Assembly: GCF_055900595.2 (NCBI RefSeq)
Contig: NZ_CM148325.1
Reading direction: 5' to 3' (one strand)
Length of the DNA: 64,000 bases
Part shown: positions 1-64,000 of the stretch, in pieces
Layout: the number at the start of each line of letters is the position of its first letter
Numbering within the stretch: the stretch's first letter is position 1
Position numbers and translations under genes: made by a program
The notes under the pieces: generated by a model
The model's input: the letters and a program-made list of their open reading frames with translations, nothing else
Told to the model about the DNA's origin: nothing
Database searches by the model: none

Positions 1-370
1 GTCCGTCAGCACGATAGATAAAATAAGGCTGTTTTTTGTCGCCTTCTTTTTTCCACTCAAACCAGCCATCGGCAAAACAGATTGCCCGACCATGTTGCCA
101 GAGCGGTTTAAACATACGACTGGTGGCCGCAGTTTCTACGCGGGCGTTAATCAGCGGCGGTTTATCCCACCATCCGGGAGCATATCCCCAGAAAACCGGA
201 TCCAGATGAAGGTGTTCATCACGTTCACTGAGCAGAAGAACTTTGGTTCCCGGCGCGACGTTGTATCTGCCAATGGGTTCGGGATCATAGGGAATATCGC
301 GTTCAATATCTTCCGCGAGAAGCGCAAGGTAATCTTCACGCGTTTGGGATTGGGCAAAGCGTCCACACAT
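1..370 (-). CDS. yedK: Abasic-site processing protein YedK (SRAP family), N-terminal ~123 codons; 3' end lies beyond window start
   Basis: Minus-strand translation from ATG (complement of 368-370) reads MCGRFAQSQTREDYLALLAEDIERD...; frame open to position 1; SRAP proteins begin MCGR; missing from ORF track because truncated. Confidence 0.8.
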   Translation of the reverse strand, partial: MCGRFAQSQTREDYLALLAEDIERDIPYDPEPIGRYNVAPGTKVLLLSERDEHLHLDPVFWGYAPGWWDKPPLINARVETAATSRMFKPLWQHGRAICFADGWFEWKKEGDKKQPYFIYRADG

Positions 371-478
371 AGCAACCTCCTGAGAGCACACTGAAAAGAA
401 TAGGAGAGGGGGCGGGTAAAATCTATGTGGTACAGAGGCAACGATATTCCCGCTGTTGGCCACAGCGGGAATGAGGGA

Positions 479-712
479 TTACTTCTGAATTAAATAACGA
501 ATGGTCGGCCCGTCTTGCTGAATATCCAGCACCGTATAGCCGTGATTACGAGCATCCAGTGGAATATTATTGATCGACTGCGGACAGTCGCTCACCACTT
601 CCAGGATCTCACCTTTTTTTAACTGCGGCATCGCCTCAAGGGTTGCGACTGCCGGATAAGGGCAGGGTTCACCCACCATATCAAGACGGTAATCAGGAAT
701 GATATTTTTCAT
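479..712 (-). CDS. yedF: TusA-like sulfur-carrier family protein YedF
   Basis: Track ORF 77 aa; matches K-12 YedF as recalled; CP-x-P motif (EPCPYP). Confidence 0.9.
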   Translation of the reverse strand: MKNIIPDYRLDMVGEPCPYPAVATLEAMPQLKKGEILEVVSDCPQSINNIPLDARNHGYTVLDIQQDGPTIRYLIQK

Positions 713-1914
713 GCGATCTCCTTAGCAGTCTGCGGTGCCGCACGGCGGAAGAAGCGTTTTTCCCAGCCGATAATCAACATCAGCGCAGTAAACAACAGCA
801 AATATGTCACCAGCAGGCCACCCATCGGGCCAAAGGTTTTCAGCAGGTTGATTTTGTCCCAGTCGGTGGCCAGCGCCGGAGCGAAATCATCCCAGTAATA
901 CGCCAGAATGGTTGAGCCGATCACATTGCCCAGACCGACCCACCAGTAGTGCACCTGACCTTCTACCGCGCGGTACATCCAACCGGTTTCGCAGCCGCCT
1001 GCCAGCACGATGCCAAAACCAAACAGTAAACCACCAATTACCGCGTTTGGTCCCGCCCACATGATTTTGGGTTCAACGCCTAACTGTACGTAACTGAAGA
1101 TCCCGATGGCACTCACCGCCATACCGATAATGATTGCTTTCGCCATATGGGTACGTCCGGTGATCCACATATCGCGGAACGCCGAAGTAAAGCAGATTTG
1201 CGCACGTTCAATCAGTAAACCAAAGCCGACGCCAAACAGCATTGCCAGCCCCAGTTTTGGTTGGTTCATCGCCGTGAGCAGCGCCCAGCCCAGCATACCG
1301 AAAAAGACCAGCATCCCGAGACGAAAACGACGCCGCGCCTGATCCGGTTTTTGCGTCAGCGGTGAGGCGGCAGAAACTTTCTGCATTTTCACGGGAATAC
1401 GGAAGATGGGCAGCAGGGTAAAGCGTGCGCCAAACCATGAACCAATGGCAGTGGCGATGGCAAAGAACCAGGCATGCAGCGAGAACTGAGGAATACCGGT
1501 AAAGAACGCCGCCAGGTTACAGCCCATTGCCAGACGCGCGCCAAAACCAGCGATAATACCGCCAATAATGGCCTGCATAATGCGGATACGGCTGCGTGGC
1601 ATGCGCAGTTTGACATTGTTGGCCCACAGCGCTGCGGCAAAGCAGCCGCCAAACATGCCGAGGATCATCATCCCGTCGATGCGGGTTAATGGCGATCCTT
1701 CCAGATGGATAATTTTAAAATAACCCCACTCTTCAGCATGGACGCCAAACAGCTGCAGGAGCTGGCCGCCCCAACGGGTAAATTCACCCGTGACAGCCCA
1801 AAAGGTGCCAGTAATGCCAAAATAGTAAGTGGAGAGAATACCCGCCGCGATGACCGCAGGGATGGGTGCCCAGAATTTAATCAACCAGGCGTGTTTGAAT
1901 TGCTGCCATGACAT
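709..1914 (-). CDS. yedE: YeeE/YedE family inner-membrane transporter (putative selenium/thiosulfate uptake)
   Basis: Track ORF 401 aa, highly hydrophobic; matches K-12 YedE length; 4-nt overlap with yedF. Confidence 0.88.
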   Translation of the reverse strand: MSWQQFKHAWLIKFWAPIPAVIAAGILSTYYFGITGTFWAVTGEFTRWGGQLLQLFGVHAEEWGYFKIIHLEGSPLTRIDGMMILGMFGGCFAAALWANNVKLRMPRSRIRIMQAIIGGIIAGFGARLAMGCNLAAFFTGIPQFSLHAWFFAIATAIGSWFGARFTLLPIFRIPVKMQKVSAASPLTQKPDQARRRFRLGMLVFFGMLGWALLTAMNQPKLGLAMLFGVGFGLLIERAQICFTSAFRDMWITGRTHMAKAIIIGMAVSAIGIFSYVQLGVEPKIMWAGPNAVIGGLLFGFGIVLAGGCETGWMYRAVEGQVHYWWVGLGNVIGSTILAYYWDDFAPALATDWDKINLLKTFGPMGGLLVTYLLLFTALMLIIGWEKRFFRRAAPQTAKEIA

Positions 1915-2100
1915 GAATGTAGCCTCTGAACTCAGAAGGTTTGAAACAAGAGTCGCGAATCATACATCATGCAAATTTATTTTCGGGGTAATAATTCACA
2001 AAAATAATAGTTAGATCAAATTTCTCTCTGAACCTGGAAAGGCTGGCGACATCAGGGCTTTAATGCCACAATCCTCTTTTCTTCTCATGCAGGACGAATG

Positions 2101-2514
2101 ATGAAAAAACTCGCAATTGCAGGCGCGCTCATGTTGCTGGCGGGCTGTGCCGAAGTCGAAAACTATAACAATGTCGTGAAAACCCCCGCGCCGGACTGGC
2201 TGGCGGGCTACTGGCAGACCAAAGGGCCGCAACGTGCGCTGGTCAGTCCGGAAGCGATAGGCAGCCTGATTGTCACTAAAGAGGGCGATACCCTGGATTG
2301 CCGTCAGTGGCAGCGGGTGATTGCCGTGCCGGGCAAGTTGACATTGATGTCAGATGATCTCACTAACGTTACCGTAAAACGTGAGCTGTACGAGGTTGAG
2401 CGTGACGGTAACACCATTGAGTACGATGGTATGACGATGGAGCGTGTGGATCGCCCGACGGCAGAGTGTGCCGCCGCGCTGGATAAAGCGCCGTTACCGA
2501 CGCCACTGCCGTAA
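2101..2514 (+). CDS. yedD: Lipoprotein YedD
   Basis: Track ORF 2098..2514; lipobox LLAGC after N-terminal signal; start moved to second ATG (2101) for better SD spacing. Confidence 0.85.
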   Translation: MKKLAIAGALMLLAGCAEVENYNNVVKTPAPDWLAGYWQTKGPQRALVSPEAIGSLIVTKEGDTLDCRQWQRVIAVPGKLTLMSDDLTNVTVKRELYEVERDGNTIEYDGMTMERVDRPTAECAAALDKAPLPTPLP

Positions 2515-2522
2515 TGAAATCT

Positions 2523-2541
2523 CCCCGGCTTGCCGCCGGGG
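2523..2541. terminator. Hairpin between convergent yedD and amyA
   Basis: 7-bp GC stem CCCCGGC/GCCGGGG with 5-nt loop; no strong U-tract. Confidence 0.4.
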
Positions 2542-2547
2542 ATGAAT

Positions 2548-4035
2548 TTAAATCACCTCTTCGATAACCCACACGCTGACGCTGCCGCCGTTGCAAAAGA
2601 AGGTCGCTTCGCCGTTTTCGTCGGTTACTACGCTCTCTTGCCGGTTCCCCAGAAAATCACGCCAGGTTTTATTGCCGTAATTCTCTCCCAGATGAATGGT
2701 TTTTTCGCCATCATCCCCGTTCGACATGACCACCACGCAGCCGGGATATTCGTCGGTGCCACTGCGGCTAAAGGCAATGCAGTTCGGATGGTCGAAAAAT
2801 AACGTCTGTACACCGTGGGCGAAACGCTGACGGGCGAGAATTAACTCATCAAGCTGTTCGATTATTGGCATATCTATTGGATAGGTTTGCCCGTCACCAC
2901 CGACATCTTCGTAATGCGCACCGTAGAGGTCCGGATAGAACACCGAAGGAACGCCATTTTCCCGCAACAAAATTAGAGCATACGCCAGCGGTTTAAACCA
3001 CGGTTCGACCGGCGCTTCGAGGGCTTGCAACGGTTGGGTGTCGTGATTGGCAACGAGCGTCACGGCGTGGAAAGGATCGGCTTCCACTAATGTACCCGTG
3101 AAAATCTGCGTCATGTCGTAGTCGCGCCCCATGCGCGATGCTTCATGGAATTTCATCTGCAGCGGCGCATCAAACAGCATGGTTTTGCCTTCCACCTGAT
3201 CAATATACGTTTGCAGCTTATCAACTTCATGCGACCAGTATTCCGCCACAATAAACAGCGGCTTTGGCGCAACTTCTTGTACGTGTTCGATCCACTCTTT
3301 ATAAAACCATGCCGGTATATGTTTGACCGCATCAAGACGAAAACCGTCGCATTGCGTTTGTTCCATCACCCAGCGCGCCCAGTATTTAATCTCTTCCGTC
3401 ACGGCATGATTGCGGAAATCGATATTCTCGCCCATCAGATAATCGAAATTACCTAATTCATCATCAACCTGATCGTTCCAGCCTTCGCCGGTGTAGTCGT
3501 TAACAATTTTAAATATGCCATCTTCATCAGGGTTTTCGATATGGTCGATACCGCTAAAACATTTGAAATCCCAGATAAACTGCGAGTATTGCCCGGCACG
3601 AGCGGGGAAGGTGTAACGCGTCCAGCCTTCACACTCAATGATTTCTTCGTCAATTTGCGTACGGTCATCAGCATTTACACGCTGCACGCGAATAGCTTCT
3701 TTTTCATCCGCGCCCATTTTGTGGTTGACTACCACGTCCAACAGCACCGCAATGTCATTACGTTTCAGGGCGTCAATGGCGGCCAGCAGTTGTGCTTTAT
3801 CGCCATATTTAGTAGGGATGCTGCCTTTCTGATCAAACTCACCTAAATCAAATAAATCATAGGAGTCGTAGCCGACCGAATACCCGCCCGATGCGCCTTT
3901 ATAGGCGGGCGGCAACCAGACCATATTGATACCAATATCATTAAAACCGTCGGCGCGCTCGGCCAGTTCAGGCCAGAGCTTACCGCCTTCCGGGTAATAC
4001 CAGTGAAAACATTGTAACAGCGTGGGATTACGCAT
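2548..4035 (-). CDS. amyA: Cytoplasmic alpha-amylase AmyA
   Basis: Track ORF 495 aa; matches K-12 AmyA length and sequence as recalled. Confidence 0.95.
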
Positions 4036-4112
4036 TCTTCGACTCCATTCAAGGGGAACATTAGAAGCGTAGCCGTAATCGGATTATTCGCGAGCCATCG
4101 ACTCATTCAGAT

Positions 4113-4478
4113 TCAAAAGAGGTTATCCTGCGGAGCCAGCACAAAGCCGCCCTGATCGCCATAGGCACTTAACACCGATTTTTGCACCGATGACTGACCG
4201 ACCAGTTTCGCCAGTTCATCCATCCGAATCTGTAATAACTGCTTTACCTTGCTTTCGTTGTCGAGAATCAGGCGCAGCATCGGGCGGAGCTGCTCCTGCA
4301 TCGTGGTGGACGGGTCAATCTCTTCAGTCAAATGTGCAATCTCCTGCACCGCATTAACATACGCCATTTCGCTGGCGATGAGTTCGTCCCATTGTTCTTC
4401 CGTTGCCAGGCGTAACATGAGCTGGCTTTTTTCGACGAGTTGTTGCCAGGCGAAATACAAATGCGGTGCGTGGTTCAT
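4113..4478 (-). CDS. fliT: Flagellar export chaperone / anti-FlhDC factor FliT
   Basis: Track ORF 121 aa; matches K-12 FliT; position downstream of fliS. Confidence 0.93.
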
Positions 4479-4888
4479 CAGACTGGGTCCTGAATCAAAG
4501 AAGGGGAGAGTAACGACTCTTTCCAGGCATCGGCAATATTGCGCATTAATGCTTCCACTTCTTCGACTGCGGAGACATCGTTGCGTAAATTGGCTTGCAG
4601 CAAGCGCCTGACCATATAGCTATAAAGAGCAATCAAGTTTTGGGTTAATTCGTCTTTGCTCTCTTCATCAAGACTCACCCGCAGTCCGTTCTCAATGATG
4701 TTGATCGCTTTTGACAAAGAGACGCCTTTGCCTTGCTGATTGTTGTCCTGCATAAACAGGCGCGCTCTAACCAGTGCGCTCAGCACTCCATCAAATAGCA
4801 TGGTGACCAGCTGCTGCTGGCTGGCGCTCATTACGGCGCTTTCGACGCCAATTTGTGCATAGGCTTTTGAGCCGCTCGCGGTATACAT
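4478..4888 (-). CDS. fliS: Flagellin-specific chaperone FliS
   Basis: Track ORF 136 aa; matches K-12 FliS; stop overlaps fliT start by 1 nt. Confidence 0.95.
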
Positions 4889-4902
4889 GCTGACCTCCGT
4901 GA

Positions 4903-6315
4903 TCAGGAATTACTCATTGCAGTAAATTGTTGGCTGAGATAGGTACTGGTGTTATTCAGTTTGCTCATCATGGTATCTAATTGCGTAAACTGTGCAGTGT
5001 AACGCGCCACGGTGTCATCAATGCTGGCACTGACGGATAGATACTGTTTGGTCAGTTTTTTCAGTGTGGCGTTAATACTGTCCTGTGCGCTATCAATAAT
5101 GCCATCATCGGCAAGGTAACCTTTTACCTCGGTGGCAATTTTGGTGGTAATTCCTGTTTCTTTACCATCGCCTACCAGCAATTCACGTACGGATGCTGTA
5201 TTTTCATTCAGGACTTTTTTGAGTTTATCATCATCAATTTTCAGCTTACCCGTCGTGCCGTCCTGCTTAATCCCGATCTCGTTTAATGTTTTGAAGGCAC
5301 CGTCGCTGGCACCGTTTGCAAATTGTGCGCGGATGCCGCTTTGAATTGTACGTACAACGCTGTCTCCGAGAAGTGCACCATTATTTTTATCTTGTGCTTC
5401 AGCACCTGGGTCTACTTCTTTATATTTTGTCAGGGTGTTAAAGGTGTCAATGAGGGAGTTATATGAATCCACCCAGCCTTTAATTGCTTCGGTTGCTTTA
5501 TCGTTGCTTTTTGTCACCGTGACCCGGACGTCAGTGACTTTTTTGGTCAAATCGAGAGTCACTCCCTGAGGAGCATCGGTAATTTTGTTACTTGAACGTT
5601 CAATATCGATACCGTTAACGTTTAGCTGTGCATTTTGCGCGTTAACCAGTTCCTTCATATTCCCGGTGTTGGTCTTGCTGTCATAAGCCAGCAGATCATT
5701 TAATTTACTGTCACCCTCAACAGATATGGTCATTTTATTGGCCAGACCTTCACTGGCGGTCAATACCAATTGATAGTTACCATCTTTGACTTTAACGATA
5801 CTAGCGGAAATTCCACTATCGGCATCGTTAATGGCTTTGCTGATCTCATCCAATGACGTCTGATCTTTATTGAGCTTGATTTCCAGCGGCTCTTTACGAC
5901 CGTCTTGGGTAATTTTTATTGTGCGTGTATCTGATGACTCATCACCCAGTGCATCTTTTGTTGATGCAATGATTGTCGGGGAATCAGTTCGTAAAGATTG
6001 CGCCTGCGCCAGTTGGGTTACGCTGATGGTATAGATACCGGGAGCAGCACCTGCTTCGGTGGAAACTTTAAGGTCTTCATTGCTACTGGTAACGGTAGTG
6101 CTTTTGAACAGATCGGCTTTATTTAACGCAGTATTTGCAGTCTGGAATTTTTCTAATGCACTTTTTAATGTGCCATAGGCTGTCAGACGTGCGGTATTGT
6201 CACTCTGTTGCTGAGTAATTGGGTTTAAGCGTTTTTTTTCAGCGATGGTCAGGTTGTTTAGCAATGTATCCAGCGGCAGATTCGAACCAACGCCAAGAGA
6301 TGTAAATGAAGCCAT
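4903..6315 (-). CDS. fliD: Flagellar filament cap protein FliD (non-K-12 allele, 470 aa)
   Basis: Track ORF 4903..6393 (496 aa) trimmed to internal ATG at 6315 (MASFTSLGVGS...) with AGGA SD; the longer start would place the sigma28 promoter inside the CDS; conserved FliD termini with divergent centre. Confidence 0.9.
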   Translation of the reverse strand: MASFTSLGVGSNLPLDTLLNNLTIAEKKRLNPITQQQSDNTARLTAYGTLKSALEKFQTANTALNKADLFKSTTVTSSNEDLKVSTEAGAAPGIYTISVTQLAQAQSLRTDSPTIIASTKDALGDESSDTRTIKITQDGRKEPLEIKLNKDQTSLDEISKAINDADSGISASIVKVKDGNYQLVLTASEGLANKMTISVEGDSKLNDLLAYDSKTNTGNMKELVNAQNAQLNVNGIDIERSSNKITDAPQGVTLDLTKKVTDVRVTVTKSNDKATEAIKGWVDSYNSLIDTFNTLTKYKEVDPGAEAQDKNNGALLGDSVVRTIQSGIRAQFANGASDGAFKTLNEIGIKQDGTTGKLKIDDDKLKKVLNENTASVRELLVGDGKETGITTKIATEVKGYLADDGIIDSAQDSINATLKKLTKQYLSVSASIDDTVARYTAQFTQLDTMMSKLNNTSTYLSQQFTAMSNS

Positions 6316-6353
6316 ACCTAATTCCTTTTGATTGCAAACAGTAGATAAGCGGG

Positions 6354-6380
6354 TTATCGGCAATTTGTGCGCAAAGTTTA
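6354..6380 (-). promoter_or_regulatory. sigma28 (FliA) class-3 promoter of fliDST
   Basis: Minus strand reads TAAACTTT-N11-GCCGATAA (consensus TAAAGTTT-N11-GCCGATAA), about 40 nt upstream of the fliD ATG. Confidence 0.8.
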
Positions 6381-6473
6381 ATAGTTGATTCACGAAGATG
6401 ATGCGCAGAGTAGAGTTGTATATTACGGATATTTCAGCCGTTAAGAAAAAACAGGAGAGAAACTAAAATTTTC

Positions 6474-6500
6474 TAAAGTTCGAAATTCAGGTGCCGATAC
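6474..6500 (+). promoter_or_regulatory. sigma28 (FliA) class-3 promoter of fliC
   Basis: TAAAGTTC-N11-GCCGATAC, about 70 nt upstream of the fliC ATG. Confidence 0.8.
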
Positions 6501-6569
6501 AAGGGGTACGGTGAGAAACCGTGGGCAACAGCCCAATAACATCAAGTTGTAATTGATAAGGAAAAGATC

Positions 6570-8144
6570 ATGGCACAAGTCATTAATACAAACAGCCTGT
6601 CGCTGTTGACCCAGAATAACCTGAACAAATCTCAGTCTTCTCTGAGCTCCGCCATTGAACGTCTCTCTTCTGGCCTGCGTATTAACAGTGCTAAAGATGA
6701 CGCAGCAGGTCAGGCGATTGCTAACCGTTTTACAGCAAATATTAAAGGTCTGACTCAGGCTTCCCGTAACGCGAATGATGGTATTTCTGTTGCGCAGACC
6801 ACTGAAGGTGCGCTTTCTGAAATCAACAATAACTTACAGCGTATTCGTGAATTGTCAGTACAGGCCACTAATGGTACAAACTCTGACTCCGACCTGAATT
6901 CAATTCAGGATGAAATTACACAACGCCTTAGTGAAATTGATCGTGTTTCTAACCAGACACAATTTAATGGTGTAAAAGTTCTGGCTTCTGATCAGACTAT
7001 GAAAATTCAAGTAGGTGCGAACGATGGTGAAACCATTGAGATTGCCCTTGATAAAATTGATGCTAAAACCTTGGGGCTTGATAACTTTAGCGTAGCACCA
7101 GGAAAAGTTCCAATGTCCTCTGCGGTTGCACTTAAGAGCGAAGCCGCTCCTGACTTAACTAAGGTAAATGCAACTGATGGTAGTGTGGGAGGTGCTAAAG
7201 CATTCGGTAGCAATTATAAAAATGCTGATGTTGAAACTTATTTTGGTACCGGTAATGTACAAGATACAAAGGATACAACTGATGCGACCGGTACTGCAGG
7301 AACAAAAGTTTATCAAGTACAGGTGGAAGGGCAGACTTATTTTGTTGGTCAAGATAATAATACCAACACGAACGGTTTTACATTATTGAAACAAAACTCT
7401 ACAGGTTATGAAAAAGTTCAGGTGGGTGGTAAGGATGTTCAGTTAGCAAACTTTGGTGGTCGTATAACTGCATTTGTTGAAGATAATGGTTCTGCCACAT
7501 CAGTTGATTTAGCTGCGGGTAAAATGGGTAAAGCATTAGCTTATAATGATGCACCAATGTCTGTTTATTTTGGGGGAAAAAACCTAGATGTCCACCAAGT
7601 ACAAGATACCCAAGGGAATCCTGTACCTAATTCATTTGCTGCTAAAACATCAGACGGCACCTACATTGCAGTAAATGTAGATGCCGCTACAGGTAACACG
7701 TCTGTTATTACTGATCCTAATGGTAAGGCAGTTGAATGGGCAGTAAAAAATGATGGTTCTGCACAGGCAATTATGCGTGAAGATGATAAGGTTTATACAG
7801 CCAATATCACGAATAAGACGGCAACCAAAGGTGCTGAACTCAGTGCCTCAGATTTGAAAGCCTTAGCAACCACAAATCCATTATCCAAATTAGACGAAGC
7901 TTTGGCAAAAGTTGATAAGTTGCGCAGTTCTTTGGGTGCAGTACAAAACCGTTTCGACTCTGCCATCACCAACCTTGGCAACACCGTAAACAACCTGTCT
8001 TCTGCCCGTAGCCGTATAGAAGATGCTGACTACGCAACCGAAGTGTCTAACATGTCTCGTGCGCAGATCCTGCAACAAGCGGGTACCTCTGTTCTGGCAC
8101 AGGCTAACCAGACCACGCAGAACGTACTGTCTCTGCTGCGTTAA
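6570..8144 (+). CDS. fliC: Flagellin FliC (H-antigen; 524 aa, not the K-12 H48 allele)
   Basis: Track ORF; conserved N-terminus [12 protein letters not shown]... and C-terminus ...QNVLSLLR; AT-rich hypervariable centre. Confidence 0.95.
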
Positions 8145-8163
8145 TTTACACTTATCGCTCAAA

Positions 8164-8186
8164 CCCCGCCACCGGCGGGGTTTTTT
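8164..8186 (+). terminator. Rho-independent terminator of fliC
   Basis: CCCCGCC-ACC-GGCGGGG hairpin followed by TTTTTT. Confidence 0.85.
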
Positions 8187-8275
8187 CTGCATGGAATTTA
8201 CCGGTAACCCCCAAATAACCCCTCATTTCACCCACTAATCGTCCGATTAAAAACCCTGCAGAAACGGATAATCAT

Positions 8276-8283
8276 GCCGATAA
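8276..8283 (+). promoter_or_regulatory. sigma28 -10 element (GCCGATAA) of the autoregulated fliA promoter
   Basis: Perfect -10 GCCGATAA 26 nt upstream of the fliA GTG; -35 at correct spacing is a poor match (TGCAGAAA), so only the -10 is called. Confidence 0.55.
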
Positions 8284-8308
8284 CTCATATAACGCAGGGC
8301 TGTTTATC

Positions 8309-9028
8309 GTGAATTCACTCTATACCGCTGAAGGTGTAATGGATAAACACTCGCTGTGGCAGCGTTATGTCCCGCTGGTGCGTCACGAAGCATTGCGCCT
8401 GCAGGTTCGACTGCCCGCGAGCGTGGAACTTGACGATCTGCTACAGGCGGGCGGCATTGGGTTACTTAATGCCGTCGAACGCTATGACGCCCTACAAGGA
8501 ACGGCATTTACAACTTACGCAGTGCAGCGTATCCGTGGCGCTATGCTGGATGAACTTCGCAGCCGTGACTGGGTGCCGCGCAGCGTGCGACGCAACGCGC
8601 GTGAAGTGGCACAGGCAATAGGGCAACTGGAGCAGGAACTTGGCCGCAACGCCACGGAAACTGAGGTAGCGGAACGTTTAGGGATCGATATTGCCGATTA
8701 TCGCCAAATGTTGCTCGACACCAATAACAGCCAGCTCTTCTCCTACGATGAGTGGCGCGAAGAGCACGGCGATAGCATCGAACTGGTTACTGATGATCAT
8801 CAGCGAGAAAACCCGCTACAACAACTGCTGGACAGTAATCTGCGCCAGCGAGTGATGGAAGCTATCGAAACGTTGCCGGAGCGCGAAAAACTGGTATTAA
8901 CCCTCTATTACCAGGAAGAGCTGAATCTCAAAGAGATTGGCGCGGTGCTGGAGGTCGGGGAATCGCGGGTCAGTCAGTTACACAGCCAGGCCATTAAACG
9001 GTTACGCACTAAACTGGGTAAGTTATAA
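8309..9028 (+). CDS. fliA: Flagellar sigma factor sigma28 (FliA/RpoF)
   Basis: Track ORF 239 aa, GTG start; full-length match to K-12 FliA as recalled. Confidence 0.95.
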   Translation: MNSLYTAEGVMDKHSLWQRYVPLVRHEALRLQVRLPASVELDDLLQAGGIGLLNAVERYDALQGTAFTTYAVQRIRGAMLDELRSRDWVPRSVRRNAREVAQAIGQLEQELGRNATETEVAERLGIDIADYRQMLLDTNNSQLFSYDEWREEHGDSIELVTDDHQRENPLQQLLDSNLRQRVMEAIETLPEREKLVLTLYYQEELNLKEIGAVLEVGESRVSQLHSQAIKRLRTKLGKL

Positions 9029-9073
9029 CGTCAGTAAATGCCGCACTTTAATTTTGACTACCAGGAGTTCTTA

Positions 9074-9625
9074 ATGATGGTGCAGCACCTGAAAAGACGG
9101 CCATTAAGCCGCTATCTTAAAGACTTTAAACACAGCCAGACCCATTGCGCGCATTGCCGTAAATTACTCGATCGCATTACCTTAGTTCGCGACGGCAAAA
9201 TAGTGAATAAAATCGAGATTTCCCGCCTGGACACGCTGCTTGATGAAAATGGCTGGCAAGTGGAACAACAATCATGGGCGGCATTGTGCCGATTTTGCGG
9301 TGATTTACATTGCAAAACGCAGAGTGATTTTTTCGATATTATCGGCTTTAAGCAATTTCTTTTTGAGCAAACTGAAATGAGCCCAGGTACGGTGCGTGAA
9401 TATGTCGTTCGTCTGCGCCGTTTGGGGAATCATCTACACGAGCAAAATATTTCCCTCGATCAGCTGCAGGACGGTTTCCTTGATGAAATCCTCGCCCCGT
9501 GGCTGCCCACCACCAGCACCAACAATTACCGCATCGCATTACGGAAGTATCAACACTATCAGCGTCAAACGTGTACCGGACTTGTGCAGAAATCCTCCAG
9601 CCTGCCTGCTTCTGATATATATTAA
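9074..9625 (+). CDS. fliZ: Regulator FliZ
   Basis: Track ORF 9038..9625 trimmed to ATG at 9074 (MMVQHLKRRP...) preceded by CAGGAG SD; matches K-12 FliZ. Confidence 0.9.
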   Translation: MMVQHLKRRPLSRYLKDFKHSQTHCAHCRKLLDRITLVRDGKIVNKIEISRLDTLLDENGWQVEQQSWAALCRFCGDLHCKTQSDFFDIIGFKQFLFEQTEMSPGTVREYVVRLRRLGNHLHEQNISLDQLQDGFLDEILAPWLPTTSTNNYRIALRKYQHYQRQTCTGLVQKSSSLPASDIY

Positions 9626-9712
9626 ATAAGAATAAGATGTAGCGGAGTTGTTTTTGTGTTTACAAACAATGGCTCTACACTGCAAACAGACATAACAACA
9701 TTCGGGGTGAAT

Positions 9713-11604
<1,892 letters not shown>

Positions 11605-11618
11605 CTCCGGAAACGCTC

Positions 11619-12287
11619 ATGCAAGAAAGTATACAACTGGTTATTGATTCCTTGCCGTTCCTGCTGAAAGGGGCTGGGTATACCCTGCAACTCAGTATCG
11701 GCGGCATGTTTTTTGGCTTACTACTCGGGTTTATTCTCGCGCTGATGCGCCTGTCGCCAATCTGGCCCGTGCGCTGGCTGGCGCGTTTTTATATCTCTAT
11801 TTTTCGTGGTACGCCGCTCATCGCACAACTGTTTATGATCTATTACGGCCTGCCGCAGTTTGGTATCGAATTAGATCCCATTCCGTCAGCAATGATTGGT
11901 CTGTCGCTGAACACTGCCGCCTATGCCGCCGAAACGCTGCGCGCCGCCATTTCTTCTATTGATAAAGGTCAGTGGGAAGCCGCTGCCAGTATTGGTATGA
12001 CGCCGTGGCAGACCATGCGTCGCGCGATTTTGCCACAGGCGGCGCGGGTGGCGTTGCCGCCGCTGTCGAACAGCTTTATCAGTCTGGTAAAAGATACGTC
12101 GCTGGCCGCGACAATCCAGGTGCCGGAGCTGTTCCGTCAGGCGCAGTTGATTACCTCGCGCACGCTGGAGGTGTTCACCATGTACCTGGCGGCTTCGCTC
12201 ATCTACTGGATCATGGCGACAGTGTTATCGACGTTGCAGAACCATTTTGAGAATCAACTTAATCGCCAGGAGAGAGAACCAAAATGA
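11619..12287 (+). CDS. tcyL: Cystine ABC transporter permease TcyL (YecS)
   Basis: Track ORF 222 aa; hydrophobic; matches K-12 TcyL. Confidence 0.93.
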   Translation: MQESIQLVIDSLPFLLKGAGYTLQLSIGGMFFGLLLGFILALMRLSPIWPVRWLARFYISIFRGTPLIAQLFMIYYGLPQFGIELDPIPSAMIGLSLNTAAYAAETLRAAISSIDKGQWEAAASIGMTPWQTMRRAILPQAARVALPPLSNSFISLVKDTSLAATIQVPELFRQAQLITSRTLEVFTMYLAASLIYWIMATVLSTLQNHFENQLNRQEREPK

Positions 12288-13036
12288 GTGCCATTGAAGT
12301 TAAGAACCTGGTGAAAAAATTTCACGGTCAGACGGTGCTGCACGGTATCGACCTCGAGGTAAAGCCTGGCGAAGTGGTGGCAATTATCGGTCCGAGTGGT
12401 TCCGGCAAAACCACGTTGCTACGCAGCATAAATCTGCTGGAACAACCGGAAGCGGGAACGATCACCGTTGGCGATATCACTATTGATACTGCACGTTCAT
12501 TAAGTCAGCAAAAATCGCTGATTCGCCAGTTGCGTCAGCACGTCGGGTTTGTCTTCCAGAACTATAATTTGTTTCCGCATCGTACGGTGCTGGAAAACAT
12601 TATTGAAGGGCCGGTGATCGTCAAAGGCGAACCGAAAGAAGAGGCCACGGCGCGCGCTCGCGAGCTGCTGGCGAAAGTTGGGCTGGCCGGTAAAGAAACC
12701 AGCTATCCACGTCGTTTGTCTGGCGGTCAACAGCAGCGTGTTGCGATTGCGCGAGCGCTGGCAATGCGTCCTGAGGTGATTTTGTTTGACGAGCCAACGT
12801 CGGCGCTGGATCCAGAGCTGGTGGGCGAGGTCCTGAACACCATCCGCCAGCTGGCGCAGGAAAAGCGCACGATGGTGATTGTGACGCACGAAATGAGCTT
12901 TGCCCGGGATGTTGCGGACCGGGCGATCTTTATGGACCAGGGGCGGATAGTCGAGCAGGGGGCCGCAAAAGCGTTATTTGCCGATCCCCAGCAGCCTCGC
13001 ACCCGCCAGTTCCTCGAGAAGTTTCTGCTGCAATAA
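12284..13036 (+). CDS. tcyN: Cystine ABC transporter ATP-binding protein TcyN (YecC)
   Basis: Track ORF 250 aa; Walker A GPSGSGKTT and ABC signature LSGGQQQRV; 4-nt overlap with tcyL. Confidence 0.93.
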   Translation: MSAIEVKNLVKKFHGQTVLHGIDLEVKPGEVVAIIGPSGSGKTTLLRSINLLEQPEAGTITVGDITIDTARSLSQQKSLIRQLRQHVGFVFQNYNLFPHRTVLENIIEGPVIVKGEPKEEATARARELLAKVGLAGKETSYPRRLSGGQQQRVAIARALAMRPEVILFDEPTSALDPELVGEVLNTIRQLAQEKRTMVIVTHEMSFARDVADRAIFMDQGRIVEQGAAKALFADPQQPRTRQFLEKFLLQ

Positions 13037-13265
13037 TAAGAAAAAATCAGCCCCGACGATTCACCTGTCGGGGCGGGACGCCATTTCAAACGTGATAAAA
13101 CTGCTTAACAAATCAGCATAACTCATTAATAACATAAGAGAATGCGATGGCTTGCAAAAGTAATTCATTGCCTGAATAATATAAATTATATATAAATCTT
13201 ATTTATGTGATAGTTTGAATTATCATTATAAATGATACTCACTCTCAGGGGCGTTGCGGTTTACT

Positions 13266-13988
13266 ATGCAGGATACGGATTTTTTCAGCTGGCGTCGCAC
13301 GATGCTGTTGCGTTTTCAGAGGATGGAGGCCGCAGAAGAGGTCTACCATGAAATAGAGCTTCAGGCTCAGCAGCTGGAGTACGATTACTATTCGTTATGT
13401 GTTCGCCACCCGGTACCATTCACGCGACCTAAAGTGGCTTTCTACACCAATTACCCTGAGGCGTGGGTTAGTTATTATCAGGCAAAAAACTTTCTCGCAA
13501 TTGATCCGGTGCTGAACCCTGAAAACTTTAGTCAGGGCCATTTAATGTGGAATGATGACTTATTCAGCGAAGCACAGCCGTTATGGGAAGCCGCGCGCGC
13601 ACATGGTTTACGCCGCGGTGTCACTCAGTATTTAATGCTGCCAAACCGGGCGTTGGGCTTTTTGTCCTTTTCCCGTAGCAGCGCGCGCGAAATACCCATT
13701 CTTAGTGATGAACTGCAATTAAAAATGCAGTTACTGGTGCGCGAAAGTCTGATGGCTCTGATGCGTTTAAATGATGAAATAGTGATGACGCCAGAGATGA
13801 ATTTCAGCAAGCGCGAAAAAGAAATTTTGAAATGGACGGCGGAAGGGAAGACATCAGCAGAGATAGCGATGATTTTGTCAATCTCTGAGAATACGGTCAA
13901 TTTTCATCAGAAAAACATGCAGAAAAAAATCAATGCACCGAATAAGACCCAGGTTGCCTGTTACGCGGCCGCTACTGGCTTAATTTGA
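13266..13988 (+). CDS. sdiA: LuxR-family AHL-responsive regulator SdiA
   Basis: Track ORF 13254..13988 trimmed to ATG 13266 (MQDTDFFSWRR...); matches K-12 SdiA (240 aa). Confidence 0.93.
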   Translation: MQDTDFFSWRRTMLLRFQRMEAAEEVYHEIELQAQQLEYDYYSLCVRHPVPFTRPKVAFYTNYPEAWVSYYQAKNFLAIDPVLNPENFSQGHLMWNDDLFSEAQPLWEAARAHGLRRGVTQYLMLPNRALGFLSFSRSSAREIPILSDELQLKMQLLVRESLMALMRLNDEIVMTPEMNFSKREKEILKWTAEGKTSAEIAMILSISENTVNFHQKNMQKKINAPNKTQVACYAAATGLI

Positions 13989-14016
13989 TCTCTTTTCTCT
14001 GTTACGTGCCAGATGC

Positions 14017-14052
14017 AAAAACCGGCTGAAAGGCACGCTCTCAGCCGGTTTT
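14017..14052. terminator. Bidirectional terminator between convergent sdiA and yecF
   Basis: AAAACCGGCTGA...TCAGCCGGTTTT hairpin with A-run upstream and T-run downstream. Confidence 0.8.
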
Positions 14053-14055
14053 ATA

Positions 14056-14280
14056 TTACTGACGGTAGGCTTGTTTAATTTGCTTAACCGTTTTGGAAAA
14101 TACTGCAGCCTGGGTTTCGTCTTCGATCAGCGCAAGCTGTTTTTCCATCTTTAACATCACGCGGCCCGCGTCAGCTTGTCCCATCGCCTGCAGCATCAGC
14201 GTCAGCATCGCTTTCAGGCAGGAGACTTCATTTGCCAGTTCTTGATTATTCTCGGCAGTAGAAAAATCAGGCGTACTCAT
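14056..14280 (-). CDS. yecF: Uncharacterised small protein YecF
   Basis: Track ORF 74 aa; matches K-12 YecF as recalled. Confidence 0.85.
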
Positions 14281-14738
14281 TTATTTTCCTCGTCATGTTG
14301 CAATGAAAATTTGCGGTGAAAAATGTTAAGGCGGCGGAGTATACCATAAGCTTTGCTAAAAATAGCAGTGGTTGTTTTTTGAGCGTGCCGTCAACGGTGC
14401 TATTAAATGTGTTAATATAATGACCAATAAATATTTTTATCATGAATGTTTTTTGCCCGTATTGTTCGGGTTAATTAATGTTACATATTCAGCGGGCTGA
14501 TTTTCATTTTTGCTGAATAAAGGTAATTTTTGTCACATTTCGTCGCAGGGCTTACTGTGAAACGATCCGGTAAGCCGTTGGTGACGGGCGTGACCATAAC
14601 TGTGGACAATCGAATTGACAAAAACGAGAGAAAAATCGAATACCCACCATTTTTAACGTTTCAAAGTTGCAATAAAAACCGCTAATATACGAATGACTAA
14701 CTATCAGTAGCGTTATCCCTATTTCTGGAGATATTCCT

Positions 14739-15395
14739 TTGATCAACGTTCTACTTGTTGATGACCACGAACTGGTGCGCGCAGGGATACGACGCATTCT
14801 GGAAGATATAAAGGGTATAAAAGTCGTCGGCGAGGCATCGTGCGGTGAAGACGCCGTTAAGTGGTGCCGGACAAATTCCGTTGACGTGGTGCTAATGGAC
14901 ATGAGTATGCCGGGCATTGGCGGCCTTGAGGCGACGCGCAAAATCGCGCGTTCCACAGCTGATGTCAAAATCATCATGCTTACGGTCCATACAGAAAACC
15001 CTTTACCAGCGAAAGTCATGCAGGCCGGTGCTGCGGGCTACCTCAGCAAAGGTGCGGCTCCGCAGGAAGTCGTGAGTGCGATCCGTTCTGTCTATTCAGG
15101 GCAGCGTTACATTGCTTCTGACATCGCTCAACAAATGGCATTAAGCCAGATCGAACCAGAAAAAACAGAAAGCCCATTTGCCAGTTTGTCTGAACGTGAA
15201 TTGCAGATTATGCTGATGATCACCAAGGGCCAGAAGGTCAATGAGATCTCAGAACAGCTCAATCTCAGTCCGAAAACGGTGAACAGCTACCGCTATCGTA
15301 TGTTCAGTAAACTAAACATTCATGGCGATGTTGAGCTGACTCACCTGGCAATTCGCCATGGTCTGTGTAATGCGGAGACATTATCAAGTCAGTGA
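14739..15395 (+). CDS. uvrY: Response regulator UvrY (BarA/UvrY two-component system)
   Basis: Track ORF 218 aa with TTG start; receiver domain plus LuxR-type HTH; matches K-12 UvrY. Confidence 0.95.
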
Positions 15396-17224
15396 GTGAT
15401 CAGTTTGACGCAAAAGCGTTTTTAAAAACCGTAACCAGCCAGCCAGGCGTTTATCGCATGTACGATGCTGGTGGTACGGTTATCTATGTCGGCAAAGCGA
15501 AAGACCTGAAAAAACGGCTTTCCAGCTATTTCCGCAGCAACCTCGCTTCGCGCAAAACCGAAGCGCTGGTCGCCCAGATCCAGCAAATTGATGTAACGGT
15601 TACTCACACAGAAACCGAAGCGCTGTTGCTGGAACACAACTACATCAAACTCTATCAGCCGCGTTACAACGTTTTGCTACGCGATGATAAATCTTATCCT
15701 TTTATCTTCCTGAGTGGCGATACCCACCCGCGTCTGGCGATGCATCGTGGTGCGAAGCATGCCAAAGGTGAATATTTCGGCCCGTTCCCGAATGGCTATG
15801 CCGTACGTGAAACACTGGCGCTACTGCAAAAGATATTCCCCATTCGCCAGTGCGAAAATAGTGTTTATCGTAATCGCTCGCGTCCGTGTCTGCAATATCA
15901 GATAGGGCGCTGTCTGGGACCGTGCGTTGAAGGACTGGTGAGTGAAGAAGAATACGCTCAGCAGGTCGAGTATGTGCGCCTGTTTTTGTCTGGCAAAGAT
16001 GATCAGGTGCTTACGCAACTGATTAGCCGTATGGAAACTGCCAGCCAGAATCTGGAGTTTGAAGAAGCGGCACGTATTCGCGACCAAATTCAGGCGGTGC
16101 GACGCGTCACCGAAAAACAGTTTGTTTCCAATACCGGCGACGACCTCGACGTTATTGGTGTGGCGTTCGATGCGGGCATGGCTTGTGTCCACGTATTGTT
16201 CATTCGTCAGGGCAAAGTGCTCGGCAGCCGCAGCTATTTCCCGAAAGTGCCTGGCGGTACGGAACTGAGCGAGGTGGTAGAAACCTTCGTAGGCCAGTTC
16301 TATTTACAAGGCAGCCAGATGCGCACCTTACCGGGTGAGATCCTGCTCGATTTTAATCTTAGCGATAAAACGCTGCTCGCCGATTCCCTTTCAGAACTGG
16401 CGGGACGCAAGATTAATGTTCAAACCAAACCTCGCGGCGATAGGGCGCGTTATCTGAAACTCGCGCGCACCAATGCGGCGACGGCCTTAACCAGCAAACT
16501 TTCGCAGCAATCTACCGTTCACCAGCGACTGACCGCGCTTGCCAGCGTGTTGAAATTGCCGGAAGTGAAGCGGATGGAGTGCTTTGACATCAGCCATACC
16601 ATGGGCGAACAAACCGTCGCTTCCTGTGTGGTGTTTGATGCTAACGGCCCGCTGCGTGCGGAGTATCGGCGCTATAACATTACAGGCATCACGCCGGGCG
16701 ATGATTATGCGGCGATGAATCAGGTGCTGCGTCGGCGTTATGGTAAAGCCATTGACGACAGTAAGATCCCGGATGTGATCCTTATCGACGGCGGCAAAGG
16801 CCAGCTTGCGCAGGCGAAAAATGTCTTCGCCGAACTGGATGTCTCATGGGATAAAAATCATCCACTGCTACTTGGCGTTGCCAAAGGAGCAGATCGTAAG
16901 GCTGGGCTGGAAACACTGTTCTTTGAGCCGGAAGGTGAGGGATTCAGTTTGCCGCCAGATTCTCCCGCGCTGCATGTTATCCAGCATATTCGCGATGAAT
17001 CACACGATCACGCGATTGGCGGGCACCGTAAAAAACGGGCGAAGGTCAAAAATACCAGCTCCCTGGAAACCATTGAAGGCGTCGGGCCAAAACGTCGGCA
17101 AATGTTGTTGAAATATATGGGCGGTTTGCAAGGTTTACGTAACGCCAGCGTCGAGGAAATTGCAAAAGTGCCGGGTATTTCGCAAGGTCTGGCAGAAAAG
17201 ATCTTCTGGTCGTTGAAACATTGA
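15392..17224 (+). CDS. uvrC: Excinuclease ABC subunit C (UvrC)
   Basis: Track ORF 610 aa, GTG start overlapping uvrY stop; matches K-12 UvrC. Confidence 0.95.
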
Positions 17225-17280
17225 TGTCTCTGTAGCAACATAGGGGTAATCTTACTGACAACAGATAGTTACCCGTCATT

Positions 17281-17829
17281 ATGCAATTTAATATCCCTAC
17301 GTTGCTTACACTGTTCCGTGTCATCCTTATCCCATTCTTTGTATTGGTCTTTTATCTGCCTGTCACCTGGTCGCCGTTTGCCGCCGCGCTCATTTTCTGC
17401 GTCGCGGCGGTGACTGACTGGTTCGATGGTTTTCTGGCACGCCGCTGGAACCAGAGTACCCGGTTTGGTGCTTTCCTTGACCCTGTAGCAGATAAAGTTC
17501 TCGTGGCTATCGCCATGGTGCTGGTAACCGAGCATTATCACAGCTGGTGGGTGACCCTACCGGCGGCAACGATGATCGCCCGTGAAATTATTATTTCTGC
17601 GCTACGCGAATGGATGGCGGAGTTGGGTAAACGCAGTAGCGTGGCTGTCTCCTGGATTGGGAAAGTGAAAACCACTGCCCAGATGGTGGCGTTGGCCTGG
17701 CTGCTGTGGCGTCCGAACATTTGGGTTGAGTACGCCGGTATTGCACTTTTCTTTGTGGCTGCGGTACTGACTCTGTGGTCAATGTTGCAATATTTGAGCG
17801 CTGCGCGTGCAGATTTGCTTGATCAGTGA
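17281..17829 (+). CDS. pgsA: CDP-diacylglycerol--glycerol-3-phosphate 3-phosphatidyltransferase PgsA
   Basis: Track ORF 182 aa; matches K-12 PgsA. Confidence 0.95.
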
Positions 17830-17879
17830 TCGTTTCGGCGTAATTTTCAGCAAACGATCAAAAGTGGTGAAAAATATCG

Positions 17880-17907
17880 TTGACTCATCGCGCCAGGTAA
17901 GTAGAAT
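17880..17907 (+). promoter_or_regulatory. sigma70 promoter of the glyW-cysT-leuZ tRNA operon
   Basis: TTGACT-N16-TAGAAT about 70 nt upstream of tRNA-Gly. Confidence 0.7.
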
Positions 17908-17980
17908 GCAACGCATCGAACGGCGGCACTGATTGCCAGACGATAATAAAATCAAGTGATTAACTGATTGCTTGATGAAT

Positions 17981-18056
<76 letters not shown>

Positions 18057-18110
18057 GTTTAAAAGACATCGGCCTCAAGCGGATGTCTGGCTGAAAGGCC
18101 TGAAGAATTT

Positions 18111-18184
18111 GGCGCGTTAACAAAGCGGTTATGTAGCGGATTGCAAATCCGTCTAGTCCGGTTCGACTCCGGAACGCGCCTCCA
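18111..18184 (+). tRNA. cysT: tRNA-Cys (anticodon GCA)
   Basis: 74 nt GGCGCGTTAACAAAGCGGTTATGTAGCGGATTGCAAATCCG...CGCGCCTCCA. Confidence 0.97.
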
Positions 18185-18196
18185 CTTTCTTCCCGA

Positions 18197-18283
18197 GCCC
18201 GGATGGTGGAATCGGTAGACACAAGGGATTTAAAATCCCTCGGCGTTCGCGCTGTGCGGGTTCAAGTCCCGCTCCGGGTACCA
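18197..18283 (+). tRNA. leuZ: tRNA-Leu (anticodon UAA), long variable arm
   Basis: 87 nt GCCCGGATGGTGGAATCGGTAGACACAAGGGATTTAAAATCCC...GGGTACCA. Confidence 0.97.
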
Positions 18284-18326
18284 TGGGAAAGATAAGAATA
18301 AAATCAAAGCAATAAGCAGTGTCGTG

Positions 18327-18350
18327 AAACCACCTTCGGGTGGTTTTTTT
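18327..18350 (+). terminator. Rho-independent terminator of the tRNA operon
   Basis: AAACCACC-TTCG-GGTGGTTT hairpin followed by T-run. Confidence 0.85.
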
Positions 18351-18478
18351 GTGCCTGCAACTTGTCGTTACACCCTCCTTAATTTTTAATCACCAGCAAA
18401 GCCACTCAAAAAGTATCTCTGATACGGACCGGCATGTAAGATAGGTGCTGGCGAGTTGAGATCCACAAGGAAAAGCGT

Positions 18479-19144
18479 ATGAAAACGGGACCGTTAAACG
18501 AAAGTGAGTTGGAATGGCTGGACGATATTCTGACCAAATACAACACTGACCACGCCATCCTTGATGTGGCGGAGCTGGACGGTTTATTGACGGCGGTGTT
18601 GAGTTCTCCGCAAGAGATTGAACCGGCACAGTGGCTGGTTGCCGTGTGGGGTGGGGCTGACTATGTGCCGCGCTGGGCGTCAGAGAAAGAGATGACGCGC
18701 TTTATGAATCTGGCTTTTCAACATATGGCCGATACCGCAGAGCGTCTGAACGAATTCCCGGAGCAGTTTGAGCCGTTATTCGGCTTGCGAGAAGTTGATG
18801 GCAGCGAGCTGACGATTGTTGAGGAGTGGTGCTTTGGCTATATGCGGGGCGTGGCACTTTCTGACTGGTCAACGTTGCCCGATTCGTTAAAACCAGCGCT
18901 GGAGGCGATTGCGCTGCACGGTACTGAGGAAAACTTCGAGCGGGTAGAGAAAATGTCGCCAGAAGCGTTTGAAGAGAGCGTAGATGCCATTCGACTGGCG
19001 GCGCTTGATCTACATGCGTACTGGATGGCGCATCCGCAGGAAAAAGCTGTTCAGCAACCGATCAAAGCAGAAGAGAAACCGGGGCGTAACGATCCTTGCC
19101 CGTGCGGTAGTGGTAAGAAATTTAAGCAGTGCTGCCTGCATTAA
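18479..19144 (+). CDS. yecA: UPF0149 family protein YecA with C-terminal SEC-C zinc motif
   Basis: Track ORF 221 aa; C-terminal [13 protein letters not shown]; matches K-12 YecA. Confidence 0.9.
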
Positions 19145-19152
19145 GAGGTCAA

Positions 19153-19184
19153 ATTGGGTGTCAGCGTTAATTCTGGCACCCAAT
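19153..19184. terminator. Hairpin between convergent yecA and tyrP
   Basis: 8-bp stem ATTGGGTG/CACCCAAT with 16-nt loop. Confidence 0.55.
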
Positions 19185-19205
19185 AAGGAATTTGAGGCTA
19201 TCTGA

Positions 19206-20417
19206 TCACCCCACTTCTGGTAACAACCCTGCCGCAATCAAAAATTGCACGCCAATCACAGCAATACCACAGAGAAACACCACCACCAGCGCCGGACGAC
19301 CACCTTTCACCCGGTAACCCGCCTGAGGATTGTGCTTTCTGCTTTGCCAGGTCAACAGCGAAGGGATAATCAATGCCAGTACCGCCAGCGCCACACCGGC
19401 GTAACCCAGCGCCATCACAAATCCTCGTGGATAAAACAGTGCAAACGCCAACGGCGGCAGAAAGGTAATTGCACCAGTTTGCAACCGTCCACCAACGGTA
19501 TTTGAACGCTGAAATAAATCAGCCAGATAATCAAATAAGCCTAACGCAACGCCGAGAAATGACGTGGCGAGGGCTAAATCAGCAAATAAATGCACTGCCA
19601 GCTCAACATGCGGAGAGGCCACCATTTCGCGTAACGCCTGTAACAGCCCGTTTAATCCAGCATGATTAGCCAGCAATCCCATAAAGGTTGTTGAATCAAT
19701 GCTGCCAAGCGTTGCCACCTGCCAGAAAATATATGCCACCAGGGGGATCGCACTACCGGTTATAAACACCCAGCGTAGCTTACGAACGTTGCCATCCATA
19801 TAGCTGACAATACTCGGCACGCTACCGTGAAAACCAAATGAGGTAAAAATCACCGGGATTGCTGACAGAGCCAGCCCCTGTTGCAACGGCAGGGTTAAAA
19901 GATTCACTTTGTGAATATGCGGTAGTAGCAATACCAGCATCACCACCAGAAAAATAATTTTGGCGCTGAACAGAAAACGGTTAAATAAATCGACCAGCGA
20001 TGTTCCAACACAAACCACGCCACCGGCAACAAAAGTGAACAACAGCACGCCAGCGGTTGCCGACATTGAAATACCTGTCCAGTCGCTGATGCTGGAGGCC
20101 AACAATTCACCGGCACCGCTGATGTATGCCGCAGTCAGAGCATACATTAAGAACATCATACTGAAGCCCGTCAGCCATTGACCGTAGCGTCCCAGATAGC
20201 GTTTTGCCAGCGTGCCTAGACCGGTATCTGCCGGAACATGCTGGTACACCTCCAGCAGTAATAGCGCCGTGTAGCACATCAACGCCCAAAGCCCAATCAA
20301 CAAGATTAACGTAACGCTAAAACCAACACCGGCCGCAGCCAGCGGCATTGCCAGCATGCCTGCGCCAATTGTGGTTCCCGCCACGATAAAAACACTTCCC
20401 AGGGTTCTGTTTTTCAC
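19206..20417 (-). CDS. tyrP: Tyrosine-specific transporter TyrP
   Basis: Track ORF 403 aa; matches K-12 TyrP. Confidence 0.93.
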
Positions 20418-20508
20418 GCTTTCTTCTGTCCTGACGATCTTTATGAGTGATATCTGCGGCGCAGGTTAAGGCATAACGGCTGCTTCGTCAAACCGACGTT
20501 ACATATGG

Positions 20509-20526
20509 TGTAAATATAAATGTACA
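20509..20526 (-). promoter_or_regulatory. TyrR box in the tyrP promoter
   Basis: TGTAAA-TATAAA-TGTACA matches TyrR consensus TGTAAA-N6-TTTACA; weaker adjacent box CGTCAA-N6-GTTACA at 20486-20503. Confidence 0.7.
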
Positions 20527-20607
20527 ATAAAAAGCATTCAGTCCTGCGCTGGCGCAAAGTCTTCATAAGCGGCAATCGCTACGCTAGGCTTTTTTTGAGG
20601 AGGGACG

Positions 20608-20847
20608 ATGGACTCTATTCACGGTCATGAAGTGTTAAATATGATGATTGAATCAGGCGAGCAATATACGCATGCCAGTCTGGAAGCTGCGATTAAAGCG
20701 CGTTTTGGTGAACAGGCACGTTTTCACACCTGCTCGGCAGAAGGGATGACAGCGGGAGAGCTGGTAGCGTTTCTGGCAGCAAAAGGCAAATTTATACCTT
20801 CGAAAGACGGTTTTTCGACCGATCAGAGTAAGATTTGCCGTCACTGA
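20608..20847 (+). CDS. yecH: Uncharacterised protein YecH
   Basis: Track ORF 79 aa; matches K-12 YecH as recalled. Confidence 0.85.
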   Translation: MDSIHGHEVLNMMIESGEQYTHASLEAAIKARFGEQARFHTCSAEGMTAGELVAFLAAKGKFIPSKDGFSTDQSKICRH

Positions 20848-20854
20848 TTTGAAA

Positions 20855-20877
20855 CGGCGGCAGTAAACCTGCCGCCG
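20855..20877. terminator. Hairpin between convergent yecH and ftnA
   Basis: CGGCGGCAG-TAAAC-CTGCCGCCG, 9-bp GC-rich stem. Confidence 0.6.
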
Positions 20878-20884
20878 GAGAGCA

Positions 20885-21382
20885 TTAGTTTTGTGTGTCG
20901 AGGGTAGAGAGTTCTTTGTCGATAAAATACAGACCTTCGCCGCTTTTGCCTGCCAGGCTTAATTTATCAATAATCGATTTGAACAGTTTCTCTTCTTCAT
21001 GCTGCTCAGAAACATACCATTGCAGGAAATTAAATGTTGGGTAGTCCTGATTGGTCATTGCAGCATGAGCCAGTTCGTTAATTTTCTGGGTGATTAATTG
21101 TTCGTGTTTATAGGTTTCCTGGAATAATTCATCAAGTGAGGAATATTCAGCAAACGGAGATTCAACGGTATTAATACGCGGTAAATTGCCGGTATCAGTC
21201 AGGTAATCAAACAGACGCTGCATATGCGTCATCTCTTCCTGGGCGTGACGGCGCAGGAACGCGGCAGCACCTTCGAAGGTATGATAGCTGCACCAGGCGC
21301 TCATTTGCTGATAAAGCAGTGAAGAGTACAGTTCCAGGTTCATCTGCTCATTAAGTTTTTCAATCATTTCTGGTTTCAGCAT
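20885..21382 (-). CDS. ftnA: Ferritin FtnA
   Basis: Track ORF 20885..21397 trimmed to ATG 21382 ([13 protein letters not shown]...); matches K-12 FtnA (165 aa). Confidence 0.93.
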
Positions 21383-21552
21383 GATAGTGCTCCACAAAGG
21401 TTATATTTGTTGCTGTGGCGTCACTATAATTTGTTATTTTATTATTTGCAAAAGGTAAAATATAAACTTCAATTATTAAAAATACGAATGGGAATAAAAC
21501 GCATTACCGCTATTTCTTTAATCAGCGAAGATCCCCTCGCTGATTAAAATAT

Positions 21553-21876
21553 TTAGAGAAAGACAGGGAAGGCGGAATGATGGCACTGATATGACAAAGT
21601 GAATTCCGTATTCAAACATAAGGAACCCGCAAAAAGGCTACAGTTGCCTACTGGCTGACCAAAGGGGACCGCGTGGGTATAGCCTTCCTGCTGGCATGCG
21701 CGATCGGCGATCCCGCGACTGACATAACGATCGGTATGGGCATGCTGCAAAAAAGCCTGGTCATAAACCAACCGTACAATACCTGTTGCCGCGTCAACTT
21801 CGCTCACATGGGCCTGGCGAGTAACCGTACACCCCGCCAGCGTTATTAATGAAAGAGTCAGAATCAGAAGTCTCAT
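21553..21876 (-). CDS. yecR: Lipoprotein YecR
   Basis: Track ORF 107 aa; lipobox LAGC; matches K-12 YecR. Confidence 0.85.
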   Translation of the reverse strand: MRLLILTLSLITLAGCTVTRQAHVSEVDAATGIVRLVYDQAFLQHAHTDRYVSRGIADRACQQEGYTHAVPFGQPVGNCSLFAGSLCLNTEFTLSYQCHHSAFPVFL

Positions 21877-22040
21877 GGTCCAGCCAGAAGAGTAAGAGAA
21901 AGCACTATTTTACGCGTTACAGCGCTGCGACAATGGCCGGAAAAGACGCCTGGCAGGCGCTATTTCTTGCCATCTGTAGGTGTCAGAAATAGGGGGGCTG
22001 TTTTTTGATTATCATTTTTATAACATTAAAGGAGTATTTA

Positions 22041-22056
22041 TGTGATTTGTATCACA
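22041..22056 (+). promoter_or_regulatory. CRP binding site upstream of azuC
   Basis: TGTGA-TTTGTA-TCACA, perfect match to both CRP half-sites; about 85 nt upstream of the azuC ATG. Confidence 0.7.
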
Positions 22057-22138
22057 TAAAGATTGATTTTTGTGATGGTTGTCATATTATAAGCGCAAAG
22101 ACAATAACACCTGTATAACAAATGGTCGGAGTGCCGCG

Positions 22139-22225
22139 ATGAAACTGCGCAAAATCCTGAAAAGTATGTTCAATAACTATTGCAAGACGTTCAAAGACGT
22201 ACCGCCAGGCAATATGTTCCGATAA
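22139..22225 (+). CDS. azuC: Small membrane-associated protein AzuC (28 aa); mRNA also acts as the dual-function sRNA AzuCR
   Basis: ATG at 22139 translates MKLRKILKSMFNNYCKTFKDVPPGNMFR then TAA; below the ORF-track size cutoff; followed by an intrinsic terminator. Confidence 0.8.
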   Translation: MKLRKILKSMFNNYCKTFKDVPPGNMFR

Positions 22226-22226
22226 T

Positions 22227-22253
22227 AAAAAACCTGCTCCGGCAGGTTTTTTT
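22227..22253 (+). terminator. Rho-independent terminator of azuC
   Basis: CCTGC-TCCG-GCAGG hairpin followed by TTTTTTT. Confidence 0.8.
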
Positions 22254-22339
22254 GTGTCCTGATGACGGTGGATGTGACTATCGCTGAAGATGTGAAGCCG
22301 CTACTATAACGGCTTTCAAAATGCTATCAGGAGTTTACG

Positions 22340-22591
22340 ATGTCCCAGCCGCTGAATGCCGATCAGGAACTGGTTTCTGATGTGGTTGCTTGCCAGTTGG
22401 TTATCAAACAAATTCTGGATGTTCTCGATGTAATCGCGCCCGTTGAAGTTCGTGAAAAAATGTCCAGTCAGCTGAAGAATATCGACTTTACTAACCATCC
22501 CGCCGCCGCAGACCCGGTCACCATGCGGGCAATCCAAAAAGCCATCGCGCTTATTGAACTCAAGTTTACCCCACAGGGTGAATCCCATTAA
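22340..22591 (+). CDS. yecJ: Uncharacterised protein YecJ
   Basis: Track ORF 83 aa; matches K-12 YecJ as recalled. Confidence 0.85.
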
Positions 22592-22595
22592 AAAA

Positions 22596-22625
22596 ACCGC
22601 TGCTTCAAACAGATGAGGCAGCGGT
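22596..22625. terminator. Bidirectional terminator between convergent yecJ and ftnB
   Basis: ACCGCTGC...GCAGCGGT hairpin with A-run upstream and T-rich downstream. Confidence 0.7.
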
Positions 22626-22669
22626 TTCTCAAAACCTTCATCGGCGCAATGCATTAGCGCCGATGATGA

Positions 22670-23173
22670 TCAATGCAGCTGGTGTGACACGACATTCAGA
22701 ACATGTTGGTCGGTCTGCACAGGGCACATACCCGCAAGTTTCGCACTGCGCACTTCATCAAGAATGGTTTGCAGCAACAGACCATCATGCTGCTGTTCTT
22801 TTTCCAGATCGCGCAGGAAATTGACGGTTGAATCATCATTCAGTTCTTTCGCTTCATCGGCTAACTGTGCCAACGTACTAGAACGTTGCTCGTATTCTTC
22901 CATCGTTTTTTGGAACAGTTCTTCCAGAGAGTTCAGTTTTTCACCGGGAACATCAATGGCTTTAACGATGGGGGTAGCGCCGACACTCTTCATAAAGTTA
23001 AACATGCGCATCATTTGGGTCACATTACTCTGTGCCTGGGCGCGAAGGAAAGTGGCGGTGCCGTTCAGACTCTGTTCAGAACACCAGTTACTCAGGTGAA
23101 GGTAGAGATTGGATGCGTAAAACTCGCGGTTCATTTGAGAGTTGAGTTTGAGAAGCATTCCAGCGGTTGCCAT
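22670..23173 (-). CDS. ftnB: Ferritin-like protein FtnB (YecI)
   Basis: Track ORF 167 aa; ferritin-like fold, paralogue of ftnA; matches K-12 FtnB. Confidence 0.9.
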
Positions 23174-23969
23174 ACCTAATATCCTTATATCCAGAAGTGG
23201 AGAGGTGCAAGATAAATCAAAACACCATAATTACTGTTTGCAGAATAATTCCTTTCTGCCGGTCCGAAATGTGATCGTGGAGTCAATTCTGACGATGATC
23301 TGAAATAAGAATAACGTCTGAACGGGTATAAGAAAATGCTTAAATCATCAAGTTTATATATTTTTACATTTCATTGATGAAATCAATGTAACTGCAATGA
23401 ATTTTAATGATAGCGCTTTTTGTATCTTGTTGATATTAATCAATGAATTTGAATTCATGATGAAGTGATGATTTTATAAAACGTTTTTTCATTTTTGCGA
23501 GATGGCTCTCATTATACGTGTTCTGTTAATTAATGAGCACAGTGATAATTAATGGCGAAATGAATGACGTACATTTTCCACATCTTTGAGTTGCGGTTAT
23601 TACACCATTTCAAAAACTCAACGCCAGGTAATGCGGCCTATTGACTGGTTAAAAAGAAGACATCCCGCATGGGTACCAAAGACAACAAGGATTTCCAGGC
23701 TAATCTTATGGATTAATCTGCTGTGCATTCGACAATTTGTCTGACAAATTGGCTTTCCCTTATGTCTTTTCCCGCTAAATTTATGCACGTTCTCACTGTA
23801 ATTCTGCGATGTGATATTGCTCTCCTATGGAGAATTAATTTCTCGCTAAAACTATGTCAACACGGTCACTTATCTTTTAGTTAAAAGGTAATGCTTTGTT
23901 TTCCGATTAATTTAACGAATGTCATTCGTTTTTGCCCTACACAAAACGACACTAAAGCTGGAGAGAACC

Positions 23970-24959
23970 ATGCACAAATTTACTAAAGCCCTGGCAGCCA
24001 TTGGTCTGGCAGCCGTTATGTCACAATCCGCTATGGCGGAGAACCTGAAGCTCGGTTTTCTGGTGAAGCAACCGGAAGAGCCGTGGTTCCAGACCGAATG
24101 GAAGTTTGCCGATAAAGCCGGGAAGGATTTAGGGTTTGAGGTTATTAAGATTGCCGTGCCGGATGGCGAAAAAACATTGAACGCGATCGACAGCCTGGCT
24201 GCCAGTGGCGCAAAAGGTTTCGTTATTTGTACTCCGGACCCCAAACTCGGCTCTGCCATCGTCGCGAAAGCGCGTGGCTACGATATGAAAGTCATTGCCG
24301 TGGATGACCAGTTTGTTAACGCCAAAGGTAAGCCAATGGATACCGTTCCGCTGGTGATGATGGCGGCGACTAAAATTGGCGAACGTCAGGGCCAGGAACT
24401 GTATAAAGAGATGCAGAAACGTGGCTGGGATGTCAAAGAAAGCGCGGTGATGGCGATTACCGCCAACGAACTGGATACCGCCCGCCGCCGTACTACGGGA
24501 TCTATGGATGCGCTGAAAGCGGCCGGATTCCCGGAAAAACAAATTTATCAGGTACCTACCAAATCTAACGACATCCCGGGGGCATTTGACGCTGCCAACT
24601 CAATGCTGGTTCAACATCCGGAAGTTAAACATTGGCTGATCGTCGGTATGAACGACAGCACCGTGCTGGGCGGCGTACGCGCGACGGAAGGTCAGGGCTT
24701 TAAAGCGGCCGATATCATCGGCATTGGCATTAACGGTGTGGATGCGGTGAGCGAACTGTCTAAAGCACAGGCAACCGGCTTCTACGGTTCCCTGCTGCCA
24801 AGCCCGGACGTACATGGCTATAAATCCAGCGAAATGCTTTACAACTGGGTAGCAAAAGACGTTGAACCGCCAAAATTTACCGAAGTTACCGACGTGGTAC
24901 TGATCACGCGTGACAACTTTAAAGAAGAACTGGAGAAAAAAGGTTTAGGCGGTAAGTAA
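23970..24959 (+). CDS. araF: L-arabinose ABC transporter periplasmic binding protein AraF
   Basis: Track ORF 23919..24959 trimmed to ATG 23970 (MHKFTKALAAIGLAAVMSQSAMA signal peptide) with GGAGAG SD; matches K-12 AraF (329 aa). Confidence 0.95.
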   Translation: MHKFTKALAAIGLAAVMSQSAMAENLKLGFLVKQPEEPWFQTEWKFADKAGKDLGFEVIKIAVPDGEKTLNAIDSLAASGAKGFVICTPDPKLGSAIVAKARGYDMKVIAVDDQFVNAKGKPMDTVPLVMMAATKIGERQGQELYKEMQKRGWDVKESAVMAITANELDTARRRTTGSMDALKAAGFPEKQIYQVPTKSNDIPGAFDAANSMLVQHPEVKHWLIVGMNDSTVLGGVRATEGQGFKAADIIGIGINGVDAVSELSKAQATGFYGSLLPSPDVHGYKSSEMLYNWVAKDVEPPKFTEVTDVVLITRDNFKEELEKKGLGGK

Positions 24960-25028
24960 TTTGCCGGAAAAATTCCCCTCTGCATGATGCAGAGGGGGTG
25001 TGAACGACCAGTGATTCACGGAGACGTT

Positions 25029-26543
25029 ATGCAACAGTCTACCCCGTATCTCTCATTTCGCGGCATCGGTAAAACGTTTCCCGGCGTTAAGGCGCTGACG
25101 GATATTAGTTTTGACTGCTATGCCGGTCAGGTTCATGCGTTGATGGGTGAAAATGGCGCAGGAAAATCAACTCTCTTAAAAATCCTCAGCGGCAACTATG
25201 CGCCAACCACGGGTTCTGTAGTGATTAATGGGCAGGAAATGTCCTTTTCCGACACGACCGCAGCACTTAACGCGGGCGTGGCGATTATTTACCAGGAACT
25301 GCATCTCGTGCCGGAAATGACCGTCGCGGAAAACATCTATCTCGGCCAGCTGCCGCATAAAGGCGGCATTGTGAATCGCTCATTGCTGAATTATGAGGCG
25401 GGTTTACAACTTAAACATCTTGGTATGGATATTGACCCGGACACGCCGCTGAAATATCTCTCCATTGGTCAGTGGCAGATGGTTGAAATCGCCAAAGCGC
25501 TGGCGCGTAACGCCAAAATTATCGCCTTTGATGAGCCAACCAGCTCCCTCTCTGCCCGTGAAATCGACAATCTTTTCCGCGTTATTCGTGAACTGCGAAA
25601 AGAGGGGCGGGTGATCTTATACGTTTCTCACCGTATGGAAGAAATATTTGCCCTCAGCGATGCCATTACTGTCTTTAAAGATGGACGTTATGTCAAAACC
25701 TTTACCGATATGCAGCAGGTTGACCACGACGCGCTGGTGCAGGCGATGGTCGGGCGCGACATTGGCGATATCTACGGCTGGCAACCGCGTAGTTATGGCG
25801 AGGAGCGCCTACGTCTTGATGCTGTGAAAGCACCAGGCGTGCGTACGCCAATAAGTCTGGCGGTTCGCAGTGGTGAAATTGTTGGGCTGTTTGGTCTGGT
25901 AGGGGCGGGGCGTAGCGAATTAATGAAAGGCATGTTTGGCGGGACGCAAATCACCGCCGGTCAGGTTTATATCGACCAACAGCCGATCGATATTCGTAAA
26001 CCGAGCCACGCCATTGCCGCAGGCATGATGCTCTGCCCGGAAGATCGCAAAGCGGAAGGCATTATTCCCGTGCACTCCGTTCGCGACAATATCAACATCA
26101 GTGCCAGACGTAAACATGTGCTCGGCGGTTGTGTAATCAACAACGGTTGGGAAGAAAACAATGCCGATCACCACATTCGTTCGCTCAACATCAAAACGCC
26201 GGGCGCGGAGCAACTGATCATGAATCTCTCAGGCGGAAATCAGCAAAAAGCCATTCTGGGCCGCTGGTTATCGGAAGAGATGAAGGTCATTTTGCTGGAT
26301 GAACCTACGCGCGGCATTGATGTTGGCGCTAAGCACGAAATATATAACGTAATTTATGCGCTGGCGGCGCAGGGCGTGGCGGTGCTGTTTGCCTCCAGCG
26401 ACTTACCTGAAGTCCTCGGCGTTGCCGACCGGATTGTGGTGATGCGGGAAGGTGAAATCGCCGGTGAATTGTTACACGAGCAGGCAGATGAGCGTCAGGC
26501 ACTGAGCCTTGCGATGCCTAAAGTCAGCCAGGCTGTTGCCTGA
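25029..26543 (+). CDS. araG: L-arabinose ABC transporter ATP-binding protein AraG
   Basis: Track ORF 24984..26543 trimmed to ATG 25029 ([10 protein letters not shown]...); two ABC cassettes; matches K-12 AraG (504 aa). Confidence 0.95.
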
Positions 26544-26557
26544 GTAAGGAGAGTATG

Positions 26558-29910
<3,353 letters not shown>

Positions 29911-29916
29911 GAGCGG

Positions 29917-30345
29917 TTAATCACCCGTAAGTGGAACTAACAGCACATCGACCTCACTTGAGGCAATCACTCTTTTCGCCGAGCAGGATGCTCGCGAAAA
30001 GAAACTGTGATTGTGATTACCGCAAATCACCAAATCGAAATGATGTTTGTGACATACTTCCAGAATATGTTCGCTTAACTCACCGTAGGCAATAAACGTC
30101 TTGTCAACGGGATACCCCGCATCCTGAATTAACTTATCAAGAAAGCTTTGCGTTTCTTCTTGCATCACGCTGCGTAAATCTTCAAGCATCGGCGCGGCTA
30201 ATTGATTGTACATTTCCGGGTCGGAAGCGAGAGTAATTAAACTGATGTGTCCCTTTACTGGCCTGGCGATAGATACCGCTTTTGCCAGCAGTTGCTGACT
30301 TTCCGGTGTAACCGCAACAGCGACAAGAATATTGCTATAGCTCAT
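29917..30345 (-). CDS. uspC: Universal stress protein C (UspC/YecG)
   Basis: Track ORF 142 aa; matches K-12 UspC. Confidence 0.9.
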   Translation of the reverse strand: MSYSNILVAVAVTPESQQLLAKAVSIARPVKGHISLITLASDPEMYNQLAAPMLEDLRSVMQEETQSFLDKLIQDAGYPVDKTFIAYGELSEHILEVCHKHHFDLVICGNHNHSFFSRASCSAKRVIASSEVDVLLVPLTGD

Positions 30346-30848
30346 AACCTGTTCCTTATTCTGTGAACTTCAGGTGACATTAAAGCTTTACTCCTAATGG
30401 AGAAACGACGCAATCCCAACTCGGTCAAACAGGTAAATATTAGTCTGATTATTAGTAAAGACAATTAATCAATCACTCCCGGTGATCATATAATTTCAAA
30501 TGTAATTATAAGAAAATAGTGTACTGATTCTCCGCATTAAACAAGTGGTTAATATATGTAAAACATTTCATTTAACATTATGTTGATTGTTGCCTTTCTT
30601 TGTATTTAATTAGTTTGTTGTGCGGTAAGTGTCTGTTTAAAAATAGCTTATCTGGTATTGCATGAAAGTGATTATTTATAGCAGATGATTATTTACGGTG
30701 AGTTATTTTAACTGTGCGCAACATCCCATTTCGATTATTCCTGTTTCATTTTTGCTTGCTAGCGTAGCGAAAAACTTTTTAACAGATTGAAATACACCCA
30801 AAACAAAAGTATGACTTATACATTTATGTTAAGTAATTGAGTGTTTTG

Positions 30849-30864
30849 TGTGATCTGCATCACA
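30849..30864 (+). promoter_or_regulatory. CRP binding site of the flhDC class-1 promoter
   Basis: TGTGA-TCTGCA-TCACA, perfect CRP half-sites about 270 nt upstream of the flhD ATG; the surrounding 780-bp AT-rich region 30346..31124 is the flhDC regulatory region. Confidence 0.8.
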
Positions 30865-31124
30865 CATTATTGAAAATCGCAGCCCCCCTCCGTTGTATGT
30901 GCGTGTAGTGACGAGTACAGTTGCGTCGATTTAGGAAAAATCTTAGATAAGTGTAAAGACCCCCTTCTATTTGTAAGGACTTATTAAACCAAAAAGGTGG
31001 CTCTGCTTATTGCAGCTTATCGCAACTATTCTAATGCTAATTATTTTTACCGGGGCTTCCCGGCGACATCACAGGGTGCGGTGAAACCGCATAAAAATAA
31101 AGTTGGTTATTCTGGGTGGGAATA

Positions 31125-31475
31125 ATGCATACCTCCGAGTTGCTGAAACACATTTATGACATCAACTTGTCATATTTACTACTTGCACAGCGTCTGATTG
31201 TTCAGGACAAAGCGTCCGCTATGTTTCGTCTCGGCATAAATGAAGAAATGGCGACAACATTAGCGGCACTGACTCTTCCGCAAATGGTTAAGCTGGCAGA
31301 AACCAATCAGCTGGTTTGTCACTTCCGTTTTGACAGCCACCAGACGATTACTCAGTTGACGCAAGATTCCCGCGTTGACGATCTCCAGCAAATTCATACC
31401 GGCATCATGCTCTCAACACGCTTGCTGAATGATGTTAATCAGCCTGAAGAAGCGCTGCGCAAGAAAAGGGCCTGA
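31125..31475 (+). CDS. flhD: Flagellar master regulator subunit FlhD
   Basis: Track ORF 31116..31475 trimmed to ATG 31125 ([20 protein letters not shown]...); matches K-12 FlhD (116 aa). Confidence 0.95.
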
Positions 31476-31477
31476 TC

Positions 31478-32056
31478 ATGAGTGAAAAAAGCATTGTTCA
31501 GGAAGCGCGGGATATTCAGCTGGCAATGGAATTGATCACCCTGGGCGCTCGTTTGCAGATGCTGGAAAGCGAAACACAGTTAAGTCGCGGACGCCTGATA
31601 AAACTTTATAAAGAACTGCGCGGAAGCCCACCGCCGAAAGGCATGCTGCCATTCTCAACCGACTGGTTTATGACCTGGGAACAAAACGTTCATGCTTCGA
31701 TGTTCTGTAATGCATGGCAGTTTTTACTGAAAACCGGTTTGTGTAATGGCGTCGATGCGGTGATCAAAGCCTACCGTTTATACCTTGAACAGTGCCCACA
31801 AGCAGAAGAAGGACCACTGCTGGCATTAACTCGTGCCTGGACATTGGTGCGGTTTGTTGAAAGTGGATTACTGCAACTTTCCAGCTGCAACTGCTGCGGC
31901 GGCAATTTTATTACCCACGCTCACCAGCCTGTTGGCAGCTTTGCCTGCAGCTTATGTCAACCGCCATCCAGGGCAGTAAAAAGACGTAAACTTTCCCAGA
32001 ATCCTGCCGATATTATCCCACAACTGCTGGATGAACAGAGAGTACAGGCTGTTTAA
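31478..32056 (+). CDS. flhC: Flagellar master regulator subunit FlhC
   Basis: Track ORF 192 aa; zinc-binding cysteines (CNCCGG...CSLC); matches K-12 FlhC. Confidence 0.95.
31987..32013 (+). promoter_or_regulatory. sigma28 promoter of motAB-cheAW, located inside the flhC 3' coding region
   Basis: TAAACTTT-N11-GCCGATAT, about 170 nt upstream of the motA GTG and 43 nt before the flhC stop. Confidence 0.75.
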
Positions 32057-32114
32057 CTGATACGGTGAGGCGCAACATTCCAGCAGCGGTAACGACGTAC
32101 CGCTGCTTTTTTTT
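32020..32114 (+). ncRNA. Candidate MotR-like sRNA from the motA 5' UTR (sigma28 promoter to intrinsic terminator)
   Basis: Promoter at 31987-32013 is followed about 70 nt later by AGCAGCGG...CCGCTGCT hairpin plus TTTTTTTT (32082..32114), which also terminates flhDC; ends are approximate and rest on published MotR descriptions as recalled. Confidence 0.4.
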
Positions 32115-32182
32115 GCCCCAATCGCGCGTTAACGCCTGACGACTGAACATCCTGTCATGGTCAACAGTGGAAGGATGATGTC

Positions 32183-33066
32183 GTGCTTATCTTATTAGGT
32201 TACCTGGTTGTTCTCGGTACAGTTTTCGGCGGTTATTTGATGACCGGTGGAAGCCTTGGAGCACTCTATCAACCCGCTGAACTGGTGATTATTGCCGGTG
32301 CAGGGATTGGGTCGTTTATCGTCGGCAATAATGGCAAAGCGATTAAAGGCACGCTGAAGGCGCTGCCGTTGCTGTTTCGTCGCTCCAAATACACCAAAGC
32401 AATGTATATGGATCTGCTGGCTCTGCTTTATCGGTTGATGGCAAAATCGCGGCAGATGGGGATGTTTTCGCTGGAACGTGATATTGAAAATCCCCGTGAG
32501 AGCGAGATCTTCGCCAGCTACCCACGCATCCTCGCGGATAGCGTCATGCTTGATTTTATCGTCGATTATCTGCGCCTGATTATCAGCGGTCACATGAACA
32601 CCTTCGAAATCGAAGCCCTGATGGATGAAGAGATTGAGACGCACGAAAGCGAGGCAGAAGTCCCGGCGAACAGTCTGGCGCTGGTCGGGGACTCACTTCC
32701 GGCGTTTGGTATTGTTGCGGCTGTAATGGGGGTCGTTCACGCGTTAGGTTCAGCCGATCGTCCTGCCGCCGAGCTGGGTGCGCTTATCGCACATGCGATG
32801 GTGGGGACTTTCCTCGGCATTTTATTGGCTTACGGATTTATTTCCCCATTAGCGACTGTTTTACGTCAGAAAAGCGCCGAAACCAGCAAAATGATGCAGT
32901 GCGTCAAAGTCACTCTGCTTTCTAATCTGAACGGTTACGCACCGCCTATCGCCGTTGAGTTTGGTCGCAAAACGCTCTATTCCAGCGAACGTCCGTCGTT
33001 TATTGAACTGGAAGAGCATGTGCGTGCGGTGAAAAATCCGCAACAACAGACGACAACCGAGGAAGC

Positions 33067-33070
<4 letters not shown>
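32183..33070 (+). CDS. motA: Flagellar motor stator protein MotA
   Basis: Track ORF 295 aa, GTG start; matches K-12 MotA. Confidence 0.95.
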
Positions 33071-35962
<2,892 letters not shown>

Positions 35963-35982
35963 ATGAGTAAAAAGGTAACAAT

Positions 35983-36486
35983 ATGACCGGTATGACGAAT
36001 GTAACAAAGCTGGCCAGCGAGCCGTCAGGCCAGGAATTTCTGGTATTTACCCTTGGTGATGAAGAGTACGGTATTGATATCCTGAAAGTGCAGGAGATCC
36101 GTGGCTACGATCAGGTAACACGGATTGCGAACACGCCAGCGTTTATCAAAGGCGTCACGAATCTGCGCGGCGTTATTGTGCCGATTGTTGACTTACGAAT
36201 TAAGTTCAGCCAGGTGGATGTGGACTATAACGACAACACGGTAGTTATCGTCCTGAATCTCGGACAGCGGGTGGTCGGCATCGTGGTTGACGGCGTCTCA
36301 GACGTGCTTTCATTGACGGCGGAGCAAATTCGTCCGGCACCGGAATTTGCCGTGACGCTTTCAACAGAATATCTCACTGGACTGGGCGCACTGGGCGACC
36401 GGATGTTGATTCTGGTGAACATCGAAAAACTGCTGAACAGCGAAGAGATGGCGCTGTTAGATAGCGCGGCGTCAGAAGTGGCGTAA
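35983..36486 (+). CDS. cheW: Chemotaxis coupling protein CheW
   Basis: Track ORF 167 aa; matches K-12 CheW. Confidence 0.95.
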
Positions 36487-36513
36487 TTCTCCCGATTTCC
36501 TCAATTGAAATGA

Positions 36514-36542
36514 ACCCGATGATCTGCGCATCGGGTTTTTTA
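36514..36542 (+). terminator. Rho-independent terminator of motAB-cheAW
   Basis: ACCCGATG...CATCGGGT hairpin followed by TTTTTT. Confidence 0.85.
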
Positions 36543-36572
36543 TTTCAATTTCGCGGCGGGTGGCATCAGCAA

Positions 36573-36599
36573 TAAAGTTTCCCCCCTCCTTGCCGATAA
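36573..36599 (+). promoter_or_regulatory. sigma28 promoter of tar-tap-cheRBYZ
   Basis: TAAAGTTT-N11-GCCGATAA, an exact match to the sigma28 consensus, about 30 nt upstream of the tar ATG. Confidence 0.9.
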
Positions 36600-36630
36600 C
36601 GAGATCAACTTGTTTTCAGGAAGGTGCCTT

Positions 36631-38292
36631 ATGATTAACCGTATCCGCGTAGTCACGCTGTTGGTAATGGTGCTGGGGGTATTCGCACTGTTACAGCTTA
36701 TTTCCGGCAGTCTGTTTTTTTCTTCCCTTCACCATAGCCAGAAGAGCTTTGTGGTTTCCAATCAATTACGGGAACAGCAGGGCGAGCTGACGTCAACCTG
36801 GGATTTAATGCTGCAAACGCGCATTAACCTGAGTCGTTCAGCGGTACGGATGATGATGGATTCCTCCAATCAACAAAGTAACGCCAAAGTTGAATTGCTC
36901 GATAGCGCCAGGAAAACATTGGCGCAGGCAGCGACGCATTATAAAAAATTCAAAAGCATGGCACCGTTACCTGAAATGGTCGCTACCAGTCGTAATATTG
37001 ATGAAAAATATAAAAACTATTACACAGCGTTAACTGAACTGATTGATTATCTAGATTATGGCAATACTGGAGCTTATTTCGCTCAGCCAACCCAGGGAAT
37101 GCAAAATGCAATGGGCGAAGCGTTTGCTCAGTACGCCCTCAGCAGTGAAAAACTGTATCGCGATATCGTCACTGACAACGCAGATGATTACCGATTTGCC
37201 CAGTGGCAACTGGCGGTTATCGCGCTGGTGGTGGTATTGATTCTGCTGGTGGCGTGGTACGGCATTCGCCGTATGTTGCTTACTCCGCTGGCAAAAATTA
37301 TTGCTCACATTCGCGAAATCGCCGGTGGTAACCTGGCGAATACCCTGACCATTGACGGGCGCAGTGAAATGGGCGACCTGGCGCAGAGCGTTTCACATAT
37401 GCAACGCTCTTTGACTGACACCGTCACTCATGTCCGCGAAGGTTCAGATGCCATCTATGCCGGTACCCGTGAAATTGCGGCGGGCAACACCGATCTTTCC
37501 TCCCGTACTGAACAGCAGGCATCCGCGCTGGAAGAAACTGCCGCCAGCATGGAGCAGCTCACCGCGACAGTGAAGCAAAACGCCGATAACGCCCGCCAGG
37601 CCTCGCAACTGGCGCAAAGTGCCTCCGACACCGCCCAGCACGGCGGCAAAGTGGTGGATGGCGTAGTGAAAACGATGCATGAGATCGCCGATAGTTCGAA
37701 GAAAATTGCCGACATTATCAGCGTTATCGACGGTATTGCCTTCCAGACTAATATCCTCGCGCTGAATGCCGCGGTTGAAGCCGCGCGTGCGGGTGAACAG
37801 GGCCGTGGTTTTGCCGTGGTGGCGGGTGAAGTGCGTAATCTTGCCAGTCGCAGCGCCCAGGCGGCAAAAGAGATCAAAGCCCTCATTGAAGACTCCGTCT
37901 CACGCGTTGATACCGGTTCGGTGCTGGTCGAAAGCGCCGGGGAAACAATGAACAATATCGTCAATGCTGTCACTCGCGTGACTGACATTATGGGCGAGAT
38001 TGCATCGGCATCGGATGAACAGAGCCGTGGCATCGATCAAGTCGCATTGGCGGTTTCGGAAATGGATCGCGTCACGCAACAGAACGCATCGCTGGTGCAG
38101 GAATCAGCTGCCGCCGCCGCTGCGCTGGAAGAACAGGCGAGTCGTTTAACGCAAGCGGTTTCCGCGTTCCGTCTGGCAGCCAGCCCACTCACCAATAAAC
38201 CGCAAACACCATCCCGTCCTGCCAGTGAGCAACCACCGGCACAGCCACGACTGCGAATTGCTGAACAAGATCCAAACTGGGAAACATTTTGA
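36631..38292 (+). CDS. tar: Methyl-accepting chemotaxis protein II (Tar, aspartate/maltose)
   Basis: Track ORF 36610..38292 trimmed to ATG 36631 ([11 protein letters not shown]...); C-terminal NWETF pentapeptide; matches K-12 Tar (553 aa). Confidence 0.95.
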
Positions 38293-38337
38293 CGAGTATT
38301 TACTAACGCGGTCATTGCCGCCTGATGGGGAGCGTTG

Positions 38338-39939
38338 ATGTTTAATCGTATTCGAATTTCGACCACGCTGTTTTTAATTTTGATTCTCTGCGGGATCTTG
38401 CAGATTGGCAGTAACGGCATGTCTTTTTGGGCATTTCGCGACGATTTGCAACGACTGAATCAGGTCGAGCAGAGCAATCAGCAACGTGCGGCATTAGCGC
38501 AAACTCGGGCGGTAATGTTACAGGCCAGTACCGCGCTGAACAAAGCGGGCACTCTGACGGCACTTAGCTATCCGGCGGATGACATTAAAACGTTGATGAC
38601 GACGGCGCGCGCCAGTCTGACGCAATCCACCACGCTGTTTAAAAGTTTTATGGCGATGACTGCGGGCAACGAGCACGTCAGGGCATTGCAAAAAGAGACG
38701 GAGAAAAGTTTTGCCCGCTGGCACAACGATCTCGAACATCAGGCGACCTGGCTTGAAAGTAATCAACTTTCGGATTTCCTCACTGCGCCGGTGCAGGGAT
38801 CACAGAATGCGTTTGACGTTAACTTTGAGGCCTGGCAGCTGGAGATCAACCATGTGCTGGAAGCCGCCAGTGCGCAAAGCCAGCGTAACTATCAGATTTC
38901 GGCACTGGTGTTTATCAGCATGATTATTGTTGCGGCGATCTACATCAGCAGTGCGCTGTGGTGGACGCGCAAGATGATTGTTCAACCACTGGCCATTATC
39001 GGTAGCCATTTTGACAGCATTGCTGCGGGTAATCTGGCGCGTCCGATTGCGGTATATGGTCGTAATGAGATCACCGCCATTTTTGCCAGTCTGAAGACCA
39101 TGCAGCAGGCTTTGCGTGGGACGGTAAGTGATGTGCGTAAGGGAAGCCAGGAGATGCACATTGGTATCGCGGAGATTGTCGCAGGCAATAACGATCTCTC
39201 AAGTCGTACCGAACAGCAGGCGGCATCGCTGGCACAAACGGCCGCCAGTATGGAGCAATTAACCGCCACGGTAGGGCAAAACGCCGATAACGCACGACAG
39301 GCGTCGGAACTGGCAAAAAATGCCGCGACAACGGCGCAGGCGGGCGGTGTTCAGGTCAGTACCATGACTCACACCATGCAGGAGATCGCCACCAGCTCGC
39401 AAAAAATTGGCGACATTATCAGCGTTATCGACGGAATTGCTTTCCAGACCAATATTCTGGCCCTGAATGCAGCAGTGGAAGCGGCTCGCGCCGGAGAGCA
39501 GGGGCGTGGTTTTGCGGTAGTGGCAGGTGAAGTGCGCAATCTTGCCAGCCGTAGCGCGCAGGCAGCAAAAGAGATCAAAGGGCTGATCGAAGAGTCAGTC
39601 AATCGTGTCCAGCAGGGTTCGAAACTGGTGAATAACGCCGCCGCGACCATGATCGATATTGTCAGTTCGGTGACCCGCGTGAACGACATTATGGGAGAAA
39701 TTGCCTCTGCGTCGGAAGAACAACAGCGGGGGATTGAGCAGGTTGCACAGGCTGTCAGCCAGATGGATCAGGTGACTCAGCAGAACGCCTCGCTGGTAGA
39801 AGAAGCGGCGGTGGCAACGGAACAACTGGCGAATCAGGCCGACCATCTTTCGTCGCGTGTGGCGGTATTTACCCTTGAAGAATATGAAGTAGCACGACAT
39901 GAGTCGGTGCAGTTACAAATTGCGCCAGTGGTATCCTGA
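38338..39939 (+). CDS. tap: Methyl-accepting chemotaxis protein IV (Tap, dipeptide/pyrimidine)
   Basis: Track ORF 38335..39939; matches K-12 Tap (533 aa); paralogue of tar. Confidence 0.93.
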   Translation: MFNRIRISTTLFLILILCGILQIGSNGMSFWAFRDDLQRLNQVEQSNQQRAALAQTRAVMLQASTALNKAGTLTALSYPADDIKTLMTTARASLTQSTTLFKSFMAMTAGNEHVRALQKETEKSFARWHNDLEHQATWLESNQLSDFLTAPVQGSQNAFDVNFEAWQLEINHVLEAASAQSQRNYQISALVFISMIIVAAIYISSALWWTRKMIVQPLAIIGSHFDSIAAGNLARPIAVYGRNEITAIFASLKTMQQALRGTVSDVRKGSQEMHIGIAEIVAGNNDLSSRTEQQAASLAQTAASMEQLTATVGQNADNARQASELAKNAATTAQAGGVQVSTMTHTMQEIATSSQKIGDIISVIDGIAFQTNILALNAAVEAARAGEQGRGFAVVAGEVRNLASRSAQAAKEIKGLIEESVNRVQQGSKLVNNAAATMIDIVSSVTRVNDIMGEIASASEEQQRGIEQVAQAVSQMDQVTQQNASLVEEAAVATEQLANQADHLSSRVAVFTLEEYEVARHESVQLQIAPVVS

Positions 39940-39957
39940 AGTGATTGAGAAGGCGCT

Positions 39958-40818
39958 ATGACTTCATCTCTGCCCTGTGGGCAAACGTCTTTATTGTTAC
40001 AGATGACCGAGCGCCTGGCGCTTTCCGACGCGCATTTTCGGCGGATAAGTCAATTGATCTATCAACGAGCCGGGATCGTTCTGGCTGACCATAAACGCGA
40101 CATGGTTTACAACCGACTGGTTCGTCGTTTGCGTTCGCTGGGACTGACGGATTTCGGTCATTATCTGAACTTGCTGGAATCTAATCAGCACAGCGGTGAG
40201 TGGCAGGCGTTTATCAATTCGCTGACCACGAATCTGACGGCATTTTTCCGTGAGGCACACCATTTCCCTCTGCTCGCGGATCACGCACGTCGCCGTTCTG
40301 GCGAGTATCGCGTATGGAGCGCGGCGGCTTCGACCGGCGAAGAGCCGTACAGCATTGCGATGACGCTGGCTGACACATTGGGCACCGCGCCCGGACGCTG
40401 GAAAGTGTTTGCCAGTGATATCGACACCAAAGTGCTGGAAAAAGCCAGAAGCGGTATTTATCGCCATGAAGAGTTGAAAAACCTGACGCCGCAGCAACTG
40501 CAACGGTATTTCATGCGAGGGACGGGACCGCATGAAGGGCTGGTACGCGTGCGTCAGGAGCTGGCGAACTATGTTGATTTTGCCCCGCTGAATCTACTGG
40601 CGAAACAGTACACCGTGCCGGGGCCGTTTGATGCGATCTTCTGTCGTAACGTCATGATCTACTTCGATCAAAATACCCAGCAGGAGATTTTGCGCCGCTT
40701 TGTTCCGCTCCTTAAACCCGACGGATTGCTGTTTGCGGGTCACTCTGAAAACTTTAGCCACCTTGAGCGCCGCTTCACGCTGCGTGGTCAGACGGTGTAT
40801 GCGCTAAGTAAGGATTAA
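39958..40818 (+). CDS. cheR: Chemotaxis methyltransferase CheR
   Basis: Track ORF 286 aa; matches K-12 CheR. Confidence 0.95.
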
Positions 40819-40820
40819 CG

Positions 40821-42274
<1,454 letters not shown>

Positions 42275-42284
42275 GGATGCGACT

Positions 42285-42929
42285 ATGATGCAACCATCAA
42301 TCAAACCTGCTGACGAGCATTCAGCTGGCGATATCATTGCGCGCATCGGCAGCCTGACGCGTATGCTGCGCGACAGTTTGCGGGAACTGGGGCTGGATCA
42401 GGCCATTGCCGAAGCGGCGGAAGCCATCCCCGATGCGCGCGATCGTTTGTACTATGTTGTGCAGATGACCGCCCAGGCTGCGGAGCGGGCGCTGAACAGT
42501 GTTGAGGCGTCACAACCGCATCAGGATCAAATGGAGAAATCAGCAAAAGCGTTAACCCAACGTTGGGATGACTGGTTTGCCGATCCGATTGACCTTGCCG
42601 ACGCCCGTGAACTGGTAACAGATACACGACAATTTCTGGCAGATGTACCCGCGCATACCAGCTTTACTAACGCGCAACTGCTGGAAATCATGATGGCGCA
42701 GGATTTTCAGGATCTCACCGGGCAGGTCATTAAGCGGATGATGGATGTCATTCAGGAGATCGAACGCCAGTTGCTGATGGTGCTGTTGGAAAACATCCCG
42801 GAACAGGAGTCGCGTCCAAAACGTGAAAACCAGAGTTTGCTTAATGGACCTCAGGTCGATACCAGCAAAGCCGGTGTGGTAGCCAGTCAGGATCAGGTGG
42901 ACGATTTGTTGGATAGTCTTGGATTTTGA
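42285..42929 (+). CDS. cheZ: CheY-P phosphatase CheZ
   Basis: Track ORF 42255..42929 trimmed to ATG 42285 ([12 protein letters not shown]...); matches K-12 CheZ (214 aa). Confidence 0.95.
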
Positions 42930-42937
42930 TTTGTATT

Positions 42938-43001
42938 GCCTGATGTGGCGTGACCACGTCATATCAGGCGGTCTGATAAGGCGATGACGCCGCATCCGAC
43001 A
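42938..43001. repeat. BIME: two inverted REP elements between cheZ and flhB
   Basis: GCCTGATGTGGCGTGACCACGTCATATCAGGC (42938-42969) and GGTCTGATAAGGCGATGACGCCGCATCCGACA (42970-43001) resemble Z- and Y-type REP palindromes. Confidence 0.7.
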
Positions 43002-43130
43002 AACGCACACTATGCTTGATGTGTGGCAGCAAAAGCCCTAAATCCCGCCTGTTTTGCCCCTTACTCAAACCATTGAACGCTTTGCGCTCTGGCATCATTC
43101 ACGCTTAATACTCTTTCCAGGATTGGCGAC

Positions 43131-44279
43131 GTGTCTGACGAGAGCGACGACAAAACAGAAGCCCCCACACCTCACCGACTAGAAAAAGCGCGGGAAGAGG
43201 GGCAAATCCCGCGTTCCCGTGAACTGACCTCACTGCTGATTTTGCTGGTGGGCGTTAGTGTTATCTGGTTTGGCGGTGTGTCGCTGGCCCGTCGATTGTC
43301 GGGCATGCTCTCCGCTGGGCTGCATTTTGATCACAGTATTATCAAAGACCCGAATCTGATCCTCGGGCAGATTATTCTGCTGATCAGAGAAGCCATGCTG
43401 GCGCTGCTGCCACTGATTAGCGGCGTGGTACTGGTGGCGCTCATTTCTCCGGTCATGCTGGGAGGGCTGGTATTTAGCGGCAAATCCTTGCAGCCGAAGT
43501 TTTCCAAACTCAACCCGCTACCGGGCATTAAACGGATGTTCTCGGCTCAGACTGGCGCGGAGTTGCTTAAAGCAATTTTGAAAACCATCCTGGTTGGCAG
43601 CGTGACGGGGTTTTTTCTCTGGCATCACTGGCCGCAGATGATGCGCTTAATGGCCGAGTCTCCGATTACCGCCATGGGTAATGCGATGGATTTGGTAGGG
43701 CTATGCGCACTGCTGGTGGTGCTTGGTGTCATTCCAATGGTGGGATTTGACGTCTTTTTCCAAATCTTCAGCCACCTGAAAAAGCTGCGAATGTCGCGGC
43801 AGGATATTCGTGATGAGTTCAAACAAAGCGAAGGCGACCCCCATGTTAAAGGACGGATCCGTCAGATGCAGCGAGCTGCCGCACGGCGTCGGATGATGGC
43901 CGATGTGCCGAAAGCGGATGTCATTGTCAATAACCCGACCCACTATTCGGTAGCGTTGCAGTATGACGAAAACAAAATGAGCGCACCGAAAGTGGTCGCT
44001 AAAGGTGCAGGGCTGGTCGCGCTGCGCATTCGTGAAATTGGCGCTGAAAATAACGTCCCGACGCTTGAAGCGCCGCCGCTGGCGCGAGCGCTGTATCGAC
44101 ATGCGGAGATTGGTCAACAAATCCCGGGTCAACTGTACGCCGCGGTGGCGGAAGTGCTGGCCTGGGTCTGGCAACTGAAACGCTGGCGTCTGGCTGGTGG
44201 ACAGCGCCCTGTACAACCTACTCATCTTCCGGTGCCGGAAGCCCTGGATTTTATTAACGAGAAACCGACCCATGAGTAA
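43131..44279 (+). CDS. flhB: Flagellar type III export protein FlhB
   Basis: Track ORF 382 aa, GTG start; NPTH autocleavage motif; matches K-12 FlhB. Confidence 0.95.
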   Translation: MSDESDDKTEAPTPHRLEKAREEGQIPRSRELTSLLILLVGVSVIWFGGVSLARRLSGMLSAGLHFDHSIIKDPNLILGQIILLIREAMLALLPLISGVVLVALISPVMLGGLVFSGKSLQPKFSKLNPLPGIKRMFSAQTGAELLKAILKTILVGSVTGFFLWHHWPQMMRLMAESPITAMGNAMDLVGLCALLVVLGVIPMVGFDVFFQIFSHLKKLRMSRQDIRDEFKQSEGDPHVKGRIRQMQRAAARRRMMADVPKADVIVNNPTHYSVALQYDENKMSAPKVVAKGAGLVALRIREIGAENNVPTLEAPPLARALYRHAEIGQQIPGQLYAAVAEVLAWVWQLKRWRLAGGQRPVQPTHLPVPEALDFINEKPTHE

Positions 44280-46350
44280 TCTGGCCGCGATGCTGCGCCT
44301 GCCCGCAAACCTGAAATCGACACAATGGCAGATCCTTGCCGGACCGATTTTGATCCTGTTGATCTTGTCGATGATGGTGCTGCCACTGCCCGCATTCATA
44401 CTCGACCTGTTGTTTACCTTCAATATTGCCTTGTCGATCATGGTGTTGCTGGTGGCGATGTTTACCCAGCGCACGCTTGAGTTTGCTGCGTTTCCGACCA
44501 TTCTGTTGTTTACCACGCTGTTGCGTCTGGCACTTAACGTGGCTTCAACCCGTATCATTTTAATGGAAGGGCATACCGGCGCGGCGGCGGCAGGGAAGGT
44601 GGTCGAAGCGTTCGGTCACTTCCTCGTTGGTGGCAATTTCGCTATCGGTATCGTGGTGTTTGTCATTCTCGTGATCATCAACTTTATGGTCATTACCAAA
44701 GGTGCCGGGCGTATCGCAGAAGTGGGTGCGCGCTTTGTTCTCGATGGTATGCCGGGTAAGCAGATGGCGATTGACGCCGACCTTAACGCCGGATTGATTG
44801 GTGAAGATGAGGCGAAAAAACGCCGCTCCGAAGTGACTCAGGAAGCCGATTTTTACGGCTCAATGGACGGGGCAAGTAAGTTTGTTCGCGGCGATGCCAT
44901 CGCCGGGATCCTCATCATGGTCATTAACGTTGTCGGCGGGTTGCTGGTCGGCGTGCTGCAACATGGCATGAGCATGGGACACGCGGCGGAAAGTTATACG
45001 CTATTGACCATTGGCGACGGTCTGGTGGCACAAATTCCGGCGCTGGTGATTTCTACCGCCGCGGGGGTCATCGTTACGCGTGTCAGCACCGATCAGGATG
45101 TTGGCGAGCAGATGGTGAATCAGCTTTTCAGTAACCCAAGCGTTATGTTGTTAAGCGCCGCCGTGCTCGGTTTACTCGGCCTGGTGCCTGGAATGCCGAA
45201 CCTGGTATTTTTGCTGTTCACTGCCGGATTGCTCGGGCTGGCCTGGTGGATACGCGGACGCGAACAAAAAGCGCCTGCCGAACCCAAACCGGTAAAAATG
45301 GCAGAGAATAATACCGTTGTCGAAGCGACGTGGAACGATGTACAACTGGAAGATTCTCTGGGAATGGAAGTGGGTTATCGACTGATCCCGATGGTCGATT
45401 TCCAGCAGGATGGTGAGTTGTTGGGCCGTATACGCAGTATCCGCAAGAAATTTGCCCAGGAGATGGGATTTCTGCCGCCAGTGGTGCACATTCGCGACAA
45501 TATGGATCTGCAACCTGCCCGCTATCGCATTTTGATGAAAGGCGTGGAGATTGGCAGTGGTGATGCTTATCCGGGGCGCTGGCTGGCGATTAACCCTGGA
45601 ACCGCTGCCGGGACGTTACCTGGTGAGGCGACCGTCGATCCGGCATTTGGCCTGAATGCTATCTGGATTGAAAGTGCGCTAAAAGAACAGGCGCAGATTC
45701 AGGGGTACACAGTGGTTGAGGCCAGCACGGTGGTAGCAACGCATCTTAACCACCTCATTAGCCAGCATGCCGCAGAGCTGTTTGGTCGTCAGGAGGCGCA
45801 ACAGCTGTTGGATCGCGTCGCCCAGGAGATGCCAAAGCTGACGGAAGATCTCGTTCCTGGCGTCGTCACGCTCACCACACTGCATAAAGTGCTGCAAAAT
45901 CTCCTCGATGAAAAAGTACCGATTCGCGATATGCGCACCATTCTCGAAACGCTGGCGGAACATGCGCCCATCCAAAGCGATCCACATGAATTAACCGCCG
46001 TCGTGCGCGTGGCGTTGGGACGGGCGATTACCCAGCAGTGGTTTCCTGGCAAAGATGAAGTCCATGTTATTGGCCTCGATACACCGCTGGAACGTTTGTT
46101 ACTACAGGCGCTGCAGGGCGGGGGAGGACTGGAGCCAGGGCTGGCGGATCGTTTACTGGCGCAAACTCAGGAAGCGCTATCCCGTCAGGAGATGCTGGGT
46201 GCGCCGCCAGTATTGTTGGTGAACCACGCGCTGCGACCATTATTGTCTCGCTTCCTGCGCCGCAGCTTGCCGCAGTTAGTGGTCCTGTCGAATCTGGAAC
46301 TGTCTGATAACCGACATATCCGCATGACGGCGATAATTGGCGGCAAATAA
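44272..46350 (+). CDS. flhA: Flagellar type III export gate protein FlhA
   Basis: Track ORF 44197..46350 trimmed to ATG 44272 (MSNLAAMLRLPANLK...); overlaps flhB stop by 8 nt; matches K-12 FlhA (692 aa). Confidence 0.95.
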   Translation: MSNLAAMLRLPANLKSTQWQILAGPILILLILSMMVLPLPAFILDLLFTFNIALSIMVLLVAMFTQRTLEFAAFPTILLFTTLLRLALNVASTRIILMEGHTGAAAAGKVVEAFGHFLVGGNFAIGIVVFVILVIINFMVITKGAGRIAEVGARFVLDGMPGKQMAIDADLNAGLIGEDEAKKRRSEVTQEADFYGSMDGASKFVRGDAIAGILIMVINVVGGLLVGVLQHGMSMGHAAESYTLLTIGDGLVAQIPALVISTAAGVIVTRVSTDQDVGEQMVNQLFSNPSVMLLSAAVLGLLGLVPGMPNLVFLLFTAGLLGLAWWIRGREQKAPAEPKPVKMAENNTVVEATWNDVQLEDSLGMEVGYRLIPMVDFQQDGELLGRIRSIRKKFAQEMGFLPPVVHIRDNMDLQPARYRILMKGVEIGSGDAYPGRWLAINPGTAAGTLPGEATVDPAFGLNAIWIESALKEQAQIQGYTVVEASTVVATHLNHLISQHAAELFGRQEAQQLLDRVAQEMPKLTEDLVPGVVTLTTLHKVLQNLLDEKVPIRDMRTILETLAEHAPIQSDPHELTAVVRVALGRAITQQWFPGKDEVHVIGLDTPLERLLLQALQGGGGLEPGLADRLLAQTQEALSRQEMLGAPPVLLVNHALRPLLSRFLRRSLPQLVVLSNLELSDNRHIRMTAIIGGK

Positions 46351-46742
46351 TGAGAACCTTATTAGCAATATTATTGTTTCCGCTGCTGGTGCAAGCCGCC
46401 GGGGAGGGGATGTGGCAGGCAAGTAGTGTAGGAATTACGCTAAATCATCGCGGTGAGTCGATGTCGTCTGCGCCTCTTTCTACGCGACAACCTGCTTCAG
46501 GATTGATGACGCTGGTAGCGTGGCGTTATCAGCTTATCGGCCCGACACCTTCAGGACTGCGGGTTCGCTTGTGTTCGCAATCTCGTTGTGTCGAATTAGA
46601 GGGGCAGAGCGGAACCACCGTGGCCTTTTCCGGTATAGCGGCAGCAGAACCGTTGCGCTTTATCTGGGAAGTGCCTGGCGGTGGGCGGTTAATTCCGCCG
46701 CTGAAAGTACAACGTAATGAAGTGATTGTGAATTATCGCTGA
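46350..46742 (+). CDS. flhE: Flagellar protein FlhE
   Basis: Track ORF 130 aa with signal peptide; ATG overlaps flhA stop by 1 nt. Confidence 0.9.
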   Translation: MRTLLAILLFPLLVQAAGEGMWQASSVGITLNHRGESMSSAPLSTRQPASGLMTLVAWRYQLIGPTPSGLRVRLCSQSRCVELEGQSGTTVAFSGIAAAEPLRFIWEVPGGGRLIPPLKVQRNEVIVNYR

Positions 46743-46801
46743 AGGACAAAAAAATTACGCGCTCGCGAGTATGTTTAATAACTCAGTGAAAAAGGCTCGA
46801 T

Positions 46802-46843
46802 GTTTTGTTGCAATTATTTATCAGGAATAGCTTGCAACAAAAC
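46802..46843. terminator. Long hairpin between convergent flhE and yecT
   Basis: Perfect 12-bp inverted repeat GTTTTGTTGCAA / TTGCAACAAAAC around an 18-nt loop. Confidence 0.55.
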
Positions 46844-46861
46844 ATGCCAAAAATATGTGAA

Positions 46862-47371
46862 TTATCCTCTTGTCAAAGGGCTTGGATAAAAATCTTCAGA
46901 GTTACGGTATAGCTGCAACTGGCGAGTTCGCGTATTGGTCTGTATGATCATACATGAGAGCCATTCTGATTCAGAATAAGGGTCACTTAAATCCTGAACG
47001 TCCTCATTTGAAAGGATTAATTCACATTCTTTGTCCCTAAAATCCAGCCAGGCTCGCTGTGATTTTTTAAGCAAGTTAAGTTGTTCGGTATCAGGTTTTT
47101 TTACACCTGTGCGTGGCACTTGTTCTATATAACGATAAGCTTCACCATAGGCTTTATTTAATTGCGCATCGACGAGATTGTATTCTTGTCGCAGGCATGA
47201 TTTGATCACGTTAATGTCACTATCATCATCTGAATTTTTTTGCCAACAATCTTTGATGGCTGAAATGTCATGGTCGTTTACTATAAGCGTATCTTCTGCG
47301 TAAACCTGGCAAGAGATAATGCCTAATGTTAATACAAGAAATTTAAACACTGCGGTATTCCTTAAATTCAA
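46862..47371 (-). CDS. yecT: Secreted DUF1311/LprI-like protein YecT
   Basis: Track ORF 169 aa; N-terminal signal peptide; position between flhE and argS as in K-12; gene name from synteny. Confidence 0.75.
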   Translation of the reverse strand: MNLRNTAVFKFLVLTLGIISCQVYAEDTLIVNDHDISAIKDCWQKNSDDDSDINVIKSCLRQEYNLVDAQLNKAYGEAYRYIEQVPRTGVKKPDTEQLNLLKKSQRAWLDFRDKECELILSNEDVQDLSDPYSESEWLSCMIIQTNTRTRQLQLYRNSEDFYPSPLTRG

Positions 47372-47472
47372 CCGTTATCGTTTCCCTGGGGCCGGATATT
47401 ACGCTTCTGACTTCTTACCCAACAGTGAGAAAACGATGGCATGTCCATTTTCAGAATACATTTAGATGGCAA

Positions 47473-47506
47473 TAAAAAAGCCTGATCAGGTAACCCTGAT
47501 CAGGCT
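47473..47506 (-). terminator. Rho-independent terminator of argS
   Basis: AGCCTGATCAGG-TAAC-CCTGATCAGGCT hairpin; plus-strand A-run 47474-47479 gives the U-tract on the minus strand. Confidence 0.85.
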
Positions 47507-47526
47507 TCACTCTCACGAAAAATCGA

Positions 47527-49260
47527 TTACATACGCTCTACAGTCTCAATACCCAGCGTATCCAGACCCAGCTTCAGCGTCTTCGCCGTCAGTTGTGCCA
47601 GTTTCAGACGGCTGTTACGCACTTCTTCGTTTTCTGCGCTGAGGATCGGGCAGTGCTCGTAGAAGCCAGAGAACAGACCGGCCAGATCGTACAGGTAAGC
47701 ACACATCACATGCGGCGTACCTTCACGGGCAACCACGGTGAGGGTTTCTTCAAACTGCAGCAGGCGAGCTGCCAGTTGCGCTTCACGATCTTCACGGATG
47801 ATTACCGGAGCTGCAGCCAGTTGCTCTTCGTCAATTTCTGCTTTACGGAACACGGACAATACACGCGTGTATGCATACTGCATGTATGGCGCGGTATTAC
47901 CCTCAAACGCCAGCATGTTGTCCCAGTCGAAGATGTAGTCCGTGGTGCGGTTTTTGGAGAGATCCGCATATTTCACCGCACCAATACCAACCGCGTTAGC
48001 CAGTTTTTCCAGCTCGTCGGCTGGCATATCCGGGTTCTTTTCTGCCACCAGACGGCGTGCACGTTCCAGGGCTTCATCCAGCAGATCGGCCAGTTTCACT
48101 GTACCACCCGCGCGGGTTTTGAACGGTTTGCCGTCTTTACCCAGCATCATGCCGAACATGTGGTGTTCCAGCGGTACGGATTCCGGTACATAGCCTGCTT
48201 TACGGACGATCGCCCATGCCTGCATCAGGTGTTGATGCTGACGGGAGTCGATGTAATACAGCACGCGATCGGCATGCAGTGTTTCATAACGATATTTCGC
48301 ACAGGCGATATCAGTGGTGGTGTAGAGATAGCCGCCATCTTTCTTCTGAATGATCACGCCCATCGGTTCGCCTTCCTTGTTTTTAAACTCATCAAGGAAT
48401 ACAACGGTCGCCCCTTCGCTTTCTACTGCCAGACCTTTGGCTTTGAGATCCGCCACAATTCCTGGCAGCATTGGGTTGTAGAGGCTTTCGCCCATCACGT
48501 CATCACGGGTCAGCGTCACGTTGAGACGATCGTAAGTGATCTGGTTCTGCGTCATGGTGATGTCGACCAGTTTGCGCCACATCTCGCGGAAATATTCGTC
48601 ACCGCTTTGCAGTTTTACCACGTAGTTACGTGCACGCTCGGCAAACTCTTCATCTTCGTCGTAATGCTTTTTCGCATCGCGGTAGAAACCTTCAAGGTCA
48701 GCCAGCTCCATTTCACCGGCGTTTTCCTGCTGCTGCTTTTCCAGCCATGCAATCAGCATACCGAACTGAGTGCCCCAGTCGCCGACGTGGTTTGCGCGAA
48801 TCACTTTGTGACCGAGGAACTCCAGAGTACGCACTGCTGCGTCACCAATAATGGTAGAGCGCAGGTGACCGACGTGCATCTCTTTCGCCACGTTTGGCGC
48901 AGAGTAGTCAACCACAATGGTCTGTTTTTCTGGCGTAGCAACACCGAGACGATCGGACGCCAGCGCCTGCTGAACATGTTCAGCCAGGAATGCCGGATCA
49001 AGGAAAATGTTGATAAAGCCTGGACCGGCGATCTCAACTTTGCTGGCGATACCGTTAAGATCCAGATGAGTCAGCACCTGCTCTGCTAATTGTCGCGGTG
49101 CCATACCCAGTTTTTTAGCAACTGCCATCATGCCGTTAGCCTGATAGTCGCCGAACTGAACTTTTGCTGACTGACGAACCTGCGGTTCGCAATCCGCAGG
49201 CGCGCCTGCCGCAATCATGGCCTGACGGACTTTTTCTGAGAGAAGAGCCTGAATATTCAC
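47527..49260 (-). CDS. argS: Arginine--tRNA ligase ArgS
   Basis: Track ORF 577 aa; class I HVGH motif (MHVGHLRST); matches K-12 ArgS. Confidence 0.96.
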
Positions 49261-49475
49261 CGGAATACCTTACATTGATGAAGCGAGCAAAAATTGCCCG
49301 CACCAGTTAAAGAAATTAGGGCGGGAGTATACTGCAAATGGCTGTTTTCGTCAGCAACGTGCGCGTGGCGTATTGCCGTTTTCACTATTGCATCAGAAGC
49401 GGCGTGAAATCAGCGGTTGGTTGGCACAGGGCAACAGGGTAAATTAACGCTTTTACTGAAAGACGAAGAGTGATT

Positions 49476-50042
49476 ATGGCGAACTGGCAATCTATCGACG
49501 AGCTGCAGGATATTGCATCGGATTTACCGCGATTTACCCACGCATTAGATGAACTTTCCCGCTGTCTGGGGTTGAATATCACTCCGCTGACTGCCGATCA
49601 CATTTCTTTGCGTTGCCATCAAAACGCCACTGCTGAACGCTGGCGTCGCGGGTTTGAACAGTGTGGCGAGCTTTTGTCAGAAAATATGATCAATGGCAGA
49701 CCGATTTGTCTGTTTAAATTGCATGAACCGGTACAGGTTGCGCACTGGCAGTTTTCTATTGTGGAGCTACCGTGGCCCGGGGAAAAACGTTACCCACACG
49801 AAGGTTGGGAACATATTGAAATCGTTCTGCCGGGTGATCCAGAAACGCTGAATGCCCGTGCGCTGGCATTGCTTTCTGATGAAGGACTCAGCCTACCGGG
49901 GATCTCAGTGAAAACCAGTTCGCCAAAAGGTGAGCATGAGCGATTACCGAATCCGACGCTGGCGGTCACCGATGGCAAAACAACTATTAAGTTTCATCCG
50001 TGGTCCATTGAAGAGATCGTTGCCAGCGAGCAGTCGGCGTAA
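49476..50042 (+). CDS. yecM: Uncharacterised protein YecM
   Basis: Track ORF 49470..50042 trimmed to ATG 49476 (MANWQSIDEL...); matches K-12 YecM as recalled. Confidence 0.88.
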   Translation: MANWQSIDELQDIASDLPRFTHALDELSRCLGLNITPLTADHISLRCHQNATAERWRRGFEQCGELLSENMINGRPICLFKLHEPVQVAHWQFSIVELPWPGEKRYPHEGWEHIEIVLPGDPETLNARALALLSDEGLSLPGISVKTSSPKGEHERLPNPTLAVTDGKTTIKFHPWSIEEIVASEQSA

Positions 50043-50046
50043 TTAA

Positions 50047-50802
<756 letters not shown>

Positions 50803-50847
50803 TTTTTACCGTTGCATCATGTCGCCCAATATGATGCTTGCTCGTAC

Positions 50848-50881
50848 CAGGCCCCTGCAATTTCAACAGGGGCCTTTTTTT
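50848..50881 (+). terminator. Rho-independent terminator of yecM-cutC
   Basis: AGGCCCCTG...CAGGGGCCT hairpin followed by TTTTTTT. Confidence 0.85.
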
Positions 50882-51189
50882 ATCCCTGAGCAGTATAAAA
50901 AACGAACGATAACCGTGATCTGTTGAGCGGGTGACAGTGCGCATAGCGTTGTGCTAAAAATATTTTTTATATTCACATTGATTATGGGATTTAAATTGCT
51001 AAAACTGATAAATATATATTCTAAATAGCAACTGGGTTATTCCTTAGCAATTAATGATTACATTGTAATAAATCATATTCTTTATCGATTATTTCAGGCA
51101 GTGTTGTGCCGAGTTATGCAAGCGGTTAATTCGTTGTGTATTTAATTATACAATGATTTCGGTGTTCTGGAATTTATTTAGAGGAATCT

Positions 51190-52290
51190 ATGCGAGGGAA
51201 AAAACGCATTGGGTTATTGTTTTTGCTGATAGCGGTTGTGGTTGGTGGCGGCGGGTTATTGCTGGCGCAAAAAGCCTTACATAAAACGTCGGATACAGCA
51301 TTTTGCCTTTCCTGCCACTCGATGAGTAAACCTTTTGAGGAATATCAGGGAACTGTCCACTTTTCGAACCAGAAAGGGATACGTGCGGAATGTGCCGATT
51401 GCCATATTCCAAAGTCAGGGATGGATTATTTATTTGCTAAATTAAAAGCTTCCAAAGATATTTATCATGAATTTGTTAGCGGCAAAATAGACAGTGACGA
51501 TAAGTTCGAAACTCATCGCCAGGAAATGGCCGAAACAGTATGGAAAGAATTAAAAGCAACTGACTCTGCAACGTGCCGTAGTTGCCATTCTTTTGATGCC
51601 ATGGATATTGCCTCGCAAAGTGAATCTGCGCAGAAAATGCATAACAAAGCACAAAAGGGCGGCGAAACCTGTATCGATTGTCATAAAGGCATTGCCCATT
51701 TTCCGCCAGAAATAAAAATGGATGACAACGCGGCGCATGAGCTGGAAAGTCAGACCGCTACTTCAGTGACTAATGGCGCACATATTTATCCTTTCAAAAC
51801 TTCTCGCATAGGCGAGCTGGCTACCGTGAATCCTGGTACCGATCTCACCGTCGTTGATGCCAGTGGCAAACAGCCGATCGTTCTGTTGCAGGGTTATCAA
51901 ATGCAGGGCAGTGAAAACACGCTCTACCTGGCGGCAGGTCAACGGCTGGCGCTAGCCACATTAAGTGAAGAAGGTATCAAGGCGCTCACGGTAAACGGGG
52001 AATGGCAGGCTGACGAATACGGCAATCAATGGCGTCAGGCGTCTTTACAGGGTGCGCTTACCGATCCCGCATTAGCGGACCGTAAACCGCTATGGCAATA
52101 CGCTGAAAAACTTGACGATACCTATTGCGCTGGTTGTCATGCCCCTATTGCCGCCGACCATTACACCGTCAATGCGTGGCCGTCCATTGCCAAAGGAATG
52201 GGGGCACGAACCAGCATGAGCGAAAACGAACTGGACATTTTAACGCGGTATTTCCAGTACAACGCCAAAGATATTACCGAGAAACAGTGA
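51190..52290 (+). CDS. torY: Membrane-anchored pentahaem c-type cytochrome TorY (NapC/NirT family)
   Basis: Track ORF 366 aa; multiple CxxCH haem motifs; matches K-12 TorY. Confidence 0.93.
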
Positions 52291-52314
52291 TCCTCGTTGA
52301 TCAGGGAGGAAGTT

Positions 52315-54744
52315 ATGACATTAACAAGACGTGAATTTATTAAACACAGCGGTATTGCCGCTGGGGCGCTGGTGGTGACATCGGCTGCACCGCTACCCGC
52401 ATGGGCAGAAGAGAAGGGGGGCAAAATCCTCACCGCGGGCCGTTGGGGAGCGATGAACGTAGAAGTGAAGGACGGGAAGATTGTTTCTTCGACAGGCGCG
52501 CTGGCGAAAACCATACCGAACTCCTTACAGTCTACGGCGGCGGATCAGGTACATACAACGGCGCGTATTCAGCATCCGATGGTGAGAAAAAGCTATCTCG
52601 ATAATCCACTGCAACCGGCGAAAGGTCGTGGCGAAGATACCTATGTACAGGTGAGCTGGGAACAAGCATTAAAACTTATTCATGAGCAACACGATCGCAT
52701 TCGCAAAGCTAACGGACCATCGGCCATTTTTGCCGGATCTTACGGCTGGCGCTCTTCTGGCGTGTTACATAAAGCGCAAACCTTACTGCAACGTTATATG
52801 AATCTTGCGGGCGGTTATTCAGGGCATAGCGGCGATTATTCAACCGGGGCGGCACAGGTAATCATGCCGCACGTGGTGGGTTCCGTGGAGGTGTATGAAC
52901 AGCAGACCTCCTGGCCACTGATTCTGGAAAACAGTCAGGTGGTGGTGTTGTGGGGGATGAACCCGCTGAATACCTTAAAAATTGCCTGGAGCAGTACCGA
53001 TGAGCAAGGTCTGGAATACTTCCATCAGCTGAAAAAATCTGGCAAACCAGTGATTGCCATTGATCCTATCCGCTCCGAAACCATCGAATTCTTTGGCAAT
53101 AATGCCACCTGGATCGCGCCGAATATGGGCACCGACGTGGCACTGATGTTAGGGATTGCACATACCCTGATGACACAAGGCAAACACGACAAAGTGTTCC
53201 TTGAAAAATACACCACCGGATATCCGCAATTTGAAGAGTACCTCGCAGGTAAGAGCGATAATACGCCGAAGAACGCGGCCTGGGCGGCGGAAATTACTGG
53301 CGTAGCGGAAGCGCAGATAGTCAAACTCGCCGAACTGATGGCGGCGAATCGCACAATGCTGATGGCAGGCTGGGGAATTCAACGCCAGCAATATGGTGAA
53401 CAGAAACACTGGATGCTGGTGACGCTGGCGGCGATGTTAGGGCAGATTGGTACACCGGGCGGCGGGTTTGGTTTCTCTTATCATTACTCAAACGGTGGCA
53501 ACCCGACGCGTGTTGGCGGCGTGCTGCCGGAAATGTCTGCGGCGATTGCCGGACAGGCCAGCGAGGAAGCTGATGATGGCGGAATGACGGCGATTCCTGT
53601 CGCCCGTATTGTTGATGCGCTGGAAAATCCTGGCGGCAAATATCAGCATAACGGTAAAGAACAAACGTATCCGAATATCAAAATGATCTGGTGGGCGGGT
53701 GGCGGTAACTTTACCCATCACCAGGATACCAATCGTCTGATTAAAGCATGGCAGAAACCGGAGATGATCGTCGTTTCTGAATGCTACTGGACCGCAGCTG
53801 CTAAACATGCAGATATCGTATTACCGATCACTACATCGTTTGAGCGCAATGACTTGACGATGACCGGTGATTACAGCAACCAGCATATTGTACCGATGAA
53901 GCAGGCTGTCGCTCCGCAATTTGAAGCGCGTAACGATTTTGATGTGTTTGCCGATCTTGCTGAATTACTCAAACCTGGCGGAAAAGAGATCTATACCGAA
54001 GGTAGAGATGAAATGGCGTGGCTGAAATTTTTCTATGATGCCGCTCAGAAAGGTGCGCGTGCGCAACGCGTGACTATGCCGATGTTTAATGCTTTCTGGC
54101 AGCAAAATAAACTGATCGAAATGCGCCGCAGCGAGAAGAACGAACAGTACGTTCGTTATGCTGATTTCCGCGCCGATCCGGTGAAAAATGCGCTGGGTAC
54201 GCCAAGCGGCAAAATTGAGATCTACTCTAAAACGCTGGAAAAATTTGGCTATAAGGATTGTCCGGCACACCCAACCTGGCTTGCGCCTGATGAGTGGAAG
54301 GGTGCCGCCGACGAGAAACAGTTGCAGCTTCTGACCGCGCATCCGGCACACCGTTTACACAGTCAGCTTAACTATGCTGAGTTGCGTAAAAAATATGCGG
54401 TTGCCGATCGTGAGCCGATCACTATTCACACCGAAGATGCTGCTCGCTTTGGTATTGCGAATGGCGATCTGGTGCGTGTCTGGAACAAACGTGGTCAAAT
54501 CCTGACAGGCGCGGTGGTGACTGACGGGATTAAAAAAGGCGTGGTATGCGTGCATGAAGGTGCATGGCCGGATCTGGAAAATGGCCTGTGTAAAAACGGC
54601 AGTGCGAACGTGTTAACGGCGGATATTCCCAGCTCGCAGCTGGCGAATGCCTGTGCCGGTAACTCTGCGCTGGTGTATATCGAAAAATATACGGGCAATG
54701 CACCGAAGTTAACGGCGTTTGATCAGCCAGCTGTTCAGGCATAA
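52315..54744 (+). CDS. torZ: TMAO/N-oxide reductase catalytic subunit TorZ (BisZ)
   Basis: Track ORF 52297..54744 trimmed to ATG 52315 ([21 protein letters not shown]..., Tat signal RREFIK) after AGGGAGGA SD; matches K-12 TorZ (809 aa). Confidence 0.93.
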
Positions 54745-54753
54745 GACGTGAAA

Positions 54754-54773
54754 AGCGCCCGGAAACGGGCGCT
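54754..54773. repeat. 20-nt palindrome AGCGCCCGGAAACGGGCGCT downstream of torZ
   Basis: Perfect hairpin 10 nt after the torZ stop; near-identical copy at 54926-54945. Confidence 0.6.
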
Positions 54774-54802
54774 AAATTGCTGAGAAAGTGTGCTTTGTTC
54801 AT

Positions 54803-54900
54803 GCCGGATGCGACGTGAACGCCTTATCCGGCCTACAAAATTGTGCAAATTCAATATATTGCAGGAGATGAGTAGGCCTGATAAGCGTAGCGCATCAGGC
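54803..54900. repeat. REP pair (BIME) between torZ and cmoB
   Basis: GCCGGATGCGACGTGAACGCCTTATCCGGCCTAC (54803-54836) and inverted GTAGGCCTGATAAGCGTAGCGCATCAGGC (54872-54900). Confidence 0.75.
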
Positions 54901-54925
54901 AGTTTTTGCGTTTGTCATCTATCTC

Positions 54926-54945
54926 AGCGCCCGGAAATGGGCGCT
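54926..54945. repeat. 20-nt palindrome AGCGCCCGGAAATGGGCGCT, second copy, just downstream of cmoB
   Basis: Differs from the 54754 copy at one loop base; followed by AAATTTTT. Confidence 0.6.
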
Positions 54946-54951
54946 AAATTT

Positions 54952-57099
<2,148 letters not shown>

Positions 57100-57151
57100 A
57101 CAAACTCCCTTTAAAATGGCCGATGGCACCTGTCTATGATAGGTGGCAAAT

Positions 57152-57970
57152 TCAGAAAAGAGAAGATTGCTGTGGAATAGCCGGAACTGCTCCGATCTCT
57201 GGAAGCGTTTTACGTAAGTCTTCCCACAGGGTATGTACCAGTTCCGGTGCCTGGGCAATATCTGGCGTATGTAAAAAAAGATAAGGCGTAGTGGTCTGAT
57301 GCCACTGCGCTAATTTTTGTAACCAAACCTGAAACAACTCTCGGTTTTGCGTCATATCATCACTACCGATAAAACGGATCAGCGGATTTGTCGCCGTCAG
57401 CACAGCATGTACGGGAACTTTAGGTTTTTTCCGTTGAGCGTCGCGAATAGCTTCACTGTGTGGGCGTGCTGCATGAACCGGGCGGCTGTCTAAAATCACC
57501 CGATTAACGCCGCGCTGATGTAAACCGCGATTAAGTGTTTGTTCCTCTTCCCCTTTGGCGAAAAACTGTGGATGTCGGACTTCCACACCATAATTAAACT
57601 CGCCGGGAAGAGAGTCGAGAAAATGCCAAAGCGCAGGCAGATCCCGTGGGCCAAATGTGGCAGGCAGTTGCAGCCAGTATTGCCCAATGCGCGGCGCTAA
57701 CGGTGACAAGCGAGTCAAAAATCCAGTTACTAAATCATCGCAATGCCGTAATGCTGCCTGATGCGAAATGGTCGCCGGAAACTTAAAACAGAAGCGAAAA
57801 TTATCTGTGGTCTGCTCACGCCAGCGCAGGACAACCTCGGGTTTCGGCAGAGCGTATAGCGTGGTGTTGCCCTCCACACAGTTAAAATGGCGGGCATACT
57901 CTTCCAGGCTGGTTATCCCCAGACGGATCCATTTAGGATGCGACCATTGCGGCAGACCGATGTAAATCAT
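57152..57970 (-). CDS. yecE: DUF72 family protein YecE
   Basis: Track ORF 272 aa; matches K-12 YecE. Confidence 0.88.
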
Positions 57971-58533
57971 AATGCGTTGAGGATCTCTTCCACACTGCGC
58001 ACACGGGCGATGCGTGGGTAGATATGGTTGATGCTGTTATTGTGCTGCTCGGCGCTGGCGGCGCTGCAGGCGTCTTCGGCAATCACCAGATTAAAACCAA
58101 GTTCCCAGGCATTGCGGGCGGTGGATTCAACACCGATATTGGTCGAGATCCCACATAATACTATTGTATCGATACCCCGGCGGCGTAATTGCAACTCCAG
58201 ATCCGTACCGTAAAACGCACCCCATTGACGTTTGATGATTTCGATATCGCTGTCGGTTGCACCTAATGCAGCAGGATGTTGCCACCAGTTTTCGGGTAAC
58301 ACTTTAGCGGGGGAGGGGGCATCAACCGGCTGTTTTAATGCTTCGGCATAATCGGCAGACCAGCCAACGCGCACCAGAAACACGGGCTGACTGCTCGCGC
58401 GAAATTTCGCCGCCAGCTTCCCGGCGCGATTAACCACCTCATCGGCAGTATGCGGGCCACCGGCAAAAGGTAAGATGCCTTCTTGTAAATCAATCACCAC
58501 CAGCGCAGTGGTTTTAGCATTCAGTTCAAGCAT
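57967..58533 (-). CDS. yecD: Isochorismatase-family hydrolase YecD
   Basis: Track ORF 188 aa; matches K-12 YecD; 4-nt overlap with yecE. Confidence 0.9.
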
Positions 58534-58842
58534 GTTGTCTCCTGATAAAACGAAATCGTGCCTTTCACCTTAATGCGATTAGCTGATGGCGGAACGACAA
58601 ATTTTGTTAATTTTTATGAGTTCGGGCAACACCTTTATAGCAAACTGGCGTAGAGTCTGATTTCAGGCCCGATATAAAGTGGTAACGAGGCGTTCCAGCG
58701 CGGGCCAGGCTCTTACGGTGCGGCAGAATTTCCAGTATAATAGCCGCCTTTTTTCATTCAGTTGTGACATACAGCTAACGCTGCGACTTGGTCACCTGCG
58801 CAGCAGGGGGCATCCGCCGGCAGCTAAGTTAAGGGATATCTC

Positions 58843-60615
58843 ATGCGTACAGAATATTGTGGACAGCTCCGTTTGTCCCACGTGGGGCAGCAGGTGACTC
58901 TGTGTGGTTGGGTCAACCGTCGTCGTGATCTTGGTAGCCTGATCTTCATCGATATGCGCGACCGCGAAGGTATCGTGCAGGTATTTTTCGATCCGGATCG
59001 TGCGGACGCGTTAAAGCTGGCCTCTGAACTGCGTAATGAGTTCTGCATTCAGGTCACGGGCACCGTACGTGCGCGTGACGAAAAAAATATCAACCGCGAT
59101 ATGGCGACCGGCGAAATCGAAGTGCTGGCCTCCTCGCTGACCATCATCAACCGCGCAGACGTTCTGCCGCTTGACTCTAACCACGTCAACACCGAAGAAG
59201 CGCGACTGAAATACCGCTACCTCGACCTGCGTCGTCCGGAAATGGCTCAGCGCCTGAAAACCCGCGCTAAAATCACCAGCCTGGTGCGCCGTTTTATGGA
59301 TGACCACGGCTTCCTCGACATCGAAACTCCGATGCTGACCAAAGCCACGCCGGAAGGCGCGCGTGACTACCTGGTGCCTTCTCGTGTGCACAAAGGGAAA
59401 TTCTACGCACTGCCGCAGTCTCCGCAGCTGTTCAAACAGCTGCTGATGATGTCTGGTTTTGACCGCTACTATCAGATTGTAAAATGCTTCCGTGACGAAG
59501 ACCTGCGTGCTGATCGTCAGCCTGAATTCACCCAGATCGATGTGGAAACCTCTTTCATGACCGCGCCGCAAGTGCGTGAAGTGATGGAAGCGCTGGTACG
59601 CCATTTGTGGCTGGAAGTGAAGGGCGTGGATCTCGGTGATTTCCCTGTAATGACCTTTGCGGAAGCAGAACGCCGTTATGGTTCTGATAAACCGGATCTG
59701 CGTAACCCGATGGAACTGACTGACGTTGCTGATCTGCTGAAATCCGTTGAGTTCGCGGTATTCGCAGGTCCGGCGAACGATCCGAAAGGCCGCGTTGCCG
59801 CTCTGCGTGTTCCGGGTGGCGCATCGCTGACCCGTAAGCAGATCGACGAATACGGTAACTTCGTTAAAATCTACGGCGCGAAAGGTCTGGCGTACATCAA
59901 AGTTAACGAACGTGCGAAAGGTCTGGAAGGTATCAACAGCCCGGTAGCGAAGTTCCTCAACGCTGAAATCATCGAAGCCATCCTGGATCGTACTGCCGCG
60001 CAAGATGGCGATATGATTTTCTTCGGTGCTGATAACAAGAAAATTGTTGCCGACGCGATGGGCGCATTGCGTCTGAAAGTGGGTAAAGACCTTGGTCTGA
60101 CCGACGAAAGCAAATGGGCACCGCTGTGGGTTATCGACTTCCCGATGTTTGAAGACGACGGTGAAGGCGGCCTGACGGCAATGCACCATCCGTTCACCTC
60201 ACCGAAAGACATGACGGCGGCAGAGTTGAAAGCTGCACCGGAAAATGCGGTGGCGAACGCTTACGATATGGTCATCAATGGTTACGAAGTGGGCGGTGGT
60301 TCTGTGCGTATCCATAATGGGGATATGCAGCAGACGGTGTTTGGTATTCTGGGGATCAACGAAGAGGAACAGCGCGAGAAATTCGGCTTCCTGCTCGACG
60401 CCCTGAAATACGGTACTCCGCCGCACGCAGGTCTGGCATTCGGTCTTGACCGTCTGACCATGCTGCTGACCGGTACCGACAACATCCGTGACGTTATCGC
60501 CTTCCCGAAAACCACGGCGGCAGCGTGTCTGATGACCGAAGCGCCAAGCTTTGCTAACCCGACTGCTCTGTCCGAGCTGAGCATTCAGGTTGTGAAGAAG
60601 GCAGAGAATAATTGA
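58843..60615 (+). CDS. aspS: Aspartate--tRNA ligase AspS
   Basis: Track ORF 590 aa; class II aaRS motifs; matches K-12 AspS. Confidence 0.96.
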
Positions 60616-60616
60616 T

Positions 60617-61060
60617 ATGACTTATAAGCGTCCCGTTTCTATTCTGGTGGTTATTTATGCGCAAGATACGAAACGGGTGCTGATGTTACAGCGGCGTGAT
60701 GATCCCGATTTCTGGCAGTCAGTAACCGGCAGTGTGGAAGAGGGGGAAACCGCGCCGCAAGCCGCCATGCGCGAAGTAAAGGAAGAGGTCACCATTGATG
60801 TTGTCGCTGAACAACTGGCCTTAATTGACTGTCAGCGCACGGTGGAGTTTGAAATTTTTTCACATTTACGTCATCGCTATGCGCCGGGCGTAACGCGTAA
60901 TACGGAATCTTGGTTCTGTCTTGCACTCCCGCACGAGCGCCAGATCGTTTTCACTGAACATCTGGCCTACAAGTGGCTTGATGCGCATGCTGCGGCGGCG
61001 CTCACAAAGTCATGGAGCAACCGGCAGGCGATTGAACAGTTTGTAATTAACGCTGCCTGA
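60617..61060 (+). CDS. nudB: Dihydroneopterin triphosphate diphosphatase NudB
   Basis: Track ORF 147 aa; Nudix box [21 protein letters not shown]; ATG 1 nt after aspS stop. Confidence 0.9.
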
Positions 61061-61088
61061 ACAGGCAGGGCTACCTGGAGATATTTTT

Positions 61089-61829
61089 ATGGCAGGTCAT
61101 AGTAAATGGGCCAACACCAGACATCGTAAAGCTGCGCAGGATGCTAAGCGCGGTAAAATCTTCACTAAAATCATTCGTGAACTGGTAACCGCGGCGAAGC
61201 TGGGCGGTGGAGATCCGGATGCTAACCCGCGTCTGCGAGCAGCCATTGACAAAGCACTGTCTAACAACATGACCCGTGACACCCTGAACCGCGCAATTGC
61301 CCGTGGTGTGGGTGGTGATGATGATGCAAACATGGAAACCATCATCTACGAAGGTTACGGTCCTGGCGGCACGGCAATCATGATTGAATGTCTGTCTGAT
61401 AACCGCAACCGTACCGTTGCTGAAGTGCGTCACGCATTCAGCAAATGTGGCGGTAACCTCGGTACTGATGGTTCCGTAGCCTATCTGTTCAGCAAAAAAG
61501 GCGTGATCTCCTTCGAGAAAGGCGATGAAGACACCATCATGGAAGCAGCTCTGGAAGCTGGTGCTGAAGATGTTGTGACCTATGATGATGGCGCGATTGA
61601 CGTCTACACTGCATGGGAGGAAATGGGCAAAGTACGCGACGCTCTGGAAGCGGCAGGTCTGAAAGCAGACAGCGCGGAAGTTTCCATGATCCCGTCCACC
61701 AAAGCTGATATGGATGCAGAAACCGCACCGAAACTGATGCGTCTGATCGATATGCTGGAAGATTGCGACGACGTGCAGGAAGTCTACCATAACGGTGAAA
61801 TCTCTGATGAGGTTGCAGCGACTCTCTGA
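61089..61829 (+). CDS. yebC: YebC/PmpR family transcriptional regulator
   Basis: Track ORF 246 aa; matches K-12 YebC. Confidence 0.95.
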
Positions 61830-61863
61830 TGAGGCCTGCTAAACAGCAAAACGGAGACGCGTG

Positions 61864-62385
61864 ATGGCTATTATTCTCGGCATTGACCCGGGTTCGCGCG
61901 TGACCGGCTATGGCGTCATCCGCCAGGTAGGCAGGCAGCTGTCCTACCTGGGTAGCGGATGTATACGCACCAAAGTGGATGATTTACCGTCTCGTCTTAA
62001 GCTCATCTATGCGGGCGTGACGGAAATCATCACCCAGTTCCAGCCTGATTATTTCGCCATTGAACAAGTCTTTATGGCTAAAAATGCCGACTCGGCCCTG
62101 AAGCTGGGGCAGGCGCGTGGCGTGGCGATTGTGGCGGCGGTGAATCAGGAATTACCGGTATTTGAATACGCGGCACGTCAGGTAAAGCAAACGGTGGTAG
62201 GTATTGGTAGTGCCGAAAAAAGCCAGGTGCAGCATATGGTTCGCACCTTGCTGAAACTCCCCGCTAATCCTCAGGCGGATGCCGCTGATGCGCTGGCAAT
62301 TGCCATCACCCACTGCCACGTTAGTCAGAATGCGATGCAGATGAGCGAATCGCGGCTGAACCTGGCTCGCGGGAGACTGCGTTAA
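61864..62385 (+). CDS. ruvC: Holliday junction resolvase RuvC
   Basis: Track ORF 61861..62385 trimmed to ATG 61864 ([18 protein letters not shown]...); matches K-12 RuvC (173 aa). Confidence 0.95.
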
Positions 62386-62443
62386 TAAGATTCAGGGAAT
62401 ATTCATTGCCGACTGGCAATTACTAGGGCAGGGAGTGCCTCTG

Positions 62444-63952
62444 ATGACAATGTTAAAAACAGTAAGATTCTGGCTCGTCGAATTAATACTGCTGGCAGTT
62501 GTGTTGCCCGTATTAGCGATAATTTTTTACTCCTGTACTCTATTTTTTCCTTTTTACGCCGAAGGCGGTATCTTGGAGTTTAGCGCCACACTAATAGTGA
62601 CTGCTTTAAGTGGTCTGGCGTTAGGAAGGGTAAGAAGTGCCTTTGTCCCGCTAAATTTATCATTCATTTCCCTGATCCTCCCGGAAACCCTGCTACTTTT
62701 TTATACACTTGTTGTCTGGCTAACATTACTTATTATTACGGATAGTGAGTTTAATAGTGGACTATTTTATACCGGGCAGGATTGGTTGGGCATTTTCAGC
62801 CTATTAACTGAGGCTGCGACGGAAGACGAATTTTTTACGCCATCGTTAATGCAGGTGGCTACGCCTGCGATACCGGCTGTGGGTATTCTGGTCTATATTG
62901 TCTCACTGACGCATGCTGCAAGAGGGCGAAACCGGCTGACGAACATTGTAGGATGGCGTTATATCGTAATCCCGGTTTTAATGGCGGTTATAAGCATTGC
63001 GGGATTACTCGCATGGCAAATCCATGACAGAAGTGAAAGAAAAGTGGTCAGTGTGCCAGAAACGCAGCTTTCTGAGCGCTTGGCATTAAAAGATTATTCT
63101 CCCTTTACCGCCAATAATAAATTAACACACCTCAATGAACAGGCCACGCTGGCGATAGCGAGTAACTGGCCGCAACTGAATGGCGCGACAGCGCTCTATC
63201 CACTGTATGCCTCGATGGCGCAAATGGTTTATCGCAATCTGAATGAGGAAAGTGCCGAGGATTATATAAAGTGCTGGAAAACCCAGGGAGCCTACACAGC
63301 TTTGATAGAAGGGCGCGCGGATCTTATTTTTGTCGCCGAACCCTCTGATGAGCAACGAGAGCAGGCGCGTAACAGTGGCGTTGGTTTGCATTTTTATCCT
63401 CTGGCGCGAGAGGCTTTTGTTTTTGTCACTCATAAAGATAATCCGGTTACAGCGTTGAGTGATAAACAGATCCGCCAAATCTATTCTGGCGACATCAATA
63501 ACTGGCAGGATGTTGGCGGGCGCGACGCACGGATCATGCCTTTTCAGCGACCGGAAGGCTCAGGTAGCCAGACAATTATGTTAGCGGCTGTGATGAAGCA
63601 GGAAAAAATGCGCAAACCGCTGGAAACGGAACGGATAAGCGAAATGCAGGGGTTGATACGTAATGTTGCCAGCTATCAGAACAGTACAAATGCTTTGGGG
63701 TATACGTTCCGGTACTACTCAACACAAATGCACCACAGCGATAATCTCCGCTTGCTAGCGGTAAATGGTATTGCGCCAACGGCAGAAAATATTCGCAGCG
63801 GGAAGTACCCCTATACGGTAACGGTTTATATGGTTAGCGCGGGAAGACCTGACGCGCAGGTGCAAAAAATAATCGACTGGTTTTTGAGTGCGCAGGGGCA
63901 GAAAATGGTCGCTGAAACCGGATATATCCCGTTGGGAAAATCAACCAGGTGA
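62444..63952 (+). CDS. Hypothetical polytopic membrane protein with C-terminal PstS-like (phosphate/anion-binding) domain
   Basis: Track ORF 62435..63952; ATG 62444 preceded by GGGAG SD; N-terminal ~190 aa contain at least 5 hydrophobic helices; C-terminal ~300 aa carry PstS-like motifs (IYSGDINNWQDVGG, RPEGSGSQT, NALGYTFRYY); not recognised as a K-12 gene at this locus. Confidence 0.6.
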   Translation: MTMLKTVRFWLVELILLAVVLPVLAIIFYSCTLFFPFYAEGGILEFSATLIVTALSGLALGRVRSAFVPLNLSFISLILPETLLLFYTLVVWLTLLIITDSEFNSGLFYTGQDWLGIFSLLTEAATEDEFFTPSLMQVATPAIPAVGILVYIVSLTHAARGRNRLTNIVGWRYIVIPVLMAVISIAGLLAWQIHDRSERKVVSVPETQLSERLALKDYSPFTANNKLTHLNEQATLAIASNWPQLNGATALYPLYASMAQMVYRNLNEESAEDYIKCWKTQGAYTALIEGRADLIFVAEPSDEQREQARNSGVGLHFYPLAREAFVFVTHKDNPVTALSDKQIRQIYSGDINNWQDVGGRDARIMPFQRPEGSGSQTIMLAAVMKQEKMRKPLETERISEMQGLIRNVASYQNSTNALGYTFRYYSTQMHHSDNLRLLAVNGIAPTAENIRSGKYPYTVTVYMVSAGRPDAQVQKIIDWFLSAQGQKMVAETGYIPLGKSTR

Positions 63953-64000
63953 ACATACGTAAATGGCAAAAACCATCACCAATGGTTTTTGCCATGATAT

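Follow-up and report, generated by a model that had tools for sequence, protein, structure and literature searches.

The fliD gene of the E. coli sequence studied here (positions 4903 to 6315, minus strand, of a 64,000-nucleotide stretch of contig NZ_CM148325.1, NCBI RefSeq assembly GCF_055900595.2, hereafter the window) is an ordinary flagellar cap gene that belongs to a known system and not to a new kind. It is a member of a deep Citrobacter/Salmonella-type family of FliD ("type B") and not of the K-12 family. Taken as a whole, the best explanation, and one that we consider very likely, is that a type-B FliD is translated from the ATG at 6315 and that its cassette was probably imported from a Citrobacter-like donor. 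The allele is common, and public genomes already annotate it correctly.

We assign the 470-amino-acid product (plus stop codon) as the FliD/HAP2 cap because it has both of the expected Pfam domains, because of its position in the operon, and because it matches a solved cap over its full length. FliD_N (PF02465; 4.7e-22, 78.9 bits) and FliD_C (PF07195; 9e-67, 225.4 bits) both score far above the curated cut-offs, and the alignment of the solved Salmonella FliD (9gnz_R) with the window FliD covers residues 1-469 versus 1-466 (E = 5.7e-211). The gene order is amyA-fliT-fliS-fliD / fliC-fliA-fliZ: fliD heads the fliD-fliS-fliT operon, and fliC is transcribed divergently. The protein is predicted to cap the growing flagellar filament and to assist in the insertion of flagellin.

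The window FliD is identical to K-12 FliD at 235 of 472 positions (50%). The initial annotation called the allele divergent from K-12, which is correct, if K-12-centred and understated. It also located the difference in the centre of the protein; the head is indeed only 42% identical, but the termini have diverged as well (67% identity at the N-terminus and 62% at the C-terminus), and the DNA of fliD can be aligned to K-12 over a 126-bp patch only. Identity to type A proteins (K-12, O157:H7, and E. albertii) is 49-50%, while identity to Citrobacter and Salmonella FliD is 83-93%. The best match, at 93%, is from L008 (a Citrobacter-like assembly), followed by C. tructae (87%) and by Salmonella (86% for P0012 and 76% for an LT2-like form). 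In a neighbor-joining tree, the longest branch splits two families of FliD (100% bootstrap), and the window allele is nested within a clade of the Citrobacter freundii complex and Salmonella (100% bootstrap).

Across 5426 complete E. coli genomes, with K-12 fliD as the query, fliD falls into three discrete classes. By counts that were taken from BLAST summary bands, about 3189 genomes have a K-12/O157:H7-like fliD, about 1320 have an O104:H4-like fliD, and 862 (about 16%) have the window allele at an identity of at least 99%. We will refer to this last group, which includes O6:H16, O103:H2, O111:H8, and O111:H11 strains, as class III. None of the 5426 genomes has a fliD of intermediate identity (between 80% and 95%). 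We found no description of fliD classes for E. coli in the literature that we searched, and Hu & Reeves (2020) do not mention fliD.

The window differs from K-12 over a single block of about 3.3 kb (roughly 4865 to 8164), which runs from around codon 9 of fliS to the fliC terminator. In a sliding comparison with K-12, identity ranges over 13-87% within the block and is 97-100% in the flanking sequence. The noncoding region between fliD and fliC differs from K-12 as well, and FliA is 100% identical. At the proximal edge, FliS (136 amino acids; 4478 to 4888, minus strand) is a mosaic. Its first eight codons are of the Citrobacter/Salmonella type (MYTASGSK, as compared to MYTASGTK in Citrobacter and MYAAKGTQ in K-12) and the remainder is of the E. 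coli type, identical to K-12 from AYAQIGVES on. Overall, FliS is 96% identical to that of K-12, with all but one of the differences in the first eight codons, and 62-64% identical to that of Citrobacter or Salmonella. Because those eight codons are of the Citrobacter type, the crossover lies within fliS. The chaperone for FliD, FliT (121 amino acids; 4113 to 4478, minus strand), is also of the E. coli type (99% identical to K-12 FliT and 33-34% identical to Citrobacter or Salmonella FliT). Instead of a cognate type-B fliDST operon, we see a type-B FliD with E. coli-type FliS and FliT, and the operon is thus chimeric. As for adaptation to the E. coli FliT, there is no site at which the window FliD matches type A against all of the other type-B sequences.

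At the distal edge, fliC (6570 to 8144, plus strand) encodes an H16-type flagellin of 524 amino acids with Flagellin_N and Flagellin_C domains, and it is 99.9% identical to fliC from O6:H16, O25:H16, and O157:H16 strains. The block ends at the fliC terminator hairpin (8165 to 8186, plus strand; CCCGCCACCGGCGGGGTTTTTT), which is common to K-12. Between the fliC stop codon and this hairpin, K-12 carries about 155 extra nucleotides (REP sequences and the body of the FliX sRNA) that are absent from the window. An Rfam scan of positions 4000-8500 gave only two sub-threshold chance matches, both at the fliC terminator.

We propose that an ancestor of the class III lineages probably acquired a segment comprising fliD, the intergenic region, and fliC by homologous recombination from a donor that would have been Citrobacter-like. 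The first crossover would lie in the first ten or so codons of fliS, and the second at the fliC terminator. The cassette would later have spread among E. coli by way of the conserved sequence on either side, and within it fliC may have undergone further exchanges of its antigenic centre (H2, H8, H11, H16). The type-B cap would work with E. coli-type FliS and FliT, although for FliT this compatibility is presumed. We infer both the direction and the age of the transfer from sequence comparisons. A recent transfer from Citrobacter is rejected because the cassette DNA (about 78-86% identical to Citrobacter) is no more similar than the flanking housekeeping genes amyA and fliA are (about 76-88%).

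This equality of cassette and flanks would also be expected if class III fliD were an ancient allele, kept in E. coli since before its divergence from Citrobacter and Salmonella, with the K-12-type classes being the newcomers (i.e., a trans-species polymorphism maintained by balancing or frequency-dependent selection). Two other observations would fit: E. fergusonii has a complete type-B fliDST operon, and in the tree the K-12-type FliD clusters with Kluyvera and the O104:H4-type FliD with Pseudocitrobacter. Nevertheless, we consider an ancient allele to be unlikely. Class III lies inside the Citrobacter/Salmonella clade, at 86-93% identity, as compared to 72% for E. fergusonii; FliD from E. 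albertii is of the K-12 type, at 94-95% identity; and the junction to E. coli-type fliS and fliT is sharp, with Citrobacter-like sequence on the donor side. Import from a Citrobacter-like donor remains our preferred explanation.

The block that differs from K-12 and the unit that is linked across genomes are not quite the same. The initial annotation proposed that the whole fliC-fliD surface module had been exchanged, and the block that differs from K-12 is indeed contiguous between well-conserved flanks. Among the class III genomes, though, the unit that travels together is fliD, the intergenic region, and the ends of fliC (851 of 862 genomes), and not the H16 centre of fliC: an H16 fliC is present in 137 genomes only, all of which have the full cassette, including class III fliD. 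It is very unlikely that fliD and fliC always move as an indivisible module, with a separate fliD for every H type. Such a module would account for the difference from K-12 across the entire block and for the window-type fliD in all 137 of the H16 genomes, but the same fliD is found (at 99% identity or above) in H2, H8, H11, and H16 strains alike, and the H16 and H2 flagellins have near-identical ends with different centres. The strict reading, of one fliD per H type, is ruled out by the genome counts (862 for fliD versus 137 for H16). Finally, rapid diversifying selection on an exposed protein might have produced the allele locally from a fliD of the K-12 kind. This idea could explain why divergence peaks in the exposed head domains, but it is refuted by the phylogeny and we give it almost no credence: there are no 80-95% intermediates, the buried coiled-coil termini and the noncoding intergenic region differ too, the closest alleles are from other genera, and at no position does the allele agree with type A where the other type-B sequences do not.

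The promoters of the operon bear on where translation begins. We searched the 64-kb window for the sigma-28 consensus TAAAGTTT-N11-GCCGATAA, with up to 3 mismatches, and found 5 sites where 0.55 would be expected by chance; not one of 100 shuffles gave as many. One is the class 3 (sigma-28/FliA) promoter of fliDST (6354 to 6380, minus strand), which has TAAACTTT at 6380-6373, an 11-nucleotide spacer, and GCCGATAA at 6361-6354, with one mismatch to the consensus. Both of its hexamer blocks are invariant in nine aligned loci, and it aligns column for column with the motif TAAACTTTGCGCAATTCAGACCGATAAC from FliA ChIP-seq at fliDST in K-12 (PMC4183435). Of the other four sites, one lies within otsA and the rest are at fliC, motA, and tar; all four are FliA ChIP-seq sites in K-12 (PMC4183435). 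The fliC promoter (TAAAGTTCGAAATTCAGGTGCCGATAC, two mismatches; 6474 to 6500, plus strand) diverges from that of fliD. The geometry of the fliD motif suggests a 5' untranslated region of about 30 nucleotides, with the transcription start positions being those predicted from the motif.

A second promoter, which would depend on FlhDC (class 2), probably lies just upstream of the class 3 promoter. At 6399 to 6444 (minus strand) there is a putative FlhD4C2 box with two conserved blocks, ...GCyGAAATA... and ...TATTCCGCGCATTAT..., which we take to be similar to the inverted half-sites of an FlhDC box. In K-12, fliDST is under dual control by FliA (class 3) and by an FlhDC-dependent class 2 promoter, and FlhDC occupancy at fliDST was seen by ChIP-qPCR (PMC4183435). 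Because we found no published transcription start coordinates for the fliD class 2 promoter in the literature searched, we infer its position. The initial annotation had correctly placed the sigma-28 promoter, but it also argued that a transcription start upstream of 6393 would overturn the choice of start codon. This does not follow: because fliDST also has an FlhDC class 2 promoter, transcripts that begin further upstream than the sigma-28 start would not, on their own, count against the ATG.

The longest open reading frame at fliD (4903 to 6393, minus strand) has 496 codons and a GTG start, and its translation is MNQLLNFAHKLPITRLSTVCNQKELG-MASFTSLGVGS..., where the first 26 codons (6316 to 6393, minus strand) precede the conserved N-terminus of FliD. 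As the initial annotation had argued, this frame is over-extended. Translation is best read as beginning at the ATG at 6315-6313, which gives 496 - 26 = 470 amino acids (K-12 FliD has 468), and the upstream codons appear to be noncoding, comprising the 5' untranslated region and the promoter. A Shine-Dalgarno sequence, AAGGAA (6322 to 6327, minus strand), lies at -12 to -7 from this ATG, and both it and the ATG are invariant in all nine of the aligned loci. The 58 nucleotides around them are unstructured (z = +1.59), and folding gave no sign of structure in the 5' untranslated region. Within the conserved N-terminus, MAS(F/I)(T/S)SLGVGS, residue 1 aligns with residue 1 of the solved Salmonella FliD and of K-12 FliD. 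For O103:H2 strain 12009, which has an identical allele, RefSeq/PGAP gives a protein of 470 amino acids that starts at the base equivalent to 6315.

Could the 496-amino-acid frame instead be a real FliD with an allele-specific N-terminal extension? The upstream frame is open for 50 codons, and the GTG is used as the start in one GenBank deposit (OSL63670.1). That deposit is the only instance of the longer form, as compared to at least 1000 contigs with the exact 470-amino-acid protein. Also, by inspection of the sequence, no Shine-Dalgarno sequence precedes the GTG at 6393; the GTG is missing from the Citrobacter, Salmonella, and K-12 homologues; and in E. fergusonii and O104:H4 the frame is interrupted by in-frame stop codons at -2 and -4. 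The extension contains the sigma-28 promoter, and as the putative FlhDC box is at the GTG or slightly upstream of it, an FlhDC-activated transcript would be expected to start downstream of the GTG. In the native cap, the N-terminal loop and the D0 domain of FliD contact flagellin (PMC12221982), which argues against an added N-terminus. An extended protein thus seems extremely improbable, and we favor the ATG at 6315. The lesson for annotation is a routine one: calling the longest frame adds 26 spurious codons to fliD, an error that standard pipelines already avoid.

The closest well-studied relative is FliD (HAP2) of Salmonella enterica, whose native pentameric cap has been solved (PDB 9gnz and related; PMC12221982). 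It shares with the window FliD the full-length alignment, the domain layout, the operon position, the sigma-28 promoter, and a nearly identical 5' untranslated region. It differs in its host and in its partners, as the window has E. coli-type FliS and FliT (this FliT being 33% identical to Salmonella's). FliD of E. coli K-12 (b1924, 468 amino acids; crystal structure 5h5v) has the same locus, neighbours, promoter architecture, and, presumably, function, but it differs along the whole protein, belongs to a different deep family, and comes with a FliX body downstream of fliC. [quoted passage not shown]

Within Salmonella, the fliB-fliC-fliD region has two lineages: the trees for fliC and fliD are congruent with each other but not with the core genome, to which fliA and fliS do conform (PMC5744181). 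The boundary pattern in the window is the same, with fliA and fliS resembling those of K-12. Unlike Salmonella, E. coli has three classes of fliD, and the nearest relatives of each class are in a different genus. In Pseudomonas aeruginosa, the A-type and B-type FliD are reportedly (Arora et al., in 2000) co-inherited with a-type and b-type flagellin. Like E. coli, then, P. aeruginosa has discrete cap classes within the species that are tied to flagellin classes, but there FliD is linked to the whole flagellin type, whereas in E. coli the association is with the conserved ends of fliC and not with the antigenic centre.

Although the window fliD shows no new mechanism, the "E. coli FliD" of the structural and genetic literature is of the K-12 type, while about 16% of complete genomes carry a Salmonella/Citrobacter-like cap. 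This touches on the transfer of structural results across species (hexamer versus pentamer crystal forms), on the design of flagellar antigens and diagnostics, and on how recombination in the fliC region is read in H-typing. About one-sixth of sequenced E. coli, including major serotypes of STEC and ETEC (O26/O111:H11, O103:H2, O111:H8, and O6:H16), would be natural chimeras, with a Citrobacter/Salmonella-type cap, an E. coli FliT that is 34% identical to the cognate one, and a fliC 3' untranslated region without the FliX body. FliT is not only the chaperone for FliD but also an anti-FlhDC factor. It is conceivable, if rather doubtful, that the three fliD classes are regulatory as well as antigenic variants, in which the feedback between cap export and FlhDC is set differently. 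That would be so if FliT had an altered affinity for this FliD, or if the loss of FliX mattered; the coupling of cap export to FlhDC activity and flagellar number would then be shifted in these lineages.

The filament cap gene fliD lies on the minus strand, flanked by fliS (4478-4888, minus strand) and fliC (6570-8144, plus strand); fliT (4113-4478) and amyA (2548-4035) are also on the minus strand, and fliA (8309-9028, plus strand) has fliZ as the next named gene of the flagellar region. A mechanical ORF list gives fliD 496 amino acids from a GTG (4903..6393), with a product that begins MNQLLNFAHKLPITRLSTVCNQKELG and then continues as MASFTSLGVGS. The initial annotation had held that this ORF begins upstream of the MASFTSLGVGS terminus, and the ORF list and our reading of the sequence bear out every detail. 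It had placed the true start at ATG 6315, which gives 470 amino acids (4903-6315), and six lines of evidence agree. First, an identical allele in O103:H2 strain 12009 is annotated (RefSeq/PGAP) as a 470-aa FliD (WP_000146098.1), with a first base that matches window position 6315. Second, the exact 470-aa sequence occurs on at least 1000 contigs in a public collection; the 496-aa form occurs in one deposit (OSL63670.1). Third, residue 1 of the 470-aa protein is where the alignments with K-12 FliD and with the solved Salmonella FliD start, and Pfam FliD_N starts at residue 11. Fourth, the ATG (6315-6313), its AAGGAA Shine-Dalgarno sequence (−12 to −7), and both elements of the sigma-28 promoter do not vary across nine aligned loci (Salmonella, E. 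fergusonii, two Citrobacter, and the three E. coli classes, with the class present here and the K-12 class represented twice). Fifth, the GTG at −26 is found only in the present E. coli allele among the compared loci, in-frame stops precede the ATG at −2 in E. fergusonii and at −4 in O104:H4, and a comparison of the upstream frame found no upstream start codon in K-12 fliD. Finally, the sequence before GTG 6393 holds no Shine-Dalgarno, and folding of the 58-nt segment that surrounds the ATG is weaker than that of shuffled sequences (z = +1.59), in keeping with an initiation region. Also, in the native Salmonella cap, which is a pentamer, the N-terminal loop and D0 helices are in contact with flagellin (PMC12221982), which makes an extension of 26 residues at the N-terminus improbable.

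The 38-nt 5'UTR of fliD (6316-6353, CCGCTTATCTACTGTTTGCAATCAAAAGGAATTAGG) is unstructured. It hardly varies among the present class, Citrobacter, Salmonella, and E. fergusonii, even though their coding DNA shares only 60-90% identity, and it could act as a conserved signal for translation or regulation. A second over-extension of the longest-ORF kind is FliZ, which is 195 aa in the ORF list (9038-9625, plus strand) and 183 aa in RefSeq for K-12 and O103:H2; the 183 aa are the part that aligns in the window, with a start at 9074.

The sigma-28 promoter of fliD (TAAACTTT-N11-GCCGATAA, 6380-6354) is upstream of ATG 6315 and inside the 26-codon extension, as the initial annotation had it; both sequence reading and a pattern search find it there. 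With up to three mismatches allowed, the pattern has five sites in the 64-kb window (0.55 expected by chance): fliD, fliC, inside otsA, motA, and tar, all of which are FliA ChIP-seq sites in K-12 (PMC4183435). The motif inside otsA (TGAAATTGCACCAGATCGAGCCGATAA, 28755-28781, minus strand) exactly matches an intragenic FliA site reported in K-12. Two regulators control fliDST in K-12: its promoter is occupied by FlhDC, and its expression is roughly halved without fliA and abolished without flhDC (PMC4183435). The sigma-28 promoter is thus not the sole one, nor the main one under those conditions, and a transcription start upstream of 6393 would be no clean argument against ATG 6315. The nine-locus alignment contains two conserved blocks at about 6444-6399 with a resemblance to the FlhDC half-site consensus, a putative FlhDC box. 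As FlhDC boxes lie upstream of the −35 region and overlap it, the class 2 start of fliD would be expected downstream of about 6380, which is below GTG 6393 too. We found no mapped coordinates for this start in the literature searched. In two complete genomes of the present class (NZ_CP068155.1 and NZ_CP182145.1), IS1-family elements are inserted between fliD and fliC, in the equivalent of about 6316-6569; the insertions could disconnect the divergent promoters from each other or shut them off.

FliD was described initially as a divergent allele with a centre unlike that of K-12. It is indeed only 50% identical to K-12 FliD, and just a 126-bp patch of the gene can be aligned as DNA. The head domains (residues 71-268) are the most different part (42% identity, with 49% for residues 269-430), but a third of the residues differ in the coiled-coil ends too (67% for residues 1-70 and 62% for 431-470), unlike the ends of fliC, which retain 73-86%. 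Also, "divergent" is a K-12-centred label, as the allele encodes a Citrobacter/Salmonella-type (type B) cap. It is 93% identical to FliD of a Citrobacter-like assembly (L008), 87% to C. tructae, 86% to one S. enterica allele (P0012), 76% to an LT2-like Salmonella allele, and 72% to E. fergusonii. Among solved structures, it matches Salmonella FliD at E = 5.7e-211 and a K-12 FliD crystal form at 2e-90. The nearest relatives of K-12 FliD (type A) are the proteins of E. albertii (94-95%), Kluyvera (82-87%), and Pseudocitrobacter (84%). A bootstrapped neighbor-joining tree separates two deep families by a long branch (100% support). The window allele falls within the Citrobacter freundii-complex/Salmonella clade (100%), where Citrobacter and Salmonella alleles are interleaved; E. 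albertii and Kluyvera cluster with K-12 and O157:H7, and Pseudocitrobacter groups with O104:H4 (98%). Two unusual proteins turned up: a 491-aa E. coli variant of the present class (P0001) with an in-frame tandem duplication of 21 residues in the head region (GDESSDTRTIKITQDGRKEPL twice), and a 613-aa K-12-type FliD fused in frame to FliS (P0121, Logan assembly; Pfam FliD_C + FliS), which is probably a read-through or an assembly/frameshift artefact.

E. coli fliD falls into three discrete classes, with fewer than about 60 genomes left over (counts taken from summary bands). Of 5426 complete E. coli genomes, 862 carry the window's fliD and intergenic sequence at an identity of at least 99%, and none has a match between 80% and 95%. 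A search with K-12 fliD instead finds 3189 genomes at 95% or above (O157:H7 among them), about 1320 that match over the full length at ~73% (including O104:H4), and about 790, which are the present class, that match only in the 126-bp patch. Named strains of this class include O6:H16, O25:H16, O157:H16, O103:H2, O8:H8, O111:H8, and O111:H11.

How did E. coli acquire this allele? Import from the Citrobacter/Salmonella clade is the better reading, because the allele is nested in that clade and distant from the type-B allele of E. fergusonii, because E. albertii has the K-12 type, and because the donor side of the fliS junction is Citrobacter-like. The cassette's DNA is about 78-86% identical to Citrobacter, which is no higher than amyA or fliA, so the transfer was not recent. 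The same figure would fit an old polymorphism that was long retained, which we consider unlikely given the nesting and the junction. That a K-12-like allele diversified in place is ruled out by the lack of 80-95% matches in the 5426 genomes, by the absence of any site that the allele shares with type A against the other type-B sequences, and by the tree. What was exchanged? Identity to K-12 drops from 97-100% in the flanks to 13-87% in a single contiguous block, from about 4865, inside fliS, to about 8164, just before the fliC terminator hairpin (8165-8186) that is common to K-12. FliS begins with MYTASGSK (MYTASGTK in Citrobacter and Salmonella, MYAAKGTQ in K-12) and is E. coli sequence from AYAQIGVES on, so FliS is a mosaic with a crossover in codons ~9-13. 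The recombination junction is thus within an export-chaperone gene, with codons 1-8 (4865-4888) of Citrobacter/Salmonella type and the rest of E. coli type.

The initial annotation had proposed exchange of the whole fliC-fliD module. Relative to K-12 this holds, but H type is not defined by that module. A match of at least 90% to the intergenic region together with the first 490 bp of fliC occurs in 851 genomes, which are practically the ones that carry this fliD, and the full cassette with its H16 centre is in only 137. H16 and H2 FliC have nearly identical ends and unrelated centres. fliD therefore stays linked to the divergent promoters and to the framework of fliC, inside which the antigenic centre is exchanged. 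The window FliC is 97-98% identical to that of C. tructae at its ends and 78% overall.

E. fergusonii (CP058057.1, L007, 6001-8204) has a complete type-B fliD-fliS-fliT operon. Its FliS is 84-87% identical to Citrobacter/Salmonella and 62-64% to E. coli; its FliT is 70-73% and 32% identical, respectively; and its amyA is nonetheless 97% identical to E. coli. The type difference within Escherichia is one of the entire fliDST operon, not of fliD alone.

By homology, FliD forms the structure that caps the filament and directs flagellin into its tip. The window operon is chimeric, with a type-B FliD alongside an E. coli-type FliT (identity of 99% with K-12, and of 33-34% with Citrobacter and Salmonella), so the cap would have to rely on that FliT. 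[quoted passage not shown] Together these make it plausible that type-B FliD is compatible with the E. coli-type FliT.

The fliC 3'UTR also differs. In the window (8145-8186; compare 2913-3107 in locus L002) it is only ~20 nt plus the terminator. In K-12 and O157:H7 it contains a REP-containing insert of ~155 nt, which is most of the FliX sRNA (K-12 ncRNA b4827; FliX and FliX-S are described in PMC10578931). The insert is missing from the cassettes of O104:H4, O103:H2, and the window, none of which can therefore produce FliX in the form known from K-12.

The nearest published parallel is in Salmonella, where the trees of fliB, fliC, and fliD are concordant and fliA and fliS track the core genome (PMC5744181). 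The literature we searched held no description of three fliD classes in E. coli, which is no proof of absence. The initial finding is correct and ordinary: fliD, its start, its promoters, and the exact allele are already in public annotation. What is added is the three fliD classes, the chimeric fliDST operon, and the loss of the body of FliX, which are modestly interesting and testable.

Follow-up and report, generated by a model that had tools for sequence, protein, structure and literature searches.

Here we present an analysis of the flagellin gene at positions 6570-8144 of a 64-kb window, by which we mean the whole stretch of DNA that was analysed. In all likelihood the gene is a chromosomal fliC with the known flagellar-antigen allele H16 in a minor variant form, V299I, which settles it as an ordinary, intact and already known serotype allele. 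The comparisons also indicate that the antigenic core of this allele belongs to an old lineage common to other Enterobacterales and did not come in recently from an AT-rich donor.

The fliC coding sequence (6570..8144, plus strand) specifies 524 aa plus a stop and is 99.9% identical to fliC of H16-named strains. Its coordinates, length and identity as a flagellin are those given in the earlier note, which also had the length of K-12 FliC, 498 aa, correctly. Pfam analysis of the 524-aa protein placed Flagellin_N (PF00669) at residues 5-142 (E = 2.3e-45; 154.5 bits, cutoff 26.6) and Flagellin_C (PF00700) at residues 439-523 (E = 1.6e-31; 108.9 bits, cutoff 23), with no Pfam domain detected between the two. 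The gene occupies the usual fliC locus, divergent from fliDST and upstream of fliAZ. Its neighbours are amyA, fliT, fliS and fliD on the minus strand and fliA, fliZ, tcyJ and dcyD on the plus strand, a gene order that is that of the K-12 fli region in reverse reading and that matches the annotations of K-12 and of the H16 references. The fliA, fliZ, fliD, fliS and fliT reading frames are all intact, the FliA protein being 100% identical to that of K-12, and no second flagellin gene was found within the 64-kb window.

The H type, which the earlier note had left unassigned, could be read from public genomes. The core (7100-7860, 761 bases) was matched in 137 of 5426 complete E. coli genomes, at 99% identity or more in 130 of them. 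Among these 137, the strains with a serotype in their names were O6:H16 (three strains), O25:H16, O157:H16 (two strains), O2:H16 and O25:NM; every serotype-bearing match was thus H16 or non-motile, with no other H name among them, and the core is ~99.9% identical to those of the O6:H16, O25:H16, O157:H16 and O2:H16 strains. A sensitive blastn mode returned the identical set of 137 genomes and added none; therefore the core is a discrete form without DNA-level relatives among the other E. coli H types. Judged by the serotypes that public records carry in strain names, the fliC allele appears to be H16. Its serospecificity is set by the hypervariable region, the outer surface domain (7095..7859, plus strand; residues 176-430), which is matched in only the 137 genomes, has no Pfam domain and is all-beta in the predicted model. 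H16 is frequent in enterotoxigenic O6:H16 and O25:H16 strains and is found in O157:H16 too.

The nearest known loci are those of fliC-H16 WP_000079829.1 (strain 203740) and WP_047646103.1 (O6:H16 strain 2011EL-1370-2), which have the same locus and flanks at 99.96-99.98% identity over 8 kb and fliC genes of equal length, identical at 1574 of 1575 nucleotides. The sole difference from the common H16 allele, located by alignment, lies at 7464 on the plus strand, where A replaces G and codon 299 becomes ATA (Ile) in place of GTA (Val). A search of the 5426 complete E. coli genomes yielded no 100% match to the core or to fliC. The exact 524-aa protein (P0020) is nevertheless already public, on 69 contigs and under several NCBI accessions, named E. 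coli flagellin, so the V299I form is a minor variant that was known before. Several partial entries that bear the label Shigella sonnei, on contigs of 238-3472 bp, also fall inside the H16 flagellin protein cluster; these represent either a cryptic S. sonnei fliC or mislabelled or contaminated assemblies.

Comparison with K-12 (H48) bore out the description of a non-K-12 allele with a hypervariable core between more conserved ends. The centre does not align with K-12 H48 at high identity: there is no blastn alignment over 7094-7892, the alignments breaking off at 7093 and restarting at 7893, close to the limits of about 7100-7860 given in the earlier note. Forced protein alignment gave 8-28% identity per 25-aa bin in the centre. 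The claim that the centre is unrelated to K-12 holds for most of its length and is slightly too strong for residues ~345-415, which share a weak motif with both K-12 and H2. The K-12 side of this motif was found by BLASTP of the two centres, as one weak gapped match centred on these residues (E = 0.021, 26% identity over 147 columns). The H2 side was found with a profile of the H16-type centre, which matched the H2 centre over residues ~345-415 with an hhalign probability of 84% and E = 8e-6, a remote motif in the C-proximal third of the centre. For the N-proximal two-thirds of the H16 centre, no counterpart was detected in K-12 by BLASTP or in H2 by profile.

The ends, which had been called near-identical to those of K-12, are considerably diverged, with 84% amino acid identity over residues 1-175 and 73% over the last 94 residues; in DNA the values are 75% (N) and 69% (C), or 75.8% and 71.1% by blastn. 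The divergence also extends well beyond fliC. By blastn the window is 98.8% identical to K-12 up to 4864 and 98.3-99.0% identical from 8164, and between these points the alignment is patchy at 71-76%. The diverged block (4865..8163) includes the first fliS codons, fliD, the intergenic promoters, fliC and the start of the 3'UTR, and the fliD-fliC intergenic region is just 53% identical. Since fliD, the intergenic region and fliC are all diverged, the difference from K-12 amounts to a whole fliD-fliC cassette of ~3.3 kb. The image of K-12-like ends around a foreign core does not survive this comparison, with the ends at ~70-75% DNA identity and both fliD and the intergenic promoters diverged as well, and K-12 is accordingly a poor yardstick for "conserved" flagellin ends.

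The fliD gene of the cassette (4903..6315, minus strand) encodes a filament cap protein of 470 aa. It is a non-K-12 form found together with this fliC backbone, and its identity to K-12 fliD is 51% at the protein and 56% at the DNA level. This form is present in 862 of the 5426 genomes, 859 of them at 99% identity or more, including strains named H2, H8, H11, H16 and H27. The K-12-type fliD is present in 3189 of the 5426, a majority, and we therefore rejected the idea that the K-12 cassette is the exception. As about 1375 genomes have neither of these two, the number of discrete fliD forms in E. coli must be three or more, and these forms go with groups of H types. The window FliD is 86% identical in protein and 79% in DNA to that of Citrobacter portucalensis, and K-12 FliD is nearer to Erwinia FliD (62%) than to the E. 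coli form in the window (51%).

Both genes of the cassette are preceded by motifs resembling promoters of sigma-28 (FliA). For fliC, a one-mismatch regular expression predicted a class-3 promoter-like motif, TAAAGTTC-N11-GCCGATAC, at 6474..6500 on the plus strand; it is two positions off consensus and has a K-12 equivalent at the same relative position. For fliD, a predicted motif, TAAACTTT-N11-GCCGATAA, matches the strict pattern exactly at 6354..6380 on the minus strand. This strict pattern occurs twice in the window, where 0 occurrences are expected, and its second occurrence is a perfect consensus, TAAAGTTT-N11-GCCGATAA, at 36573..36599 on the plus strand, directly upstream of a tar-like methyl-accepting chemotaxis protein gene, which makes it a sensible positive control for the pattern and indicates that the window spans part of the chemotaxis region too. 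Downstream, RNA folding predicts an intrinsic terminator of fliC at 8161..8186 on the plus strand (CCCCGCC-ACC-GGCGGGG then T6; -18.5 kcal/mol, z = -3.3), and this is the first sequence after fliC that is in common with K-12. A generic promoter and terminator scan gave counts at chance level and did not list the plus-strand fliC terminator, and an Rfam search of 4000-10000 returned nothing meaningful, with a sub-threshold anti-hemB match over the terminator only. A 14-pair inverted repeat at 7654-7687 (minus strand), inside the fliC variable region over a conserved motif, was flagged as terminator-like. We rejected that reading: its arms lie on Tyr-Ile and Asn-Val codons, and the repeat is probably due to chance because the number of scan matches equals the shuffle expectation.

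The 3'UTR of fliC (8145-8163) is about 155 nt shorter than that of K-12 (L001:5937-6110). The ~155 additional bases that K-12 has between the fliC stop and the terminator contain REP sequences and most of the annotated sRNA FliX. The REP-containing body of FliX/FliX-S is absent from the window and from the H2, H8, H11 and H27 loci, in which the terminator hairpin alone is in common with K-12. The K-12-type FliX segment is present at 95% identity or more in about 3400 of the 5426 genomes. In K-12, FliX and the ~100-nt FliX-S lower flagellin levels and the number of flagella (PMC10578931). The K-12 form of this sRNA is thus impossible in strains that have the present cassette.

Within the group of alleles that use this cassette, a second and smaller boundary can be recognized. 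Comparison with the O103:H2, O111:H8, O111:H11 and O128:H27 loci divided fliC into three plus-strand segments. The 5' segment (6570..6809) is common to cassette-family alleles, with 0 mismatches to O103:H2 and O111:H11 over 240 bp. The middle segment (6810..7934), delimited by 30-bp and 100-bp mismatch bins and by blastn breakpoints, is specific to H16 relative to all four alleles, with ~25% mismatch at 6810-7069, an unalignable stretch at 7070-7892 and diverged sequence at 7893-7934. The 3' segment (7935..8144) is again common to the H2, H8, H11 and H27 alleles, and across these last 210 bp none of the first six 30-bp bins has more than 1 mismatch and the seventh has no more than 3. The sequence arrangement is that of a nested mosaic. 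At one level there is the fliD-fliC cassette of ~3.3 kb, far from the K-12 type and 98-100% identical among H2, H8, H11, H16 and H27; at a second level, within it, the H16-specific segment of ~1.1 kb (6810-7934), with sharp edges inside the conserved ends. Homologous recombination that exchanges the antigenic core alone could produce such edges, and we infer it here from these abrupt shifts in mismatch density. The picture of conserved ends and an exchanged core is therefore right, but within the cassette family (H2, H8, H11, H27) only. A further observation in this family concerns O111:H8 strain 1074-2 (L006 8576-10413), in which fliZ is interrupted by the IS3-family element IS1203.

Base composition had been offered as a sign of exchange, the centre being described as AT-richer than its flanks. 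GC content is 0.501 for the window, 0.428 for fliC and 0.437 for fliD. The value for 4903-7934 is 0.422, with 0.50-0.51 on either side, and the region of low GC is in fact the entire fliD-fliC block. Within fliC, total GC does not distinguish the centre from the N end (0.407 versus 0.425, Fisher p = 0.53) and does distinguish it from the C end (0.496, p = 0.011). For the third position of codons (GC3) the description stands on both sides, with 0.239 in the centre against 0.366 in the N end (p = 0.005) and 0.500 in the C end (p = 7e-6). The interpretation fares less well, as the centre GC3 is also low in K-12 (0.262), H2 (0.303), H11 (0.280), Franconibacter (0.314), Buttiauxella (0.263), Pantoea (0.247), Citrobacter (0.225-0.276) and Erwinia (0.356), that is, between 0.225 and 0.356 in each of the ten flagellins examined, which come from six genera and from K-12. 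With equally low values in every flagellin, K-12 included, AT-richness does not discriminate foreign DNA; it is a general property of flagellin variable regions, not evidence of a foreign H16 core. Elsewhere in the window, GC falls below 0.43 at ~13700-14300, 20750-21400, 22700-23450, 29800-30750, 46550-46950 and 50450-51050, with the lowest value among these stretches, 0.348, at about 23200 and about 30300.

Searches outside E. coli revealed homologues of the H16-type core, about 52-75% identical over its full length, in Franconibacter, Buttiauxella, Pantoea, Erwinia, Citrobacter and Atlantibacter; the homologue loci (L008, L010, L012-L016) represent seven taxa, two of them Citrobacter species. 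When 5.8 billion proteins were searched by a word index, flagellins with 57-62% identity over the centre were recovered, among them that of Atlantibacter hermannii (57% identity, 100% query coverage); Erwinia rhapontici came in through the names of protein clusters. Against 1.84 billion cluster representatives, an exhaustive search gave 9 matches in all, from which it follows that the H16-type centre is rare. In a scan of species representatives, aligned over the centre only, identity was 74% for Franconibacter helveticus, 64% for Buttiauxella agrestis, 60% for Pantoea eucrina, 52% for C. freundii and 51% for C. portucalensis. The housekeeping flanks of these loci diverge from the window, with ~77% DNA identity for Atlantibacter and 70-74% for Erwinia, which confirms the relatives as different genera. 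In a matrix of centre identities, Pantoea goes with Erwinia and the two Citrobacter species go with Atlantibacter, while E. coli H16 goes with Franconibacter (75%) and Buttiauxella (67%), not with Citrobacter (55%); the grouping is thus partly taxonomic, with the placement of E. coli as the exception. The flagellins of Erwinia and P0003 join an H16-like centre to K-12-like ends.

The ends of H16 are also nearer to those of these genera than to K-12, reaching 98.9% protein identity at the C end with Franconibacter and 97% at the N end with C. portucalensis. Their DNA identity is 81-86% for Enterobacteriaceae genera, and the fraction of identical codons at positions with the same amino acid is ~0.5-0.6 (up to 0.71) for the other genera, whereas E. 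coli H2 and H11 give 0.75-0.83. A recent import of the H16 core from another genus was considered and rejected, with DNA identity of 58-85% by region; synonymous sites are near saturation relative to the nearest foreign homologues, which excludes such an event. Hu and Reeves (2020) stated that no E. coli form of the hypervariable region (HVR) was significantly similar to flagellins of other species. For H16 this statement is no longer valid under current data: clear homologues exist in other genera for at least one E. coli variable region.

Three other explanations of the locus were weighed against that of a known H16 allele. The first builds on the earlier note: a K-12-like fliC in which an AT-rich segment of foreign origin, acquired recently, took the place of only the surface domain. 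The failure of the centre to align with K-12 and its very low GC3 (0.239) agree with this model, but the latter loses its force beside the K-12 centre (0.262) and the other flagellins (0.225-0.356). The ends are only 69-76% identical to K-12 in DNA, fliD and the intergenic region have diverged with them, and synonymous sites are near saturation even against the nearest foreign homologues, all of which makes the model very improbable. Still less credible is a new H type, or an antigenically distinct sub-type created by V299I. It is true that this change is non-synonymous and falls within the exposed surface domain, and that 0 of the 5426 complete genomes are 100% identical in the core. It is, however, one conservative substitution in 524 residues, the exact protein on 69 public contigs is named simply E. 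coli flagellin, and strains named H16 already cover variants of 98.6-99.9% identity, including one form that is 9 bp shorter.

The third explanation accepts the allele and denies it an effect: fliC would be there, but unexpressed or without function, and the strain would be non-motile (H-), so that its allele is phenotypically meaningless. A strain recorded as O25:NM has the same allele, and motility needs many genes beyond those covered in the window. Against this, the reading frame is unbroken, the locus has its two sigma-28 motifs and its terminator, and fliA, fliZ, fliD, fliS and fliT are undamaged, with a FliA that equals the K-12 protein at 100%. We regard a silent gene as unlikely, though less so than the other two explanations, and retain the reading of an intact H16 allele.

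For such an H16 allele, a route from gene to antigen can be proposed. Motifs and folding suggest that sigma-28 would transcribe fliC as a class-3 gene from the promoter-like element at 6474-6500, and that transcription would stop at the hairpin at 8161-8186. By analogy with established flagellar biology, the flagellin of this copy would be exported via the flagellar type III apparatus, assisted by FliS, and would polymerise beneath the FliD cap, its helical N and C ends forming the filament core (D0/D1) and its all-beta centre, residues ~176-430, presenting the exposed surface that antibodies read as H16. Modelling of the core as an isolated domain gave the all-beta structure at a pLDDT of 87.8. 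The whole-chain model had structural matches to flagellins only. A fold search with the whole chain was discarded as a guide to the centre, being uninformative because the helical core dominates it, and was redone with the domain-only model; no solved structure matched this confident model of the H16 centre.

Taken together, these results allow a broader reading, which we put forward tentatively and at somewhat less than even odds as a whole: that H16 represents an old, self-contained surface module on a distinct cassette, with consequences linked to the H type. In this joint reading, the module would have a fold unlike any solved flagellin outer domain and would be common to at least seven Enterobacterales genera, sometimes residing on a mobile, phase-2-like islet beside an FljA-type repressor, as in Franconibacter. 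In E. coli it would ride a Citrobacter-like fliD-fliC cassette without the FliX RNA, and the H type would thereby be linked to differences in the cap protein and in post-transcriptional flagellar control. If true, this joint reading contradicts the published claim that no E. coli HVR is similar to those of other species.

Set beside known systems, the locus shares different parts with each of them. K-12 FliC (H48, NP_416433.1) has the same locus and the same D0/D1 architecture of Pfam N and C domains, with its sigma-28 motifs at equivalent positions, and differs in sequence throughout (84%, ~25% and 73% amino acid identity in the N end, centre and C end), in its partner FliD, just 51% identical, and in a 3'UTR that is ~155 nt longer and encodes FliX. 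With the H2, H8, H11 and H27 loci the window shares its fliD form (99.6-100%), a 100% identical intergenic region and the short fliC-fliA spacer; the flagellins of these loci are shorter (486-497 aa), with a core unrelated in DNA over 6810-7934 and a centre of 13-15% protein identity. The Salmonella FliC filaments 1UCU and 9GNZ are the best whole-chain match in structure and sequence, via the helical D0/D1 core, and the H16 outer-domain model does not superimpose on the Salmonella-type D2/D3 of solved FliC and FljB structures. The closest relative outside E. coli is the flagellin of Franconibacter helveticus LMG 23732 (L012), which has 524 aa, as H16 does, and is 86% identical overall, with 96% in the N end, 73-75% in the centre and 98.9% in the C end, at ~82-84% DNA identity in the ends. 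Its gene lies away from the fliD/fliA locus (L012 4476-7377), following genes for a LacI-family regulator and a PTS EIIC, and is itself followed on the 3' side by an FljA-type "Repressor of phase-1 flagellin" (Pfam) and then a Dam + resolvase-HTH gene, an arrangement that resembles a phase-2 flagellin islet.

Follow-up and report, generated by a model that had tools for sequence, protein, structure and literature searches.

The tyrP operator-promoter of Escherichia coli K-12, a part of the TyrR regulon studied in the Pittard laboratory, is a textbook example of how a single regulator can either repress or activate one promoter, according to its ligand and oligomeric state. In reconstructed gammaproteobacterial regulons, tyrP is among the most conserved members of the TyrR regulon (PMC5343134). 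TyrR boxes are called strong if they match the consensus at 10 or more of 12 positions and weak if they match at fewer, with the G-N14-C arrangement essential in either case (PMC4374768). On strong boxes, TyrR dimers bind without help; hexamers, which form with tyrosine and ATP, occupy a strong box jointly with the weak box next to it (PMC4374768, PMC6524683). For tyrP, PMC3424551 describes a tyrosine-bound hexamer on neighboring sites of high and low affinity, which brings about repression, and a phenylalanine-bound dimer on the high-affinity site only, which contacts RNA polymerase and leads to activation. An unliganded dimer is described as slightly repressing in the passage of PMC6524683 that cites Yang et al. 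(2004).

For activation, a strong box must lie upstream of the -35 hexamer (PMC7142922), and the alpha C-terminal domain of RNA polymerase takes part (PMC4374768); TyrR is counted among the class I activators (Lawley et al. 1995, cited in PMC4374768). At aroP, mtr, and akr-ipdC of Enterobacter cloacae, it is likewise a strong box that nucleates TyrR, with an adjacent weak box filled only cooperatively, and at all of these, as at tyrP, the outcome is set by the position of the boxes relative to the promoter (PMC4374768, PMC7142922).

The tyrP locus and its two TyrR boxes

The DNA considered here is a 64,000-nt stretch (the window) of RefSeq contig NZ_CM148325.1. It comes from the chromosome of E. 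coli: of 5426 complete genomes of this species, 5420 have a match to an 801-bp piece that surrounds the boxes and overlaps annotated tyrP, yecH, and ftnA, and 5410 contain a 91-bp core of the operator region. The gene order is uvrC, pgsA, glyW-cysT-leuZ, yecA, tyrP, yecH, ftnA, yecR, azuC, yecJ, ftnB. By the open reading frame list and RefSeq annotation, tyrP occupies 19206-20417 on the minus strand and encodes a tyrosine:H+ symporter of 403 amino acids with a GTG start; its identity was taken from the RefSeq annotation of identical or near-identical DNA (strain L73; K-12 b1907). The divergent neighbor, yecH, lies at 20608-20847 on the plus strand. Both boxes are in the 190 bp between the two genes, and thus upstream of tyrP as the preliminary description had placed them. 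This intergenic region is base-for-base the same as in K-12 MG1655, so that the classical K-12 work on tyrP and TyrR applies directly; it was in this strain that the control of tyrP by TyrR was worked out. Binding by TyrR, filling of the weak box dependent on tyrosine and ATP, and activation dependent on phenylalanine are reported for the same K-12 sequence in papers that PMC3424551 and PMC6524683 cite.

Some features of the wider surroundings may be recorded here. Strain L73 and the window are 100% identical in the tyrP region, as compared over 801 bp. In L73, a large anti-phage gene annotated in RefSeq as hhe (DUF4011; positions 1-657 of locus L001) ends about 0.7 kb upstream of yecA, where the window and K-12 have uvrC and pgsA; the area around the tRNA cluster therefore varies between strains. 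The cluster itself, Gly(GCC)-Cys(GCA)-Leu(TAA), is at 17981-18283 on the plus strand, between pgsA and yecA. It corresponds to K-12 glyW-cysT-leuZ, and the K-12 annotation puts the small RNA 3'ETS-leuZ just downstream of leuZ. Three other small RNAs in the window had Rfam matches above the gathering score: MicL (50574-50881; 370 bits), C0465 (36506-36583; 112 bits), and ES036/CssrF (54837-54879; 68 bits).

Boxes were scored against the published TyrR consensus, an 18-bp dyad TGTAAA-N6-TTTACA with 12 specified positions, rather than against a weight matrix built from other TyrR sites. The sequence at 20509-20526, which had been proposed to fit the consensus, matches at 11 of 12 positions (minus strand; TGTAAATATAAATGTACA on the plus strand, TGTACATTTATATTTACA in tyrP orientation) and is the strong box. 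The sequence at 20486-20503, proposed as a weaker box, matches at 9 of 12 (minus strand; CGTCAAACCGACGTTACA on the plus strand, TGTAACGTCGGTTTGACG in tyrP orientation). Both have the G-N14-C arrangement, with G at position 2 and C at position 17. They are separated by a 5-bp linker at 20504-20508, TATGG on the plus strand, whose length is fixed and whose sequence is unconstrained, so that the plus strand over 20486-20526 can be written CGTCAAACCGACGTTACA-TATGG-TGTAAATATAAATGTACA. The box centers, at 20517.5 (strong) and 20494.5 (weak), are 23 bp apart as described. Because tyrP is on the minus strand, upstream corresponds to higher coordinates: the strong box is promoter-distal and the weak box proximal. 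No paper turned up in a full-text literature search for the literal sequences of the boxes and the promoter.

The strong box is the sole sequence in the 64 kb with no more than one mismatch to the consensus, where 0.17 are expected. One such site or more turned up in 16 of 100 shuffles of the window, and on this count the box could conceivably be a chance AT-rich palindrome of no regulatory role. Its position argues otherwise, within 190 bp upstream of a gene already known to belong to the TyrR regulon, as does its partner at a fixed spacing: the expectation for a pair of at least 11/12 and at least 9/12 at ±23 bp is about 1.3e-4 per 64 kb, a chance on the order of 1e-4, and no such pair appeared in 200 windows simulated with a first-order Markov model. 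Together with the behavior of its arms across species, which are invariant over 81 sequences while the spacer between them diverges, this leaves chance with a negligible probability. The weak box by itself is not significant, since sites with up to three mismatches number 41 in the window against 28 expected. Three sites with two mismatches are found elsewhere in the window (4231, 15507, 50066); all are inside long open reading frames and have no partner box, and they were taken as chance matches.

Promoter geometry and conservation at orthologous loci

A published table of K-12 transcription start sites (PMC3415461, Table S1) includes one for tyrP with a 38-nt 5' UTR. The sequence given there for -50 to +1, TATGTAACGTCGGTTTGACGAAGCAGCCGTTATGCCTTAACCTGCGCCGCA, is identical to the window and puts the tyrP start at an A at 20455 on the minus strand, with the leader running from 20455 down to 20418. 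This start is supported by 8 reads from one dataset; the same position was also inferred independently, from a conserved TA..CT hexamer and the GC-rich stretch following it. The corresponding -10 hexamer is TAACCT (20463-20468, minus strand; -13 to -8), matching TATAAT at three of six positions, and the -35 hexamer is TTGACG (20486-20491, minus strand; -36 to -31), matching TTGACA at five of six, with a 17-bp spacer between them. A consensus promoter and terminator scan of 20380-20640 found none, a result that is uninformative given the poor -10: the scan missed it because TAACCT has only three of the six TATAAT positions.

The GC-rich stretch, GCGCCGC at 20456-20462, separates the -10 hexamer from the start site. 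Of its seven positions, five hardly vary across species (79-81 of 81 sequences), and the predominant base at the other two is found in 52 and 63. It may, from its sequence and placement, be a discriminator-type element, in which case growth-rate or stringent sensitivity of tyrP would be suggested.

Relative to +1, the strong box extends from -71 to -54 (center -62.5) and the weak box from -48 to -31 (center -39.5), and the -35 hexamer falls within the weak box's right arm. The introduction of PMC4374768 has it that a strong TyrR box overlaps the tyrP -35 hexamer; by the sequence and the mapped start site, the overlap is with the weak box. The arrangement fits the regulation ascribed to it, with the weak box over the core promoter for repression and the strong box upstream of -35 for activation. 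Several of these details go beyond the preliminary description: the minus-strand orientation of tyrP, which makes the strong box the distal one; the TTGACG within the weak box; and the sharing of the region with a divergent yecH promoter.

Conservation was examined in a set of orthologs collected by a TyrP protein scan with one genome per species, which yielded 80 loci; the footprint comprises 81 sequences. The genera represented are Escherichia, Citrobacter, Salmonella, Klebsiella, Raoultella, Enterobacter, Kosakonia, Kluyvera, Leclercia, Lelliottia, Atlantibacter, Franconibacter, Yersinia, and others. Both boxes are present at all 80 loci. At 79 they are at about -109 (strong) and -86 (weak) from the start codon, within 4 bp; the exception is one Yersinia locus, with the boxes further upstream. 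A weak box functions only beside a strong one, at a distance that is constant and helically compatible; here the 23-bp spacing of the centers is invariant in all 81 sequences.

Within the boxes, conservation is concentrated in the arms. In the strong box, G2, A4, A16, and C17 are the same in 81 of 81 sequences and T3 in 80, around a variable, AT-rich 6-bp spacer. In the weak box, the left arm has G2, T3, and A5 in all 81, A4 in 80, and T1 in 76, while on the right side T12 through C17 are found in all 81 and G18 in 79. The weak box scores at least 9/12 with G-N14-C in 77 of the 81 sequences, and 8/12 in the other four. Arm positions carry 1.3-2.0 bits each, apart from the strong box's position 1 and the weak box's position 6; columns of the linker have 0.3 bits or less, and spacers and linker are mostly below 0.7 bits. 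The promoter is conserved as well: positions 1-5 of the -35 TTGACG are found in 81 of 81 sequences and its final G in 79, and T1, A2, C5, and T6 of the -10 TAACCT in all 81. On a finer scale, when the window was aligned with four sequences from E. coli and three from elsewhere in Escherichia, neither box showed a change in its arms within E. coli; the substitutions in this alignment are located in the flanks, the spacers, and the linker. Such a combination of conserved arms with freely varying spacers and a constant spacing is, as read from these alignments, what would be expected of a two-site protein operator.

A third TyrR-like site, matching at 9-10 of 12 positions (for example CGCTAACGCAGGTTTACA), was seen at several Citrobacter, Enterobacter, and Kosakonia loci (L008, L012, L018, L049, L050), about -174 to -186 from the tyrP start codon. 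E. coli does not have this third upstream site.

Might the strong box be the only true TyrR site, with the weak box no more than a -35 hexamer plus a chance likeness to the consensus, dispensable for repression by tyrosine? Matches of 9/12 are common in the window, as the counts above indicate, and seven of the invariant positions of the weak box, TTTGACG, coincide with the -35 hexamer and its flank; much of the conservation of this box (TTGACG) could be owed to -35 and not to TyrR. Promoter conservation alone is insufficient, however, because the left arm of the weak box, TGTAA at -48 to -44, is outside the -35 hexamer, yet it is nearly invariant. On either side of this arm the 5-bp linker and the 6-bp spacer vary freely, and still the 23-bp distance to the strong box is constant. 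Hexameric TyrR is moreover reported on both the high- and the low-affinity site in tyrP repression, in the account of that mechanism in PMC3424551. A dispensable weak box is accordingly considered highly improbable, and a functional pair is the preferred reading.

The yecH side of the intergenic region

The boxes lie between divergent genes and could chiefly, or additionally, be at the service of yecH, much as TyrR serves akr and ipdC in E. cloacae, where there is precedent for its action on divergent promoters (PMC4374768). The K-12 table (PMC3415461, Table S1) includes a yecH start that maps to 20597, giving an 11-nt leader; likely -10 and -35 hexamers are TAGGCT (20585-20590) and TTCATA (20562-20567). 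The strong box is 82 bp upstream of the yecH start codon and centered at -79.5 from this start site, which counts in favor of an effect on yecH, but -79.5 is a non-standard phase for an activator. The comparison among species also points the other way. While yecH is the divergent neighbor at 63 of the 80 loci, it is absent from the flank at 17, and anything from 182 to 658 bp separates tyrP from yecH; neither distance nor neighborhood is conserved on the yecH side, and the boxes are locked to tyrP. That they hold their distance to tyrP despite the changing neighbor and intergenic length argues that they belong to tyrP. In the yecH literature no paper was found that links the gene to TyrR, and none that names a regulator for the palindrome described below; what it does yield is a sigma-28 SELEX peak inside tyrP and a twofold drop in yecH expression on over-production of SlyA. 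Regulation of yecH as the main or an additional role of the boxes is thus thought improbable, and assignment of the boxes to tyrP is retained.

Transcription of tyrP and of yecH starts back to back, at sites separated by 142 bp. A 12-bp palindrome, TGCGCTGGCGCA, is located between yecH and the strong TyrR box, at 20545-20556 (context 20543-20560), spanning -52 to -41 of the yecH start site. Across genera the sequence is retained as CCTGCGyTAGCGCAAAG, about 50-65 bp upstream of the yecH start codon, a more or less constant distance. It is possible, if rather unlikely, that the strong box also modulates yecH and that TGCGCTGGCGCA is a site for another regulator of this gene, which encodes an uncharacterized metal-binding protein; the tyrP-yecH intergenic region would then hold more than the textbook tyrP operator.

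Regulation of tyrP and comparison with known systems

The two boxes together make up, with little room for doubt, a composite operator for TyrR at the sigma-70 promoter of E. coli tyrP. The case is made directly by the sequences, the significance of the pair, the mapped start, the identity to K-12, and the footprint; TyrR binding, its dependence on cofactors, hexamerization, and contact with the alpha C-terminal domain are taken from the literature, the mechanism by way of secondary citations. The boxes are conserved along with a gene of aromatic amino acid transport, the tyrosine transporter gene tyrP. A literature search for ChIP-exo, ChIP-seq, SELEX, or footprint data on TyrR at tyrP gave nothing directly useful.

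At low concentrations of aromatic amino acids, a TyrR dimer would be expected on the strong, high-affinity box centered at -62.5. In the presence of phenylalanine, a dimer on this box would stimulate RNA polymerase from a class I position, and tyrP transcription would go up. With tyrosine and ATP, TyrR would self-associate to a hexamer, nucleated on the strong box, which would also fill the adjacent low-affinity weak box at -39.5, and tyrP would be repressed. Because the weak box contains the -35 TTGACG, its occupancy should block productive binding of RNA polymerase, and a protein at -39.5 over this hexamer would presumably be in competition with sigma-70 region 4. Insertions between the boxes, as in the "tyrP+3" promoter of Yang and coworkers (1996), are said to uncouple repression from activation.

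The preliminary description had called this a layout that allows repression with tyrosine and activation with phenylalanine; the box scores, the identity to K-12, and the accounts of tyrP in PMC3424551 and PMC6524683 all support it. Both boxes had been located exactly by reading the sequence alone, and this is confirmed. From the 81-sequence footprint and the mapped start, the geometry is fixed: the boxes are centered at -62.5 and -39.5, the weak one enclosing the -35 hexamer. As a discovery this matters little. What was found is no relative of the TyrR regulon's tyrP operator but that operator itself: the description is correct, already known, and ordinary.

Compared with the K-12 tyrP operator there is no difference: locus, boxes, and promoter are the same, as is the start 38 nt upstream of the GTG, and the window strain is identical in this region. 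The comparison with mtr is more instructive as to arrangement. There, both boxes are upstream of the -35 hexamer and 8 bp apart, and both cofactors activate; at tyrP, in contrast, the boxes are 5 bp apart and the weak one lies over the -35 hexamer, and it is through this combination that the same protein would repress with tyrosine and activate with phenylalanine. Beyond the TyrR regulon, there is a class I likeness to CRP at lac (-61.5), the strong tyrP box at -62.5 being upstream of -35 and compatible with contact to the alpha C-terminal domain. Unlike CRP, TyrR is a regulator resembling the enhancer-binding proteins that works with sigma-70, and it is hexamerization that switches it to a repressor.

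Follow-up and report, generated by a model that had tools for sequence, protein, structure and literature searches.

AzuCR of Escherichia coli K-12 (b4434, with AzuC as b4663) is a dual-function RNA, which encodes a small protein and also acts by base-pairing. AzuCR is abundant in glucose and scarce in glycerol or galactose, 'due to CRP-mediated repression', and the AzuC protein binds GlpD, raising its dehydrogenase activity (Raina et al. 2022, PMC8915982, and its preprint). The RNA pairs with the cadA and galE mRNAs via a region overlapping the ORF, and is itself paired by FnrS 25-31 nt upstream of the ORF, which represses AzuC synthesis; both interactions were demonstrated by compensatory mutations (PMC8915982). 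Two other dual-function RNAs are comparable. Spot 42/SpfP (spf) is, like AzuCR, a cAMP-CRP-repressed small RNA of carbon metabolism that pairs with the gal operon mRNA and encodes a tiny protein (PMC8916003, PMC8915982). Its sequence is unrelated to that of AzuCR, the target of SpfP (15 aa) is CRP itself and that of AzuC is GlpD, and the pairing region of AzuCR lies inside the ORF, unlike that of Spot 42/SpfP. SgrS/SgrT is likewise an enterobacterial dual-function sRNA, in which sugar metabolism is tied to a small protein acting at the membrane (PMC8915982). Unlike AzuCR, it is SgrR-activated and not CRP-repressed, has separate coding and pairing regions and is Hfq-dependent, and its sequence is unrelated.

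The locus described here lies within a 64-kb stretch of DNA, the whole of which is referred to as the window. Of 5426 complete E. coli genomes, 5419 contained a match to a 501-base query over the region, in many cases with 100% identity, and RefSeq labels the gene in the matching chromosomes 'azuC: stress response protein AzuC', between yecR and yecJ. At this locus E. coli MG1655 carries both a CDS, azuC (b4663), and an ncRNA, azuR (b4434, 1987843-1988001, minus), the latter mapping to 22097-22255 of the window by orthologous position and sequence. Over 463 intergenic bases, four differences separate the window from MG1655, and promoter, CRP sites and ORF are all identical. One of the four SNPs, the single difference within the RNA region 22097-22255, directly follows the stop codon (TAAT versus TAAC), and the other three fall outside functional elements. 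Beyond these SNPs there is no difference of substance from the AzuCR/AzuC locus of E. coli K-12, which has the same neighbours, yecR and yecJ, and an identical promoter, ORF and terminator. An earlier note on this DNA had proposed an azuC small-protein and dual-function-RNA locus, an identity borne out by the 100% identity to annotated azuC loci and by an NCBIfam equivalog match. Taken as a whole, it is very nearly certain that 22041-22255 is E. coli azuC/AzuCR (IsrB, IS092), with its own promoter, a transcript of ~159 nt, its own terminator and CRP repression. The gene, its protein, the function of the RNA and the control by CRP are all published and annotated already. Features of the locus are listed in Table 1. 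The yecR-azuC-yecJ cluster is flanked by two minus-strand paralogues of the ferritin family, ftnA (20885-21397) on one side and ftnB on the other.

Table 1. Coordinates of the azuC regulatory, transcribed and coding features in the window, with the neighbouring genes.
Feature	Position	Strand	Basis and remarks
yecR	21553-21876	minus	Gene in 21.5-23.2 kb
Distal CRP site, TGTGATTTGTATCACA	22041-22056		10/10 consensus; centre -48.5 from the TSS at 22097
-35 hexamer, TTGATT	22063-22068	plus	Promoter scan, 16-bp spacer; TTG invariant, ATT 92-97%
Proximal CRP-like site, TGTGATGGTTGTCATA	22071-22086		9/10 consensus; centre -18.5
-10 hexamer, TATTAT	22085-22090	plus	Promoter scan; 93-100% conserved; ends 6 nt before the TSS
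AzuCR (azuR/IsrB/IS092) transcript	22097-22255	plus	159 nt, MG1655 annotation; TSS is the A at 22097, MG1655 1988001
CACCTGT box, 5' UTR	22108-22114	plus	Published FnrS 5'-end target; 25-31 nt upstream of the ATG
Shine-Dalgarno, GGAG	22128-22131	plus	GG-G invariant, A 98% in 59 sequences
azuC CDS	22139-22225	plus	28 codons + TAA; ORF, annotation, NCBIfam match, codon-position pattern
Rho-independent terminator	22227-22253	plus	Stem AAAAAACCUGC/GCAGGUUUUUU, loop UCCG, then U run
yecJ	22340-22591	plus	Gene in 21.5-23.2 kb; DUF2766
ftnB	22670-23173	minus	Gene in 21.5-23.2 kb; ferritin family

The 87-nt ORF, previously read as encoding a 28-aa peptide, stands as described, with ATG at 22139, TAA at 22223-22225 and a translation that is exactly MKLRKILKSMFNNYCKTFKDVPPGNMFR. 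The GGAG motif sits about 7-9 nt 5' of the azuC start codon among the sequences compared (7 nt in the window). The peptide matched the NCBIfam equivalog model NF033642 stress_AzuC with 75.9 bits (cut-off 30, E = 1.3e-21), and a comparison with Pfam returned no model for it. Among 54 distinct coding sequences, the numbers of variable sites at codon positions 1, 2 and 3 were 10, 11 and 26 of 27; the azuC frame had a pN/pS of 0.16, and the two other sense frames had 3.2 and 0.89. Judged by its conservation, the azuC frame is a genuine protein-coding gene under selection, because a Shine-Dalgarno motif, a start codon and a fixed length are combined with a frame-specific codon pattern and a low pN/pS. 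Residues 1-20, taken as a helix, have a hydrophobic moment of 0.53, a value reached by 1.0% of shuffles, and the net charge is +6. AzuC is an amphipathic, basic peptide; its membrane association is taken from PMC8915982 only.

The transcript was first described as an sRNA candidate (PMC8915982), and with an ORF this short it could be read as solely a non-coding sRNA (IsrB/IS092) whose 28-codon frame arose by chance, the more so as one antisense frame over the CDS is also stop-free, in 58 of 59 sequences. This reading is scarcely credible, and the conservation pattern already refutes it. Both the codon-position pattern and the pN/pS of 0.16 are particular to the azuC frame, and the Shine-Dalgarno motif, start codon and stop position are conserved along with the equivalog match. 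The open antisense frame has a pN/pS of 1.9, and the antisense frame that shares wobble positions with azuC contains stops in 59/59 sequences; the latter frame also has a low ratio, because its wobble positions are common with those of the azuC frame. An antisense gene over azuC was rejected on the same figures. Published work has also detected the tagged AzuC product, with ribosome profiling in support (PMC8915982).

The spread of the gene was followed by a YecJ-anchored scan of genome assemblies, which yielded 80 species-level loci, and a local tblastn for the AzuC ORF. The ORF was present in 58 of the 80 loci, in each case as the immediate upstream neighbour of yecJ. It occurs in 11 named genera: Escherichia, Citrobacter (amalonaticus/sedlakii group), Enterobacter, Lelliottia, Leclercia, Kosakonia, Silvania, Huaxiibacter, Pseudenterobacter, Pseudescherichia and Pseudocitrobacter. 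Among the same 80 loci, the ORF was not found in Salmonella, C. koseri, the C. freundii complex, Buttiauxella and one Escherichia sp. (L004). This last locus (Escherichia sp. MOD1-EC7003, 2389-2500) has kept yecJ and the azuC terminator and has lost the azuC promoter and ORF; its similarity to the window starts at 22227 and covers the terminator and downstream DNA only. The copies that are present all keep GGAG and a start codon, and encode 27-28 codons throughout. The pattern of GGAG followed by ATG or GTG holds in 57 of 59 sequences, and two Pseudocitrobacter loci start two codons earlier. yecR adjoins azuC in only a minority of loci.

The +1 of AzuCR has been placed at MG1655 1988001 (PMC8915982). 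The size of the RNA is given in two ways: PMC8915982 reports 164 nt with the CDS at nt 40-126, and RefSeq MG1655 reports 159 nt with the CDS at nt 43-129. An intrinsic terminator had been noted right after the ORF, and this was confirmed: the hairpin at 22227-22253 begins 2 nt past the stop and folds with -14.9 kcal/mol, which corresponds to z = -5.3 against dinucleotide shuffles (0/200 shuffles as stable), with the U-run ending at 22253. Across genera the stem is invariant and the loop varies, 99.3% of cells being paired; as the stem never varies, no covariation was found in the terminator across genera. A simple terminator scan did not report the 22227-22253 hairpin, probably because its A-run pairs with the U-run, leaving no free T tail. 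In the yecR-azuC intergenic region, the same scanner flagged 21947-21959, part of a small GC-rich plus-strand hairpin, CGCCTGGCAGGCG, with a T-rich tail (21947-21969). The fold of the whole AzuCR RNA is only marginally more stable than its shuffles (z = -1.7). An Rfam scan gave no family at gathering score and turned up no AzuCR/IsrB model; sub-threshold matches to STnc370 and rsmX were set aside as not meaningful, being driven by the terminator hairpin.

Wherever azuC is present, yecJ follows it on the same strand at a distance of 65-122 nt, an arrangement that would also suit a leader ORF and terminator serving chiefly as an attenuator for yecJ. In three loci of the Pseudescherichia vulneris group (L060, L061, L065), the yecJ ribosome-binding site directly follows the azuC terminator and leaves no space for a TACTAT box, which hints at azuC-yecJ read-through co-transcription and favours the attenuator. 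In leader peptides, selection is rare outside the regulatory codons, whereas the AzuC peptide itself is under strong selection. The azuC terminator is strong and invariant, and no alternative anti-terminator pairing with covariation was seen. Most loci have a conserved -10-like TACTAT before yecJ (22302-22307 in the window), and Salmonella, Buttiauxella and the C. freundii group have yecJ but no azuC. Together with the trans functions shown for AzuC and AzuR (PMC8915982), these observations make an attenuator role for azuC very unlikely, and azuC is better described as a gene with its own transcript and products.

The published pairing interactions were examined at the level of the sequence. 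The 5' UTR motif CACCUGU is complementary to nt 1-7 of FnrS, GCAGGUG (FnrS sequence from MG1655), and lies within a strongly conserved 5' UTR block, 22105-22120, in which the box reads CACCUGC in most genera. The complementarity and the conserved box agree with the published target. Pairing of FnrS with the CACCUG(U/C) box blocks AzuC synthesis anaerobically. At seven loci with a GTG in place of an ATG start codon (L035-L037, L042, L045, L046 and L022, from Enterobacter and one Lelliottia nimipressuralis assembly), the box is AGTTGT in place of CACCTGC, and control by FnrS may be weakened or lost there.

For AzuR, the pairing region overlaps the ORF, so that translation and pairing compete. 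The best local duplexes use AzuCR nt 89-114, with -24.2 kcal/mol for cadA (-16 to +9) and -20.0 kcal/mol for galE. Windowed duplex energies of AzuCR with cadA, galE and FnrS were no better than those of shuffles (as good in 6/40 shuffles for cadA and 18/40 for galE). Because the computed duplexes do not beat shuffles, the pairing function of AzuCR rests on the published experiments. In most genera the sequence of the FnrS box, CACCUGC (22108-22114), recurs in the 5' arm of the terminator as ACCUGC, and the 3' arm repeats the FnrS seed, GCAGGU (terminator region 22232-22246). In principle, the 5' UTR box could thus compete for that 3' arm.

A perfect CRP palindrome had been proposed at 22041-22056, and it has 0 mismatches to TGTGA-N6-TCACA. 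Its placement about 85 nt upstream was a fair estimate, with 82 nt between the end of the site and the ATG. The site corresponds to 1988042-1988057 in MG1655 and lies within a strict inverted repeat, TTATGTGAT/ATCACATAA, spanning 22038-22059 with a 4-nt non-symmetric centre. Two exact matches to TGTGA-N6-TCACA were found in the 64-kb window, against 0.09 expected by chance. The second, TGTGATCTGCATCACA at 30849-30864, falls between uspC and flhD, some 260-275 nt 5' of the flhD start, and presumably corresponds to the CRP site already known from the flhDC promoter. As an account of the CRP sites at azuC, the earlier description holds for the distal site but overlooked a second CRP-like site at 22071-22086, which overlaps the -10 hexamer. 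Extending from -26 to -11, this proximal site takes in the promoter spacer together with the first two bases of the -10 hexamer.

To describe the promoter footprint, 59 sequences from 11 named genera were aligned and the information content was calculated per column. Both CRP-like sites are present in 59/59 sequences, with starts exactly 30 bp apart. In the distal site, GTGA (22042-45) is invariant and TCACA (22052-56) is 95-100% conserved. In the proximal site, TGTGA (22071-75) and TCATA (22082-86) are 95-100% conserved, nine of the ten positions being invariant. The 6-bp spacers of both sites are nearly free to vary, and no conservation was seen upstream of 22041 in this alignment. By this cross-species footprint the distal site is more than a chance match, a consensus scan alone being weak evidence.

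The carbon-source control that the earlier note considered consistent with the site is upheld by the literature, in which glucose raises AzuCR (PMC8915982); the note left unstated that CRP acts here as a repressor. According to PMC8915982, which cites Hemm 2010, deletion of crp raises AzuCR, and more than one of the 'predicted CRP binding sites' is drawn in the azuC promoter in a figure whose legend credits Hemm et al. 2010. For the small protein, the dual-function RNA and their carbon control, PMC8915982 cites Hemm 2008 and 2010. No CRP footprint or ChIP at either site was found in the searchable literature. On the published crp-deletion and carbon-source phenotype, and with CRP sites that are predicted, CRP is a repressor of the azuC promoter and not an activator.

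The opposite possibility is that the CRP site activates azuC, or the divergent yecR, with expression rising without glucose. Most perfect CRP sites are activating, and the distal site is placed between divergent genes, with the start codon of yecR 165-180 bp away. CRP activates from centres at -61.5 and further upstream (class I) or at -41.5 (class II), and the centre at -48.5 is out of register with both. Both sites stay linked to azuC in genera without an adjacent yecR; because they are kept with azuC in most genera and yecR adjoins it in only a minority, the sites serve azuC and not yecR. With azuC expression higher in glucose and in the crp deletion (PMC8915982), activation from this site is highly improbable, and repression is the reading retained.

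The geometry of the promoter suggests how such repression would work. A sigma-70 promoter (TTGATT, 16 bp, TATTAT) starts the AzuCR RNA at 22097. When glucose is absent, cAMP-CRP would occupy the two sites, whose centres are 30 bp apart and which lie roughly on one face of the helix (30 bp ~ 2.9 turns). CRP centred at -18.5 would sit over the spacer and the beginning of the -10 hexamer and sterically exclude RNA polymerase, so that the proximal site, 22071-22086, is probably the occluding site. The distal site, centred at -48.5, is adjacent to the -35 hexamer and to the alpha-CTD/UP region, and its occupation would block upstream contacts. With its perfect consensus, it is probably a high-affinity anchor that helps to load the weaker proximal site. 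These roles, and any cooperativity between the two sites, we infer from their geometry, their conservation and the published crp-deletion phenotype. If the numbering of the paper is used (164 nt, CDS at nt 40-126), the centres would move to about -51.5 and -21.5, and the conclusion is the same.

Operators of the FNR/CRP family are, like the azuC palindrome, inverted repeats of 16-22 bp for a dimeric regulator, and this palindrome has been assigned to both proteins. CRP sites (GTGA...TCAC) and FNR sites (TTGA...TCAA) are told apart by two discriminator positions. In Ekdahl et al. 2025 (PMC12266141), FNR, PhoP and NarP motifs are described in the azuC promoter, mutation of each of which derepresses it, and the FNR motif is given the coordinates 1988039-1988058 of MG1655. 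Mapped on the MG1655 sequence, this interval is exactly the distal palindrome. The paper places occupancy changes 'further upstream', apart from 'two previously annotated CRP sites'. The PhoP (22035-22052) and NarP (22022-22038) motifs of PMC12266141 lie mostly in DNA that is unconserved beyond Escherichia in the 59-sequence alignment.

An alternative reading of these data would make the palindrome at 22041-22056 chiefly an operator through which FNR represses anaerobically, with carbon control acting via the proximal site only or indirectly. Derepression upon mutation of the motif or deletion of fnr, and an earlier FNR ChIP-seq peak near the promoter, both as given in PMC12266141, favour this view, and GTGATTTGTATCAC matches TTGAT-N4-ATCAA at 8/10 positions. 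The discriminator positions, however, are G and C in 59/59 sequences, and the T and A of an FNR operator are never present there. In this the azuC palindrome differs from FNR operators, its discriminators being CRP-type in every genus examined, and selection has therefore kept a CRP-type site. Since the palindrome matches the CRP consensus at 10/10 positions, its mutation would remove CRP binding as well, and the reporter assays of PMC12266141 were performed in stationary-phase glucose medium, where cAMP rises. A site mainly for FNR is unlikely on this evidence. The distal palindrome is better regarded as a CRP site, which FNR may use alongside CRP. A more tentative proposal, possible though we do not favour it, is that the palindrome is an operator common to the paralogous regulators CRP-cAMP and FNR, and that the rigidly conserved 30-bp tandem forms one cooperative repression complex for carbon and oxygen.

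As a discovery, azuC in this window is minor, and its worth is as a positive control, in which the raw sequence alone gave the 28-codon gene and its regulator site. The additions made here are the cross-genus selection on both CRP-like sites and on their 30-bp spacing, the occurrence of AzuC in at least 11 named enterobacterial genera, and the identity of the FNR motif with the CRP consensus site. The motif assigned to FNR is physically a consensus CRP site, which matters for reading the promoter mutants of PMC12266141. If the operator is indeed shared, the 'FNR site' of 2025 and the 'perfect CRP site' would be one and the same, and the published phenotypes of FNR-site mutants would in part be CRP phenotypes.

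Follow-up and report, generated by a model that had tools for sequence, protein, structure and literature searches.

The long AT-rich gap between ftnB and araF in Escherichia coli is probably a regulatory spacer with no gene of its own

The classical promoter of araFGH in E. coli (Hendrickson et al. 1990, 1992; Johnson and Schleif 2000) has two upstream direct-repeat AraC-type sites, with a CRP-type site placed between AraC and RNA polymerase; its -10 is weak and a -35 is missing. The locus analysed here is the same one and does not appear to differ from that description in kind. The leader and promoters of ftnB, which faces the other way, were described by Pourciau et al. 2019 (PMC6686035), with four GGA motifs in a leader of about 127-128 nt. 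"Silent" FNR sites masked by H-NS were reported by Myers et al. 2013 (PMC3688515), and one of the sites of that paper lies between ftnB and araF. In the same neighbourhood, the yecJ–yecR gap contains azuC/azuR (IsrB), a dual-function small RNA with a visible ORF and an example of a short gene hidden in an AT-rich gap.

The window is the whole stretch of 64,000 nucleotides that was analysed. The gap occupies positions 23174-23969 (796 bp, MG1655 1986129-1986924) between two genes:
22670-23173, minus strand: ftnB, the left neighbour.
From 23970, plus strand: araF, the right neighbour.

The MG1655 RefSeq annotation places no feature in 1986129-1986924. The gap has a G+C content of 35.1%, against 50.1% for the window, and was found in 5,409 of 5,426 complete genomes of E. 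coli with 97.5-100% identity. Its longest closed open reading frame on all strands has 56 aa. In 1000 shuffles of the gap the mean longest ORF was also 56 aa and only 35% reached at least 60 aa; therefore the absence of an ORF of that size is what chance predicts. A previous sequence-only reading had described an AT-rich gap of this length with no ORF of at least 60 aa and none with a convincing Shine-Dalgarno (SD) sequence. Both descriptions are borne out, with exact coordinates and a best anti-SD duplex of -3.8 kcal/mol for any ORF of the gap. Its statement that the ORFs have only 13-23 codons is incorrect, as there are ATG ORFs of 40, 37, 36, 34 and 31 codons and GTG/TTG ORFs of up to 52-56.

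The gap consists of three parts: the ftnB side (23174 to about 23383), an AT-rich middle (about 23384-23683) and the araFGH side (23684-23969). A blastn comparison with 38 related loci found similarity limited to 23178/23232 to about 23370 and to 23684-23969. Taking 4-fold sites as the neutral benchmark (identity 0.62-0.70 among Escherichia), the identities are 0.83-0.99 in the flanks and 0.26-0.62 in the middle. Conserved control DNA of two known transcription units makes up about 490 of the 796 bp, and about 300 bp remain. We consider it highly probable that the gap is a purely regulatory non-coding spacer, formed by two ancestral intergenic regions joined end to end, with no gene of its own. 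The ftnB–araF gap is ordinary and largely already known. The result is mainly a negative one: a long AT-rich gap of this kind looks as if it hides a gene, yet its length is fully accounted for.

The left 210 bp or so, 23174 to about 23383, are conserved well beyond the neutral level and carry the following features:
23174-23301, minus strand: ftnB 5' leader of 128 nt, starting at the A at 23301 (published TSS-seq).
23181-23194, minus strand: ftnB SD AAGGAT (23181-23186) and upstream CUGGAU (23189-23194), both GGA motifs, read from the sequence.
23241-23260, minus strand: leader hairpin GCAGAA-AGGAAUUA-UUCUGC with GGA in the loop, a CsrA-type site (centroid fold).
23308-23313, minus strand: probable sigma-70 -10, TATTCT, at -12 to -7 from 23301, assigned by its position relative to the published start.
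23331-23336, minus strand: poor -35 of ftnB, TTTTCT.
23329-23355, minus strand: sigma-E-like promoter AAACTT-16 nt-TCTTA, overlapping the sigma-70 promoter region; read from the sequence, exact placement putative.
23353-23367, minus strand: CpxR-type box GTAAAAATATATAAA, centred at about -59 from the ftnB start (pattern match, 1 mismatch).

The ftnB start is TSS-seq entry 1984821(+), which has 124 reads and a UTR of 128 nt (PMC3415461); TSS-seq positions were converted with a U00096.2-to-.3 offset of +1976, which was checked against the ftnB coordinates. The only sigma-70 ChIP-seq peak in the gap lies at window position 23302, at the ftnB promoter (PMC3688515), and a leader of 127 nt was used in the CsrA study (PMC6686035). 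The leader displays 93-99% identity among Escherichia, compared with 62-70% at neutral sites, and AAGGATAT at the SD and CUGGAU is kept across genera. The hairpin at 23241-23260 is the only consensus helix across 17 sequences, with its 6 pairs mostly retained, and a further GGA is found at 23262-23267. A published Term-seq 3' end at K-12 1986856 corresponds to window position 23242, at the base of this hairpin. CsrA footprints on the leader and translational repression by CsrA have been reported (PMC6686035). The ftnB leader is of the CsrA-regulated type: a conserved hairpin carries one GGA in its loop, and another overlaps the SD. To the account of Pourciau et al. 2019 the present analysis adds that the hairpin and the CpxR-type box are conserved across genera, and that the Term-seq 3' end falls at the hairpin base.

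In the promoter, the G.TAT..T columns of the -10 are invariant in 17 sequences, TTTTCTTA of the sigma-E-like promoter is invariant across genera, and ATGTAAAAAnnATAAAC of the CpxR-type box is kept across genera. The gene is listed in the Cpx regulon (PMC9600279, PMC7657598, PMC6686035) and was reported to be driven by Cpx and sigma-E, with a sigma-E-dependent promoter cited (PMC6686035). The CpxR-type box and the overlapping sigma-70 and sigma-E-type promoters would launch the 128-nt leader, on which CsrA, bound to GGA motifs in the hairpin loop and at the SD, represses translation of ftnB.

The araFGH side (23684-23969, about 285 bp) is conserved across genera. Its promoter region contains:
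23686-23723, minus strand: distal AraC site in inverted orientation to araF, with two half-sites of 17 bp spaced 21 bp apart (pattern match).
23712, plus strand: minor araF-strand TSS with a 258-nt leader, inside the distal AraC site (TSS-seq, low confidence).
23761-23798, minus strand: proximal AraC site, half-sites TAGCGGGAAAAGACATA (23761-23777) and CAGTGAGAACGTGCATA (23782-23798).
23810-23825, plus strand: CRP-type site TGTGATATTGCTCTCC (pattern match, 2 mismatches).
23845-23859, plus strand: weak -10 G-C-TAAAAC at 23845-23852 (TAAAAC at 23847-23852) and probable arabinose-induced araF start at about 23857-23859.

The distal half-sites, TAGCCTGGAAATCCTTG (23686-23702) and CAGCAGATTAATCCATA (23707-23723), match TAGC-N7-TCCATA and are the sole pair of matches in a 21-bp register on one strand in the 64 kb. 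The site is nearly invariant in 15 species, and we take it to be the classical araFG2. For the proximal site, the first half-site matches the pattern with 2 mismatches and the second was read from the sequence in the 21-bp register. Both are nearly invariant across genera, and this site is presumably the classical araFG1. In the CRP-type site, TGTGAT and GCTCTC are invariant in 15 species. An invariant run, TATGGAGAATTAATTTC.CGCTAAAAC, ends at the putative araF -10 and start. The induced start would lie at about 23857-23859, as judged from the CRP spacing and from earlier work, reportedly that of Hendrickson et al. 1992. If it is 23859, the centre of the CRP-type site (23817.5) would be at -41.5, a class II position. 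A second araF promoter at GGTAAT (23886-23891) was considered and rejected, since the CRP and AraC sites would fall at implausible distances from it.

The sole published TSS on the araF strand, entry 1984410(-), has just 3 reads and corresponds to window position 23712, not to 23857-23859 (PMC3415461). Both of the divergent promoter regions that the sequence-only reading expected in the gap can be placed. The dependence on AraC and CRP that it assumed for them applies to araFGH, where an araF reporter is fully off in an araC mutant (PMC8489885), but does not extend to ftnB, for which Cpx and sigma-E are the reported drivers (PMC6686035). The AraC motif scan that it had proposed locates two direct-repeat sites of AraC type, conserved across genera. 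AraC on the two inverted direct-repeat sites, with CRP next to RNA polymerase, would drive araFGH from a promoter with a weak -10 and no -35.

Downstream of the putative start lies the leader of araF:
23857-23969, plus strand: araF 5' leader of about 112 nt, counted from the probable start.
23886-23901, plus strand: conserved leader block GGTAATGCyTTGTTTT (cross-genus conservation).
23901-23908, plus strand: possible second complementarity of 8 nt, UCCGAUUA, to UAAUCGGA in the third unstructured region of Spot 42 (Escherichia only).
23933-23941, plus strand: predicted Spot 42 pairing site UGCCCUACA, complementary to Spot 42 nt 1-8, GUAGGGUA (duplex computation).
23958-23965, plus strand: araF SD CTGGAGAG (cross-genus conservation).

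The leader exhibits 84-91% identity among Escherichia and no unusual fold (z = +0.24). It would bear, within its approximately 112 nt, a site complementary to the Spot 42 5' end; the duplex of Spot 42 nt 1-20 with the leader has an energy of -16.8 kcal/mol, and CCCTACA of the predicted site is invariant in 15 species. The site was judged by region-by-region complementarity and conservation only, the energy of the whole-molecule duplex being uninformative (equalled by 33% of shuffles). These data suggest that the araF leader is of the Spot 42 target type, with a predicted pairing register. Spot 42 is reported to repress the high-affinity arabinose transporter, as the title of Chen and Gottesman 2017 states. 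The second complementarity at 23901-23908, which is not conserved outside Escherichia, is a speculative addition. A possible upstream ORF in the leader, with its ATG at 23891, was discarded, as the ATG varies across genera.

The remaining part of the gap was characterized by comparison with other Escherichia and with more distant genera:
23384-23683, no strand: AT-rich, fast-evolving middle, no constraint seen, at the place of a DJ-1/PfpI gene of relatives.

Compared with other Escherichia, 23384-23530 has an identity of 0.56-0.62 and 23561-23644 one of 0.26-0.35, the value at 4-fold sites being 0.62-0.70. Over 23561-23644 E. coli is wholly unlike the other Escherichia species, and this segment is not orthologous within the genus. 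Similarity to other genera was not found past about 23440-23490. Separately, a 30-bp island at 23531-23560 has an identity of 0.70-0.77, slightly above the neutral 0.62-0.70.

In 24 loci, from Salmonella, Citrobacter, Leclercia and others, an ORF of 185 aa lies between ftnB and araF and ends about 316 bp before araF. Its product is a DJ-1/PfpI protein (Pfam E = 9e-30). The gene is intact in Salmonella arizonae and diarizonae, and four other lineages have it as a pseudogene. When six-frame translations were searched with a protein profile, remnants were detected in 4 lineages and in none of the 7 Escherichia (E > 4). In Escherichia, tblastn with 24 proteins, an nhmmer DNA profile of the last 160 nt of the gene and collinear alignment were likewise negative for a remnant. 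A match of 14-15 nt at 23578-23592 ('HIFEL' versus 'HIFDF'), found at one gene position in several species, scored z <=3.2 and was taken as chance.

Since relatives carry the DJ-1/PfpI gene at this place, the middle is read as a gene-loss scar; since it has no detectable similarity to the intact gene, it is classed as a site of gene loss and not as a pseudogene. Synteny and the outgroups suggest that the ancestor shared with Salmonella and Citrobacter carried the gene, that the loss occurred in Escherichia, and that the roughly 300 bp are what remains, drifting at or faster than the neutral rate. On this reading the length of the gap results from the loss, in Escherichia, of a gene that is still present in Salmonella and Citrobacter and decays independently in other lineages.

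The middle might instead be foreign AT-rich DNA, acquired horizontally by the ancestor of Escherichia as an insertion or in place of the DJ-1/PfpI gene. Its G+C content of 34% and its H-NS binding are typical of acquired DNA, there is no detectable homology to the gene replaced, and the complete difference between E. coli and other Escherichia over 23561-23644 suggests indel turnover. However, the promoter regions on both sides are just as rich in AT (G+C 23.5% in the ftnB promoter), and 23404-23492 aligns weakly but collinearly with intergenic DNA next to ftnB in Citrobacter (z up to 4), which suggests that at least the left part is native. The middle is single-copy in E. coli; repeats, IS ends and tRNA are absent nearby. 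Its similarity does not extend to true plasmids, the only matches being seven E. coli records of 0.39 to 4.9 Mb that contain the locus at full length. A foreign origin is thus improbable, and a mobile or repeated element was rejected on the same grounds of single copy and absence from true plasmids.

The middle also contains a regulatory motif:
23430-23443, no strand: perfect FNR consensus TTGATATTAATCAA, centred at -135.5 from the ftnB start (exact TTGAT-N4-ATCAA match).

It is the only exact consensus match in the 64 kb. Table S6 of the study on silent FNR sites lists it as TTGATTAATATCAA (araF/ftnB); FNR ChIP-seq shows no peak at it, and H-NS is enriched there in ChIP-chip (PMC3688515). A coordinate search of the supplement of that paper found no boundaries of the H-NS region. 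The box fits the class of H-NS-masked "silent" sites: it has the consensus, the wild-type FNR peak is absent, and it is H-NS-enriched. To the report of Myers et al. 2013 it can be added that the DNA around the box is unconstrained and occupies the place of a lost gene, and that the right half of the box is specific to E. coli and the closest clade, being absent from other Escherichia species. The AT-rich middle, reportedly covered by H-NS in vivo, would thus hold a consensus FNR box acquired in the E. coli lineage and unoccupied in the wild type.

An earlier study, as far as it is related in PMC3212961, had FNR bound unusually far upstream of E. coli ftnB, which conflicts with the "silent site" result (PMC3688515). 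The same paper reports E. coli ftnB as strongly low-O2-dependent and Salmonella ftnB as Fnr-activated and H-NS-repressed (PMC3212961). Together with the perfect consensus, unique in 64 kb, and the published H-NS enrichment over it, these reports could mean that the middle is a lineage-specific switch of ftnB, in which H-NS nucleates there and silences the ftnB promoter, and FNR at -135.5 displaces H-NS anaerobically. Against such a switch, wild-type FNR has no ChIP-seq peak, and neither gene name was found in the other supplementary tables examined (PMC3688515). The sequence around the box evolves neutrally, and the right half-site is missing in the other Escherichia. No positional equivalent of the box was found in Salmonella, so the regulation of Salmonella ftnB cannot use it. 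Sigma-70 occupies the ftnB promoter with and without O2, showing that the promoter is not fully silenced. Such a switch is therefore a possible but rather unlikely function of the middle.

The ftnA system is a precedent on the side of the switch. Fe-Fur is reported to relieve H-NS silencing at ftnA (Nandal et al. 2010). Both genes are of the ferritin family and lie in the same neighbourhood, each with a long AT-rich H-NS-bound upstream region and a far-upstream regulator site. Unlike ftnA, ftnB has no Fur box above chance, and its candidate antagonist is FNR, whose in vivo binding is disputed. The best match in the gap to the Fur box GATAATGATAATCATTATC is 12/19, which is reached by 88% of composition-matched shuffles. 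This agrees with the statement that Salmonella ftnB has no predicted Fur site (PMC3212961). A perfect FNR box can arise in unconstrained, H-NS-covered DNA, a caution for motif-based regulon prediction.

The sequence-only reading had also suggested that a gap of this length could accommodate a small RNA or small protein that is not annotated. Several points speak for a gene in the middle, perhaps a young and E. coli-specific one. About 300 bp are without an assigned function and include several ATG ORFs of 16-37 codons, the island at 23531-23560 is slightly better conserved than neutral sequence, and the adjacent gap contains a real dual-function RNA, azuC/azuR, so such genes do occur nearby. 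The published transcript maps, moreover, cover a handful of laboratory conditions, with arabinose, envelope stress and an hns mutant not among them, so that a transcript specific to such conditions could have been missed.

In those maps, however, the transcripts of the gap are the expected ones. The TSS map contains the ftnB start and the single 3-read start at 23712 on the araF strand, with none in the middle (PMC3415461). This is essentially the outcome, just the two expected mRNA 5' ends and no additional transcript, that the sequence-only reading had named as refuting its suggestion, the araF-strand end being only the 3-read one. The sigma-70 peak at the ftnB promoter has no counterpart in the middle, and the published Term-seq 3' ends in the gap are confined to the ftnB leader. 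A consensus promoter scan yielded 0 promoters. The single terminator-like match in the gap is the TCTCC-TAT-GGAGA palindrome within the araF promoter and is not a real terminator. The gap has no Rfam match at E up to 1, and the middle has no RNA fold signal on either strand (z +0.93 and -0.54).

The coding evidence is similar. No ORF of 23384-23683 is intact in other Escherichia species beyond the closest clade, in which two short minus-strand ATG ORFs (17 and 10 codons) are kept. The best SD duplex, at -3.8 kcal/mol, does not single out any ORF as led by an SD. Identity at or below the neutral level, with 23561-23644 non-orthologous within the genus, also argues against a gene, and none of the 12 E. 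coli records listed annotates a feature in the middle. A text search of the supplement of a Ribo-RET study found no coordinate of the gap, a weak observation, as the coordinate notation of that supplement is unconfirmed. By comparison, azuC/azuR has its own TSS, Term-seq 3' ends, CRP boxes and annotation, and the ftnB–araF middle has none of these. A hidden small RNA or protein gene is very improbable. Two long leaders, the distal AraC site and, where the gene was lost, about 300 bp of sequence free of constraint account better for the extra length.

Within the regulatory spacer, one further element lies between the two AraC sites:
23735-23749, no strand: perfect palindrome ATTTGTCTGACAAAT of the GntR-family operator type (sequence match).

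Neither this palindrome nor the leader block at 23886-23901 is known to belong to the classical araFGH description. No other exact TTGTCNGACAA occurs in the window. In 23 of 41 loci a single copy of the palindrome is present at the corresponding position; from Escherichia to Leclercia and Silvania its arms do not vary and its central base is free to change. The same 11-mer is a footprinted operator of a Pseudomonas GntR-family regulator. It is conceivable, if unlikely, that the palindrome is the operator of a GntR-family regulator acting on araFGH besides AraC and CRP; the high-affinity arabinose transporter would then have a third transcriptional input.

The ftnB–araF interval is an ordinary regulatory interval, largely described already. 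The window is E. coli chromosome, and the gap between ftnB (22670-23173, minus strand) and araF (starting at 23970, plus strand) is exactly 23174-23969, equivalent to MG1655 1986129-1986924 (K-12 coordinate = 2010098 minus window coordinate). Its G+C content is 35.1% versus 50.1% for the window, and it is found in 5,409 of 5,426 complete E. coli genomes with 97.5-100% identity. RefSeq places no feature between araF and ftnB in MG1655, nor in a strain that matches the window at 100% identity. The sequence-only reading described a 796-bp gap with no ORF of 60 aa or more, and both its coordinates and the longest ORF, 56 aa, agree. Shuffled copies of the interval have the same mean longest ORF, and 65% of them also lack an ORF of at least 60 aa; the ORF-free state is therefore uninformative. 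The ORFs had been put at only 13-23 codons, which is too short, as ATG ORFs reach 40 and GTG/TTG ORFs 56 codons; none has a usable Shine-Dalgarno sequence, as that reading had judged.

A sensitive blastn comparison of the E. coli gap with other genera gives two matching blocks only, 23178/23232 to ~23370 and 23684-23969. Within the genus, identity at the 4-fold degenerate sites of ftnB and araF between E. coli and non-coli Escherichia was the neutral benchmark.

Identity of E. coli segments to non-coli Escherichia
Neutral benchmark (4-fold sites): 0.62-0.70
ftnB leader: 0.93-0.99
ftnB promoter: 0.84-0.89
23384-23530: 0.56-0.62
23561-23644: 0.26-0.35
araF control region: 0.83-0.86
araF leader: 0.84-0.89

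The middle of the interval (about 23384-23683) evolves at or below neutral identity, and from these comparisons its ~300 bp appear unconstrained. Identity in 23561-23644 is at the level of unrelated sequence, and this segment is therefore non-orthologous within Escherichia. Weak collinear similarity of 23404-23492 to the ftnB-proximal intergenic DNA of Citrobacter (z up to 4) suggests that this part still descends from the old DNA next to ftnB. Two TAATTAATG repeats, spaced by about 19 bp, lie in a 30-bp island at 23531-23560; the island's slightly higher identity among Escherichia, 0.70-0.77 versus the neutral 0.62-0.70, is not significant at 30 bp.

The relatives, sampled as 38 fetched loci encoding FtnB relatives, indicate what once occupied the middle. 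The gap is 789-800 bp in all Escherichia species among these loci, and 1.0-1.4 kb in Citrobacter, Leclercia, Lelliottia, Enterobacter, Silvania and Huaxiibacter. Most of these longer gaps contain an ORF of 185 aa that runs on the araF strand and ends ~316 bp before araF; its product belongs to the DJ-1/PfpI family (Pfam E = 9e-30).

L009-L039 (fetched loci), e.g. L014:2954-3511, minus strand: DJ-1/PfpI gene between ftnB and araF, many Enterobacteriaceae

In Salmonella enterica subsp. arizonae and diarizonae, the gene is intact beside ftnB and is followed by araF fragments only and then otsBA. The gene order in these Salmonella and the other relatives therefore gives an ancestral order of ftnB, a divergent DJ-1/PfpI gene and araF. 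The middle gene, judged from these sequences, was evidently lost in Escherichia, and the ~300 bp of drifting DNA would be what this loss left behind. No trace of a remnant was detectable in any of 7 Escherichia sequences. The gene is frameshifted or partial, and was pseudogenised independently, in Leclercia adecarboxylata (L037) and three Citrobacter lineages (L015, L039, L008). In S. diarizonae, parts of the araFGH control region have survived the loss of araF, the palindrome described below among them (L010:2635-2827); in S. arizonae an araF fragment lies within a 136-aa ORF, with otsBA directly after (L013:2536-2946).

The suggestion that the gap leaves room for an unannotated small RNA or small protein found no support in any test run. 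Published transcript maps, which cover few conditions, record neither a transcription start nor a Term-seq 3′ end in the middle, and the gap has no second sigma-70 ChIP-seq peak. The interval gave no promoter-like site in a consensus scan and no Rfam match. The middle shows no RNA fold signal (z-scores +0.93 and -0.54) and has no paralogous or mobile copy, and none of its ORFs is conserved in other species of Escherichia or has a Shine-Dalgarno sequence ahead of it. A text search of the supplement of the Ribo-RET study found no coordinate of the interval. The single terminator-like match in the interval, within the araF promoter, is spurious. The gap is unusually long because it holds two long leaders together with a distal AraC site and the drifting DNA.

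On the ftnB side, the published map places the start at U00096.2 1984821, window 23301 (124 reads, 128-nt leader; PMC3415461), and the sigma-70 ChIP-seq peak labelled araF/ftnB converts to window 23302 (PMC3688515). The first three of the following elements fall in columns conserved across genera; the hairpin is the sole consensus helix across 17 sequences.

-12 to -7 from the ftnB start, minus strand: TATTCT
Upstream of the ftnB start, minus strand: sigma-E-like promoter AAACTT-16-TCTTA
23353-23367, minus strand: CpxR-type box GTAAAAATATATAAA, a pattern match
23241-23260, minus strand: 6-bp hairpin with GGA in the loop

Regulation of ftnB by Cpx is listed in PMC9600279, PMC7657598 and PMC6686035, the last of which also cites its sigma-E promoter. 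The leader has four GGA motifs, three of which are footprinted by CsrA, which represses ftnB translation (PMC6686035). Published Term-seq shows only two 3′ ends in the whole gap, both with low counts and both in this leader (minus strand): 23242, at the base of the GGA-loop hairpin, and 23199. The end at 23242, at its low read count, implies a 5′ fragment of ~60 nt ending in a CsrA-type site. Salmonella and several Citrobacter, not Escherichia, carry a GC-rich, hairpin-like leader insertion of ~34 nt (columns 329-366 of the cross-genus alignment A2, e.g. L010 ~3925-3960).

Farther upstream, in the middle of the interval, 23430-23443 matches the FNR consensus exactly, as no other site in the 64 kb does; this box is centred at -135.5 from the ftnB start. 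Exactly this site (TTGATTAATATCAA, araF/ftnB) is among the predicted sites of Myers et al. (PMC3688515) that lack an FNR ChIP-seq peak and are enriched for H-NS by ChIP-chip. According to a passage in PMC3212961, an earlier study found FNR binding at an unusually distant upstream position at ftnB in E. coli. The right half-site is limited to E. coli and its closest clade; Salmonella has no positional equivalent of the box. No Fur box above chance was found in the interval.

On the araF side, with the AraC motif scan proposed by the sequence-only reading, two pairs of AraC-type half-sites could be placed, and they match near-invariant blocks of a 15-species alignment.

23686-23723, minus strand: distal AraC-type half-site pair, 21-bp register, near-invariant in 15 species
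23735-23749, between the two AraC sites: perfect palindrome ATTTGTCTGACAAAT, GntR-family operator type
23761-23798, minus strand: second AraC-type half-site pair, near-invariant in 15 species
23810-23825, plus strand: CRP-type site, a pattern match in a block near-invariant in 15 species
23845-23852, plus strand: G-C-TAAAAC, the end of a run that is invariant in the 15-species alignment

All four AraC-type half-sites are inverted relative to araBAD-type sites. This AraC/CRP layout agrees with the classical description of araFG1, araFG2 and CRP. With CRP at -41.5, the spacing geometry and that description would place the induced araF start at ~23857-23859, with a leader of ~112 nt. The araF leader contains CCCTACA (23935-23941), invariant in 15 of 15 species and complementary to the very start of Spot 42. 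Chen and Gottesman reportedly found in 2017 that Spot 42 represses the high-affinity arabinose transporter, and the predicted pairing is consistent with this repression. The leader block GGTAATGCyTTGTTTT (23886-23901), conserved across genera, has no complementarity to Spot 42. Expression of an araF reporter is fully araC-dependent (PMC8489885). The only araF-strand start recorded in the published map is 23712 (+), with 3 reads (PMC3415461). It falls inside the distal AraC site, implies a 258-nt leader and fits a weak promoter, AAGACA-16-TAATCT.

In Pseudomonas, the 11-mer core of the palindrome, TTGTCNGACAA, is an operator on which a GntR-family regulator leaves a footprint. This core occurs once in the window, and 23 of 41 loci have it once at the corresponding position; the arms of the palindrome are invariant and the centre variable in the 15-species alignment. 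To our knowledge, the palindrome has no assigned E. coli protein.

In the next gap, Rfam gives only weak, sub-threshold matches to unrelated families at azuC. The known dual-function RNA AzuCR has its 28-aa azuC ORF (MKLRKILKSMFNNYCKTFKDVPPGNMFR) at 22139-22225 (+). Closely upstream are two CRP boxes (22041-22056 and 22071-22086), one perfect, TGTGATTTGTATCACA, and the other near consensus.

Follow-up and report, generated by a model that had tools for sequence, protein, structure and literature searches.

The window analysed here, a single stretch of DNA of 64,000 nucleotides taken at its full length, carries otsB-otsA on the plus strand, uspC on the minus strand and flhD again on the plus strand, followed by flhC, motA, motB and cheA. 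The order otsBA, uspC, flhDC, motAB, cheAW is the same as in the RefSeq-annotated E. coli strains ATCC 8739, Z1323HEC0393 and E308, and uspC is identical to the annotated WP_000122426.1 of these three strains, with zero sequence differences along the stretch. Between the divergent uspC and flhD, and followed by flhD and then flhC-motAB-cheAW, lies the interval that concerns us (Table 1), as is expected of the flhDC regulatory region. A sequence-only reading of this DNA had described positions 30346-31124 as an AT-rich uspC-flhD interval, and the gene ends reproduce these coordinates exactly. The interval measures 779 bp and has a G+C content of 35.2%, which falls to 33.7% in the part upstream of the transcription start site and compares with 50.1% for the whole window. 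Over its whole length, it is homologous to the characterised K-12 flhDC region, with which it is collinear at about 98.6% identity outside the insertion element IS1H. An Rfam scan of positions 29500-33500 at E ≤ 0.1 gave zero matches.

Table 1. Features of the flhDC regulatory region and its flanking genes, with positions in the window and, where given, relative to the flhDC transcription start site
Feature	Position	Strand	Relative to start site	Basis or remark
uspC CDS (universal stress protein C)	29917-30345	-		ORF list; divergent from flhDC
uspC-flhD intergenic region	30346-31124			779 bp, 35% G+C, without insertion sequence
Private 1-bp insertion of T, creating CATTTCATTT	30571	+	-357	Alignments
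IS1 site of NCTC11121 with 9-bp duplication, intact here	30719-30727		-209 to -201	Same-haplotype strain
IS1H target of MG1655, CATTTATG, intact here	30821-30828		-107 to -100	Alignment with MG1655
IS5 hot spot TTAA, intact here	30829-30832		-99 to -96	Position from PMC5100188
CRP-cAMP core TGTGATCTGCATCACA	30849-30864		-79 to -64, centre -71.5	Predicted binding; class I activating position
-35 hexamer TTGTAT	30893-30898	+		3/6 consensus matches; inferred from start-site geometry
-10 hexamer TACAGT	30916-30921	+		4/6 consensus matches, 17-bp spacer; inferred from start-site position
flhDC transcription start site	30928	+		Placed by homology; equals MG1655 1,978,395
flhDC 5' untranslated leader	30928-31124	+		197 nt
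Equivalent of AsflhD antisense RNA	30928-31146	-		Homology only; MG1655 annotation 1,978,176-1,978,395; PMC9600491
flhD CDS	31125-31475	+		116 aa; ATG at 31125; identical to annotated flhD WP_001295647.1
flhC CDS	31478-32056	+		192 aa; identical to annotated flhC WP_001291603.1

The flhDC start site of MG1655 is annotated 198 nt upstream of the flhD ATG. Counted from its homologous position in the window, the IS5 target TTAA falls at -99 to -96 and the CAP site at about -72, in agreement with two independent published landmarks. The leader is one nucleotide shorter than the 198 nt of K-12, since this haplotype, like that of ATCC 8739, lacks one T at +116. The putative promoter hexamers, placed by homology only, match 7 of the 12 consensus positions. 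A consensus scan for promoters and terminators returned a single match, on the minus strand and below the yield of shuffled sequence, and missed the flhDC promoter, as would be expected for an activator-dependent promoter that matches at only 7 of 12 positions. For a weak, CRP-dependent promoter, such a scan is therefore uninformative.

Insertions at this locus have been studied in K-12. IS elements inserted at approximately -100 to -476 relieve repression and raise the motility of poorly motile stocks, insertions as far upstream as -476 increase flhDC expression, and the region has an IS5 insertion hot spot at -99 to -96 (PMC5100188). The IS element inside the interval that defines a disrupted, and thereby activated, flhDC allele is absent from the window. 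The interval aligns end to end with its counterpart of 778 bp in ATCC 8739 and holds no extra DNA of the size of an IS, and it is collinear with the MG1655 interval once IS1H, of 768 bp, and the duplicated 8-bp target CATTTATG are left out of the latter. Collinearity with both ATCC 8739 and the IS1H-free MG1655 bears out the earlier statement that neither IS1 nor IS5 lies in the interval, and the comparison with MG1655 is one of the checks that had been proposed for it. A transposase or inverted-repeat sequence within 30346-31124 had been named as what would overturn that statement, and neither was found. The only open reading frames of at least 40 aa within the interval are two chance ones, of 40 and 42 aa, and a search for direct and inverted repeats of at least 12 bp across positions 30200-31300 found none. 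Furthermore, a similarity search with IS1H gave no match in the interval and, elsewhere in the window, only insignificant matches of at most 23 bp (E ≥ 0.14). A comparison with IS terminal repeats gave no close match but carries little weight; the absence of an IS rests on collinearity. The locus had also been called an uninterrupted ancestral configuration. Uninterrupted it is; 'ancestral' does not apply in the strict sense, given the private additional T at -357.

To place this state among E. coli, we drew on 5,426 complete genomes. The interval was matched in 5,421 of them at 80-100% identity (best 99.9%), with all but 21 at 95% or above, and 5,271 of the 5,421 matching genomes hold at least 80% of it in one place, a count that includes IS1-split copies joined by the tool. 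Among 60 records sampled at even spacing, three carry IS1 (mostly K-12 derivatives) and two are truncated. An uninterrupted interval, found in most of the 5,421 matching genomes, is therefore the usual state of E. coli and does not distinguish the strain. In strain E05, one of the truncated records, a deletion bounded by IS1 runs from the flhDC upstream region into tar, with the loss of flhDC, motAB and cheAW.

Judged by its haplotype, the strain is not K-12 and is of a phylogroup-A type, as exemplified by ATCC 8739. The 24 kb around the interval are about 99.98% identical to many phylogroup-A-like isolates, and the interval itself differs from the IS-free MG1655 sequence at 11 positions.

Three single-base changes are private to the window, at positions that are otherwise invariant in about 5,400 genomes. 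The first is the additional T at 30571, where the window reads TTT and every other genome reads TT; the surrounding 80-mer has no exact match in the 5,426 complete genomes. Across about 26 kb it is the sole indel relative to the two nearest genomes and so does not belong to a series of homopolymer errors. The second lies in motB (33067-33993), where G to T at 33506 replaces Gly147 of MotB with valine; none of 5,374 matching genomes contains the 80-mer around this position exactly, and Gly147 belongs to a stretch, LVQEGLRIQIID, that the solved MotB structures of E. coli-derived and Salmonella origin share without change. This substitution could affect stator function, and an intact flhDC promoter is therefore no guarantee of motility. 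The third is A to G at 18032, in the T-stem of a tRNA-Gly(GCC) gene (17981-18056), which turns an A-U pair into G-U. None of the 21,620 places matched in 5,425 genomes has this G, and ARAGORN still calls the tRNA despite the change. To find three such unseen changes within 15 kb suggests that the strain sits on a long private branch, that it is a mutated laboratory lineage or that the sequence contains errors.

We consider it improbable that all three are real mutations of the lineage, that the two in the motility cluster arose from motility selection and that the promoter has been subtly remodelled. If this were true, the additional T would tune the silencing of flhDC and Gly147Val would alter the stator anchor, both under motility selection. 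A narrower proposal concerns the interval itself, in which the additional T would create an altered flhDC allele by affecting how the upstream silencing DNA is spaced or shaped and would thus change flhDC expression, an effect likened to that of the IS insertions and small indels found in selected K-12 motility mutants. Such an allele would be consistent with the absence of the T from every complete genome, with its location between -100 and -476, a range in which insertions have a stimulating effect on flhDC, with its being the only indel over so long a stretch, which makes a systematic homopolymer error unlikely, and with the presence of a second private change, MotB Gly147Val, in the same motility cluster. 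However, the gain of one base disturbs an AT-rich tract of 580 bp only very slightly next to an IS of 0.8-1.2 kb, no known regulator site could be linked to -357, and the third private change falls in an unrelated tRNA gene, which points to a long private branch or to sequence errors rather than to motility selection. An altered allele is, in our judgement, very unlikely, and any functional effect of the T at -357 is unlikely. This change and Gly147Val would matter only if they were shown to alter motility.

The reading that we prefer, that of a native and uninterrupted regulatory region, also concerns its CRP site. A perfect site had been reported at 30849-30864 from the sequence alone, and TGTGATCTGCATCACA stands exactly there, matching TGTGA-N6-TCACA at every defined position. 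Shuffling gives an expectation of 0.09 such cores per 64-kb window, and two are observed in this one. Class I CRP sites are centred near -61.5, -71.5, -82.5 or -92.5 from the start site; with the start site taken as 30928, the core is centred at -71.5. The cAMP/CAP site of flhDC has been published at about -72 (PMC9600491).

The 38-mer around the perfect core occurs exactly in 4,175 of the 5,426 complete genomes (77%) and a 65-mer carrying it in 3,153 of the 5,426 searched, whereas the 65-mer with the TCACG half-site of K-12 is exact in only 403 of them. Besides MG1655, we aligned five strains of diverse backgrounds (ATCC 8739, O145:H28, WP4-S18-ESBL-09, a soil isolate and B2 ST131). The core is conserved among these related genomes, and its perfect form is the majority allele and the norm of the species. 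The K-12 half-site looks like a derived minority variant, since the base at -64 is A in all five of the other strains and G in MG1655 alone.

It is extremely unlikely that the palindromic core matches the pattern by chance and does not work as a CRP site: AT-rich intergenic DNA can yield partial CRP-like matches, and the flanks of this core (TTG...CAT) depart from the extended 22-bp consensus, but far less than one perfect core is expected in a stretch of this size, this one sits at the published CAP position and is conserved across phylogroups, and the K-12 version, with its one mismatch, was reportedly found by Soutourina and colleagues in 1999 to be required for flhDC transcription. The second perfect core of the window, TGTGATTTGTATCACA at 22041-22056, lies about 85-100 bp upstream of azuC, a small-protein gene at about 22140-22226, and is probably the CRP site of this catabolite-controlled gene.

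The perfect core also occurs together with an upstream IS. In NCTC11121, a non-K-12 culture-collection strain of the same haplotype and with the same perfect core, an IS1 with a duplication of 9 bp occupies -209 to -201, and NCTC9966 gives the same two-piece IS1 match. The capture of IS elements upstream of flhDC is therefore not confined to K-12. Because NCTC11121 acquired an upstream IS1 with the same core in place, a perfect core evidently does not remove the need for IS activation. The idea that K-12 needs IS activation on account of its weaker CRP site was rejected on the same observation.

As for how the native region would work, CRP-cAMP at the core centred on -71.5 may recruit RNA polymerase to what appears to be a weak sigma-70 promoter. 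Transcription would start at about 30928 from TTGTAT/TACAGT in dependence on CRP-cAMP at 30849-30864, and this dependence would put flagellar synthesis under catabolite control. Repression acting on the DNA upstream of flhDC has been described in the literature for H-NS, LrhA, OmpR, RcsAB, Fur, IHF, MatA and YjjQ. The approximately 580 bp of AT-rich upstream DNA form the known platform for silencing and regulation by H-NS, LrhA, OmpR and other repressors, a platform that IS1 or IS5 insertions disrupt in laboratory strains, and the leader of 197 nt carries the post-transcriptional control region. As the upstream platform is whole, both the native repression and the native activation of flhDC should operate in full; CRP binding, promoter strength and the motility phenotype are predictions.

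At the level of sequence, the testable features that define flhDC regulatory regions and class I CRP sites are all present, which supports the identification of the region as the flhDC regulatory region, uninterrupted and with a perfect CRP core where CRP is known to activate. Very probably, then, the window holds the native, uninterrupted DNA with the promoter and control sequences of flhDC, from an E. coli that is not K-12 and resembles phylogroup A. The finding is confirmed as already known biology that had been read correctly, and as the ordinary state of E. coli. The strain has the standard IS-free flhDC control region, so its motility would be governed by native regulation and not by an IS activation event, and the value of the result goes little beyond annotation. 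It does highlight that K-12 is an atypical reference for the flhDC locus, with TCACG as a minority allele and several leader and upstream bases that are absent from the five aligned strains.

The closest known counterparts are ATCC 8739 and related phylogroup-A strains (E308, Z1323HEC0393 and HS-like), which share with the window the same length class, the order of landmarks, the perfect core and the 197-nt leader. All 778 of the 778 bases of the ATCC 8739 interval are identical in the window, which adds one T at 30571. The sequenced stock of MG1655 shares with the window its genes, promoter and start site and the position of its CRP site. It differs in carrying the 768-bp IS1H, whose insertion duplicated 8 bp at -107 to -100, in the half-site TCACG where the window has TCACA (-64), and in nine other small differences; MG1655 bases at -218, +36 and +54 are absent from the five other strains (window positions 30710, 30963-30964 and 30981).

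IS-activated flhDC alleles selected on motility agar carry IS5 at -99 to -96, or IS1 or IS5 at -166, -303, -315 and up to -476. They have their target region in common with the window, in which the target sequences are intact, and the window, being without an IS, represents the unactivated parental configuration. Class I CRP promoters of the lacP1 type, with CRP at -61.5, likewise combine a single site for a CRP dimer with a weak sigma-70 promoter downstream of it. The flhDC core would lie on the same face of the helix, as -71.5 is one helical turn upstream of -61.5, an activation geometry that is predicted here from spacing. Unlike promoters of the lacP1 type, however, the flhDC site is set in an unusually long AT-rich region that is bound by many repressors.

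Follow-up and report, generated by a model that had tools for sequence, protein, structure and literature searches.

The DNA between the last codons of flhC and the start of motA is, judged by its sequence identity, almost certainly the motR gene of E. coli, which has already been characterized. In the window, i.e., the whole stretch of 64,000 nt that was analyzed, positions 32020-32114 agree at 95 of 95 nt with the ncRNA gene motR (b4828) of E. coli K-12 MG1655. The RefSeq entry of MG1655 lists it as "small RNA MotR" at 1977208-1977302 on the minus strand, with a length of 95 nt and overlapping the end of flhC. The T7 template that was published for MotR, ACAACTGCTGG...CCGCTGCTTTTTTTT, comprises the same 95 nt (Melamed et al., 2023, supplementary file 3, PMC10578931). 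The identity with b4828 and with the template fixes the 5'-end of MotR at A32020 and its 3'-end at the end of the T-run. An earlier note on this DNA had proposed a MotR-type sRNA locus with a short RNA of about 90 nt. The locus turned out to be that of MotR itself, and the proposed length was close to the 95 nt from 32020 to 32114. Nothing was found that contradicts the identity. The following features were located, with the basis of each assignment in brackets:

31125-31475, plus strand: flhD (ORF list).
31478-32056, plus strand: flhC, 192 amino acids, with the promoter and MotR nt 1-37 in its last 70 nt (ORF list, E. coli annotations).
31987-31994, plus strand: sigma-28 -35 element, TAAACTTT (sequence, consensus scan, conservation).
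32006-32013, plus strand: sigma-28 -10 element, GCCGATAT, over FlhC Ala177-Asp178 (sequence, consensus scan, conservation).
32020-32114, plus strand: small RNA MotR, 95 nt, from A32020 to the end of the U-tract (identity with b4828 and the published template).
32065-32067, plus strand: MotR nt 46-48 (GUG), the seed that was changed in the published MotR-M1 (MotR-M1 template sequence).
32082-32107, plus strand: terminator hairpin, 10 bp with a 6-nt loop (sequence; upper-stem covariation in 65 orthologues).
32107-32114, plus strand: T8 tract, terminator tail and MotR 3'-end (sequence; published MotR template).
32115-32182, plus strand: rest of the motA 5'-UTR, contained only in readthrough transcripts and ending at the motA GTG at 32183 (sequence, ORF list).
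32183-33070, plus strand: motA, with the GTG start at 32183 (ORF list).

The RNA thus starts inside flhC and ends in the motA 5'-UTR, on the same strand as flhDC and motAB-cheAW. Its end is a Rho-independent terminator with a 10-bp stem and T8, i.e., the 3'-module of Hfq-dependent sRNAs. MotR of E. coli K-12 (Melamed et al., 2023, eLife 12:RP87151) is the same RNA; the flhC-internal promoter, the terminator and the location in the motA 5'-UTR all agree. Between 31960 and 32190 the window differs from MG1655 at a single position, a synonymous AGG/CGG arginine codon at 31970, upstream of the promoter. The identity with K-12 is complete from 31971 up to and including the motA start, which covers the promoter, the RNA in full and the motA leader, and the seed at nt 46-48 is present and unchanged. 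The window belongs to an E. coli chromosome; a 351-nt query spanning the site had a match in 5376 of 5426 complete genomes, with 100% identity among the matches listed. The window strain differs from MG1655 also upstream of flhD, where it has no IS1. The intergenic region between uspC and flhD (30346-31115, about 770 bp) contains no insertion sequence, whereas MG1655 has IS1H there, so that the strain has an uninterrupted flhDC regulatory region.

A search of the window from 30000 to 34000 against Rfam 15 gave no match at E<=1, and there is no MotR family. The automated RefSeq annotation of a non-K-12 strain, E. coli L73 (locus L092), lists only flhC and motA at this place. The absence of MotR from both looks like a gap of the library and of the annotation, and not like a missing RNA. 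Two small open reading frames were discarded. One is an antisense ORF of 45 amino acids at 32013-32150 on the minus strand, which has neither a ribosome-binding site nor supporting evidence. The other is a nine-codon ORF (MNREYRLFN, 32031-32060, plus strand), which lies inside MotR and out of frame with flhC, lacks a recognizable ribosome-binding site, and is probably meaningless.

The -35 and -10 elements are separated by an 11-nt spacer, and the promoter matches the sigma-28 consensus TAAAGTTT-N11-GCCGATAA at 14 of 16 positions, with two mismatches. The last base of the -10 element lies 43 nt before the last base of the flhC stop codon (TAA, 32054-32056), with 40 nt between them, exactly as had been claimed for a near-consensus sigma-28 promoter at this site. 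The element ends 6 nt upstream of the MotR 5'-end, and the codons GCC GAT beneath it encode Ala177-Asp178 of FlhC. For the motA promoter within flhC, FliA ChIP and reporter activity have been reported in E. coli and Salmonella, and it was described as the most conserved FliA promoter, which constrains Ala177-Asp178 of FlhC (Fitzgerald et al., bioRxiv 10.1101/188474). The promoter in the window is this intragenic FliA promoter of motA itself (Fitzgerald et al., 2014; 2018, bioRxiv 10.1101/188474). Scanning the 64 kb of the window with the consensus and up to three mismatches yielded five matches, compared to 0.55 expected, a roughly ten-fold enrichment, and none of 100 shuffles gave five. Two of the other matches form a divergent pair (6354-6380, minus strand, and 6474-6500, plus strand), which by position we infer to be the fliD and fliC promoters. 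Another one, a perfect 16/16 match at 36573-36599 (plus strand), lies upstream of tar and by position should be the tar promoter. The remaining match has three mismatches and is located at 28755-28781 on the minus strand, antisense at the position of otsA in the strain L73 annotation; it may be due to chance or be an intragenic FliA site.

In the terminator hairpin positions 32082-32091 pair with 32098-32107, six of the ten base pairs are G-C, and the predicted energy is -16.7 kcal/mol. The stem starts 69 nt past the -10 element and 26 nt past the flhC stop. Hence the strong intrinsic terminator that had been claimed about 70 nt downstream of the promoter is found at 69 nt and is followed by T8, and all distances given in the earlier note were correct to within a few nucleotides. 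The hairpin and its T8 tract are the sole intrinsic terminator between the flhC stop and motA, which is followed by motB and cheA, all on the plus strand in the ORF list. We infer that the MotR terminator also ends the flhDC transcripts; neither term-seq nor other 3'-end data for flhDC transcripts were found in the literature that mentions MotR.

Conservation was analyzed with 80 flhC loci of related Enterobacterales that retain motA, one genome per species, and flhC, its stop codon and motA were located in each of them. All 80 contain the promoter, which matches the consensus at 13-15 of 16 positions, and in 79 of them it precedes the last base of the flhC stop codon by exactly 70 nt. The -35 element is TAAACTTT in 76 loci and TAAACTTA in the other four. 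The one exception in position is an Enterobacter cloacae locus (L069), in which flhC ends early. Its promoter has a score of 13.5, a 10-nt spacer, and a distance of 103 nt to the stop codon, and the same hairpin and T8 are retained. In 66 loci, all from Enterobacteriaceae or Erwiniaceae, a strong hairpin followed by T6-T9 is present 46-51 nt past the flhC stop; one Pantoea locus with an insertion has the hairpin and T-run 69 nt past the stop. The hairpin of Pectobacterium and Brenneria is of another kind and its U-tract is poor, apart from T5 in one Brenneria (L074), and in Serratia a hairpin without U-tract immediately follows the flhC stop. In addition, ten distant FlhC homologues were traced to their contigs, and in nine of these motA follows downstream of flhC (Yersinia, Dickeya, Edwardsiella, Xenorhabdus, Proteus, Rahnella, Providencia, Moellerella, and Photorhabdus). 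The promoter is at the same place in all nine, although it is weaker in Moellerella, and a hairpin with a U-tract was found in none of the nine. As far as the compared genomes tell, the sRNA form with a U-tract terminator is thus confined to Enterobacteriaceae and Erwiniaceae. Because the promoter has been kept where the hairpin lacks a U-tract, the promoter function is older than the terminated sRNA and is ancient in the Enterobacterales. In Serratia (L071, L077, L081), Pectobacterium (L073, L075, L076) and the loci L082-L091, the motA leader keeps a strong stem-loop about +55 to +100 from the conserved start. In these families without U-tract terminator it might act as a weak terminator, as a processing site or as a stabilizer.

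The two strands of the terminator were analyzed in an alignment of 65 distinct orthologues. Pairing was found in 98.1% of all cells, 22 cells were changed on both sides, and none of 500 shuffles gave a value as high. The double changes all fall into the three upper pairs of the terminator, whereas variation is absent from the lower five. The upper stem is therefore supported by compensatory changes.

The coding sequence of flhC was also compared codon by codon for 72 distinct genes from 72 species, and 154 codons that are both degenerate and well conserved were evaluated. For these, the most frequent codon has a median share of 0.57, and only 16 are at 0.97 or above. Thirteen of these 16 near-invariant codons are codons 167, 168, 170-172, 177-178, and 182-187. 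Codons 170-172 (31985-31993) belong to the -35 element, codons 167-168 (GTA AAA, 31976-31981) lie just upstream of it, and codons 177-178 belong to the -10 element. Codons 182-187, which are invariant at their synonymous sites, correspond to MotR nt 2-19. They are downstream of the start site, and hence the promoter hexamers do not explain their invariance. The constraint on FlhC has been ascribed to the -10 element (Fitzgerald et al., bioRxiv 10.1101/188474), and the present codon analysis adds codons 167-172 and 182-187. Because codons 167-168, upstream of the -35 element, are invariant as well, the footprint of the promoter on the coding sequence may extend beyond the known Ala-Asp motif.

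The function of MotR has been studied with the identical K-12 sequence. A band of about 95 nt was observed, which is lost in a fliA deletion strain (Melamed et al., 2023, PMC10578931). MotR is enriched with Hfq by co-immunoprecipitation, and longer bands were ascribed to transcription past the MotR terminator and on into motAB-cheAW (PMC10578931). An RNA of about 90-100 nt, its dependence on fliA and its co-immunoprecipitation with Hfq, which the earlier note had named as checks, have thus all been published already (PMC10578931). MotR base-pairs within the coding sequences of rpsJ and fliC, for which RIL-seq targets and footprinting on both mRNAs are available. It raises the levels of S10 and of flagellin mRNA and increases the number of flagella, and chromosomal phenotypes have been reported; the seed mutant MotR-M1 abolishes the up-regulation of S10 and the effect on flagella (PMC10578931). 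FliA dependence, Hfq binding and function in trans may be carried over from this literature to the window strain. The sigma-28 (FliA) RNA polymerase would start at A32020 from the promoter in the last flhC codons, and some transcripts would end at the intrinsic terminator (32082-32114) and yield the 95-nt Hfq-binding MotR. The remaining ones would read through and give rise to the motAB-cheAW mRNA. According to the published work, MotR would then act in trans by pairing inside the coding sequences of fliC, rpsJ and others.

The arrangement of promoter and hairpin alone would also permit another reading, namely, that the promoter merely serves motA, the hairpin merely terminates flhDC, and the short RNA is an inert by-product. 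The Yersiniaceae, Pectobacteriaceae, Morganellaceae, and Hafniaceae, which keep the promoter and have a hairpin without U-tract, would fit this reading. However, it is contradicted by the Hfq association, the RIL-seq targets, the rpsJ and fliC footprinting, the M1 seed mutant, and the chromosomal phenotypes (PMC10578931), and it is very improbable. The locus encodes a regulatory RNA that is known, annotated and was experimentally characterized in 2023, and its recognition here is not a discovery.

The fliC allele of the window strain differs from that of K-12, and its 3'-UTR lacks the K-12 FliX-S sequence. Downstream of an ORF of 524 amino acids at 6570-8144, which is fliC by position, the 3'-UTR (8142-8190, plus strand) comprises about 40 nt, with TAATTTACACTTATCGCTCAAA followed by the terminator CCCCGCCACCGGCGGGGTTTTTT. 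When up to three mismatches are allowed, the window nowhere contains the body and seed of K-12 FliX-S (..GTCAGCAACGTGCTT..). MotR is apparently present in this strain, whereas FliX, its proposed counterpart, seems to be missing in the K-12 form.

The only new lead is a complementarity between the 5'-end of MotR and its terminator, which was not found in the MotR paper (PMC10578931) and is suggestive only. Searching that text for an alternative RNA structure gave nothing, and only protein-mediated antitermination is discussed. MotR nt 5-12 are perfectly complementary, over 8 bp, to nt 60-67:

32024-32031, plus strand: MotR nt 5-12, CUGCUGGA, flhC codons 182-185, proposed antiterminator strand ((nearly) invariant in 65 orthologues).
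32079-32086, plus strand: MotR nt 60-67, UCCAGCAG, overlapping the lower 5'-arm of the terminator (complementarity to nt 5-12).

The helix 5-12:60-67 and the terminator helix 63-72:79-88 are predicted to be mutually exclusive, because they overlap at nt 63-67. This would extend the identification of MotR and does not rival it: nt 5-12 might be a built-in cis antiterminator that sets the partition between MotR and the motAB-cheAW mRNA. Nt 5-12 would pair with nt 60-67 as the latter emerge, sequester the lower 5'-arm of the terminator, and favor readthrough. On flhDC transcripts ribosomes would block the helix, since they translate the end of flhC, to which nt 1-37 belong. It is more speculative still that translation of flhC makes the terminator promoter-specific, i.e., efficient for the flhDC mRNA and leaky for the untranslated sigma-28 transcripts. 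We consider the existence of such a cis antiterminator to be unlikely, and the arguments on both sides are as follows.

The helix dominates the predicted nascent folds. From nt 1-68 to nt 1-80 its probability is 1.00 (-17.9 to -19.9 kcal/mol), and with nt 1-86 a value of 0.78 remains, the helix and the upper terminator stem being combined in one hybrid fold. For the full 95-mer the terminator form is predicted at -26.9 kcal/mol versus -23.1 kcal/mol with the helix enforced, a gap of only 3.8 kcal/mol. Such thermodynamic folds, however, ignore kinetics and proteins. The helix is predicted at P>0.9 in 63 of the 65 orthologues. The blocks nt 2-15 (CAACTGCTGGATGA) and nt 60-69 (TCCAGCAGCG) are invariant in the alignment, 99.4% of the cells of the helix are paired, and no pair varies on both sides. 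With both strands invariant no covariation is possible, and the alignment argues neither for nor against the helix on this count. The pattern of variation within the terminator, with invariant lower 5 bp and a varying upper stem and loop, would be expected if the 5'-arm has to fit two partners, and the invariant synonymous sites of codons 182-187 in 72 species likewise favor a role of the 5'-block.

The more distant families point in different directions. The different hairpins of Pectobacterium, Brenneria, and Yersinia are predicted to pair partly with the 5'-block, whereas Dickeya, Edwardsiella, Xenorhabdus, Proteus, Rahnella, and Photorhabdus lack a predicted pairing of this kind. Because pairing is predicted in some of them only, these taxa neither confirm nor exclude the helix. 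Several distant taxa keep ACAACUG(C/U)UGGAUG regardless of pairing. Xenorhabdus and Photorhabdus retain the 5'-block ACAACUGCUGGAUG, and Proteus has it with a single change, although the hairpin differs and no pairing is predicted, so that its conservation must have another cause as well.

The sequestration energy of the terminator 5'-arm is -10.3 kcal/mol, compared to -4.5 +/- 2.6 kcal/mol for dinucleotide shuffles and -3.5 +/- 2.7 kcal/mol for synonymous recodings; 25 of 1000 shuffles and 20 of 1000 recodings were as low. These nulls, with p about 0.02 by shuffles and recodings, are suggestive, but not decisive. Among the 31 terminator-like hairpins in the window MotR ranks second for predicted upstream sequestration, and over all nulls it belongs to the top 2-6%; comparable values thus occur elsewhere. 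The strongest predicted sequestration of a 5'-arm in the window, -16.5 kcal/mol, exceeds that of MotR and belongs to a hairpin with T5 at 54876-54900 (plus strand).

Published mutants also bear on the proposed helix. MotR* is a mutant "identified by chance", with nt 6-8 changed from UGC to GAG (32025-32027), and according to its authors it is "more abundant" (Melamed et al., 2023, PMC10578931). The change lowers the predicted probability of the helix to about 0.1, and better termination in MotR* would give more of the short RNA. The abundance could equally result from the stability of the RNA. Deletion of csdA, which encodes an RNA helicase, raises the level of MotR 4.3-fold (PMC10654059), which is in line with a role of the helix. 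On the other hand, replacement of flhC by a thyA cassette gave full motility, which relied on cotranscription of motA (bioRxiv 10.1101/188474), and the terminator may therefore be leaky anyway.

Readthrough may be set in trans. As an explicit speculation, Melamed et al. put forward that S10 favors readthrough at the motR terminator (PMC10578931). In this model the terminator would be subject to S10-NusB antitermination, and MotR, by raising S10, would increase readthrough in a negative feedback. The authors themselves term it a hypothesis (PMC10578931), and we regard it as somewhat unlikely. The S10-NusB model and the proposed cis RNA switch are compatible and not mutually exclusive.

In transcription attenuators, e.g., the trp leader, alternative antiterminator and terminator helices are formed, and small RNAs are released from them. 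If the helix of MotR is real, the analogy would be close: an upstream strand would compete with the 3'-arm for the 5'-arm of the terminator, and translation of the upstream strand would decide the outcome. The terminated product, MotR, would be trans-acting. Unlike attenuators, MotR lacks a leader peptide: what is translated is the final part of a complete upstream gene, flhC, and this happens only on the transcripts of another promoter.

If the proposed antiterminator exists, it would set the share of sigma-28 transcripts that become MotR or motAB-cheAW mRNA. Transcripts of the class 1 operon would be terminated tightly, whereas termination would be leaky for those from the embedded class 3 promoter. 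Since only flhDC transcripts have their MotR 5'-segment translated, a single terminator would have two efficiencies, which would be a simple mechanism for a promoter-specific terminator. The helix would account at once for the lack of synonymous changes in codons 182-187, for the lower stem that does not vary, and for the raised level of MotR*, and it would represent a second constraint at the RNA or DNA level on the FlhC coding sequence, in addition to the -10 element.

MotR itself is a textbook-level part of the flagellar regulon of E. coli and is contained in the K-12 reference annotation, so that finding it in the window adds nothing new. Its recovery from the sequence alone, despite the lack of an Rfam family, means that the signal is findable. 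For the family, the comparison delimits the sRNA form with U-tract to Enterobacteriaceae and Erwiniaceae, within an order in which the promoter inside flhC is older.

Follow-up and report, generated by a model that had tools for sequence, protein, structure and literature searches.

An exact-consensus sigma-28 site between cheW and tar of Escherichia coli corresponds to the documented flagellar promoter Ptar

Does a perfect match to the sigma-28 consensus directly upstream of a chemoreceptor gene represent a functional promoter, and is such a promoter already known? The question is raised by positions 36573-36599 (+) of a stretch of DNA of 64,000 nucleotides, referred to here as the window. 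The window is part of the E. coli chromosome, and megablast against complete E. coli genomes aligned tar and the genes around it at 100% identity. According to the RefSeq annotation of a colinear genome, the window starts with two minus-strand units, amyA and fliT-fliS-fliD, which are followed by fliC (6571-8145), fliA, fliZ and tcyJ. Its middle part contains sdiA, uvrYC and three tRNAs and, further on, otsBA, uspC, flhDC, motAB and cheAW. It ends with tar, tap, cheRBYZ, flhBAE and argS, later cutC, and finally aspS and ruvC. This gene order identifies flagellar region II/IIIa of E. coli in an orientation opposite to that of the K-12 map.

The junction between cheW and tar comprises the following features:

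36512-36545 (+): intrinsic terminator of motAB-cheAW, hairpin plus T-run, found by terminator scan
36573-36580 (+): tar -35 octamer TAAAGTTT, promoter positions -34 to -27
36581-36591 (+): C-rich spacer of 11 nt, CCCCCCTCCTT
36592-36599 (+): tar -10 octamer GCCGATAA, a 'GC' extended -10 motif plus the core -10, promoter positions -15 to -8
36631-38292 (+): tar coding sequence, first gene of tar-tap-cheRBYZ, according to the RefSeq annotation of colinear genomes

The original prediction, made from the letters of the window, described this site as an exact sigma-28 consensus at every position. Direct reading bears this out: 16 of 16 positions match with N11 spacing, and the coordinates are exact. 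TAAAGTTT-N11-GCCGATAA is the sigma-28 consensus published by Koo et al. 2009, in the form in which Hollands et al. cite it (PMC2859248). The tar ATG at 36631 lies on the same strand, 32 nt from the end of the -10 octamer at 36599. The open reading frame opens with MINRIRVV and is preceded by the Shine-Dalgarno sequence GGAAGG at 36619-36624. By orientation and position the promoter faces tar-tap-cheRBYZ, with the chemotaxis genes directly 3' of it. With a probability of about 97%, we identify 36573-36599 as Ptar (tarp), a flagellar promoter of class 3 that serves the tar-tap-cheRBYZ ('meche') operon of E. coli, and found no evidence against this identity. The tar exact-consensus promoter is already known and fully documented.

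The surroundings of Ptar in the window include the gene of its cognate sigma factor and further FliA sites:

6354-6380 (-): fliD (fliDST) sigma-28 promoter, TAAACTTT-N11-GCCGATAA, 1 mismatch, position homologous to MG1655
6474-6500 (+): fliC sigma-28 promoter, TAAAGTTC-N11-GCCGATAC, position homologous to MG1655
8257-8284 (+): fliA (fliAZ) sigma-28 promoter, TGCAGAAA-N11-GCCGATAA, with the MG1655-identical 28-mer TGCAGAAACGGATAATCATGCCGATAAC
8310-9029 (+): fliA gene, encoding sigma-28
28755-28781 (-): weak FliA site antisense in otsA, TGAAATTG-N11-GCCGATAA, identical to the MG1655 site
31987-32013 (+): motA (motAB-cheAW / MotR sRNA) sigma-28 promoter, TAAACTTT-N11-GCCGATAT

A scan of the 64-kb window with the consensus TAAAGTTT-N11-GCCGATAA, allowing up to 3 mismatches, returned five sites versus 0.55 expected, a number reached in none of 100 shuffles. 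Mismatches rise from 0 at tar through 1 at fliD and 2 each at fliC and motA to 3 at the otsA-antisense site. A scan with a sigma-28 matrix, the check proposed together with the original prediction, was run on both strands. The position weight matrix was derived from 43 published FliA sites, all located beyond the window; the six sites of the window and three others that their authors had flagged as doubtful were left out. Tar came first with 23.16 of the possible 23.31 bits, followed by fliD (22.06), motA (20.98), fliC (19.53) and the otsA-antisense site (17.23); fliA scored 15.65 bits. The best score in random sequence was 14.78 +/- 1.83 on average. Two further candidates combine a perfect GCCGATAA with a poor -35: 747-774 (+) lies antisense in yedE and scores 15.88 bits, and 9338-9365 (-) lies antisense in fliZ and reaches 14.93 bits. 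Both scores are inside the range of random maxima, and both candidates are probably chance matches. The fliZ-antisense sequence is identical in MG1655, for which Fitzgerald et al. 2014 (PMC4183435) report no FliA peak at this place.

Concerning the other members of the set, the sites named for fliD, fliC, motA and fliA are all real, being published and experimentally mapped FliA promoters. The claim of four target promoters plus a fliA site thus holds for every member, but the set was not complete, since the sixth, weak FliA site in otsA had been missed. Two details are corrected. The -10 of fliC, GCCGATAC, is one mismatch away from the consensus, and the motA promoter is intragenic, not intergenic. 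It lies within the 3' end of flhC (stop codon at about 32056), and its -10 overlaps FlhC Ala177-Asp178; the literature describes it as the FliA promoter of highest conservation, which constrains these two residues.

At fliA the -10 is perfect and the -35 weak, as had been predicted; the -35 matches at 3 of 8 positions, and 26 nt separate the end of the -10 from the GTG at 8310. Owing to this weak -35, the 15.65 bits of the fliA site fall into the range of random maxima. The site is thus not identifiable from sequence alone, and its status as a sigma-28 promoter rests on published ChIP-seq. The weak -35 had also been tentatively linked to dual class-2/class-3 control, in agreement with the literature, where fliAZY counts as a complex promoter of classes 2 and 3.

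The fliD-fliC intergenic region (6317-6570) is substantially diverged from MG1655, which fits a different flagellin allele (fliC of 524 aa). Despite the diverged surroundings, the sigma-28 boxes of fliD and fliC are islands of identity at MG1655-homologous positions. The -10 elements of fliD and fliC read GCCGATAA and GCCGATAC here, as compared to ACCGATAA and GACGATAA in MG1655, and both are nearer to the consensus in the window. A side observation concerns the other end of fliC. Its 3' UTR (8143-8190 (+)) is short, about 45 nt, with the stop codon followed by the terminator hairpin. Its MG1655 counterpart (L128:1913-2107) has a length of about 190 nt, includes REP-like repeats and carries the annotation FliX sRNA. 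The two have the terminator in common and nothing else, so the strain studied here lacks most of FliX.

What is known about Ptar comes from work on E. coli K-12. Fitzgerald, Bonocora & Wade 2014 list 52 FliA ChIP-seq sites of MG1655 with their 28-mers (Table 2, PMC4183435). Four sites of the window, tar, motA, fliA and otsA-antisense, are identical to entries of this table over the entire 28-mer, and tar is the only zero-mismatch site among the 52. In MG1655, tar has a ChIP fold-above-threshold score of 57, and deletion of fliA lowers its expression from 251 to 0; the scores of motA, fliA and otsA are 101, 91 and 2, respectively (PMC4183435). Moreover, tar/tap/cheRBYZ is counted among eight well-characterised sigma-28 promoters (PMC2859248). 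On the strength of this literature on the identical MG1655 sequence, Ptar in the window would likewise be bound by FliA and depend on it.

The position of the transcription start can be derived from structural work. Cryo-EM structures of the E. coli sigma-28 initiation complex have been built on the tar promoter from -39 to +15, and ATP plus CTP on this tarp scaffold yielded the transcript AAC from +1 (preprint 10.1101/2020.01.02.893370). In the same work, residues K74 and K87 of the beta' zinc-binding domain contact the non-template bases -26C/-25C of tarp. The scaffold numbering fits only the AAC at 36607-36609 in the window. From this numbering, rather than from a transcription-start table, we infer that tar +1 is A36607; -26C/-25C then correspond to C36581/C36582, the first two bases of the spacer. 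The start so placed lies 8 nt beyond 36599, where a distance of 5-10 nt had been named beforehand as the test of the original prediction, and leaves a 5' UTR of 24 nt. It is also consistent with dRNA-seq starts at well-characterised FliA promoters, which are found 18-22 nt from the motif centre (re-analysis, bioRxiv 10.1101/188474).

Conservation was considered within the species and beyond. Of 5426 complete E. coli genomes, 5373 contain the 201-bp cheW-tar junction with a coverage of at least 80%; the matching regions are all at least 95% identical. Both octamers are unchanged in the three E. coli alleles of greatest divergence that were examined, which vary in the spacer (C to T at base six), in the tail of the terminator and in the flanks. 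As a separate observation, an IS1-bounded deletion in E. coli MB50 (L007, NZ_CP073949.1 1901285-1904344) fuses uspC to the tar start region. The deletion removes flhDC, motAB, cheAW and the tar promoter, and the strain is thus presumably non-motile.

Beyond E. coli, an exact-consensus pattern scan of one-genome-per-species contigs returned at least 120 loci, an arbitrary sample which is no census and gives no frequencies. Among the 120 matches listed, 86 have an open reading frame of at least 80 aa directly downstream; the commonest families encoded by these 86 are FlgM (18), chemoreceptors (5), flagellin (5), FliD (3) and FlaG (2). Three of the five downstream chemoreceptors among the matches listed carry a Tar ligand-binding domain. 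Enterobacterales are represented among the matches listed by Photorhabdus caribbeanensis, Acerihabitans arboris and 'Klebsiella sp. BIGb0407'. In all three, the exact consensus is located between a cheW ortholog (80-91% amino acid identity) and a gene for a Tar-like receptor (54-61%), and the spacers and non-coding flanks show no relationship to their E. coli counterparts. Since the octamers are kept while spacers and flanks are unrelated, the comparison provides a clean phylogenetic footprint of both octamers. Aside from this, several exact consensus sites per genome were seen among the matches listed in metagenome-assembled genomes (MAGs) of Gastranaerophilales/Melainabacteria and other uncultured bacteria (L016-L021, L032-L038, L044-L047, L056-L057, L069-L074 and others). 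Many of these MAG sites lie upstream of open reading frames outside the common flagellar Pfam families, e.g. EF-hand-containing and large repetitive proteins.

Two other readings of the tar site have to be weighed against Ptar. The match might have arisen by chance or from base composition and have no promoter function, deriving for example from common GCC-GAT-AAN (Ala-Asp-Lys/Asn) codons. The abundance of the -10 octamer would suit this reading: GCCGATAA occurs 11 times in the window versus 2.46 expected, and three copies, at araF 24108, tar 37582 and tap 39283, are ordinary Ala-Asp-Lys/Asn codons read in frame and lack a -35 box, those in tar and tap forming a paralogous 'QNADN' motif. Four of the 11 copies, however, are FliA sites. 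The tar site is intergenic, hence codon usage cannot explain it, and its perfect -35 at the exact N11 spacing is expected only 3e-5 times in the window from base composition. The MG1655 site is FliA-bound and FliA-dependent (PMC4183435), and the site is conserved across genera whereas spacer and flanks are not. Since the identical sequence is already covered by published ChIP-seq, RNA-seq and in vitro transcription, we consider a chance origin refuted, with a probability close to nil. The opposite idea, that the excess of GCCGATAA marks extra hidden promoters, is rejected for the copies at 24108, 37582 and 39283, which are codons and have no -35.

The other reading accepts the site but makes it auxiliary: tar would be expressed mostly by read-through from the motA promoter, in a single motAB-cheAW-tar unit, or from a sigma-70 promoter. 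The genes are indeed co-oriented and merely 144 nt apart, cheW ending at 36486. Moreover, both operons belong to one regulon, so that the disappearance of tar mRNA upon deletion of fliA could not on its own tell the two promoters apart. Against read-through stands the strong intrinsic terminator between cheW and the -35 box. It folds with -18.1 kcal/mol (z = -4.74; 0 of 200 shuffles equally stable) and ends about 28 nt upstream of the -35 box of tar. Given this position, tar expression should depend on Ptar, not on read-through. There is, furthermore, a separate FliA ChIP-seq peak at tar (score 57; PMC4183435), and the tar promoter fragment, when isolated, works with sigma-28 RNA polymerase in vitro as well as in reporter fusions (10.1101/2020.01.02.893370). 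As to the sigma-70 variant, no sigma-70-like promoter was found on the plus strand in 36300-36750. An auxiliary role of the site is hence very improbable, if slightly less so than a chance match.

The preferred reading, Ptar as the promoter of tar-tap-cheRBYZ, suggests the following mechanism. Sigma-28, encoded by fliA in the same window, would direct RNA polymerase to both tar octamers, with sigma domain 4 reading the -35 element TAAAGTTT and sigma domains 2 and 3 reading the composite -10 element GCCGATAA. Transcription would start at about A36607. Transcripts of motAB-cheAW would end at the terminator at 36512-36545, and the tar operon would then rely on Ptar and hence on free FliA. As is well established for the flagellar cascade, FliA is freed only once the anti-sigma factor FlgM is exported via the completed hook-basal body.

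The terminator region also contains a candidate small RNA. On the minus strand, 36506-36583 matches the Rfam family of candidate sRNA C0465 over its full length (111.6 bits). The candidate is antisense to the cheW terminator and has an 11-nt overlap with the tar -35 box; an obvious sigma-70 promoter for it was not seen. Its presence does not conflict with the promoter function of Ptar. Two further Rfam matches in the window, to MicL sRNA at 50574-50881 (+) (370 bits) and to ES036/CssrF sRNA at 54837-54879 (+), are known features unrelated to the promoters.

Two speculative ideas, both based on sequence and regarded by us as unlikely, follow from these observations. One is that selection may keep the consensus of the tar operon perfect across Enterobacterales, as suggested by the 16/16 matches that four genera have between cheW and the receptor gene, with spacers that are unrelated. 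If true, the chemoreceptor operon would be more sensitive than any other class 3 unit to low levels of free FliA. The other, separate idea is that C0465 might modulate the promoter or the cheW terminator, which would be based on the overlap of the candidate (36506-36583 (-)) with the -35 box.

The discovery value of the locus itself is little. ChIP-seq and RNA-seq already map the flagellar regulon of the region comprehensively, and Ptar is the reference sigma-28 promoter in mutational, biochemical and cryo-EM work. Its value is that of a positive control: raw sequence, read with no tools, was enough to locate five genuine sigma-28 promoters together with the gene of the sigma factor.

In comparison with known systems, the locus is closest to tarp of E. 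coli K-12. The tar 28-mer TAAAGTTTCCCCCCTCCTTGCCGATAAC is identical in both, as are the position between cheW terminator and tar and the downstream operon. The strain studied here differs from K-12 in the fliC allele, the fliD-fliC intergenic region and the fliC 3' UTR, whereas the tar promoter shows no difference. The motA promoter, whose 28-mer is likewise identical to MG1655, shares the sigma factor and the window with tar; it is intragenic and has 2 mismatches, whereas the tar promoter is intergenic. In the open complex of Pseudomonas aeruginosa sigma-28, the -10 octamer is also numbered -15 to -8 (PMC12784957), and the tar -10 octamer is thus placed as in solved sigma-28 open complexes. 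Within the sigma-28 (FliA/SigD) class, most natural members deviate from the consensus at 1-4 positions, whereas tar matches it at all 16 and has the 11-nt spacing.
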